A stretch of 63,879 nucleotides of DNA, counting the filler, from Olpidium bornovanus S191 (Eukaryota; Fungi; Olpidiomycota), in assembly GCA_017911155.1 (NCBI GenBank). It is 29 parts of 29 records of this genome, joined end to end, with 100 filler letters (N's around TTAATTAATTAA, not from the genome) between each part and the next. Parts side by side here need not be neighbours in the genome. Positions count along the whole stretch, not along the records: positions 53,143 to 54,200 come from JAEFCI010009317.1; 28 more parts are not named here. One strand, given 5' to 3'. Below, in pieces: positions 1 to 63,879 of the stretch. The position numbers and the translations under genes are program-made. The notes beneath the pieces are model-generated. The model saw nothing but the letters and a program-made list of their open reading frames with translations. It had not been told where the DNA came from and searched no databases. The stretch's first letter is position 1. Each line of letters opens with the position of its first letter.

Positions 1-206
1 CCCGACGGTTGTTCCGCCGGCCGTCCGATTTGTCACCACAGCGTTGCTACCAGACGTGATACCACCGGGACGGGGTTTCTCCGTTGTTCGTTGCTTCGTA
101 GTGTTCTTTGACGTATTCTAAGGTGTTGAAGGGAAAAAAAGGAGTTCTGTGCATGCGTGGAAGGCATAAGTTATCGATAGAACTATATAATAAATAAAAT
201 CACCAA

Positions 207-2456
207 CTATTTCATCAATGTTCTAATCGATTGCGCCCCGGACATCGTGCCGTTGTTTGGAGCCGCGTCGAGGTGCAGCAAGCGGCATAAAAGACCGTAT
301 ACCTCCGTGTTATCGAAAGGTGCCACAAAGTTGACCTCGCCGGCCGGCTTGCGTCTCACCGGCTTAAAAGCCGGACCGCGCGCGACGAATGACGCCCGCA
401 TCTTCGGGTCCCGATTGTCCCAACCGTGCAGGCCCCGAAGCGGGTAAGGCCGGTCAGGCGGGAAAGTCTTGCGGTCGACGACGACAACGTGGCCCTGGGT
501 TGCAGGAGAGGACGGCAAATTGGCGAGGCGGGTAATCTGAGGAGGATCTGTGAGGAAAACCGATAAAAAGGCACGCTTACCACGTCTGGCACGACAACAA
601 TAGGGGCTATTCGCCGATTTTTCGAATAGTGAAACCGCTCAGGGACGTCTTCTCTGTAATAAACTTCGAAGTGCTTAATCTTGTTTCCGTCTGTCCTCGA
701 GAGGTTTCGGTAGACGTTGGCCATCGCTGGAAAAAACGCACCACGACAAGATTGCGCAAGGAGAGCGGGCAGATGGGCCGTACGCAGCCGTACGGCCGCC
801 CGGTCTAGATAAGCTGGTCAGCCTCCCCAAGTTAGCTGCACCTAAGAACCCCATTGACGCACCCGAATCGTCAGTCAACCACAACCCTCCAAGAGGAAAT
901 CCGTCCAACTCCCGGATTAATTGGACATCAATCCAATCCTCCAGGTGAACGAGGTCGTCGGCGCTGGTGGTGGTCATTCCATGGTCGCTCAGAATAACCA
1001 AATTTACGATGTGTTGTAGGTTCCGACTGTCAAGCGCCTGAACTAGACGACCCAACGCGACATCCACCTCTCGCATTGCCTCGTCGACCTCGGTAGAGTT
1101 GGGCCCGTAGTCATGCCCAGCTTGATCAACATTAGGGATGTATACCGCAATTAGATTAGGCCGCTTGGATATATCCGGCTCGTCAATCCACCGTAGGACT
1201 TGTGCGACCTTCTCATTCGACGTGACTGACGGGTTGTATGGAATTTCGAAAGTCGGACGCGTGCCGCGGATGACCGCCGAAGAACCCGGCCACATGCAAA
1301 CGGCGGAGCGTAGGCCCTGGAGGACAGCCGTCACCCAGATCTTACGTTTCGGGGGAAGATCGTAATTATTTTTGGAAGGGGCGAGAGCGGTGACGGGAAG
1401 AGGAAGATTCAGGGTGATTCGGCAACTTCTTCACAACCCGGCCTTCGGACAACGCCGCGACTTTCCATCGGCCGGCAAACCATTACCGGCTCTCCGCCCC
1501 ACCACTTCGAGTCCCAGCTGCGATTTGGGTCGCTGTAATAGAACGAGTCGTTCAACACGGGATCCCAGAAACTGTTGCCGACAATCCCATGGCTTTCGGG
1601 GTGCAAGCCTGTTACGATGGTGTAGTGGTTCGGGAATGTGGTCGACTGCAAAGTGCGAAAAAACCACGCTTCAACAAAGCCGGAAGGTGCGGCACAGGAG
1701 ATCAGAAGCCAAAACCTCAAAAATAACTGCTTACTGGGAAAGCTGGAGTCATGTACGTCGCCCGAACGCCCTCGGAGGCTACACTCCGCGAGACAAATCA
1801 GTAGTTAAATATCCAGTGACAAAATCCCACTAACAACTTTCCGCTTGACCTACCAAGGCCGTTGATGACAGGAGAAATCCCCCTGTCCAGATAATCAGCC
1901 CGCATGCCGTCGACGGAGACCACCTGGTGTAAAGGATAATCAACCGTGCCACGTGAGCTGCGCCCTCTTAGCACCCGGGCCAAGTATACTGCATACCCCA
2001 CGTACGATAGTCGTCGGCCCAAAAGTGTGCGTCCCGTTGCTCGCGATCGGATAACGATTAACCCTCTTCCCCTTCGCCAAGACTGCTACCGCCAACGCGA
2101 TGAAAGTAAACGTTACCAGCGCCCCCACCACCAGAAGATACCGGATAAGGAGAGAACGCTGAGCGATCACATAACAGGATGCACCGTTAGTCGGAGGCCG
2201 AGAAAGCTTGAGGACTCCCAAACGGCCTTCTGACGTTACTCCAACTGGCGCTGTCCCTGACCTGCCGTTTCCAGTCAGCGCCTCTGCCGCCTCCGCCGTC
2301 CCTTTCTCGGTCTTCGGACAGCAGCAAGGTTACAGCGTTCTCGGAATCATCCGCGCCGTCGGTAAAACAGCTGTCCAACGACTGGCACCGGCCTTCGCCC
2401 GCGACATAAGGGACTCCCGCGTGCTGGTCGGCCCTGTGGCGATCGCCTAAAAGCAT
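207..2456 (-). CDS. Ectonucleotide pyrophosphatase/phosphodiesterase (ENPP/Npp1-like), multi-exon, type II membrane anchor; start codon uncertain
   Basis: Exon translations include a TM segment (YLLVVGALVTFTFIALAVAVLA), SVDGMRADYL, STTFPNHYTIVTGLHPESHGIVGN, VDQAGHDYGP, VILSDHGM and GLHGWDN...MRASFVARGPAF; GT-AG introns separate them. Confidence 0.92.
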
Positions 2457-2857
2457 CGCGGCTGGGGGATTCCAGCGAAGACGAGCGCGCGACGAAGCAA
2501 GAGTTGTCTTCGTGTATCGTTTGCCGCGGCGGCTCGTCCGCGATCTGTGTGCACTTTCAATTGTAGCAAGTATTTTATTCGAGGCACGACATGCGGGGGC
2601 CGCAGGCAAGGACGGGGCAAAGCAGCAGCAGCGGCCACCTGCTCTGTATGTTAGGAACAGCGGAAAGGTTATTCTTGCGCCGAAAGGCACGAGCCGACTC
2701 ATCTACAGGAGTCTATGCTTTTTTAAGACACGTGAGCATGCGGTGGGCACCCGATTGTAAAAAGACATACCAACGATTGGCTTCCTGTGAGGATTGTGCA
2801 GCCTTACACGAAGGAGCAAGCCGACTTCCCGGCGGACCCGAACGGGACATTGCTAGG

Positions 2858-2957
2858 NNNNNNNNNNNNNNNNNNNNNNNNNNNNNNNNNNNNNNNNNNN
2901 NTTAATTAATTAANNNNNNNNNNNNNNNNNNNNNNNNNNNNNNNNNNNNNNNNNNNN
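2858..2957. other. Artificial scaffold linker (N-run + TTAATTAATTAA + N-run); first of 28 such linkers
   Basis: The same 12-mer, with stops in all six frames, is embedded in N runs at every contig join (e.g. 2858-2957, 5332-5432, 62024-62123). Confidence 0.98.
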
Positions 2958-3516
2958 CATGATCGTCGACGGGCTTCTTGGGAGCCAATACGCGCTCAAG
3001 GACGTTGCCGACCCAGAGGACCGGGCAGCAATCAAACGTCTGATAATGTGGGCGAACGCGAACAAGGCCCCCGTTATTAGCTTGGACCTGCCGAGCGGGG
3101 CAAAGCGAACATCCGGTACGACCTGGTTCTCTTTTTATGCGGCGTCCTGCACACCAGGGCGACGGAATTTCGGGGGGTGGTGGGGGGGCGGGGGACATTG
3201 AGCGCTAGAACGGGTGCATCGTCACCGTTGTTAAAACGACGATCCCACCTCACGCGCGATTTTTTGTTTTGGGTAACTCGCAGGGTCGTCGGTCCCGCGC
3301 GCCAACCCCGCGGCCGCTCCGTGCATCGAGCCGAAGATTACCGTTTGCCTGGGCGCGCCAAAGGCCGGGCTGACGGACCGCAACGCCACCGGCGAGGTGT
3401 ACCTCGCCGACGTGGGAATCCCGTGCTGCGTTTGGAAGCAGGTCGGCGTGCGGAACTGGTCGCCCGCGGTGTTCGGGAGCGAGTACGTGGTCGGGCTGGA
3501 GTATTACAGCCCGTGA
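2958..3516 (+). CDS. EDC3: Enhancer of mRNA decapping 3 (YjeF_N domain), 3' part, two exons
   Basis: IVDGLLG...LIMWANANKAPVISLDLPSG, an intron, then EPKITVCLGAPKAGL...VYLADVGIP...VFGSEYVVGLEY*. Confidence 0.8.
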
Positions 3517-5541
3517 CTACCGGGGGGCCCGGGGGGGCGAAGGGGGAAGTAAAGGCGGTCCGGGAAAAGTCTGCGACGTTTGCCTGGGTCCGGCAGAAGC
3601 TCCTGTTGTTGGCGTCGCCGTCGTCGTCGTGCGCGCCACCCTTTCTGTTTTTTTTTGCACCACGCCTTCCCGCCAGAGCCGCATCCGTGAGCACGCACGC
3701 ACATCGACACAAGCACACACATACTCACACGCACGCGATGTCAAACACAGCGTGGGCTGGCCGGTGGGAAAAATTTTAACGGGAAAAAAAAAAAAAAAAA
3801 AAAAGCGGGGACGGGCGCCGTCCGTTTCACGATATCTTTCGCCGTCCGACCCGTTCTTGGGTTTCTGAAACGAGGGAGTGGGGGGGGGGTGGCGAAGGAG
3901 TTGGGCGTAGGAAAGTTTTCGGGAGGGCGCAAAAAGAGAGGGGAAGAAAAGGTAGAAGGGAGCTCTCTGCGTTCGAGTCCTTACAAAACCAGCGACAACA
4001 ATAACAAAACTTACATATAAACTTTCCGCGGACCACAACGTCGTAGCCGACGCGTTCGTATCCTGTCCGTAATCCACTCGGGAAGTCACCTGCAGGCCCT
4101 GCGGGACTCCTGGACTTCCTTTTCCCGCGCTCTGAGGCATCCTTCCGTTCCTGGCGTTTCCTTTCTTCGGCGGCGCCGTCTTTCTGTCGCCCCGCGCTTT
4201 GCCGAGTGCCGCGGTGCCAACTGCCTCGGCCCAGGTAATATATCGAACGTGCAAACGGCACGTACCGTTTACCAACCTGACAAGACAAATGATTCTTCCG
4301 ACGCGTTCCAAGCGCCGCAAGGTCTGCGGACACCTCTATGGTTTAGGTGGATCACAAAAAAAAAAGAAAAAAAGGAAAAAAGGACTCTGACGCCTTTATT
4401 CTGATTTTTGATTTGTTTATTTTTTCAGAGGCCCCGTTTTTCTCGCACGCAGCCCTAGTGCTTCGGAAGGGGGTGTCCCTTTTCTGGTGTGCGCCCTCGA
4501 ACTTCAACGGGAGGGTTCCAACAATCTGCCGTGCCGCCCCACCTGAATGAGACAGAAACGCAATTCTCACGCGCCCGACACGTTTGTTTGCGCCAGGTAA
4601 GGTAGACAACCCAGCCCTGCTGCGCCGGGTAATCATGGTTTTGCTCTGAGTTGCTGAGCAAGTCTAGGGTCGCGGGATAGCATGATTCGGGCCCTGCAGG
4701 GTATAATTGGGGCCGCGGACAGCATAATGTTTGACACGAGTAGCACGTGACTCGATAATATCACGTGCACTCGGCGTACTCGACCGTGCCGAGTTGCCTC
4801 GCCGAACAACCCGTTCAGATTCACATGCCCACCTCGTCAACGTTACGGGGTGCCTTGTCGCACCGCCTCAATTTTTCCGAAGTTTGAAGTCCGCATTCCG
4901 AAAAACTTTCGGAACACAAAATTTTCGTGAGAGTCATCCGCGGTACGTGGACCGTGTTAGCGTCGTCACGTTGCGGGAGAATCTCTGCGCCTACAGACGG
5001 AACAGGGCCTTTTTGACCATAGTGCGGCAGACGTGACTGGCGGCTGCACGCAGACAAGAACCGAGGAATGAATTAAGCGTAAATCGAAGGAACCAAGGGT
5101 TGGTGGGTGGGGGGGGGGGTCCTTGGACGAGCTGAAACACCAGTGAAGTGCAGCCGCATTCTTTCAACAAAAAAATCGTCTAGTTTCGGCAATATAACAA
5201 GGTTTGATGACGGAAATATCAAGTGCAAGCCGGCGAAGGGCGATTGCATCGTGCGCGAGTACGAGATAAACGAGCGGGCAGTGGTGCAGGAATCCAACGC
5301 GTTCAAGCAGAGAGAACATTTGGGGTTACATGNNNNNNNNNNNNNNNNNNNNNNNNNNNNNNNNNNNNNNNNNNNNTTAATTAATTAANNNNNNNNNNNN
5401 NNNNNNNNNNNNNNNNNNNNNNNNNNNNNNNNACGCGCCGACGGACGGATGGAAACGCAAGAGAGAAGGGGGAGTCATTTGGGAGTCGAAGCGGAAATAG
5501 ACGAATCAAAAAAGAGCAAAAAAACGAGACAGGGCACCCAC

Positions 5542-6914
5542 GTCCCGTCATGCTTTCCGAGCGGCTCGTCGTACTCGACTCCTACCCAGAAGCCGGGCTT
5601 GAAACGCGTCTTTCCTGGTAACATGAGAAGCCGGCCGGGAGGGAAAGTTTCGCGAGTAAGGCAAAAAAAAAGAACGGCGCACATGCGACACGAAGAAGGA
5701 TGATGGAGGGATGGGGAGTAGGGGGAGCGGGGGGTTCAAAATGGGCAAACCGGTCGTGTGAGGGGGGGTCGGAAATGGTTTCAAGGATGCATAACATTTA
5801 ACAGGTCGAGCGACCGAAAGTTTCTACGATACCGATATACCGGACGACGCCTCTCCGCTTCAGTCTGTCGACCTCCGCCTCGAACCGGGACCCGATGGAC
5901 ACGCCGACTGGCGGTTCGGCATAGGCGGTTTTCTGCGGGCTGTCGGCCGTGGAATTCGATTCGGCGAAGCGGCCGATCTTGTTTCGGATCTTGAAAGCGC
6001 GGACCGAATCTGTGGAAGAGGCCAGCGAGAGCGGTCACCCGCGGCGTCCGAGGGGGAGGGGAAGAAAACCACGTAATATCACGTCAGAGAAACCGGGAGA
6101 AATCCCCTCCCCTTCCCCTCGTAACATAAAAACAACTTCGAAACTATATATATATCTATATATAGATAATGAACGTTATCACCGCGTTCACCTGTTCGTT
6201 TATCATACTCGTCGTCGGCCAACTCGTACTTTTCCACGCCGGAAAGGTCGGAGAACTCGTTTCTCATGCCGCAGCCCGTGTGGCTGACCTTTGAGGAGGA
6301 CGACGACGACCCATCGCAGGGCGCAATCCCCCCGCGCGCATTTTTTTTTTTTTTTTTTTTTTTTTTGTTTAAAAAAATAAAAGCGCTTTGGTCTTCACAA
6401 CACCATTCACACGGGGACGGCAACCCAACCCAAGGAAAAAAATGGCCTGCTCGCCCTCCTCTCCCCAACTCCACTGCCCAGCCTCTTTTCCGCCACCCAC
6501 GTGTATCCGCGCGAAGTTCTCGACCGGGAACGCGCCCAGCCGGGTCGAGTCCTCGGACTCGGCCTCGAGGGCCCCGACGAGCTTGTCGCCGTTGTACAGT
6601 GACAGCTGCTGGGCCGCCGCCGGCACGCCCGTAATGGGTTCCAGCCGCGCCTTTTTTTTTTTAAAAAAAAAAAAAATTTTTCGCCGGAAGACGATTTTTT
6701 TTATTTCGACGAAGGACAACGGAAGAATAACTAGTTTGAGAGACGCCGCGCGCGCGCGCGCGTACACGCGTCCTCCGCGCCGAAATGATGCCGTTTTGCT
6801 GGTCGCGCCGCCTGTTCGCCTGTTCACCTTGAGCGCAGACAGAGTCAGCGCCTTGTCGAAACGGCGCTCCGAAGACGAGCCGTCGCTCGTGACGAAGACT
6901 GTGACTACCGACAT
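5542..6914 (-). CDS. ALF1: Tubulin-folding cofactor B (UBL + CAP-Gly), multi-exon, 3' end lost at contig edge
   Basis: [50 protein letters not shown]|[15 protein letters not shown] and [16 protein letters not shown]. Confidence 0.93.
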
Positions 6915-8671
6915 TGCCTCCGGATGCTCCCTCCCTCCCGCCGCCCTCCCCCTCCCCCCTCGCCTTCTATGTCCCGGTTTTCCCGCTGGTCGGCAGGACG
7001 GGAGCGGCGTTTTTTTGAAGGGGTTTTCTTTTTGTTCTCGAGCGGCCCTTGTCTGCCGGGTGGCGGTGGTCGGCGCGGGCCCGTGAAATCAATTAATTAC
7101 GCCGAGGAAACGCAAACCCGCGGCGATGTGGCGTTGAACACGACACGCAGTCAACGGCCCCAAATTGTCCGGCCGGAAATCTGGCCGTAACAGCAAATGG
7201 CTGTTATCCGCGCATACTCGGAATATACGGGAAAGCCTAGGGCGTCGCCTGTAAAAGTTTCAGATTTGCTGTACGCATCAGAAACGCGGAAGATGCACGC
7301 GACAGTAATATTCCGGAGTCTCAGCCGACCAGCTTTCCTATGGAACGAGGCATAAATGGCTGCTTATCAACATTATCCTCGTTGATCTTTTTGCCTGCGC
7401 GGAATGTGCTTGAGCGCACGAAACTCCCGGTTGGCCCTCTGCGCGAGCCTGCGCAGCTCCCTTCTGCATCAGTCCCGCAAGGAGCACCCCATTTGCTTCT
7501 CAGAGCGGACAAGGAGTTATTGGGGTGGTATGCGGATTATTGTGTCTTACAGGAGAGGGCTGGTCACACGACGACCAGAGGCTTGCTAAATGTTCAGACA
7601 CCAACACCTCCACCTCGCCTGAAGAAAGCTAATTTGAAGGCGAAAGCAAAAAGGACAAGGACAACCATGNNNNNNNNNNNNNNNNNNNNNNNNNNNNNNN
7701 NNNNNNNNNNNNNTTAATTAATTAANNNNNNNNNNNNNNNNNNNNNNNNNNNNNNNNNNNNNNNNNNNNCGATCCTTATCGCGCGAACGTTTCACCATAG
7801 ACCCACAAGACATCCTCAACGAAAGAAGAACAAGTACCATTTTAACCTCCTGATACATATTCCCCAAAAGGACAACGCAAATCTCCATGTTTCTCACGTT
7901 AAAAGCATTTCCGTTAACGTGCAGGCATGCGTTAACATTTATCTGCTTGATCCACGCGACCGTTCTGCGCGCAATCTCGGTTCTACCCCGTGGCGCGCGG
8001 ACGGTTTGTGAGGACGGGAGGGAAAAAGGTCCGGTGTGCGCAGGGCGTCATCAAGCCACCAGGGCGTTCGAGCGCACGAGCTCTGCGCAGCAGTTGGACC
8101 GCGTCGGCAAAAGCTGGGCAACAGCGCGCAGCGCCGGCACCAACGCGCCGGAGCTCGGGATTCCGCGGGAAAGAGGACCGCAAAAAGCGGGTGGGAGCGG
8201 TGTTTTACTGTTGAGACGATGACGTGACCGCGGAGTTCGCGACGGATGCTGCCCCAGGAAGCGGGTTCTGGCCGGCCACTTCCAAACTCCTGGAGCAGGT
8301 TGGTTAGAATGACGCGCTCATGATCCTTTTAGCCGTTGGCTGGTCACGGTTGATCGTGTCGGGGGTGAGTGGTGCTCTGACGTTCCAGAGGCGTTGCAAC
8401 ACAGGCAGAGTTCTGACACATGCGGCGATCGAAACAAGCACGCGTGCGGTTGGTTACGCGCCGGTCCTTAGTTGCCAGCGCGACGACGCCCCACCCCGCG
8501 GGGCGCGTCGCCCTTCCTCGACACTCTCGCTGTTCCGGGGGAACCGCCACATTTTGCTGTCTTCCCTTTCCTCCAACTACGAAGAGCACCCCCTCTTCCC
8601 CCCCCCCCCCCCTTCCCCCCACACTCACGCCCCTCGGCGAGTAGGCGGGGTTCCTCGTTGCGCCGGGCGAA

Positions 8672-8957
8672 ATGACGACGCGGGCGGTCCTACTGCCGCT
8701 TGCGCACTGCGCCGCCATGACGGCCGTTGCGACGGCCGTCACCGGCGCGGCTTCTGCGTGGGCCGCCGGACCCTGGCGCGGGGAAGGACCCTCCATTCAA
8801 CGCTGCCAGCCTGCCGTTCCGCCGGGCGAAGAGGGGCCGGCGGAGGAGGGAAACGGCGGCGGGCAGGCGCACGTGATCACCTTGGCCGAGGCCTTGCTGT
8901 TCGCCGCCGTCGCCGGGGCGGGTCTGCTGGCCATGTGGTACTTCCCGAACGCATTCG
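8672..8957 (+). CDS. First exon of a membrane protein, possibly signal-peptide-peptidase (A22B) family
   Basis: Two hydrophobic segments (AVLLPLAHCAAMTAVATAVTGAASAW; HVITLAEALLFAAVAGAGLLAMWYF) followed by a GTGAGC donor; the spacing recalls SPP/SPPL3 N-termini. No catalytic motifs are visible. Confidence 0.3.
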
Positions 8958-9153
8958 GTGAGCCCGGGTGCGGGGAGGGTTGGGGGAAGCGGGCGTTCTG
9001 CGTGTGCCCCTTCCACTCCCTCCCGCTTTCCTCCCCCCCCCCCCCCCCGCCCCNNNNNNNNNNNNNNNNNNNNNNNNNNNNNNNNNNNNNNNNNNNNTTA
9101 ATTAATTAANNNNNNNNNNNNNNNNNNNNNNNNNNNNNNNNNNNNNNNNNNNN

Positions 9154-10959
9154 CAACCTACGTGACGCCGCTAGCTTCTCACTTTGGCGCAACGCGGCCG
9201 ACGCCTCGCTGATGGCCATCGGCGGCACTTTACCCGCAATGCCGCCGGCTGAAAGCGGGCTCGGAAAAAGCATGGGAGCAGTAGAGGAGTTGTCGGGGGG
9301 TCTGACGGAAGGCACAAACTTCGGCGGCGGCGGGAGGGACCGAACGTTGTAATGCGGGGTTTTCCCCTGCACTTGCGCGTTGTCACCGACAAACTTCCGA
9401 GTCGGGCTGTTTAGCCCTAATGTTGACGTGTGCCCGAAAAGCGGTTGATCTAGCCGGGTGGCAGACTGCGCCGCCGAAGGTCTCACCGGGGATTCAGCCC
9501 ATTGCACCCGCAAACTGGACCTGCCTTTCGGCGTCGAGCTGATTGCTGAAGAACCCGCGGCGGACGGCGTGAACACGCCTCCAAAGACGTCGTTGGCCAC
9601 GTTCGCGGCTGATCCAGGCACGTGACGGACAGTCGTCGGCGTCACCGGGAAAGCTGCTTCATCAGATTTTCGGACTCGGAGACCGAAGGCGCCTCTAGCC
9701 GACGGGGTGCCTGGAGTCTCAGGCGTGGGCGGCGACGCCGAATCCGCGCCGTCCGAACATCCTACGGACAGTGAACCAAACTGGGCTTCCGTGGTTTCCC
9801 CAGGAATACCACGGGCTCCCGAGCAAGCGAACCGTGCCGGCGTCGGACTGTCGGCCTGCTGGCTGCTGTTTTTCTGCTTCTTTCCTGTACTCCAGTATGC
9901 GGATGACACGGACGAGCGAGTCGGAGTGTCGAATAAACTCGGCGCCGTGAACGACGCCGTGTCTCCCAGCTGGTGATTGTGATGGTTGTGGGAGCCGGCG
10001 GTTCCATCAGCGCCCGAGGGCGCGCTGAGTGACACCAGCGTTGCGTGGCTCCTCTTGCATGGAGTGTCTGGAACGTGCCGCCGGATTTGTCCCGCCGGGT
10101 CAGGACGCGGCCTGTTCTTTTTGGACAACAGGCCCGTGGAGAGGAACGCGGCCGGCTCCGGCTTGACAAGTCGAGAACTCTGCGGCGTGAAATAGCTCCG
10201 CCGCGGCGAATTGAATGACGATGCGGTCGCTGCCCGTGCAGCCGCCTTGGTTGCTGTCCTGCCGGCCGCGTGCCGCGCGCCCCCAGCCCCGGTCTTCTTC
10301 TTCGCCGGCGGCACGGCTGGTATCCTAAAGCTGCCCGTAGAAGATGCCGCCGGCAGCCGTTCATCCTCCGCGCACACCGCCGGCACCGCCCCCTGCTTCA
10401 CTGGCGTCGTGGTGAGCTTCCCAAAGGATTGGTTCATCGTGGCTACGTTGTCCGGAACGTGCGTGCCGCGTGGGGAGACTTCTCTGCCGCCGTCGCCCGC
10501 CTTCCCGTTCGACGCGCCACTGCCGTGGAGCGGAGGGAGGGTCGGCCGCCCAGAGGGCAACATGGAGTTGAGCTTGCGCGACGCGATGGGCTTCATGAAA
10601 CCCGCCGACGGCAAAGGGAGTTTCGCGCCCGTGCCGCAGCTGCCGCCGCCGCCGCCGGCGGAAAAGCCCATGCCGAGGCTACGCGCGGGCGTCGACGACG
10701 AGTCCAAGCCGGGGTGCGCCGCGTCAACCGGGCTCTGCTGTCGCTCCTTCCCGGCGACGACCCCGCGAACAGGTGCCGGCGGCGGAGTTCCCGTTGGCGC
10801 TCCAAGCATCTTCGGCTGATTTCCTGAAAGCCGCTTGCGACGGCCACGCGGGCGCCAGCGGTATCGCGGCCGCAAGCGCAAGACGGGCGGGCGGGCGCAC
10901 GGCAGGATCTCAGCGTCTCGTTCTGGCGGCTCCGCTTTCCGCCGCTTATCTCGCTTGCC

Positions 10960-10993
<34 letters not shown>

Positions 10994-11213
10994 GTTTTTC
11001 ACGCACTCACCTTCGCGGGCGCGCGGGGGACCGCCCCCTCTCCTTCGGCCTGCTCCCTGTTTCTCGGCGTCCTGGGCGGGAAGGGCGCGGGGGTGTCCGT
11101 GTCTGCTGGTGCTGGACTTCTTTCCTTTTCTGCTGCTGCGCAGAGATCAGGGCGGCCTGCTTCCTCGACTCGTTCGTGTGCGGGGGAGTTCCCGTTATTA
11201 TTTTTTTTTTCCC

Positions 11214-11290
<77 letters not shown>

Positions 11291-11409
11291 GGGGGGGGGG
11301 GGGGGGGGGGAAAGGAGTTGGGCGGCGGGGGCGGGGAAGAATCGGCCTTTTGATCGAATGGCAACCGTCTGGAACGAACGAGATTAGGCGGGGTTTCAAA
11401 GCTCGGCAT
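9154..11409 (-). CDS. WEE1: Wee1/Swe1-family kinase, N-terminal regulatory region (kinase domain is off-contig)
   Basis: A long S/P/T-rich exon (about 9154-10828) carries LVKPEPAAFLSTGLLSKKNR...PDTPCKR, a motif I recall from fungal Wee1 N-termini. The upstream exon limit is uncertain. Confidence 0.7.
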
Positions 11410-12330
11410 TGCACTTCACCCGGGCGAGGACGTTTGCCTCCTGTCGGAAACACACCAGATCAACGGAACCTCTCTCGGCAAAATAGAAGGACGAAGGACG
11501 AGTTCATGAACGACGGGGCGGCCTCGAGGCGCTGGCATTTTTATCTTCCACAGTTGTTGCCAACAGAACGGGACGCCAACGAGCCACCGCCCGTCACGCC
11601 CAAATCTATGTGTTGCAAAGGACCGCGGGGTCGAGATTTACACAAAACCCCAAATTCAAAGGAGGGCCCAAATACGACGATATCCTTTCAACCGTCGGAA
11701 CAATCAAAAATCTGCGACAGACTGGAGCGCCCCGCGAACCTGTTTCTGGAGATGCTGGGGTCACGTGATGGAGGGGAGGGCGTTGTGGGTGCTGCGCACG
11801 TGATCCGGACCCTATCGAAGACACAAACAACCAAAGCAAAAAAGAAGCTTTCGATTCGGTCCCCGTTTCCATCGTCATCGGCATCCTTCGTTGCTCTTCT
11901 GCGCGTAACAATCTATCCAAATATACCCTAACTGTGCATCTAACTCAAGCGGCAGACGTTAAATAATATTAGTACCTGATCATTTATTCCAACTGGAATC
12001 ACCTTTCAACTTTTTTGAAATGTCAGTGTCTGGTGGGTCCAACTTGTCAACAAAGCTATGTTTAAACGGAAAATGCAGCGCGGACATGNNNNNNNNNNNN
12101 NNNNNNNNNNNNNNNNNNNNNNNNNNNNNNNNTTAATTAATTAANNNNNNNNNNNNNNNNNNNNNNNNNNNNNNNNNNNNNNNNNNNNCATGACGTCACG
12201 TGACAAAACCCCTGTCTACAGAGAGGTTTTGGCGGTTCGCAGGGGAAGGCGTTGACGGTTCAGCCGTGACATCTTCCCACGAATCGCCGTCGCAGCGCGG
12301 GAGGAGAGGGGTCCGACGGCGCAGATTCCC

Positions 12331-12364
<34 letters not shown>

Positions 12365-12632
12365 GGGGGGGTTTTTTTTTCCACCGTTAAGCCAGCGCTG
12401 GTACAAAGAAGACCACCGGTTGCGGGGAAATTTTTTTTCCAAAAAAAAAAAAAAAAAAAAAAAAAAAAAGCCAGAGCGCCGCCAGCAGCGACAGCTCCCC
12501 CGCCCCGCCCCGGTTTTTTTCAAAGCCGCCGACCGGAGCCAGAAGGACCGGTCACCTCGAAATCCTGGCCACGGCGGAAACGGAGAGACGGTCTGGCGCA
12601 CCCCTCCGCGTCGACCCTGCTGATCGACGGAT

Positions 12633-23308: not shown

Positions 23309-25243
23309 GNNNNNNNNNNNNNNNNNNNNNNNNNNNNNNNNNNNNNNNNNNNNTTAATTAATTAANNNNNNNNNNNNNNNNNNNNNNNNNNNNNNNNNNN
23401 NNNNNNNNNCATGCTCGCACCCGCGAAACCGCGCAGGATCGCAGTGTATACGACAAGAAAAATAAAAATAAAAAAAGAAACAGGCGATTCTGGCAATACT
23501 GACGCTGGCTCTCTCAAAACGTGTCCCCGCGTTACTGTAGGACCGAGTGTCAAAAAATGTCGCGACATTTGCGTTCCAGAAGACGAGCTTGCGAAGCGTA
23601 TCCTGACGTCATCGCGGAAGGCACGGCGTGAAGCGTGTCGACGACGTTCGTCGCACGAGGCAGATTGTGAAAATTCCGACCGTCGGGCTCGCAAGAAAAG
23701 GCATCGTCGCGCGAAAGTTAAGAGCGAGAAGCACGCAGATAACGAGGGTTGATTTCCCGCCCTTGTGACATAGGCTATTGAAACGCGTTATTCGCGTCAT
23801 CGCAGGCAGCGAATGCAAAAGGCGCGCCACACGATTAAGTCTCGAAGAAAGGCCGAGTGTGGTCCTGACATTTACATTTCTAAAGACGATTCGTCGCAGA
23901 AGGTGACTGTTGCAAAAGCCGCGTCGTGAGTGGGAGCGGCCGTCACAAAAAAAAAAAAAAAAGGAAAAAAAAGAAAGAGAAAGAGAGCGCGCGTGCCTAG
24001 TTTGACAGAATCGTATTTTTTTTCTGCCGATGACGTTTCGCTGGGCCCCCATTGCCACCCTTCGTCCCACCTCCCAATTTTTGCTCCTTCCTCGGCCGTT
24101 TTTGGGCCCGTTATTATTTTTTTTATTGACGTTTTTTTCCTGTTCGTGTGTTTGAAGCGCGTGCTTCCGCAGACAAGGGGGGGGTGCCGTGATTGATGTT
24201 AGAAAGCACAGGGGTTGGCTGAGCCGTAGACGCACTGAGCGCACCAGCCCGCGTTCCCCCTCCGTAGAGCCTTATTCTCCGCCATATAAATTAAACCCAG
24301 GGAAACAAGTAAACAAACGCCCCGAATACAGTTCTCTTTCCTTCCCGTTCTTTCGCGCTCGCGGTGTACGCTGCGTCTTCGCCTTCTTCGGCTCGGCTCC
24401 AATAATTGATTTCGAAAATCGGGGGTAAACTTAAGTTCCCTGCGCGGTGTGATCATTTTATTTTTGTTGTCTTGTTCCTCATTTTTTTTTTGTCCGAGCT
24501 ACACGCCCAATCCTCCCCACCCCACCCAGCGAGGCGGTTGTTGTTCGCCCCGCGCCACGCACGCAGTCGCGCACGCGCGCCGTTCGATCAAGGGATGGTC
24601 GGGTCGCGTTTGCGACGCTGCGGCTGGAGCGGACGTGCGTGCGTGCGCACGCTCCGTCTATTTTATTCTGTGCCGGTGGATTTCGGTAGCCGGTGCTATC
24701 TGCGTGGCGAACTCTCACCACTCAATTCCGTCACATAAAAAAAAAATAAAATAAAAAAAATAAAAAACGTAAACATAAAGTTCTTGTGGCCTCACCCACG
24801 AACGCACGCCTCCGACAACAAACATGCTTCACGAGCCTTCGTCGGCGGCGACCTGGCCGCGCTTCCACACCGTGGACCTTGTCAGCGCGCTGAAGCAGAG
24901 AGAGGCCGACGAGTGCCGGCAGTCAAAGCCTGTCACCAAGATTACCCTTGACGAGGTCCGCCGGTCGGAAGGCGGTTTTTTTTTTGGTTGTCCGGCGGGA
25001 GGTGGGGCGGGTGTTTAGTTTGGCTTTTCTGCGTTTTTGAGCTTGAGTGATTCCCTCAGAGTCAGGCTTCCCCGCCGTTTGCAGCCCTGCAAACCCGCGG
25101 TTCCCCAAGGGCGTGCTGCCTTGCCGCCCGCCTCTCGGTCGGCNNNNNNNNNNNNNNNNNNNNNNNNNNNNNNNNNNNNNNNNNNNNTTAATTAATTAAN
25201 NNNNNNNNNNNNNNNNNNNNNNNNNNNNNNNNNNNNNNNNNNN

Positions 25244-26326
25244 CATGCGCTTCGGAAGCAGGTTTTTTCCGGTTTGCGTAGTAATTGGAACCGGGAAGGA
25301 CATCGGTGAGATGGCGCTCCTCCTGTCCTGAGAAGGGCCGGCGTGAACGGCGACCGGCGCCAATTGCGGCTCAGGAGCAGGCCCGTGACCGCTTCCGCGT
25401 AACCTTGCGGGATGCGGTTTCGTTGATTGGCCGGAAGCCTTGTCCTCTTCTTCTCGCGGCGGCGACGAGGGTGCGTGCGGCGATTCACGAAGGACGATCG
25501 GTTCGCCGGAAAGCACACTGCCGACCGGCAGCGGCAGCTCCCGAGCGATCCGATCCTGCTGTGAAAATTGGGCTGGCGTCCCTGCGTTCATTTCGAAACT
25601 AAGCGACATCCGCGCCGGCGCGGAATGCTCACCGGTCGAAGGGGTCCCCAGAGTGGTATTATCACTACCTTTCCCCTTCGAGCACCCGCTGCGATCGCTT
25701 CCAGCACGTGCGGAAGACTGCATCGCGGACGCCCGCGGCGCGTTTGAGTTCATCGAATCAGGAGCCAGAACCCCGGCCGTCCCTTCGGCTGGCGCATGCA
25801 TCATGGTAAGTCCTTCCAAAATTCTGAGCGGCGTAGACTGATTTGCCGCCAGGTCCACCGCAATTCTCAGTTCATCCTCGGTCCGGTCCGCTGGTCGAGT
25901 CTCGTTTATATCGATCGACACGCCGAGAGCGGTAATGCTGCTGGTATTCGCAGCATCAAAACAAGTTGAAAAACGCATGGCTTCGTCCTCCTCATCTTCC
26001 TCGCAATGTCCTTCCTCGGCCGACACGATTTGCACGCTAGCATTACACTTGCCGGAGCTAAGGACTTCTTCCTCCCGACTTCCCACACCATCGGAATCCC
26101 CAGCCTCATCCAGCTTTTCGCCGTTCATTGCACAATCAACTCCCGGTTCGGTTTGACAACAGCTCGAATTGTCAACGATAAGAAACCCGTCGGAACCACG
26201 TAATTCGTCAGCAGAGAACTTATCATCAGCGGAGCGCGAGTTATCCAGGGCCATGCTAACGTCCTGTGAGGATTTTTGGACGTCCGTACATTGCACTATC
26301 CGGGACCGGTCGTCGCTTTCCACCAC
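25244..26326 (-). CDS. Low-complexity acidic/Ser-rich ORF fragment of unknown function
   Basis: An open frame of about 360 codons running to the contig edge; no recognisable domain. Confidence 0.4.
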
Positions 26327-27262
26327 CTTAGCCCTTCAACAGGTCTCTTCGTTCTTCGATGTCACACTTTTGCCAGCGAACGGATTATTCTCATTTCCGG
26401 CGTCACGAATGATGTCTGTAACGCACCAAGTGAGAACATCCTGCTCGGACCAATCACTCNNNNNNNNNNNNNNNNNNNNNNNNNNNNNNNNNNNNNNNNN
26501 NNNTTAATTAATTAANNNNNNNNNNNNNNNNNNNNNNNNNNNNNNNNNNNNNNNNNNNNCATCGATATCCCTGTTGCGTGCATCGCGGTTGAAATTCCTC
26601 TTGGGATAGCATTTCGTGATTATGCACTTCGTCACAACCCGCAGAATTCGCCATCATCTGTTCGAGGTGTCGAAGCATGAAGACGCGAAACAGGAATGGG
26701 GGCATCCTGTCTTCTCGCTCGCACGTTGCTGCAAGCCCTTTGCGGTTACTGGCAGGTGGCCCTGGCACGTGAGCACACGAAGTCCAACTTGCGCAGTTCC
26801 CCCCCCCCCCTGTCCCGTCTGCTCCGATACCGCCGGCCGAAGAACCGCTTGGCGGGCCAAGCGGGGCGAAAGTCTTCCCCGCTGCTTTTGCTGCCGTTAA
26901 AGGGGTGCGCAGGATAACTAACCTGCTCGCCCCTTAGCTGATTGATATTTTAGATACGGATTCGGCGCGGGACGAAAGCTTTTTGCTCTGTCGCGCGTCG
27001 AGCGAACCAACAACAGAACAACGCGTTTTTTTTTTTTAGGTAACAGCGAGGATGAGAACTTGGGGCGGACGGCAGGGCGCAGTCGGGCGACTGCGAAGCC
27101 GCTGAGATGTCTTCGGAAATCGCGGCACCCGGAAACGACGTTTTGCTTGGCCGCTGTTTTTAGACGGCAGAGCAAGCGGGTTTAACGCGCATACGCTGAT
27201 TTTGGCAGCGTTTGGCTGCGAAACGCGTTTTCTAGGTAACGGGGAGGATGGATGGGCGGATG

Positions 27263-27385
27263 CGGTTAGGGTTTATGATTGGCGTTGGTTAGGGGCTAGG
27301 GGGTTAGGTCAGGGTTAGGGTTTGGAGTTGGGGTTAGTGCTGGGGTTAGTGCTGGGGTTAGCGTTGGGGTTAGCGTTGGGGCTAG
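27263..27385 (+). repeat. Degenerate telomere-like G-rich tandem repeat (GGGTTAGGG core; 12-bp units GGGGTTAGYGYT)
   Basis: GGGGTTAGTGCT twice and GGGGTTAGCGTT twice at 27330-27377, with flanking GGTTAGGG copies. Confidence 0.75.
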
Positions 27386-28064
27386 ACAGAGTTGAGGCTG
27401 GCGTTGGGATACGGTTGGGTTTAAACGATCTTGGCAGCCGTCTTCTTCGACGGGGGGGGGGGGGAAGGGGGGGGGGGCGGGGGGGGGGGGGGGGGGGGGG
27501 AGGGGGCGGTCAGGATGGGTTCTGACCGGATCAGACTGCATTCTGCTGGAACCTGGATACGGCAGGCTTCTTGCAGAACTTATGAACAAACTCAGGACGG
27601 TCTGCCAAACCCCCCCCCCCCGGGAAATTCCCACGTGGATCGTGTGGATCCTTTCTTGTCGTATTTTGAGCTCGAGTTTTTCCGCCCTCGGCGGATTGAT
27701 ACGTCTAGGATGCGAGCTTGCTCTTGACCTCCCTCGTCCTGGGTGATCGCGAGTAGTGTGCTTGGGTCCCCCCCTTCCCCCGCCCCAACGTGTACAGGGA
27801 ATTCTCGTCAATTGCCACGTCGCATCTCCAGATGACGTTTTTTCCATCGCTGTATTCCACAGGCGGCGGCTTTTGCTTGTCTTGGAATGTCCGACCGGGA
27901 CCAACTTCTCTCCGGCCAACGCCGGGGGGGGGAGCGAAGCTCACCGGCGCGCGCAGCGGTGTTCTCCTTTTTGACAAGCGGCCCGGACGTTTTTCCGGGC
28001 AGGGAAGGAGGGGGCCTTTTCTTCGGTTCGGCCTTTTCCAACAAAAAGGGCGTGGGCGGGAGAG

Positions 28065-28107
<43 letters not shown>

Positions 28108-28215
28108 GCGGGGGCNNNNNNNNNNNNNNNNNNNNNNNNNNNNNNNNNNNNNNNNNNNNTTAATTAATTAANNNNNNNNNNNNNNNNNNNNNNNNNNNNN
28201 NNNNNNNNNNNNNNN

Positions 28216-29250
28216 CCATGTTCTCGTTCCGGGAGAGCCACACGGTGCCGATGAACGCCCCGGTTTTGTCCACAGCTTCAACCTCGATTTCGACCTGCGC
28301 GGGCCAACGCGACGACAGCGTTGAGGATCACCGACGAACGGCAGCAGCCTTCACCGGTGGTGAATCGACCACCCACATCTCGTTGGAGCGCCTTGCGCGA
28401 AGTGTACTCCAGTGCCTCGTCACCGAAGGGCTCCGACTGCTCGTTTGGGTTCCGCGCCGCCTTCGGCGTACGTACGCCTGTAATCCGCCGAACGCGGAAG
28501 GGGTTAGATCGGCACAAGTAGGGACCTGTCGCGCGAAATGAGAAAGATCCGTCGAGGAAGGTGGCCACCTACCGGCGAGCACCATTGTCAATTTGCAACT
28601 CTCGCGCGGAACGAACATCCTGAAACGCGAGCCGCTCGCAACGTAGTCGACCACCGCGCTGATTCGCCCGGCACGCTGGAGGAACGACAAAAGCTGCTTG
28701 GCCTTGGCGGAGGACTAAACAACGGAAGGAGATCCATTGAGATCCATCAATGCACAGTAACTGCGGCTGCTTGGCAATTTCGGCGTTTGATTACTTCAGA
28801 GGCATCTCTAGGTTCGGCCCAGGCCGGAGGCTCCTTCTGCGAATGCGCGCCCCTGCCTTCCTTCTGGGCTTCGAGTTCGGCCACCTGCAGGCGGTCGTAG
28901 TCGCTGCTTCTGTCGTCGTCATCGCGGCTTTGTTTCGACACAGACAAGACGCAACAGTTGAGGGGCAGCAGCGGCAATTGGAGCGGGAGCTCGGACAAGC
29001 GTCGCAGAGAGAGAGGGAGGGCCACTATACCGGTGCTTGATGACAAACGCCAAGCCTCGCTCAACAAGCTCGACAGCCACGTTTTCGCCGCCCTCGGGGC
29101 CGCCGCCGGCCCGGATGGTCGCGCAGTCTCTTTCTTCGTAGCCGTCGGACGCGGGCTTCGTGTAGTCGATGACGACGCGCACTCTTTTCCCGATGAGTTT
29201 CTTCCTGAGAAACTCCCGGGCCGCGTCATTATAGAACGATCTCGGTCTTA
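28216..29250 (-). CDS. SND1: Staphylococcal nuclease domain-containing protein 1 (Tudor-SN), internal exons
   Basis: [99 protein letters not shown]|[18 protein letters not shown]. Confidence 0.95.
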
Positions 29251-31653
29251 GAAAAGAAAAACCGGACAGGCGACATGACGATTCCGCCCCTCCGCTTCTC
29301 TCGGCTGGATGAAAATCCCGGGCGCCGCCGCACGTGAGCGTCCGGGAAAAATCTTCGGTGGGCCTCGGGCGGCCAAGAAAAAAAAAAACAAAAANNNNNN
29401 NNNNNNNNNNNNNNNNNNNNNNNNNNNNNNNNNNNNNNTTAATTAATTAANNNNNNNNNNNNNNNNNNNNNNNNNNNNNNNNNNNNNNNNNNNNCATGAA
29501 GATGACGTTATGGTGCTCAATGACTGTCATCAATGGGGCGCCAGAGGCGAAAGACGCCGGTTGAGGAGCCATTGCTGACGATAGTTGCATTCTCCATTGT
29601 TGTCGCGGTCTTGTGTGTGCGCTCGGCACAGGTGAAGTGGGCGAAGAAAATGCAACCGAGACGCAAAGATCTGACAGCGTTACCGACGGTGTGAAAGAAA
29701 ATTCAAGGCGACCCGGCGGTGGCGTGTTGGGCTTTGGCGTGCAAGTCATCCAGCGTAACAAGGGAAGCCACACAATTAGGATCTGTGGAATTAGTGAATT
29801 TTCACCATTGCGGCTGTTTCTTGCAGGCGCGTGAAGACGGCGGCAGCGGCGGCAGCGGCGGGTTCGGCGTCGTCGTCGCATCTGATAAAATCTTTAACGG
29901 CAGTTGGAGATATATTGCTTTTGCATTCTCGAGAGCTGTCGTTTAACGCGGTCGAGGGCGCCGTCCGCCAGGACGGCGGTGATGATTCTTGCGATGGTCT
30001 TTCTGGCCGACGCAGTATAACCTTGCCCCCCGGAGAGAGAGAGTGAGGCATCGGGCGAGAGGGAGGAAAAGTTTCCCCGGCTAGTATTTGCACCTAACCG
30101 GCCAGATTTCCGGTGCGCAAGCCTTTAGTTCTAGTGAGCAGTGAAGTCTATATCTTGCAGGCCGAGCAGGAACCAGAGCAAGGAGCGGGAACAATTGACG
30201 GGGAGCGAACGATAGGAGCAGTCAATCAAAACGAGCAAACGAGTGGTCAGAATGCGCGAGGCTGTCGGAGTTGAAAGTGGCGAGCGCCTTCCGCTCGAAG
30301 TTGAAAACAAGAAACGATAGGTCAATCGAGCTGAAGGCGTGAAACTGCAATTGTTTCCGGTAATGCAGCGTAATGGCGGCTGGCCAACGCTTTCCTGTGC
30401 TCTGGCGTGCTGTCCGGAACGATTAGTACAGTAGAAAGGGGATGTCCGTATCCGATCCGACCCAAGTTTAACCGCAACCATTGTTGATAACGCTGATAAT
30501 TTGTCGCTCCGGCGACGGCGGCAACTGCGGCAGAAACCAATGCCCAACGAAGTGGCCGTGGAGAGCGCAAAGGCTGCGGCTGAATGGATGGGTGAGTGGG
30601 AGGGAGGGGCGGCGGGCGGGGCGGCGGGCGGGGCGGCGGAGGTAATTTGACAGCGACGCGAATCACAACGCTCCGCACGAATGTGATATGCGCGCGTAGA
30701 TTCAAGAAAACACCGGAGGTCGTGGCACGCAAAGGCGAGGGCCACCCCGAGGCGTAGGATCCGTCAATCCCGCGTTGGCGTGTCGCGTCGCGTGAACTCG
30801 CCGGGGCGCGGTCAAACTGCAGCGCCGTGATAGCCCGAGCAGAATCTCGGTCTGTATCCGAACAAACAGCCGATTGCGAGGAAGGTTCGGGGGGGCGCGG
30901 CTGCCATAGAGTAGTAGCCTAGCCAACGTGCAGGGCTCGCGGAGGGGCGCGGACGCGCGGGACGTCCGATCGGTAGGCGCGTAATGGTTAGATGTGCCAT
31001 GCTGCAGGGGCTGTTCCGTTTAAACGGGACCCTGTTCTTGCGGGTGTACCAGACGCCGGGCCATGTCGATTGCATGTTCTAGAACTTCCTTCTGCTCCAA
31101 TGCCCCGGCTTCCACACCACGCATAGCTTCCACCTCGCGCATGTCTGGCCCAGCCTTGACGATTTTAATGCAACATGACAGTCCCCTTGGAAAGTGCCTG
31201 TGGCCTGGCCATTATCGGCGGTGGGGAAGAGCGGCGGGAAACAAGAAACGGAGGCGTGTTCCGATGCTCGTCCTAGCCTCTCGCGGTTAAGCTGCTGCAA
31301 GGCTGTTCTCAGCCGCCCACCCGACGCCGAGAAAAAAATCGTCGAGCAAAACGGACGCCCTGGAGGAAGTCGAGGCGCATATGAAGATCGACAAAAGGGA
31401 CAACCTCGGCGACTTCCGGCTGTTTTGCCGAATCCGCCCTTCAGCAAACTGGGCGACGGGGGGCGGCCAGCAATCGTGGGCCGATGACTTCCAACCGGCT
31501 GCAGCCGCGCTGGGTCCTATTGTACCCGCGCCGGAGGTGCTTCCCCTGTTTCATCTGCTGCCAGCCGTAGGGCCACACTTTTTAGGGCGCGTAGTATTGA
31601 ATTGTATTCTGGCAATTATTGCCCTCGTGGCGATTCGCTGCCGTGTTCGGCAG

Positions 31654-31727
31654 GGTCTCTTAGCTCAGTTGGTTAGAGCGTGGTGCTAATAACGCCAAGG
31701 TCACAGGTTCGACCCCTGTAGGGACCA
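31654..31727 (+). tRNA. tRNA-Ile (anticodon AAT), intronless
   Basis: Acceptor stem GGTCTCT/AGGGACC, D-arm, anticodon stem-loop TGGTG-CTAATAA-CGCCA and T-loop GGTTCGAC; 74 nt, no encoded CCA. Confidence 0.97.
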
Positions 31728-32095
31728 TCCTTTCCTAAAATACGCAACTTTGTTTCGGACGGGAAAAAAAATTTTGCGCTGCCAACGGTGTCGCGAGAAA
31801 CTTTTGTCGACGAGGGAAGTTTCAGCGAGATCCGGAATGGGAAAGGAAAAAAAACGTTTTGTTATTTGTCTTTCGGGACCAAAACCCGGGCGCCAGTCCG
31901 GCGCCAACGCGGCTATGTACGGCTCTTATCCACTATGTACGTTTCTTATCCACCAGGTGATTCCACTGGCAGAACCGCGCGTCGGTCGCAGCCGANNNNN
32001 NNNNNNNNNNNNNNNNNNNNNNNNNNNNNNNNNNNNNNNTTAATTAATTAANNNNNNNNNNNNNNNNNNNNNNNNNNNNNNNNNNNNNNNNNNNN

Positions 32096-33740
32096 CCCGG
32101 ACACCTGCTCCTCGTGGACGACGGTGGACGTCCGCGTGTCCATGTTGTAGTCGATGACCTGTTTCGGCTGGATGAACGAGGTGTACGTGTAGCGCAGCAG
32201 GTTGGTGTCGAAGAGCACGCTTTTGGAAAGGTCGGCCACCTCCTCGTTTGTCGACACCGGCCACAGCGAGTACACGACCTCGCTAAAGGAGACGTAGTGG
32301 TACGAGTCGAACAGGCCCATCTGCACCGACGGGGCCGGCCGTGCCGGGTGCGACGGCGCTGCCGCGGCCGCGTCCTCGTACGCGGGAGGGAGCGGCGACG
32401 GCGGCGCCGACTGGGAGTCGGCGTTCGTGAGGTCGACGACGCGCACGTTCTGCAAGCAGTTCGACCGCTCGAACACGATCAGGTGCCGGGCGCGGACCTG
32501 GAAGTCCTCGATCAAAACAAAGTCCCGGTGGGGGATGACCGTCTCCCGATAGTTGTCCCCCAGCAGGTGGCCCGCGTGCGGCGCCTTGAGCATCATCTCG
32601 TACATCTCCGCATCGTCCGCCTGAGGGAATGGCACGCGAAACAGCCAGTTGTTCTTAGACTCCTCGTTCGTCAGCACGTACAGGAACCGCCGGTGCGACT
32701 CCACCGTGTATTGGATCTTCTCTCGCCGCGGGAACAGGACCAGCGGTAAGTCCAGAGGCCGGTCGGCCGAGATGAGTCGCGTCTCCGACGTGATCTGTGC
32801 CGCCGAGTTGAGCAGCAGGAACCTGCCGTTGCAGGTCTTCGTCAAAGTCAGACAATACATTTCGTCCTTCTCCTCGTAGAGCAGCACGTCCTCTTCGTCG
32901 TTCGTGGCATTCCCGCCCGCCGCGTGTGCGCCACCCGAATCGCCGCCAAATGTCAGCTCATGTCTCCAGAAGGAGCTGGCTCGCTCGAACTCGTCTACCA
33001 GCAGGTAGAACACGTATTTCCCGTCGTTCGAGAACTCAAACTGCTCGTACACGTCGCAGATCTTGTCCGGGAGCAGCTGCTTCGTTGCTAAATTCAAGAA
33101 ATAAGCGGTGTATCGTTCGTTGCCGGAAGAGTCCACGCCGTAAGCTATGACGGAACAGTCGGGCGAGTGCCTCACGAAACCCAATCGGAAAAAGCTCGCG
33201 TTCGCAAACGTCTCGGACCGCGCCAGTTCGTTCTCATCCAGATACACTTCGTTGTTGCCCTGCTGATTCATCCGGCAGTGTATCCGGTACTCCTGCCCTG
33301 GGATCTTTCGCGAATAATACGTGTAACCGTCGGAGAGAGTCACCCTTGCGGACTCCTCGGATTCGTCGAGACGCGACACAAATTCGTTATTTAAGATTTT
33401 TTGGAGAGGCTTTGTCGACGCCGTGCACTGTTCTGTGTACGCGTTTTCAGCTTCGATGTAACGCAAGACTAGAGGCGAGGTCGCAGATTTGTGGTTTTTT
33501 TTTGTTTTGCAAAGGCCACAAGCAAGCAAGATCCGCACGGATTTTGAGCGCTCCGCCGGGTCTCGCGAAGGACCGTACGCGCGAAACGAAAATCCCTACC
33601 CTCAACGTTCTCTTTGTCTGTAAGCCAGCTGTACGGATCCAGAAACTCCTCGCCGTAGCAGTTAACGGTCGCCACCGGTTTCTCGGCGCAGACCGGCGAA
33701 TCTGGCCGCGGATTTCGAGCCTGCTTGTCGCGATCCCTAT
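32096..33740 (-). CDS. Oligopeptidase B / protease II (peptidase S9A), N-terminal beta-propeller part; catalytic domain is off-contig
   Basis: PVCAEKPVATVNCYGEEFLDPYSWL, an intron, then VLRYIEAENAYT...YTYYSR...YLDENELA...SPDCSVIAYGVDSSGNERY...LRYTYTSFIQPKQVIDYNMDT. Confidence 0.88.
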
Positions 33741-34165
33741 TGATCCGAAGCCGTCGAACACATTAAGGTACAAACATGGCAAGAAGGCGAAAGAAAAAAA
33801 AGTTCTGTCATTGGGCCCCGGTGGCGCCGCTACCCTGCTCCAGGCCTTTGTACAGTGAGGATTCCACAGATGGGGCAACAGGGCCCGGTGCACGCGCACT
33901 GCGAGCCGTCCTCGCCTCCGCCTTCAACCCCTTCGTTCTCTACCGAAAGGGGCGAGTCCGCAAACGCCCGCAGAAAGAAATCGCCCCGGCCTTTTCCCCG
34001 AACCGGTGCTGTGCGGAACCTTGCTCACTATGCACTCCAATCGCGCACCAACGCCGCCATCAACCGAAAGTTGATCCCGCGGGTGGGCGATCGCCGTGAG
34101 ACGGCGCGCGCGTGGTATTACATTACATATGGGACCAAGTTCAAAAATAACGTAAGAACGCCATT

Positions 34166-35705
34166 TTATTCCTGCCATTGTCGCCCGGGCGACGCCACCC
34201 TGCACGCAGAACAAAAATTTTTTCCCCCCCCGGCTTTTTTCTCTTCCTTTTTCTGCTTCTTGTTCTGCGGCGGCTCTGCGCTTTCCTCTTTCTTCTTCTG
34301 CTTCTCGCTCTTCGACGGCGCTGTGCCTCTTTTCTTCTTCTTCTGCTTCTTGTTCTGCAATGGCGCTGTGGTAGAAAGGGTCTTGACGTTCGTCTCGTGG
34401 TACGCTGCACGCTTCTTTGCGGGAACCAGCCACGGCATCTCGAACGGTGGAACCTTCGCTTCCGCCACCCCGCACAAATATTCCAGTTCGGTAGTCCCCG
34501 GCTGCGAACGATGTAAAAGCCAACCGTGGAAGCGTGACAAAAAAATCACGACGTAAGCACTCCCTCCCGGTCTCCAGGGAAGCGGCTCTCTCGCACCTTC
34601 ACTGCCACCACGATCGGTTTGGTGCCCAGGACTTCGGCTAGCCTCGCCTGGCTCCCTTTCTCCAACGGCACGATCCGCACGCCGGCCTGTACGCTGAGTG
34701 CCGGCAGATGGGTGTACAGGTGCGGCGGCCGGATGTCGCCCTTGCACAGGAACACGGCCCGGACGGGCGGGGCGCCCGCGGCCGGATCTGCGGGCCGCGG
34801 GGTTTCGGACGATACCTGGCCGTCGTCGCGACGCGGTTCTTCCGCAGTCTGGCCGCCTGCAGATGGCTCGCTCGCACCACCGCCGAGGCCGGGTGCTTCC
34901 TTGCTTTGCCGCCGGGAGTCGCGTTCGTCTTCCTCTGCCGTCCGCTTCCGTTTCCCGAAGCTGAGCGGCGGCGGAGACGGCCGCGGTACGGCGTTTTCCA
35001 GCGCCTTCGTCACGCTGTTCAACCCAAGCGTCACAGACCGCAACAGGACGGACGGGCGCTCCGGCTCCCGCACCGGCGAACGGGCGTCCGCCGGTGCGGA
35101 CTCCGCCTGCCCACCGACGGGACGCGGCGCCTCGTCCGCCTTGGACGCCGCGCCGGCAGCGCGGCCCAAGGCTCTCTTCGATTTAAGGTAAGCGCGCCGC
35201 TCGCGGTTGTACTCGGCTAGCGGGCGCAGCGTTCTGCGCAAGCGTCGCGTGAGCAGGGCGGGGGAAGAGTCGGGGATGGGTCGGGAACCGGGGGCCGCGC
35301 AAACGCCGCCGGGGCGAAACCGACGCACGAGCACAGCAGGTCCAGCAACTCGTTGTGGTCTTGCGAGGAAATCGAGGGCCTGGCGGTTGTTGCGGCGGTG
35401 GAGAGGACGGGGGGAAACGGTGTGATTTCAAGGCAAAAAGGCGGGCGCGCGCGCGGCGGAACGGCCCTTCCGCACGAAGGTGCTTCCGGAGGAGGGGGGG
35501 GAGGCCTCTCCGGGCAGGAGTACAACACGCACCAGCGCACCACGTAGGGCGTGTCGAGGACGTGCTTGAACACCTGGCGGCGCGGCTCCTGCGCCTGCTG
35601 CTTGCGGAGGGTCTGGCCGCCGTGCGACGCAACGGCGGCAGCGCCTTTGCGCTGCTGCTTGCTGCTCGCCTGCCCGCCGGCGACGCTCCCTCCCTTCGGA
35701 CCCAT
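34166..35705 (-). CDS. POP3: RNase P/MRP subunit Pop3 (RPP38-like, L7Ae fold), multi-exon
   Basis: VFKHVLDTPY|W, PSISSQDHNELLDLLC, VTLGLNSVTKALE, AVFLCKGDIRPPHLYTHLPAL, RIVPLEKGSQARLAEVLG, and C-terminal VPPFEMPWL...YHETNVKTLSTTAP. Confidence 0.8.
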
Positions 35706-35750
35706 CTTTGCTGCGCGTCCGCCGTTGCGTTCTCTGGTCAGGCGGCTGGG

Positions 35751-35810
<60 letters not shown>

Positions 35811-35910
35811 NNNNNNNNNNNNNNNNNNNNNNNNNNNNNNNNNNNNNNNNNNNNTTAATTAATTAANNNNNNNNNNNNNNNNNNNNNNNNNNNNNNNNNN
35901 NNNNNNNNNN

Positions 35911-36238
35911 CATGAGGCAGTGTTACGAGCCGAGGGAGGCCTTTTACGAGACTGTTCGGCCCGCCGCGAAGGTCGCGACCAAGGAGTCTGTGATCGCCAA
36001 GCAGGCCGTGAGCGAGAACGGCGGCGACGTGTTGCTCGCGCCCTTCCAGGGGCGCAAAGCCGTCGTGGAATTGGTCCGAGGCAGCACTTTGAACCCCGAA
36101 ATCGTCTCGTTCCTCCGCTCCACCTTTGTCGTCATCGAAGTCCTGTCGTTTTTCGCCGTCGGCGAAATCATCGGAAGGCGCAGCCTGGTTGGTTACAGCG
36201 GTATCCCGGACAACAGGCCAAAGGAGCATTTCCCCTGA
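35911..36238 (+). CDS. ATP20: Mitochondrial ATP synthase subunit g, 3' part
   Basis: The C-terminal signature VIEVLSFFAVGEIIGRRSLVGY contains the GxxxG motif. Confidence 0.85.
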
Positions 36239-37699
36239 AACAGGAAAAAAAATCCCCGATGAGATTTTAAGTCTATCCGAATTCATTTAACGCTCGGGCA
36301 CATCCTTTCCCTGAGCTGCACTTAGTCCGGCCATTGATCGACGACACCCCTTCACCGTTGGAATTCCAGCGGTTTTGCTTAGCGTAACCGGCGAACGACG
36401 TCAAATGAGATTTCCTATCAATTACATATGCAGCTTTTTGACGAAAGCCGTTGACATGTGCGGAGACGTGGCGTGCGGGGAAATTTACACAAACAGAAAA
36501 CAAAAGCGGACGAACTCCGGAACCGCAGAGCCTCTCCGGTCGACCGCGCGATACAGGCTTAAGCACGCCTTATTCGCTCCGCAATCTAGGGCAGCTCAGC
36601 GCATTTCAGCACAGCGCCAGGCGGATTACTCCAGATCCGACACTTCCATCCCCTCCCCGGCGAAAAGACGGTTTTCCTCTTCAATTCCACGCTGCAAAGC
36701 GCCCTTGTCGACCTAGGTCCCTACGCGGTTCAGATTGCGCTCCCATCTGGGCACCCCCCTCCCATCCCTCTGTTCATTTTCCGGTCTCTTTGCTTCTTCC
36801 TCGCGTGGTTTGCCCGGCTGGCCTTGTTCTTCTCCTTTTTTGCCCGTTCCCGAGTCGCGTCCGCGCCGATAACTCGCCCGCCACTGCCACTTTCCTGCTT
36901 TCCACGTCTTCCCGCGCCCGCACTTCCCAAGGCCGGCCAACTGCCCTCGTTCGACGCCTCAGAGCTTTCCTCCGCCGACCTCCCTCGGTCCTCACGGTAA
37001 GCAATGCGAGGTATCGTATTTTGGGTCTGCGGCGCCTGGGCCTCCGTGAACTTCCGAATAATGTGGTCCTTTCGCGGCTGCAGGGTCGACAGATCATCTC
37101 ATCAGCGAAAGAAATGCAACTCGCGAAACGTCCAGGTGCTGGCAGGCCTATTGTCAACTCACATTGCGTTGGAACATGATGTACCTGCATACGGAACCAT
37201 AATCATCAATAAGCGGTCAGAGTATAGTAGAATGACCGCCATATCTCCTTACCATCCTTCCAGAATCTCGTTGCTTAGACCGGTTTTCTTTCTAAGCTGC
37301 TCCCGTTCATTGCTCCTCCTCATCGCTGAACTTCGAGCGAACACTTCTGGATTGCTGAGGCACACGGCGACAAGGTGCGGCAGATGCTCCATGATAGGAT
37401 CATCGTTCTGTAACGCAGTTATCGTTGTTCGCGTGTTCAGTTAAAGCACGTAAAGGATGTGATGATATGCACCATTTAGTCCAACAAGCCCCGAAGTTTG
37501 GTAACTTCANNNNNNNNNNNNNNNNNNNNNNNNNNNNNNNNNNNNNNNNNNNNTTAATTAATTAANNNNNNNNNNNNNNNNNNNNNNNNNNNNNNNNNNN
37601 NNNNNNNNNGTTAAGTGTAAAGGTGGTGACCAGGGTGACGAGAGCCAAGCGCGAATGCTAGGCACCGATCAGATGGGGACTGAAGAGACATTCATCGAC

Positions 37700-39600
37700 G
37701 CGCGATGGCGTATGAGTCTGATGTGGATAGTCCCTTTGTGAGCAGGTCCGCGATGTTTTCACGTGAGGCGATCGCGACAATATTGATCTGCATGTTCTTG
37801 ACGCATTCTCCAACGGAAAAATGTTTGATTTCGATATGCTTGCTGCGGCAGCCGACTCAGCAAATGCCCTTCGCGATGTGGACGGCGATGGCGTTATTAA
37901 TATGAAGTCGCGTGGAGGAGGCGTCCCCAGTGACCTGATGTAGATTTGACGCACAAAGGTGATATGACTGGCTGCCTCGCTCGCAGCAACGAGTTCCGCC
38001 TCATTGCTGGATTGTGCGATGATGGGTTGTTTGCCGGAGCGCCAATCGACCGTGGCTTCGCCGAAGTGAAGTAGGTAGCCGGTCGTTGATTTCCTCTTGC
38101 AGATGGCTGAAGCCCAATATCAATCTGAGAAAGCATTCAGAGAGGGCAGCGCCATGATGTCGCTGGTGGAGGCAACGTCCTTGATTATCGAAGGAACGCG
38201 TGCAGGTCCACTGTCGCATTCATCCTGCGTGATAAGCGTAGCAGGAAAAAGAGGCCATGGTTGCGCGTTGTGGAGGAAAAACCCCGCCAGCGTGCGGAAT
38301 GGAGGCCGCCGTGGTGAAGGTTCGCCTGAGTCGAGAGGAAGACCCAGGCCCCCAAGAACCCTGGCTGAGAAGCAAGCGTACCACGAGCAAGAGGTGATTC
38401 GTCAAGGCAGGCAGGGACGCGGGGAAATTGAAAACCCGCTGCAGGGAGGAAGCTCGGCCCCGTAGACGGATGGGTTGCGAGCCAAGGGGATTCGCCAAGG
38501 TGGCAGGGGAAATTGCCAGGCCGAACGAGGGATCTGCCGGCAACCAGGGAATTTGGACGATGATTGGGTCAACGTGACCAATGAGAGGCGAGGCGGGTCG
38601 ATGAACGAATCGGATGCGGCGGGCGCACCGAAACCTGCTCTACCCGCGGAAGGCGGGCAAGCTCTTAAACCCCCCCCCCTCTTAAGCCCCCTTCGCGGCC
38701 GAGGCCAGTTGTTTCCCGAAGGCCGAGGCCGACGGGCGTAGGGAGAAAGAAAGAGAGAGGAAGAGAGCGCGGCGAGGAGACGCGTTCTGTCTTCGAACCA
38801 CCCCGCCGTGAGGAGCACCTTTGGCCAGGCTCCACGCGAGCGAGACCGAGGGACTGGGCACTTACGTGGGCCTTAGGGTCTACAGCGTGCCCGATAAGTA
38901 GCGGAGGACACTCTTTAAGGCAGACCAATGGCTGTCGGGTGGATTGCTCATAAAGCGGGCGAGAAAACCAACATCAGTCGCAATGTCGGGCCTCGTTCGT
39001 GTTGAGAGGTTTATCAGTGGACCGAGAAGTTTGGACGCGTTATCCCGTCGTACGTCAAGTGAGGAAAATGCCGAAGGGCCCAACGGTGTAGATTCAGGAT
39101 GACAGGCGCTATGGTGAAATGCCGTCCGCAGCTGGTCGATGTAATGGGATTGTAAAACGGTAGATCCCGTCGGTTTTATCGCTGTTCTCGATGCGGAGAT
39201 TTTGAATGCCAAGCACGTCGGAGAGGGTACCTTGGTCCGTAAGCGGGAAGCGGCAATCCAAGGCCTGCTTGGTGGATTCAATGAGGGAAAAATCGGGTGC
39301 TGGTGAGAATGACGTCATCAACGTAAACAACCAGGAGTAAGGCAATGTCATCTTTGGAAAAGTGGGGGGAGGGGGGTAAAGCCGCGGGGAGTAGTGCATT
39401 TATTCAATGCGAAATGTTTGCGCGTATGCCCCCCCCCCTCCCCATCGCGGAGGTCGTGGCGGTATCGCGGCGCATAAGGTACATGCAGGGTTCGAGTGTT
39501 TTTCCAACCCCCACTTGGTATCTCGTTTGCATTACTTTTTCTGCCCTCGCCGGATTGCAAAAGGGAGTGTGGATAAAGTGCAGCAGCACACTCAGATCGG
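37700..39600 (-). mobile_element. Degenerate Ty1/Copia pol (RT + RNase H), with frameshifts and stops, split by an insertion
   Basis: IALLLVVYVDDVIL, RFPLTDQGTLSDVLGIQ, TRTRPDIATDVGFLARFMSNPPDSHWSALKSVLRYLSGT, then AFSD*YWA...RKSTTGYLLHFG..VDWRSGKQPIIAQSSNEAELVAA...SKHIEIKH...NIADLLTKGL. Confidence 0.93.
38212..38884. mobile_element. 673-bp TG...CA-bounded insertion (solo-LTR-like) inside the Copia pol
   Basis: It starts TGTCGC and ends CTACA. Excising it rejoins the RT and RNase H codons in frame. Confidence 0.65.
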
Positions 39601-39995
39601 AACCCCTGGAATATACATGTCACGAGTCAAGAACGGTCCCTCGGTCATGTTGCCCCTGGCATGCCTTTTGGGAAATAAAACACATAACTACCCTCAGACT
39701 TCAACAAACAGCAACACTTTCCCTCAGCTGGAGTCTGAGCACGGTGGGCATTCCCCCGATTTGTTAAAAATACTAGGACCGCGATTCAACGTTGGGGGAT
39801 CTGAAAGTTTCCATTGCTTCACTCAGGGAGAATTCACCCGACACGCAAACAACGGAGATTACAATCATGGGGCCTCTTCTGGCCATTCTTTTACGACCCG
39901 AGGGCTTTTGGCGATCCGCGCTGTGAATAGGGTGTTCCCGATGCCGGACTCCCTGAACTTGCGCACTCAAGTCGAGTCGGTTACCAGCCAACTGG

Positions 39996-40812
39996 TCACT
40001 CTCTCTTTCTGAATCTAACCGCAATCTTTCCAGCCTCTTCGCGCCCCTCCACCCAGTTCGCGAAGCCAGGCCCGGCGCGCCAGAGCATGGAAAGCGGCAC
40101 TGCAAAATAAGGAAAGTACAGAGCCGCAACGACGACCCGACTCGGCGTGTCGAGTTTCACTGCCGTCGAAAGGAGGAGCTGCGCTAGCGTTCCGACGACC
40201 GTGGTCGTGACGTGCGAAGCGTACACGACCATCGGCAGCCTCAGGCGCTTGGGCAGATCTGTGGGGGACGGGAACCGGGAGACGAGGAACGGGGTTGCGG
40301 CGTAGACTGGGATACATGCTCCACGCGAAGACGACGCCGGTCGGGCTCGGGAGGGCTCACCTCTCCAAAGGCACCAGGAAGCAAAGAAGAAAAATGGCAG
40401 CTGAAACCTGCACGGGGGCGGGCTTTCACTTCAGCACATCTCATCATAGGTCGTAATTTCCGCCAGGTTGAAAAGAGACACACTCACAACAGCTCGCACA
40501 CGACGAAGCTCTTGAACCACCAGCGCTCATCCGAGCCCTCGTGCGACATAAACGGGTCGCGAAATTTTTGGGCATAAAAGGCGTGCACGGCTGCGGCCGC
40601 AAACAAAGCATTGTAGGTGTGCTACGGTGTCCGCGACCAGTAAGAGTTGACCCCGAGGTAGACAAACCTGACATCAAAGTTGGGAACACGGCCGGCGGGA
40701 AGAGTACCGATAGGTCCATGAGGACCGTGATCGGTATGTGGGTCACGAAGTACACGAAGTACACGGCGTCCACCTTGCGCGACGCAAACGGACGCGGCAC
40801 GCTCCGGAGCAT
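39996..40812 (-). CDS. TMEM97/sigma-2-receptor-like EXPERA domain membrane protein, multi-exon
   Basis: DAVYFVYFVTHIPITVLMDL, FYAQKFRDPFM...WFKSFVVCEL and VVYASHVTTTVVGTL...LYFPYFAVPLSML. Confidence 0.85.
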
Positions 40813-40840
40813 TGGTCCTGACGCAGAGGCGACCCCGCCT

Positions 40841-40875
<35 letters not shown>

Positions 40876-41011
40876 GGGGCGCGGGGGGGGGGGGGGGGGG
40901 CGGGGCGTGCANNNNNNNNNNNNNNNNNNNNNNNNNNNNNNNNNNNNNNNNNNNNTTAATTAATTAANNNNNNNNNNNNNNNNNNNNNNNNNNNNNNNNN
41001 NNNNNNNNNNN

Positions 41012-41500
41012 CATGCATGGAAAACCAATGATTCGCCCGTTGCAGATGAATTGTTATGTGGATGACCCTTCAGTGACAAGACAAAAAGACAACAGTAGAT
41101 CTCTTTAAAGTGCGAATGGCGAAAGTCGACAAGAGAACCGATGACATCCAGGACGCCACAGAAAAGGCGGAAAAAGCCCAAAAAGATAATGAATATCAAT
41201 GACCGCAAATTCAATATACGAAGGGGGCAACTGCCGGAAGGCGACTGGGTACTCTTGTGAAATCCGCGATATGATTTCCCCTTCGGCGCGGAACGCAAAT
41301 TTGCGCTTCGCTGGCTGGGACCCTATAATATTCAAAGTGTAGCACCAGTAACCGGAATACATCAAATAACCAAACTAGACGACACTCTACTCAAATTGCC
41401 TGTAGCTGAAAAGCACATTAAGTTCTTCGAAAGCAGAGAAAACAAAGATCATTATCTGAAATGGTTGTTCGAAATAAAGAAATAAGAGACCCAGAGGAAG
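41012..41500 (+). mobile_element. Ty3/Gypsy integrase C-terminal remnant (pseudogenised)
   Basis: GDWVLL*N...RKFALRWLGPYNIQSV..VTGIHQITKLDDTLLKLPVAEKHIKFFESR, the RWxGPY segment typical of Gypsy integrase tails; contains stops and a frameshift. Confidence 0.75.
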
Positions 41501-42036
41501 CGCATCAACTCTGCCGCGCACGAGGCGGCGGGCTTGTTCGCAGTAGACCAGCCGCATAACGACGTGTCGATTGACAGGGCCGATTTTTGCTTTTCCGAAT
41601 AAGTGCAATCATAGTTACGACCGGATATTCGAACTAGGAACGTCCAAGCCACAACGCAGAACGTAGGCAACTGACCTGGAATAAGCCAAGCAGCCCAAGA
41701 GAAAACAAAATTCACATTTGCAACACTACACTCACGACGTTTATCACCAATAGGCCTGGCGCCGGCGTGGGGACGTTTCGCGTTGTGTGCAACGTTGCGG
41801 TTCGGAGCGTTCGGCAGCTTTTGGGGAGGAAGAACCACGGGGAGGACACGGGCCAAAGGTGCAGCTTTGGGATACGAGCACCAGGGGAAGTTCCCCTTGT
41901 TTAATTGGTTAGTTCCAGGCCCTGTTTCGGCCATTTCACGCGCAGGCAACCCGCGCCACGCGACGCGAAAAAAAATTCGCGCGCTCTCGCGACAAAAAGA
42001 AAAACAACCGTCGCGTTCGCTTCGGAAAACAATGCG

Positions 42037-42240
42037 CCCGTAACAGAGCGGGATGCAGTACGGGGGCCGGCGCCAAGGGAAGTAAGGGCAGTAGGGCCGG
42101 CGCCAAAGGTAGTAGGGGGCCCGCGGGTAGTATCCGCCTCCGCCCGGCCAGTACTGCGCGGACGCCTGCGGAGCCGAGGCGACCATCAGCAGGACGGCGG
42201 GAAGGAAGGCGAGGAGCGAGTCGAGAGATAACTTTAGTTT
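42037..42240 (-). CDS. Candidate secreted Pro/Tyr/Arg/Trp-rich Cys-containing peptide; initiator codon not found
   Basis: (K)LKLSLDSLLAFLPAVLLMVASAPQASA | QYWPGGGGYYPRAPYYLWRRPYCPYFPWRRPPYCIPLCYG, with an internal duplication visible in the DNA. Confidence 0.5.
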
Positions 42241-43355
42241 TTTTTCTTCTTCTCCCTTCTTCGCCGGCTTCGAAAAAGTAATTAACTAACTGTCTTTGGA
42301 GCGTTTGACCGCGCCGGCGGGCGTAGGGTTCGCAGGGACCCCGATCAAAAGGGGGGACGCCGCAGGTCGCGTTCCGCCGGAAACTCCGCCCGCACCTTCC
42401 CTCGGTCGGCGCTTCGGGTTCGGCGGGCGGGCGGGCGGGCGGTCGGCGCTCGGTCGGTGCAGGGCGGCAAGACAAGAGCGCCCGCCCCTTCCCCGCCGCC
42501 GCGCTGTATGCGCCGCGGCGGCCGCTGGTCCTTTTGGCCGGCCCCACAAAAAAAAAAAAAGGAAAAAAATGAAAACCAAGGAATAGGCATCGGATTCAAA
42601 AATTTCCGGCCCGTTCCACCCCTCGTTTTCGCGGCAAGGTTCTCGGCAGAGCCAAAGCAAACAGAGAAAAAAAAAAAAAAAGGAAAGCACCCGAGCGGAG
42701 CGCTCTGTCGCCGTTTCGGATTGCAAGTCGCCTCCCCTCCCGGTTCAACCGAGCTCCCTCCGCGCCGCACGCGCCCCTTTCAAGCTTTCGATGTCTCGGT
42801 TCGTCGACAGCTTTGCCTTTATTTAATTTTTTTTCCCCTCTTCCCCGTCCGTGGGGAGATGAAGGAGGGGGGTGAAGGTGGGGGAGTATCGGCTTTGAAC
42901 AAGCGCGGCGACGCGACGCGAAAGTTAGTTAGGCTTTAGGGTGGAACGGGTGACGCGTACATCCCATAAAGTAAGAAAGGCGCTGGGAACAAAGCCCGGC
43001 CCCCCGCAGGCAATGTTTCTCGCACCGGCCGCGGTCCCGCGGCGCCCTCCGAGGAGAACGGCCGCGCTCCGCGCCTATTCTCGCGTGCGCTCTCTGTATT
43101 TCTCTGTATAACGACGTCGCTAAGACGTGATGCGGAAAAGGGAACGTGCTTCCCCCGTCGTTTTTTCTTTCCGGTTTCCGGGGATCTGCTGACCCTGCGA
43201 TCAATCCTGCGCATCTCCGAATCCGCGAAACGCCAGCCTGACGCAGCACCATGGANNNNNNNNNNNNNNNNNNNNNNNNNNNNNNNNNNNNNNNNNNNNT
43301 TAATTAATTAANNNNNNNNNNNNNNNNNNNNNNNNNNNNNNNNNNNNNNNNNNNN

Positions 43356-46300
43356 GCCGAGAACGAGAACTTGTTCGTGCTCCCGCCAGTACCTGGAGAT
43401 GGAAAAGTTTTCGATGATCCGCTTCCGCAGCAGTCCGCCGAGAGCACGCCTGCTGCATCTGACGGCGTCTCGCATGACCCTCTCCTCGAGCGAACGACCG
43501 GCGCTGTCGCGGAGGAGCTCGTCGAGCGTGACCGGCTTTTTGGTCCGGTCTACCAGCTGCTCCAATCCGTCGGTCATCGCGAGGACGTGAAGCTGAGCGA
43601 TGGCCAGCTGCTTTGGCACGCCGGGTGGCACGACGCGCCCGTACACGTGGCCGGTCGCCATATCGGAGATGACCTCGCGCGAACCCCCCACGTCCGTGCA
43701 CACGACGGGTAATCCGCAAAGCCCGGCTTCGCCTAATGCCAGCGGCAATCCCTCTGGGGTGACCGAGGGGGTGAGATTTACGTCCTGACGTCGAAATCAC
43801 CGTTAGATAAATCTAGGCTCACCCGTGATCGAAGAATTTAGAAACAAATGACCCTCCGGCAAGACGTTCGCTGGGCTCCCCAGCCCTTGCAGGTACACGT
43901 TTTCGTTTAGGTTCAGAGCGTTTATCATGTTTGCGCAGTCTGCTGCGTACAGGGGGTCTTTGTCCTTGCTTCCGTAAATGAGCAGCTGATACGCTTTAAA
44001 TTTGAGGCGGTTGACAATGTAGTCCGCTGCAAGAATGGCGTTTTTGATATCTTTCACCGGGGATATGTGAGACAGCATGACCGCGGTCGGCGCCGGCCTC
44101 TCTTTGGCGTGATTTACGCAGAATTTGGAAATGTCCTGCGACTCGGCAAAAGCACAAGTTAAGCCGTCGGTCTTCGCGATAAACGTTTCGTGCACCTCGG
44201 GGGCTCACCATGCCATTGACAACCGGCGATATTTTGTTTTGCATTGCGATTCTAGCACCGCTGTTCCGCCCACCTTCGCCGCCCATCCACATCTCCCAGT
44301 CGACGTTTTGTACCCTGGTACACGGTGTGACCATGTCTGCGCGCATGTATGATATGCGTGCCACCAGCCGAGTGAGACCGACGAAGCCGAGCTGAACAAA
44401 TCTCGGCATGTTGTCGGCATCGCAGAGGGCGAAAAGACGCTCTCTCCACAAGATGCCGTGGTCCCAGACCGCAAAGCTGGCGCCGTATAAGCTTTTTGCG
44501 ATGACCCCCAGGATTGATTGGATGCCGTGGTGCGATGAGTGGACAACCGGTAGGTCCTTTGGAATCTCCGCCGTAAGAATCAGTAGCAAACGGACGACCA
44601 GCAGGTACAGCATGTTCAATTCCTTTAAAGTTGGGAGCTCACAGCGAAGGTACTGGCCTTTGGACTGCCCTTCAGTCGCCTCTCGAAGCCATTCAGCAAC
44701 CCAAGCATCTTGCGTGTACGGATGGTGCCAAGACCGCAGCCAATCGTAAGTTCGGAAGTAGAGATAGAGCTGAACGAAAACGTTTTCCGCCTCCGAAAGC
44801 TGTTCAGACGGTAGTTCTGTCGCAGCTGAAAATCTGACCAAACTTTTGACGAGCGGAATGAACTTGGCGCGGATGACGCTGGTAGTGGTCCTAGCTGTTT
44901 TCTTCCGGAGCTCGGCAAAAACCACGTTCCGGTATATGTTTTCGTTAGGTGTGCCAAAGTCCACGTCCCACAGCGGAACATACATGATTTTGTCGACGTT
45001 TTTCTCCACCTGGTAGTCGCGTTGAACGAGATCCGCGCTTGCGATCTCAGCAATCACCGTCCACCGTACCCGGTGAAGGTTGTCGATGAGGTCCCGCCGA
45101 CAACTTCCAACGCCTCCGCCGCCAGTTGGCCTAACGCACACATCCTGACAATGTTAGCGCGGCGTCAAAACGAAGACGTTGAGCGCAAATAATCCCGGTC
45201 CGTTTTACCATGTCCCGCTGTCCAAGCTCAGAACCGGCAGGAGTTCCTGCCCTTGAAGAAGTTGGGAAGATTTATCTCTTTTGGCAGACAGGTCACTTGC
45301 GTCGCCACCCACGCCAAGCTTTAGAAGGTCGGTAAACCGAACGTGGAAATGGCTCCTGGTTGACGGGGTATCTGGCACCCGCAAAAGCGACTCGTGCACT
45401 GCTTGGTTCGCCAGCAGATGCTTGCACGCCGCATGCGGCCTGCCGAGATCGCGCAAGCGCCAGTACTGCTTGAATAACGGTTCCTCTCGAAGAAACATCT
45501 CATCCAGGACACGGACGGCTACCCCGCTTATCTTTCCCAACCGCCACAAAACCCACAAGGCTTCACGCTTACGCTGGATGTCGTACGGCATCCAAGCGTA
45601 CTGGAAGCGTTTACTGTTGCCCCGGGCTGTCCACGCCGACTGCGGCGTGGCACCACCCGGCGACGGTACTATAAGAATGTTTGAAGTTAAGTAGGGCTCT
45701 GGATATGTGGTGTTGAGGAGACCGAATGTGTCCAGACCGACCTCCGGCGGCGTCTGGACAACCTCGGAGAGGAGGGTTCCGTTCGCGTCATAGAGAGATG
45801 AGTGCCAGCGGGGGTGCTGCGGGTGCGAGTAGTTGTAACGGGTGCGGTACACGAGGTTCTTGTCAGAGAAGTGAGTCAGGTCCACCACGGCGTGCTTGAC
45901 GGCCTTTGGCGTAGTGCCGGAGCACACGACCGTCATGACCCACGGGTCCGTGTCATGGCTGTTCTGGATGTACTCGATGCGGTTCAAGTAAGGTTCCCTT
46001 CCTTCTTCGGCCGTGTAGAAGTACAACGCCTTGATTGTGTGTCGTTTCGAGTCCACCGTGCGGTACAGCGTGGCGTTCGCGACTAGGTTGTGGTCCTTCG
46101 CGTTGAATTCGTGCACCTCCTTCGGCAGCCAATTGATCGCGTCTGCCGCGATGTCCAGCTGCGGAACCTGGCCCTCGTACACTTCGCGCCGCACCGGGAA
46201 CGGCTCGGACGGGGTGAGGTAGCGGTACACGCACGTCGCCGTCACCTTGTCGCCGCTGTAGAAGTACGTGTGGGACAGCTGCACGGCCGGCAGCTCGGTC

Positions 46301-47436
46301 GAGTTTTTGAAACACGAGCGAACCACCGGCAGGGCCTTCTCCCCGGGAACGAAGTCGGCTGGGTGCGATCCGGCGTAATGTGCGAGGACGGGTTTAAACT
46401 GCGGCATGAACTTGTCGATCGGCGCGAAATCGTTCGGCGCGAGCTCGAAGATGCACGTCATCGGTCCATTCGGTGAATCCTCCATGACCACTCGGGCCGG
46501 ACCCTTTTGGGTCGCCGGCAACAATGTCCTGTACGCGCCGCGCTTCGCGAGGGTGAGAAGGTTGCGCATCTCCGGGTGGCTGCGGTAGCTGTAGAAATAC
46601 TCCAGCCGGCGTATCAAGAAACGCGAGAATCGGAGCAGGATCCAGAAGAAATACCGAGTGGGGAGCGAGGGATTTATGGCGTCCAGCTCGCGGCCGAAGT
46701 AGACATCGTCCGTGAGGCACAGGAAAAGTATCCTGCCGTAGTTCTCGAAAATCATGAGGAAGTGCCGGAAAAGGGGAAGTTTGCCTGCGTTCGCGGTTGC
46801 CTCCCGCGTGTGTTCAGCCACGTCGATCCTTTCAGACGATTTGGCGGTGTAGTTGCCGGGGACAAGTCGGCCGTCTTCTAGGCGGACGCAAAAGTCAGAA
46901 ACTCGAAGGGCGAGAACGCTCGACAAGTTGTTGACGGCTCTTAGCGACAAATATGCCGCCTCTGGATCTTCGGACGTCGCCGCGTGGCCTCCGATAAGGG
47001 TCATCATCTGCCGGATAACTTCCGCGGGTTTCTCGCTAGGTAGCCAGTCCTTCCACGGCGCATTGGCGGTGGAAACGTAGGAAGCGACGCTGCGCTTCCA
47101 CGTGCCGATGCTTTCGATGAGGAAGCTTCGCGCGTCTTCGCTCAGCGAGGTCCAGTGACGGTCAATGTCGATGCCGAGACAGGCCTCCTTAAGCAAAATA
47201 CGGTCGCCACGGACGACCAAATCTCGGGAACTTTCCGCGGCTTGCCTCTGCAGCTGCATTGTGATCCTGTCCGGCAACTGTCTGTCGCGGCTGCAGGCGA
47301 CAAGCAGCTCAAACAAACAAGCCTGCCTGTGAGACCTTCCCGCTACTTCCACAAACTCATGGATCATCAGCTCCGCGGCGTACCCAGGGAGATCTATGTT
47401 TGGGTGGGGGGGTGGTACGGCAAGGTAAACGTTCAT
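43356..47436 (-). CDS. Large GT4 glycosyltransferase, Gtb3/PelF-like (galactosaminogalactan-synthase type), partial, four exons visible
   Basis: LGIDIDRHWTSLSEDARSFL, VLSLDSGTW|PTGGGGVGSCRRDL (intron 45131-45208), VWDHGILWRE, MLSHISPVKDIKNAI, LFLNSSIT|EGLPLALGEAGLCGLPVVCTDVGGS and RYWREHEQVL. Confidence 0.88.
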
Positions 47437-47615
47437 CAGGCCGTTCGTTACCGCCGTTATCGCAGCGTAGTTGCACCCNNNNNNNNNNNNNNNNNNNNNN
47501 NNNNNNNNNNNNNNNNNNNNNNTTAATTAATTAANNNNNNNNNNNNNNNNNNNNNNNNNNNNNNNNNNNNNNNNNNNNCCGTTCCCGCTTCCCTCTCCCT
47601 CCCCGCGGAGCGGAA

Positions 47616-48574
47616 TCAGCTGTATTCTGGCGTGAGTCCTTCGGCTTCGCCTTTGTACCAGGGCCCAATCCACACCTCTCCGTTTGTATCGGTGTATTTC
47701 CCGGATCCGTGCATGCTGCGGGCGGTTTGCGGACATCTCGTTGAGTGATGAAAAACAAAACAAACAAACAAAAAAAAAAATTCGCAAATCTCATAAATCC
47801 CCTCCGCCTTCGCCCCTCCCCGACCGGGCCGGCTGACCGACCAGCTCTCTCTCCAGTCGCCGACGTAACACGATCCGTCGGGCCACGTGTACTTGCCCTG
47901 CCCTTCGAATTGACAGTTCTTCCAAAACCCCTGCGGGAGGCGCGTGTGAAGAAAAGAAAAGAGTGGGCGAAGCACAAGTTCCCCGGAAAAAAAAAAGACA
48001 GATAGTGGTCGGGGTGAGCCGAACCAGCGGTCTCTCCGGGAGCGGCAGCGGGGGGGCCCCCCCCCCCCCCCCCCTTTGTCCTCCAACCGACGTACGTCGT
48101 AAACCGCCCCGCTCGCAAACGTGCATACGCCTGTTCGCGTGCATTTTGTGCGAGGGAGGAGTGAAGAGAGGGGAAGAGAGATAGAGAAAGGGAAATAGAG
48201 GAAAGAATAAGAAAAAGGCGGGAGATATTCGATTCATTTACGGTACGAACTGTGGGTTTCGGCCGTGAAGAGAACAATTATTTTCCCATCTTGCGGGGGG
48301 TAAAACGCTCTTTTGACGAGCGTATCGCGAGAGGACGAGACGTCGGGGGGCGGGAGGGAAGGGGGGGGGAGGGAAAACTTGCAATTTGCGGCGCACCATA
48401 AGTTTTTTTTATATGTCTATTATTTTGTTTTATACCTTTTCCGCTCATGGCATCGTTCTCCCATTGCCCCACGTACGTAGACCGGTCCGCCGCGTTTTCA
48501 AAACGCCCTTCCCCGTGACGGACCGCAGGCAGCAGGTTCCCGGAACCGTCGGGCGCCGGGTCGATGCGAAACAT
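47616..48574 (-). CDS. MORN-repeat protein (MORN2-like), multi-exon
   Basis: RHGEGRFE...YVGQWENDAMSGKG, FEGQGKYTWPDGSCYVGDWRE and MHGSGKYTDTNGEVWIGPWY. Confidence 0.8.
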
Positions 48575-49006
48575 GCCTTCTGCGGAGATCGGGACGAGGG
48601 AAGTGGGAAGGGACGGGGAAGGTGGGGGGAGGGGGGTTACACGTCGTTTCGCAAAACAAAAAAAAAAAAAAAAAAAAAAAAAGGGAAAAAAANNNNNNNN
48701 NNNNNNNNNNNNNNNNNNNNNNNNNNNNNNNNNNNNTTAATTAATTAANNNNNNNNNNNNNNNNNNNNNNNNNNNNNNNNNNNNNNNNNNNNCAACTTGA
48801 GATTCAGCGCGCATGCGTCAACCGGGCGGAAAAAACAAACCCCTTCCGTCCCTTCTCTCTCTCTTGCACCCCCACCCCCATCCTCCCCCCCGCTTTTTTT
48901 TTTTTTTTTTTTTCTAATTCGTATCTTCCCCCCCTTTTCCCACGCCCCCCGGGGGAAAAAAAAAAAAAAAAAAAACATAAAAACCAAAAACAAAAAAAAA
49001 CCGCAG

Positions 49007-49222
49007 GGCGTGTACGCGGCAATGTCCCGGTACAACCAGGTGCTTACTGAACGCTGGCAGGTGACGCAGGACATCAATCGCGTCTCCCAGCAGAACGACG
49101 AGCTGAAGGCCCTCCTCAAGCAGTACATGGCCGCGAAGGTCAACGACGAGCTGGAGATCCCGCCCACGAAGATCATGCTGGCGCAGGCGGGCCTGACCGG
49201 CCGAGGACCCGACGCGGCTTGA
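49007..49222 (+). CDS. DRC1: Dynein regulatory complex subunit 1 (CCDC164-like), last exon
   Basis: AMSRYNQVLTERWQVTQDINRVSQQNDELKALLKQYMAAKVNDELEIPPT resembles the conserved DRC1 C-terminal coiled coil. Confidence 0.75.
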   Translation, partial: GVYAAMSRYNQVLTERWQVTQDINRVSQQNDELKALLKQYMAAKVNDELEIPPTKIMLAQAGLTGRGPDAA

Positions 49223-50867
49223 GCGAGAGAGAGAGAGAGAGAACTTTGTTCCCCCCGAGAAGGATCCCCCCTTCAACCACTTGCTTCCCCTTTATCCCCT
49301 GTCCCGCTCTTACTCCTCCTCAGGAGACAGCGCGCAAGAGGAAGGGGGATGCGTTAATTTATTAGCTGCCGCAGCAACCCTGCCCTTCCCCAGCAATCTA
49401 TCCATGATCACCTCTAAACAGATATGATCCCCTCCAAACAGGTATCATTTAAACGTTCGGCCACTCCCACGGGCCCACCTCCTCCCTCGGAGGATGATAG
49501 GATGTTCGTGGCCACGAAGCGGTTTCTTTTTTTTTTTTTTTTTTTTTTTTTGTTCTTTCGGCTCCCTTTTTTCCCCCGCTTCTCCTTCACCTCTCCTCCC
49601 CCTCCACCCTTCCTGATCATCAAAGTGCTGCTCCGGGAGGGAAGAAGCCCGCGCAGTCCGGCCCCGTTCTTCACGGCGCGCATAAAGCAGACAAAGCAAA
49701 AAGGAAATTGTCTCTTCCTTCCTTTCCTCCATATGTCCGGCAGCTCCATTGAGCTTCCCTTCAACCACGTTATCAAGCAAAGCAGATTTGTGGCGCTGGG
49801 CATCTCCTGTGAGATGGAACCCGTTAAGGGCAATCAGTGACCAGTTGACGATCACTGACGGAGTGATGCCCGTCGACGAACAGATTCTTGACAAGCGACA
49901 GAGCCCAATTGTCAACCGGCTTCCGTCTGCGACTTGTCATGAAAGAGGCGGGCAAGTGGAGAGGCAAGAAGCACTGTATCAACTACGAGTATATACGTAA
50001 ATGTTGCGTGATGATGTTGAGCCGGCTCACGTACCCAAACCCTTAAACTCCAGAGAACATCTGGCAAAATCTCAACAAATTTTTCTCTCGCACTCTCTCT
50101 CGTCCTCTCTCTCTCCCTCTCTCTCTGTCTCTCTTTCTCTCTCTCTCCGCTTCCCCTCTTCTTTCTCCACAAAAACGTGAAATAACCGGGGGGGGGTTTT
50201 TTTTTTCACCCTTCAGCAAAAACGGGACTTTGCCGACGGACGACGGGCCCAAGGTGCCGTTTCTGGCCCATGGTCGGCTCCCGAGGTTTTACTCGGCCGA
50301 AATCAAAAAAAAAAAAAAAAAAAAAAAAAACGGACCGAGGTCCTTGTGGAAAATTTCCGGCAGGGGCCGTCGGTAAAGGGTGGTGGGCGGACAATTAGCA
50401 GTTCCGCGGTCTGCCGGACGCGCCCGCGTCGTCCCCGTTTGCGCCCACCGCGCGGCGCCCAGTTCGGCCCGCGTGATCTCTCAAATCTTGCATTTTTTCC
50501 AGCTCCAGAAAAGAGTATTTGCCGTGTTCCTTGCCCTGCTCATCTAATTTGACGCACCCCCCCCCCAATTAACCGATCACAAAAAAAGCCGAACCTTTTT
50601 TTTTTGCATGTCTAATGATCTAAAAAGTTTTGGGCAAGGCCCACCTTCTGCTGCGGCTTGGTTCGATAATCGTCTTTTTTTACGCGCATACCGGGTTTTG
50701 TCGAACATGTTTGGCCTGAAAACTTCGGTAGGGGGCCCGAAGGACGACCTCCACGGAATTCACATAGACTCTTTGAGGCTTGTGGAACGCCGCCGGGGGC
50801 GCCGGGCCCGCGGGACCTAACTGCTTGCGCCCGTGGAGCGTGACCTCAAGTCAAGATACTACCGACG

Positions 50868-50899
<32 letters not shown>

Positions 50900-50951
50900 A
50901 AAAAAAGGGGGGCCCCCCCCCGCCCCCCCGTGGCGCCCCCCGGGGGGGGGG

Positions 50952-50997
<46 letters not shown>

Positions 50998-51188
50998 AAA
51001 AAAAAAAAAAAAAAAAAGAACCAAACAGAAAGAGGGGCAGAAACGAGACGCCCGCCCGCGGCCCGCACACGCGCCCGCGCGCCGCCGCAGCACACGCGCC
51101 TCCCGCCTTCCTTCCGCTTCACCCGCTAACCTCTTACACCGGCGAAAACCTGCTCTCGCGCGCCGGGCCTGCCCGAGACCCTCTCGGG

Positions 51189-51214
51189 ATGCCCGTCAAG
51201 GTCGGAATCGACGG
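51189..51214 (+). CDS. Probable first exon of glyceraldehyde-3-phosphate dehydrogenase
   Basis: ATG CCC GTC AAG GTC GGA ATC GAC GG|GTGAGC gives MPVKVGIDG, with a phase-2 intron where many fungal gpd genes have one. The rest is off-contig. Confidence 0.45.
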
Positions 51215-51411
51215 GTGAGCGCTCGCCAAACCCCACTTCCACCCCACAGACGCAAATACCGGCGCCCGCGGAACGGCAGAGCGCGCGAGCGCGACTCGTT
51301 TCGTTGCTCACCCGGCCCCCACACCCGGGCCCGCGCCTTCCCCCCCCCCCCCCCCCCCCCCCCTCCCCACTTTTTTGGTGGGCGCGCCCCCCCCCCCCCC
51401 TTCCCCCCTCT

Positions 51412-51459
<48 letters not shown>

Positions 51460-51606
51460 NNNNNNNNNNNNNNNNNNNNNNNNNNNNNNNNNNNNNNNNN
51501 NNNTTAATTAATTAANNNNNNNNNNNNNNNNNNNNNNNNNNNNNNNNNNNNNNNNNNNNCATGTCTGTCGGGGCACATTTCCGCCGACGCGTATGTGGGA
51601 ACTCAC

Positions 51607-52674
51607 ATTCGAACCCTTTGGTCCACTTCAGCAGCAGCCCGGCGTCGATGGCGGTCGCAAGCACGGGAAAGGAAAAAGTAAAGCCGAGAACAGCCTCTTC
51701 TGTTTGTCCATCGGTCGCCCGATGCTGACGCAGAAAGAGGCCAACGGACTACAGCAGGACGGACAGAACATAATTAATATAGCTATTCGCTTGAAAGAAT
51801 TTGGGATTAGTTTCCAGGCTTCTTACGTCGGCTATGAACTGCCAATCGGGAGACAAAGAGGTATGAGTTGGCGCAAGCAAATAGGACTCCAATCGGAGCA
51901 TTCAACGTTCTGCGAACAGGCGGCAACTCGAAAGCTTACGTCGAACAGATCCGCGGCCTTCCCCTTCTTCAGATTCTAGACAGCCGGAGTCGGTGAAATT
52001 TAGAAATCAACTCCTGAACCATGAAGCACAGCAAAAGTACGCGAGCTACGCACTTCCGGTATGGAGAACTTGCACTGCTGCGTCTCAAACTTGCCGTTGC
52101 CGAGCAGTGTGACCTGGCAGACGCGCATGTTCGTGCCACCTGCGCGACGACGGCAAGGTAATGTGTCGGTGGTGAGACAGACCAAGCCGGACAACGTGCG
52201 GCCACGCCCGCGAGTCCGATGGGAATCGCGGGACTGAGCTCAGGCGGCAGCTCGGCGTACCGAGGTCCAGCGCATAATAGGTTCCCCTTTCGCTTCCGCT
52301 GAAAACGAGGGCGTCACGCGGATGAGCGATAAAAACGTGCGATGTTTTTCTTCCTCAACCCCACCTCCCCCCCTCCAGTTTCGCGCGCAAAGAAAGCGCA
52401 GGGCGGTAGGACGGGGGCGACCAACGCACTCGACGCGCTTGACAACAAAAGTTGGGATTGCGGCGATGGTCTGGCCGCGAGCGGCGAGGCCCTTTCTGAG
52501 CTCGGCGACAAAGTGATTCTTAATGCGCACGATGAGGTCCGGGCCGACATCAAACTGCCTGACCAGCTCCTTGCTGGCTGCGGCGAGGGCAGCGTCGAGG
52601 GACGGCGCATTGGAGACGACGGGGTTGGAGGAGCGGCGCTGGTAAGTGACGTGGTTGGGAATTGCCGACGCCAT
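51607..52674 (-). CDS. Hexokinase/glucokinase, 5' exons
   Basis: HFVAELRKGL...IAAIPTFV|..GSERGTYYALDL|GGTNMRVCQVTL...LFD|FIAD and LGFTFSFP...IDAGLLLKWTKGF. Confidence 0.95.
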
Positions 52675-53142
52675 CGTGGGGTGTTTCGCGAAACGGACAA
52701 CGGGCTTCGGTTGGTCGGGGATGCGCGAGTGGGGGGACTGGGGTGTGCGAGGTTCGATGAAATTGGCAATTAAAAACAATTTTCTGCCAATTGCGATTAT
52801 TCGCACCGCCCTTGGAACTAATGCGACCAATGAGCACTAATCCTCTCCTTTGGCGGCGGCTGGTGCCCACCGGTCGTCGTCGCCCTGATCACCTCAAAAC
52901 GGACGGGGCGCTGTGATGGTACATGCACAGAACGATCGAAAGACCCAAAATAAACGCGCAGGAGACGTGCTAGCTGCGTGTCGTAACCAGACGAGATCTG
53001 AGTACTGTTTGAGCAAATTCAAAGTCAAGGTGAAGCGTTTGCNNNNNNNNNNNNNNNNNNNNNNNNNNNNNNNNNNNNNNNNNNNNTTAATTAATTAANN
53101 NNNNNNNNNNNNNNNNNNNNNNNNNNNNNNNNNNNNNNNNNN

Positions 53143-53245
53143 ATGGGGGAGAAGGTTCCGGCGCGAGGAAGTTCCGCCTTTTATACCCGAGACCCTAACC
53201 GCCCTTCGAACTCTCGGGGGGCCTGTTGGAGAGTGGGTTGTAACA
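53143..53245 (-). mobile_element. LTR-like terminus abutting the Rep fragment
   Basis: The minus strand begins TGTTACA and has TATAAAA about 60 nt in; the segment runs to the contig edge. Confidence 0.4.
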
Positions 53246-53246
53246 G

Positions 53247-53549
53247 TATATTTTTTTTAGTTATGTCTTCCAGGAAGAACGCGGGGAGGAGGGGCCACCT
53301 CACCTCCAGGGATATGTCCATTACAAACATCAGGTGGCCCGCGCCACCCTCAAACAGTGAAACCTGCGACTACACTTTAAACCGGCGCAGTGTTTAAAGA
53401 GCTCGGTGGCCTACTGCTCCGACGAAAAAAGACACCACGGTTGAATCTGGAACAAGGGTTTTGACATTCAGGACGACCTCCACATACTCGACGAGGTCGA
53501 ACTTTTTACTTGGCAGAAGGAACTTGTCGCGGAAATAAGGGAGGACCCG
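53247..53549 (+). pseudogene. Endogenous CRESS-DNA-virus-like Rep (HUH endonuclease) fragment with two in-frame TGA stops
   Basis: The frame from 53262 reads YVFQEERGEEGPPHLQGYVHYKHQVARATLKQ*NLRLHFKPAQCLKSSVAYCSDEKRHHG*IWNKGFDIQDDLHILDEVELFTWQKELVAEIREDP. It holds RCR motif II (PHLQG, 53298-53312), motif III (YCSDE, 53412-53426) and the downstream WQ motif. Confidence 0.85.
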
Positions 53550-53550
53550 G

Positions 53551-54200
53551 TGTTGGCGCCCAAAATGGCCTTTGGCGGGCATCAACCCCGGCTTCGACTA
53601 CCCTAGCTTTTGAACCCCGTTCCCCTCAATTTCCCTCCGACATCGTTCGTTTTGCATCGTTTTGCCCCTTTGCCCCTTTTGCTCGTCTTGTATTATTTCA
53701 CTCACTTGCGCCCGCCTTTTACTTTTGCCTATCAGGGTCACGTGCGGCGACGCCGTCCACTTGTTCGGAGTGTTTTGGTTTCGCCACCCCTTTTTTTTTC
53801 CTTCCCAACGCAAAAAAAACCTCGACGTCGAATGCAACGTCAACCACCCAGAAACCCTACCATAGCCGATCCGTTTGCTTCAGAAAAAACAAGGCGTCGG
53901 GCTTGTTCGAGCGTCGAATTCTCCTTTGGTCCCGTTCTAGCGGAGGCGTCGGCCACCGCGACGGGTCGAGCAGCGTCGGCTGCTCTTTGTTTTTCTTTCT
54001 CTTCTCGTCTTTTCGTGTGCAGCGCCGGCTGCGGAAGAGTTCGAGGCCGCGTCCTAGAGCTATCGACGTCGGTCTGAGTGCGACACGCAAGCCCGTCTAT
54101 CAACCGGATCGCCCAGAGCCCCCTGCGGGCCCGAAGCCGACCCTGCCTTCTCTGCCGCTCGGACTCGATCTGATTGCCGGACGAAAGAAAGATAATATGG
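53551..54200. mobile_element. Possible second LTR/leader region interrupting the Rep
   Basis: Rep similarity ends exactly at TGTTGGCGCCC, a typical LTR terminus; the sequence after it is non-coding. Confidence 0.3.
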
Positions 54201-54300
54201 NNNNNNNNNNNNNNNNNNNNNNNNNNNNNNNNNNNNNNNNNNNNTTAATTAATTAANNNNNNNNNNNNNNNNNNNNNNNNNNNNNNNNNNNNNNNNNNNN

Positions 54301-54817
54301 CAGGCAGCGCATAAATCAAGTACTCAGTCTTGTCAAATACGCGCGCCTTCTCCTGTTGGTCAAGCTGCTTGTTTTTCCGGTCGAACGCTCGGAAGACGGT
54401 CTCAACATCATCCGTATCATGCTTACCTTCGACCCACTCGGCGAACTTACGGGCGGTCATGCGGGACGCGTCCCGGAAACGGAACACCTCACAGAGCCGA
54501 TGCTTCGCCTGGCTCCATGCTCGCCTCTCGGTGGCAGCCCTTACCTGTGCGTCGCAGACTTCGTGGACTGTCAGTCGGAAGTACCGGACGTACTCGTCGT
54601 TGGTAAGTTCCCATTCCCGCACGGCACGCTCGAAGTGCTTTAAGTGAGACGATATGTTGTCGTCCCTGAACACCCCTTCTTCCTTGGTAAACTGGATAAC
54701 CGCTGCGCGCACCTCTGTCGCTCTCATCTGCTCAGCCAACGCGCGGATGTCGAACGCCGGCGGCGCGCGGACCTCGGCCGAAGCCGGCAGCGCAGACACG
54801 CGCGGCAGAGCCGCCAT
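54301..54817 (-). mobile_element. Ty3/Gypsy-type gag, 5' part
   Basis: An intronless ORF (FRDDNISSHLKHFE...W..AKHRLCEVFRFRD...DKTEYLIYALP) lying just downstream of an LTR end and primer-binding site. Confidence 0.65.
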
Positions 54818-54864
54818 GGCTCCGTCCTGCCGGCCACGGAACTGGACTTACCTTGCCCCTAGTT

Positions 54865-54882
54865 TCCTGCCCGAGAGCGCCA
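54865..54882 (-). promoter_or_regulatory. tRNA primer-binding site (TGGCGCTCTCGGGCAGGA)
   Basis: It starts with TGG two nt after the LTR end (...CCGACA-AG). Its complement fits a tRNA 3' end (...CGAGAGC-G-CCA). Confidence 0.7.
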
Positions 54883-54884
54883 CT

Positions 54885-55291
54885 TGTCGGCCAATTGGTT
54901 CGCGACTTCAATTTATGGAGGAGGTCCAAGGAATAGCGAAAACTCTTGCTGCAAGACTGTGCCGTACCGTGGACGGGGACGTCTTCCGCAGGGTGCCGCG
55001 GAGACAAAGCCTTAAACCCCCTTCGAAGGCTCCTTCAAAAAAGTAATTGGTCAGCAAACCACGTCTCTCTACTTCCTCCGAAAATCCAAGGAGCTGCCGG
55101 CCTCCGCGTTGTGTGGAGTCGCAGACACAGGGTGCCTTCGGTAGGTGGGTCCGAATGTCGGGGTTACGGTGTTTTTTCCCTGTTTTCTTTTTTTATTATT
55201 GTTCTTTCCGGTGGGTTGGCCAAAACCGCAACAAGCAACGGAGGGGGAGGTCTCCCTATCATGGGGGGGGGGGCCACGCTCCCCTCCGACA
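54885..55291 (-). mobile_element. 5' LTR of the Gypsy element (about 407 bp)
   Basis: 6-bp inverted termini TGTCGG...CCGACA (alternative start at 55297), an internal AATAAA, and a PBS immediately after. Confidence 0.6.
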
Positions 55292-55712
55292 CCGACACGC
55301 CGTGCCCTCCACCTACACTCCCTGGTGGCTTCCCATCAGGTCTGACCCCCGCGTCAACGGCGGAGCCACCTTTTCCGGTCACCTCGCCACGCGGGTTCTT
55401 CCCAGGATGCCTGCAGTCACTTCCTGATGAGCTCGGGAACCGTCTGCAAATCAAATCCACCATCGCTGGACAGGCTGTTGGTGAGGAGCGCGTTGCGGAG
55501 CGAGTCCCCGGTGGTGGACCATTGCAAGACACCGCACACGTTTCCTCCGCAGCCGATACGTATTTCCCGGTGAGCGAACATGNNNNNNNNNNNNNNNNNN
55601 NNNNNNNNNNNNNNNNNNNNNNNNNNTTAATTAATTAANNNNNNNNNNNNNNNNNNNNNNNNNNNNNNNNNNNNNNNNNNNNCCCCCCCCCCCCCCCCGC
55701 CCCCCCTCCCAC

Positions 55713-56075
55713 CTTTTCTCTCCACGCCTGTATGTTCTGGACGCCGCAGTTCGAAATGAGGGCGTCCGGCACGCAGCACGAGACGAGCCGGGAGAAGAAC
55801 ACCCAGGGGTCACACCTGCAGATCCTGCGGCTGAGCGGCGCCGGCCTTCCGCCGGCCGGTTTGCGGTCGTGCCCGTCCGCCGCCTCGTCGCCGGCCCCGC
55901 CCCGGCCCCGACCGCCCCCGCCTCCTCCTCCTGCTCCCCGTGCTCCGGCTCCTCCAGCCGCCCCCCTGCCGGCCCGGAGCCGGAGCTCCGGCAGCTCGTG
56001 GTGCTCCTGCCTGTCCCCCGTCCTACGGTCCGGCCGCCGTTCCGGCCGCGTCAGGGATTTGACCCGCTGGACCAT
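55713..56075 (-). CDS. Chitin synthase (division II, class IV/V/VII-like), N-terminal TM exon
   Basis: PWVFFSRLVSCCVPDALISNCG...QAWREK|GT; the AWREK motif precedes a TM segment in division II chitin synthases. Confidence 0.6.
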
Positions 56076-56362
56076 TTTTTTTTTTTTGTCCTCCTTTTTC
56101 TGCTGTTTTTATCTTATTCGTTTTTTTTGATCTTCTCCCTTTTTTTTTCCGGGCTCTTCCCTTTCTTTCTTTTTTTTTTTTTTTTTTTTTTATGTGGGAA
56201 ATGCGTGTGTGTGTTGCGTGTGTGTGTTGCGTGTGCGCGAGTGTGTGTGTGTGCGTACGTGCGTGCGGGGGAGGGGGGAGGGGAAGGGAAGGAGAGGATG
56301 TAACCTGCGTGCGCGTAACTCGCGTTGTATCCGCGGGTTGTGGAAGGGGGGCGGACGGCGAC

Positions 56363-56405
<43 letters not shown>

Positions 56406-56782
56406 GAGAGAGGGGGGGAAGAGAGGGGGAGAGAAGAGAGAGAGAGAGCAGAGAGAGGCTGAGAGAGAAAAGAGCGACGGGGCCCCGCTCGACGCCCGGG
56501 GGGCACGTCATCAGAGATCACGGCGTTTTCGCCCGGGGTCCCGCGCCGGGTGGGAAGCGCGGAGGTCTGCAACAAAAACAAAACAACCCCGGGCGAACGC
56601 GCCTTTTCCGCCCCGGAAAACAATTTTAAATTTCCGCGGTTTCGTCCGGGGGCTTCCCTCCCCCCCCCAGCCCCCCTTCCCGCCCCCCATTTCCCGCCAC
56701 CATGGCAACGCTTGCTCCCCCCTCTTCCCCGGTCAACCCCGAACACGCGTCCGCACCCGCCCTAATCTGGGAACGGCCGCCG

Positions 56783-56833
<51 letters not shown>

Positions 56834-57938
56834 CGTCNNNNNNNNNNNNNNNNNNNNNNNNNNNNNNNNNNNNNNNNNNNNTTAATTAATTAANNNNNNN
56901 NNNNNNNNNNNNNNNNNNNNNNNNNNNNNNNNNNNNNCCATGGTCGCTTCCTCAGGTGCTTTGAGTTGTGCTGCCGCGTCTTTTTGGTGGGGAGATGGAT
57001 CGGCCGGAGTCGAGCGTGGAACGGTTTACTCTTCAGCAGCGCCTGCGGAAACTGGATGTGGGTAGGATCCGCTGGTGGCAAAACGCGCGTGGAAAGAGTA
57101 CGACGACGCCTTTCCCCCTCTCCCTCTCCCGTTTTTTCTCCTTTTTTTCCCCCCTTCCTTTTTTTTCCCCCCTTTCCCCCCCCCCCTTTCCCCCCCCCCC
57201 TCGTTTTCTTTCTCTCTTTGTTCGCCAGAACCGATATGAAAGAGGTAAGGCCTTTTTTCCAGCGTTTTCCTTGCTCCTTTTTTTTTTTTTTTTTCGCGTT
57301 GCGAATCAGTTTTCTTCATCCGCCAGTTGGTTCTTCGTTCGGCTACGCTACTTGGTTCTGTTATCCATTTGCGTCGGCGATCAGTTTGCCTTGTTGGCTC
57401 CTGCGATTCTGCCCGTTCCACGACCTCTTCCCATGCCGTCTTTCGTTATGCTAATTTCTGCATTTTTTTGCTTTTTTTTTCTTTGTTTTCTTCACCCCGC
57501 CCTTTTTTTTTTTGTTTTTTTTTTTTTTTTTTTTCCCCCCCATCCCCCCTTTGTTTTAGTGCTGTTTCTCTTCTTTCCTTCCGGCTCCTTCTTAATTCCT
57601 CCCATCCTCCCCCTTTCTTCCACGTCTCTGCAAGTCTTTGGCTCTCCTTTTTTTTTTTTTTTTTTTTTTTTTTTTCCCCCCCCCCTTTGCGTTTCCCCCC
57701 CCTTGGCTTTTTTTTCCCCCGCGGCCCCTGAAAAGCAGAACCGCATTTCCGGGCCGCCAGAAACGAACAGGGAGGGAGGAGGATAGAGAGGGTCTCTGGC
57801 AGCTGGGCCTGCGCCGGAGCGAAAAACTGCAAAGAAGCCTTTTTCTTTTTTGCGTTTTTTCCGCTGTGTGTGTGTGTGGGTGCGTGCCGTGCGCGTGCGC
57901 GTGCGTGTGTGTTTGCGTTCTTAGTTCGCACGCGCGCA

Positions 57939-57973
<35 letters not shown>

Positions 57974-57999
57974 CTTTTTTTTTTTTTTTTTTTTTTTTC

Positions 58000-58058
<59 letters not shown>

Positions 58059-58256
58059 CCGCCGCCGACCGCNNNNNNNNNNNNNNNNNNNNNNNNNNNN
58101 NNNNNNNNNNNNNNNNTTAATTAATTAANNNNNNNNNNNNNNNNNNNNNNNNNNNNNNNNNNNNNNNNNNNNAGAGAGAGAGAGAGAACAGCAGTGGACG
58201 GAGGAGGACCGGAGGAAAGAGGGGGCGGGAGCGGGGAGAGTAAACCGAGAGAGCGA

Positions 58257-58293
<37 letters not shown>

Positions 58294-60388
58294 TTACGGA
58301 AACTAGAGCAGCGCGTGTAGTCGGTGTCTGCGCATATGCACAACCATGTACACCAAAACCGAAAAGCCCACCTCCTGCTTCTCCGCGGCGGGAACGGTAG
58401 GAGGGGGAAGGGGGCGGGAGTCGAGGAGAGAGGGAGAGAGAGAAGAGCTGGGGATGGGGATGGGGCGAACGTCGGGGACACGCGCACCCCCGTGCGTGAC
58501 TGATGATCGATGGGTGACAAGATGGCGATGGTTGTGATGGCGAACGGGGGGGGCTAAGCTGCCAGTATCAGCATTTTTTTTCCCCGATTGGGGAGTCCGG
58601 AAAGGGGGGAGCGAAGGGTGGGCGGTCGAAGTTGCCGAAGTGGGGCGGGGCGAGCACGCCAAAGCGCTAACCAAAACAAAGCCTAAAAAAAAAAAAAAAA
58701 AAAGCCGCTCTGCTTTCCGTCATTCCTTCCTCCCCGCCGATTAATGCTGATAAGCCCCTCCCACCCCACCCCACCCCCTTCTCCCCCTCCAAGGGTGCGT
58801 GCGAAGGGGGAAGTTCTAGACGAAGAGGAGTGGCCGGGGGAACCGCCCGCCCGGGGATTTGCCGGTTTTTTCTCTTGCCCCCGCAATAAAAAATAAACAA
58901 CTACATCGTTGATAGTATCGCTGCACGCTTGCGACACCTGTCCTGGGAGGAGCGGTAGGAGACGGCGCATGTGTAGGGTGACAAGTGTTTCCCTTCAACA
59001 TTTGCTACACCTCGGCGAGCTTCACTCCCTCAGATATAGCACACCAGGGTCGCCTCTGTACTCAAAGGAGCATCATAGATCACGTGAGTCTTGGCGACTG
59101 CCGTCATACTTTTTCGCTTTTTTCTTTTTTATTCTATTTTCGTTTATTATTTTATTTTATTTTTTTTTGTTTTGCGGCCACAGGCGTGCTTTTTTTTTTT
59201 CTTCTGACTGCCGATGTAGTGGAACTAACGGCTTTCATTTCTTATTCGTTTGCTATTCGTGATTTGTGACAAGGCTTATCCAATCTCATAACCATTTATA
59301 TAGGCGAGAGATAGTGAGAGCTCAAAAAAACAAAGAGGGATCAAAAGGAAAATATGTCATGGTGTCGTCAGAATCGGGATGAACGAGCACACCGCCATGC
59401 CGGGGAAACTTGGGCCCACCTCTCATTCCCCCTTCCCCGGGCTCATTTAATAATTGGCAAGCAGCCGATACTCCGTTATCCAACAGCCCGCGCACCTCGA
59501 CCCTTCTCCGCGTTTTGCGGCGTAACCAGGAAAAGGTGCCGAGGTGCGGTTTGCGATGCGTGCAGACCAGCAGACGGAACGATGCCTGGGGGCACGAGGC
59601 TGTTTCTGCGGATGTAACAAAACGCAGACCAATGGCGCTTGACGAACGAGCCGCTCGCGTTCGAGCAGTAAACAGTGATGCGGCCCCCCGCGAAAAGGTC
59701 GAGATAATCTCGAACGAGAAAAAGAAAAAAAAACAGGCCACTTGCGTAGCCGAAGAAAAAGCAGAGCAGCGGGGGAGAAATCCGCCCAGTTTTGTTTTCC
59801 CAACGGCGGAGCAAAAAAAAAAAAAATCCGTGCTCCTCAAAGCCCACGTCGGCCGATAGCAAGTAACCGCGACAAGAGGCCGGTTTGCGCTTCTCTCCCT
59901 GGGGCATGCTGCGATTCCGCCGGACGCCTACGGTGCGACGCCGTCGGATCGCACGCCCCGTCGGTGGTTCTTCGCCCCTCTATCGCTGTGCAACCCGCGC
60001 GCCCCGTCAGCTTCACGTCGTCGCCACAGCATGTTCTCCATGCGAAAAACGCCGCGGTCGGATTCTCCGAACATCCGCAAAAAAAAACAAAAAAACCCAA
60101 CTCACCGACAACCTGCTCGCGCAGCGTCCCCGCGCCCAGCGCGGCATCAGTTTGCGGGACGCGCAACATGATCTCTTGAACGGCACTCTGCACGTCCTGT
60201 TGCAAAAGCCCCAGGCAGTGGTGTACCTGGAGTCCCGCTGCGATCTCGACCTCGTTACGGGTCAACATACCTGATCGCAGAAGCCGGNNNNNNNNNNNNN
60301 NNNNNNNNNNNNNNNNNNNNNNNNNNNNNNNTTAATTAATTAANNNNNNNNNNNNNNNNNNNNNNNNNNNNNNNNNNNNNNNNNNNNA

Positions 60389-63879: not shown

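Follow-up and report, generated by a model that had tools for sequence, protein, structure and literature searches.

A broken CRESS-DNA virus Rep fragment joined to an Olpidium-labelled repeat as a likely endogenous element of an unclassified virus clade

A contig of the Olpidium bornovanus S191 assembly (GCA_017911155.1) carries a broken Rep fragment joined to a repeat shared with other contigs labelled O. bornovanus, and the fragment is probably a dead endogenous element of a virus likely to have infected the Olpidium lineage. The case rests on one copy, on a 1-kb contig, with the right junction only, and an integrated fragment indicates that the nucleus was exposed to viral DNA, which is not proof of productive infection. 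Olpidium is a flagellated fungus, a parasite of crop roots and a vector of plant viruses. The 79% identity of the fragment to an intact Rep ties an orphan clade of about 100 Rep clusters to this fungus. Endogenous fragments are an accepted route to hosts for CRESS lineages, most of which are represented by environmental DNA only (PMC9615429). Experimentally confirmed fungal ssDNA viruses are genomoviruses (10.64898/2026.04.22.720165), and known DNA viruses of fungi number no more than a handful (PMC13533422).

RESULTS

Rep identity of the fragment

The window, that is, the whole stretch of 63,879 nt analysed, consists of 29 unrelated contigs of 1.1-4.1 kb each, joined by N-TTAATTAATTAA-N spacers; the neighbouring contigs are therefore not the genomic context of the Rep fragment, whose true context is 1,058 bp only. 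Long homopolymer runs are abundant across the whole window. Elsewhere in it, a degenerate TTAGGG-like tandem repeat lies at 27300-27385 within contig 26560-28115, and a 182-codon frame on the minus strand at 54302-54847 is Gag-like by eye, with no Pfam hit at E 0.001. The features of the contig with the element are as follows.

53143..54200, no strand: whole contig with the element (1,058 bp, bounded on both sides by artificial N spacers); left viral junction not in view
53173..53198, minus strand: viral intergenic TATA box and GAGAC motif, from local alignment to intact circles
53247..53260, plus strand: 3' end of the Rep intron, a T-tract and AG acceptor (53259-53260), in position and phase as in spliced relatives
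53261..53549, plus strand: Rep exon 2, 5' part only (96 codons), decayed; includes the WQ motif as well as HUH motifs II and III, and ends before Walker A
53298..53312, plus strand: RCR motif II, PHLQG, intact; the conserved residue immediately preceding it is altered
53358..53360, plus strand: first in-frame TGA, at an alignment column that at least 90% of relatives conserve
53412..53423, plus strand: RCR motif III, YCSD, catalytic Tyr retained; the basic pair that follows is shifted
53442..53444, plus strand: second in-frame TGA, from the frame reading
53550..54178, plus strand: host dispersed repeat, starting exactly where Rep homology ends, matching P0244 and P0245, with a host-like k-mer score

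Re-reading 53244-53561 in a single plus-strand frame gave a Rep-like peptide with TGA codons at 53358-53360 and 53442-53444, reproducing the read-through peptide of the original prediction. With X at the stops, the peptide matched the Pfam family Viral_Rep (PF02407) at 29.7 bits (E 8.1e-7; cut-off 26), and the other eight frame stretches scanned on the contig matched no viral family in Pfam. When 5.8 billion proteins were searched, six of 70 candidates were hits; each is a Viral_Rep protein, and the top one is P0002, an intact environmental Rep (E 3.4e-49, 79% identity). The family match was placed by tblastn at 53253-53549, with homology stopping a few codons before Walker A. The proposed assignment to HUH rolling-circle Reps thus agrees with the profile score, the identity to P0002 and the tblastn match, and the proposed non-genomovirus type agrees with a match to Viral_Rep and none to Gemini_AL1. 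Details of the description required revision: within the span first given, 53247-53549, Rep coding begins at 53261 and 53247-53260 is intron end, not coding; and motifs II and III stand in the order described, whereas FTWQKEL...EDP, placed with them in one HUH motif series, has its FTWQKEL beyond the HUH domain.

The HUH motifs II and III are thus ordered and accompanied by a significant profile score, as in Cressdnaviricota Reps, while motif I and the entire SF3 helicase, present in the same gene in intact relatives, were found nowhere in the window by profile scan or tblastn. The fragment derives from the Cressdnaviricota Rep family and is not a working member of it. When 122 family proteins and the frames of the environmental loci L001-L007 were searched by tblastn against the 64-kb window, nothing off the contig fell below E 0.007, and neither the helicase of the family nor the capsids of L001-L007 matched elsewhere in the window. 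A scan of the viral collection with the fragment itself returned a single short, chance-like match only, and Rfam gave no match on contig 53143-54200. A best hit to Helitron RepHel, named beforehand as evidence against the viral reading, was absent, no Helitron family in Pfam being matched by the fragment or its relatives. The related Rep P0003 matched none of 72,556 plasmids at E 1e-3.

Decay of the fragment

Conserved columns were defined as those kept in at least 90% of 73 region-covering relatives (73 of the 95 aligned). The fragment is changed at five of 26 such columns and P0002 at none, and one of the 73 relatives reaches five; two of the five departures adjoin and may be one indel, in which case the count is three plus indels. 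In a tree of 26 rows built on the shared region, the fragment and P0002 form a pair (support 94/83, just under the support bar), with end branches of 0.24 for the fragment and 0.041 for P0002. This tree was used and a 63-row tree was set aside, its root being a long-branch artefact. P0002 has the expected residues in both stop columns, in line with the prediction that each stop is one transition from an expected residue. Inactivating decay, one of the two marks of an endogenous viral element considered here, is present as two stops, the changes in 5/26 columns and the long end branch. The stops, lost conserved sites and long end branch together form the pattern of lost selection, and the element, a dead pseudogene, would yield no working Rep and has no evident function.

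It is extremely improbable that the stops are not breaks, either with TGA as a sense codon, as in a mitochondrial virus, or with the fragment as a domesticated short HUH peptide. The first TGA does lie in a Trp column, and there is a description of a CRESS virus that replicates in the mitochondria of oomycetes (10.64898/2026.04.22.720165); however, the second TGA is outside the Trp columns, both Trp codons of the fragment are TGG, and the relatives, whose frames contain no stops in the standard code, have spliceosomal introns. The lack of a start, exon 1 and motif I, and the long end branch, also speak against this reading.

Repeat flank and right junction

A frame of the flank, searched against 1.84 billion representatives, gave three hits: P0244, P0245 and P0246, the last of which, an insect mucin, was dropped as low-complexity. 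A search of the ESM Atlas with the flank frame gave no usable hit. P0244 and P0245 are labelled Olpidium bornovanus and lie on contigs of 1,455 and 2,542 bp, respectively. P0244 matches 53588-53824 (E 1.5e-23), with its residues VSAPKMA facing VLAPKMA at 53550, and P0245 matches 53701-53763, 53886-53996 and 53957-54178, the matches of the two being colinear over 53588-54178, across frame shifts. On the strength of these matches, an interpretation of 54023-54200 as a host exon was given up in favour of a repeat. The stretch that P0244 shares with the flank has this same boundary as its start and follows immediately on a Ty3-like RT/RNase H segment. One repeat, with a common left end, therefore stands after a gypsy pol piece there and after a Rep piece here, with the reservation that P0244 and P0245 are gene models available as protein only, whose common boundary could partly be a predicted splice. 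The repeat reads TGT from 53551, a start that is perhaps an LTR end.

The k-mer scores (k=3) of the Rep part and the left part are virus-like (-0.008 and -0.021), whereas 53550-54200 scores as host-like at +0.026, compared with a host mean of +0.018 and a maximum of +0.014 among 36 virus tiles. The flank also resembles other window contigs in GC (56%) and CpG o/e (1.3). The origin of the window in a zoosporic fungal genome is borne out by a frame in contig 32096-35810, which is 100% identical to 'MAG: prolyl oligopeptidase [Olpidium bornovanus]', followed by chytrids at 55-60%. Viral sequence is thus contiguous with host DNA, the second mark of an endogenous viral element, at one junction only (the right). 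The fossil integration foreseen in the original prediction gains support from the decay and from a flank repeat common to two other O. bornovanus-labelled contigs, with one junction in view.

The contig and its repeat family may alternatively come from a different eukaryote whose DNA was included in this metagenome-assembled genome by binning, since the Olpidium records are labelled MAG, the species match comes from a different contig, and P0244 and P0245, being transposon-like and having no other homologues in the 1.84-billion library, give no independent taxonomic signal. We regard this as improbable, because the flank k-mer score is at the mean of the other 28 contigs, the GC and CpG values are unlike those of a plant genome, which is generally CpG-depleted, and the repeat is common to three contigs.

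Intron acceptor and promoter element on the left

The intron acceptor is kept at 53259-53260, and the captured molecule was therefore DNA, not spliced mRNA; no donor or exon 1 was found upstream of 53247 on the contig. The TATA piece at 53173-53198 stands about 80 bp upstream of the Rep part and 30 nt from the left contig end. Its best match is the Rep promoter region of L004, L005, L006, L011 and L014, inverted relative to the Rep fragment (21/21 nt to L005; 88-92% over 24-25 nt to the four other circles), and it also matches, in the same sense, the capsid-side TATA of L002, L003 and L007 (14/14 nt). The summed local score of the piece was 352, compared with 243 +/- 11.5 in 542 control tiles from the other window contigs, none of which reached 352. 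The TATA pattern had one occurrence in IMG/VR and none in prokaryote genomes. Intact circles have their capsid-side TATA 297-347 nt ahead of Rep exon 2; the spacing of about 80 bp here thus implies either that about 250 nt (origin and exon 1) were deleted or that the Rep promoter was inverted. No origin nonamer occurs on contig 53143-54200.

An inverted piece on a short contig would also suit a chimera, made during amplification or assembly, of free defective viral DNA and a host repeat, as phi29 over-amplifies small circular ssDNA and such amplification yields inversion-deletion chimeras. The chance of this is nevertheless small: two stops and lost conserved residues call for a long period of unselected decay, a free defective circle could not dispense with an origin and none is on the contig, and the join coincides with the boundary of the repeat as given by P0244, which a random chimera would rarely reach.

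The parent virus clade

Searching with P0002 returned 325 proteins at E 1e-20 or better. Among the 120 matches listed of these 325, 99 have at least 50% identity. Assemblies in Logan, JGI or ENA are the source of all those 99 listed relatives; NCBI and UniRef contribute none, and no named NCBI protein is among them. The relatives have a GC content of 47-56% and 57-79% amino-acid identity to the fragment, with about 70% nucleotide identity between the fragment and L001, L002, L003 and L007, and the fragment is nested in the clade with support of 98/95 against three outer Reps in the 26-row tree. A search of the ESM Atlas with P0003 gave only unnamed Cressdnaviricota clusters. A metagenome scan with the closest sub-clade gave three loci from 198 candidate stretches, all of them distant Reps with another helicase type.

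Twelve IMG/VR contigs (L001-L007 and L011-L015) close into circles of 1,988-2,271 nt. The circles with ORFs listed carry the Rep and capsid genes on opposite strands (ambisense), and the nonamer NAGTATTAC lies on the capsid-sense strand between the Rep and capsid 5' ends. Ten of the 12 circles carry, between motif I and motif II of Rep, a GT-AG intron of 57-79 nt whose end lies one base before the YxFQEE codons; L011 and L014 are without it. With the intron removed, 19-20 residues separate motif I from YxFQEE, and the unspliced P0003 has 19. Motif I is in frame in only 20 of 95 called proteins, and most database Reps of the clade are therefore mis-called at the N-terminus. The helicase of the clade has an unusual hhNLPR Walker B in most members, and xSGKYEG. 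L008, L009 and L010 have an HUH part like that of the clade and a helicase of another type, and are possibly chimeric Reps. A CRESS-type Rep 30% identical to P0003 was also observed at 2980-3873 of L016 (OP947160.1, Pinkberry virus LS07-2018-MD00, 19.6 kb), where it sits among tail and methyltransferase genes in a record of a phage collection.

L001 on one side and L002, L003 and L007 on the other have nearly identical Reps and two dissimilar capsid types, which may be taken as a sign of capsid exchange in the clade. A geminivirus-like capsid in the relatives was considered and rejected, as no Pfam or PDB sequence hit was obtained. Against PDB, a low-confidence structural model of the capsid (pLDDT 54) matched the jelly-rolls of circovirus, geminivirus and STNV with little difference between them; its best BFVD matches were unclassified CRESS capsids. 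Telomere-like arrays, (CCCTAA)5 at L001 1075-1104 and (CCCTAA)7 at L003 1995-2036, lie between the converging Rep and capsid 3' ends; the flank-plus-telomere-array pattern was found in IMG/VR only in L001 and L003 (2/12 circles), L004 and L015 having just two units.

DISCUSSION

Host and history of the element

The fragment may be a true Olpidium fossil but of another organism's virus, such as one of the host plant, a soil protist or another fungus, whose DNA integrated without infection. Olpidium lives in root cells and carries plant viruses on or in zoospores, there is a single fragment only, and no host is known for any of the relatives from Logan, JGI and ENA assemblies. It is generally understood, however, that for germ-line integration viral DNA must be present in the nucleus, a situation far commoner in a real host, and the GC content and short GT-AG introns of the relatives fit the Olpidium genome, although neither is specific; this origin is thus unlikely.

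Under the preferred reading, an endogenous element of a virus that infected the Olpidium lineage, we propose the following history. A virus of the clade would have replicated in the Olpidium nucleus, as suggested by its spliceosomal intron and TATA promoters. A piece of viral DNA may then have entered a chromosome by end-joining or Rep-mediated nick-joining, with the origin and exon 1 lost through deletion or inversion, and the integrated piece would have decayed without selection while stops built up. A mobile repeat, probably an LTR element, may have inserted later at 53550/53551, cutting off the helicase half; the other order, in which the viral piece landed at the end of a pre-existing repeat, would give the same picture.

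More tentatively, as a reading nearly as apt to hold as to fail, the 2.0-2.3 kb CRESS viruses with a motif I-II intron, an Asn-type Walker B and swappable capsids may be an unnamed mycovirus family of zoosporic fungi, separate from the genomoviruses and from BdDV-1, of which the Olpidium fossil would be the first host record. In the same reading, the TTAGGG arrays in two members may point to host telomere machinery or to telomere-near integration. Intact circles are predicted to turn up together with zoosporic fungi, and searches that allow for the intron and stops should reveal further fossils of this kind.

Family placement

The structural model of P0002 (pLDDT 67) had as named BFVD neighbours Reps of unclassified CRESS viruses, crucivirus, banana bunchy top virus, smacovirus and nanovirus satellites, none of its BFVD matches exceeding 41% identity, and PDB sequence hits were FBNYV and circovirus Reps. 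Reps of nanoviruses, alphasatellites, smacoviruses and cruciviruses share the PHLQG motif II, WQ motif and S.DRW finger with the fragment, but their genome plans differ from those of the clade circles. Neither PF00799 nor PF08283 (Gemini_AL1 type), expected in Genomoviridae and Geminiviridae, was hit by the fragment or by any of six relatives at E 0.1. Against Circoviridae, full-length PCV2 Rep matched at only E 0.007 and in the HUH part only, and Walker B of the core clade is mostly hhNLPR, not acidic. Alphasatellitidae and Nanoviridae have circles of about 1-1.4 kb with one gene each, whereas all 12 circles of the clade are 1,988-2,271 nt and their listed ORFs are Rep and capsid. In Smacoviridae, the origin stem-loop lies between the Rep and Cap 3' ends (PMC11463337), whereas in all 10 spliced circles the nonamer precedes Rep exon 2 by 204-241 nt and stands between the 5' ends. 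The initial description of the peptide as circo-, nano- and alphasatellite-like therefore holds for motif resemblance and not for the genome-level features of those families in intact relatives.

By the profile, motif and genome-plan features tested, the clade would lie outside Genomoviridae, Circoviridae, Nanoviridae, Alphasatellitidae and Smacoviridae, and it likely sits in Arfiviricetes. The term 'unclassified' refers here to those five families, and the clade may yet belong to one of the newer ICTV families (Adamaviridae, Kanorauviridae, Ouroboviridae, Gandrviridae, Mahapunaviridae, Anicreviridae and others) or to one of CRESSV1-39. The environmental clade itself (P0002, L001-L007 and L011-L015) shares with the fragment the same intron acceptor and the same TATA element, and differs in consisting of intact circles with an origin, a helicase (hhNLPR, xSGKYEG) and a jelly-roll capsid.

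Comparison with known fungal ssDNA elements

The literature searched, which covered few subscription papers, and the supplement of PMC9615429 contained no CRESS element in Olpidium and no host for the clade. The capybara-virus 'group 7' has a spliced Rep and an ambisense genome (PMC6723397). Compared by description, this group may be the same clade. Zhao, Lavington and Duffy reportedly surveyed CRESS endogenous elements in 2021, and their survey may list related fungal elements.

Endogenous CRESS Reps of fungi cluster near genomo- and geminiviruses, and these are likewise decayed Rep fragments in chromosomes, with parents of about 2.1 kb that are ambisense and have a spliced Rep and an origin between the 5' ends (PMC6186406). 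In contrast, the Olpidium fragment is of the Viral_Rep type without Gemini_AL1, and the intron of its clade separates motif I from motif II, whereas in genomoviruses the intron follows the endonuclease domain.

BdDV-1 of Batrachochytrium dendrobatidis is non-genomovirus CRESS DNA integrated in a chytrid genome, and its assignment to Circoviridae was based on a comparison with only three families (10.1101/2023.03.16.532857). As described there, it resembles the Olpidium element in its zoosporic fungal host, its position outside Genomoviridae and a unit of about 2.2 kb, and its locus has extra partial Rep copies; unlike the Olpidium element, it keeps Rep and Cap and is expressed, and an intron is not mentioned in the text. 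The Olpidium element, compared with BdDV-1 by description and not by sequence, is only a decayed Rep piece and belongs to a different fungal lineage. An integrated non-genomovirus CRESS element in a chytrid is thus already known from BdDV-1, whereas the host link for the present clade appears to be new.
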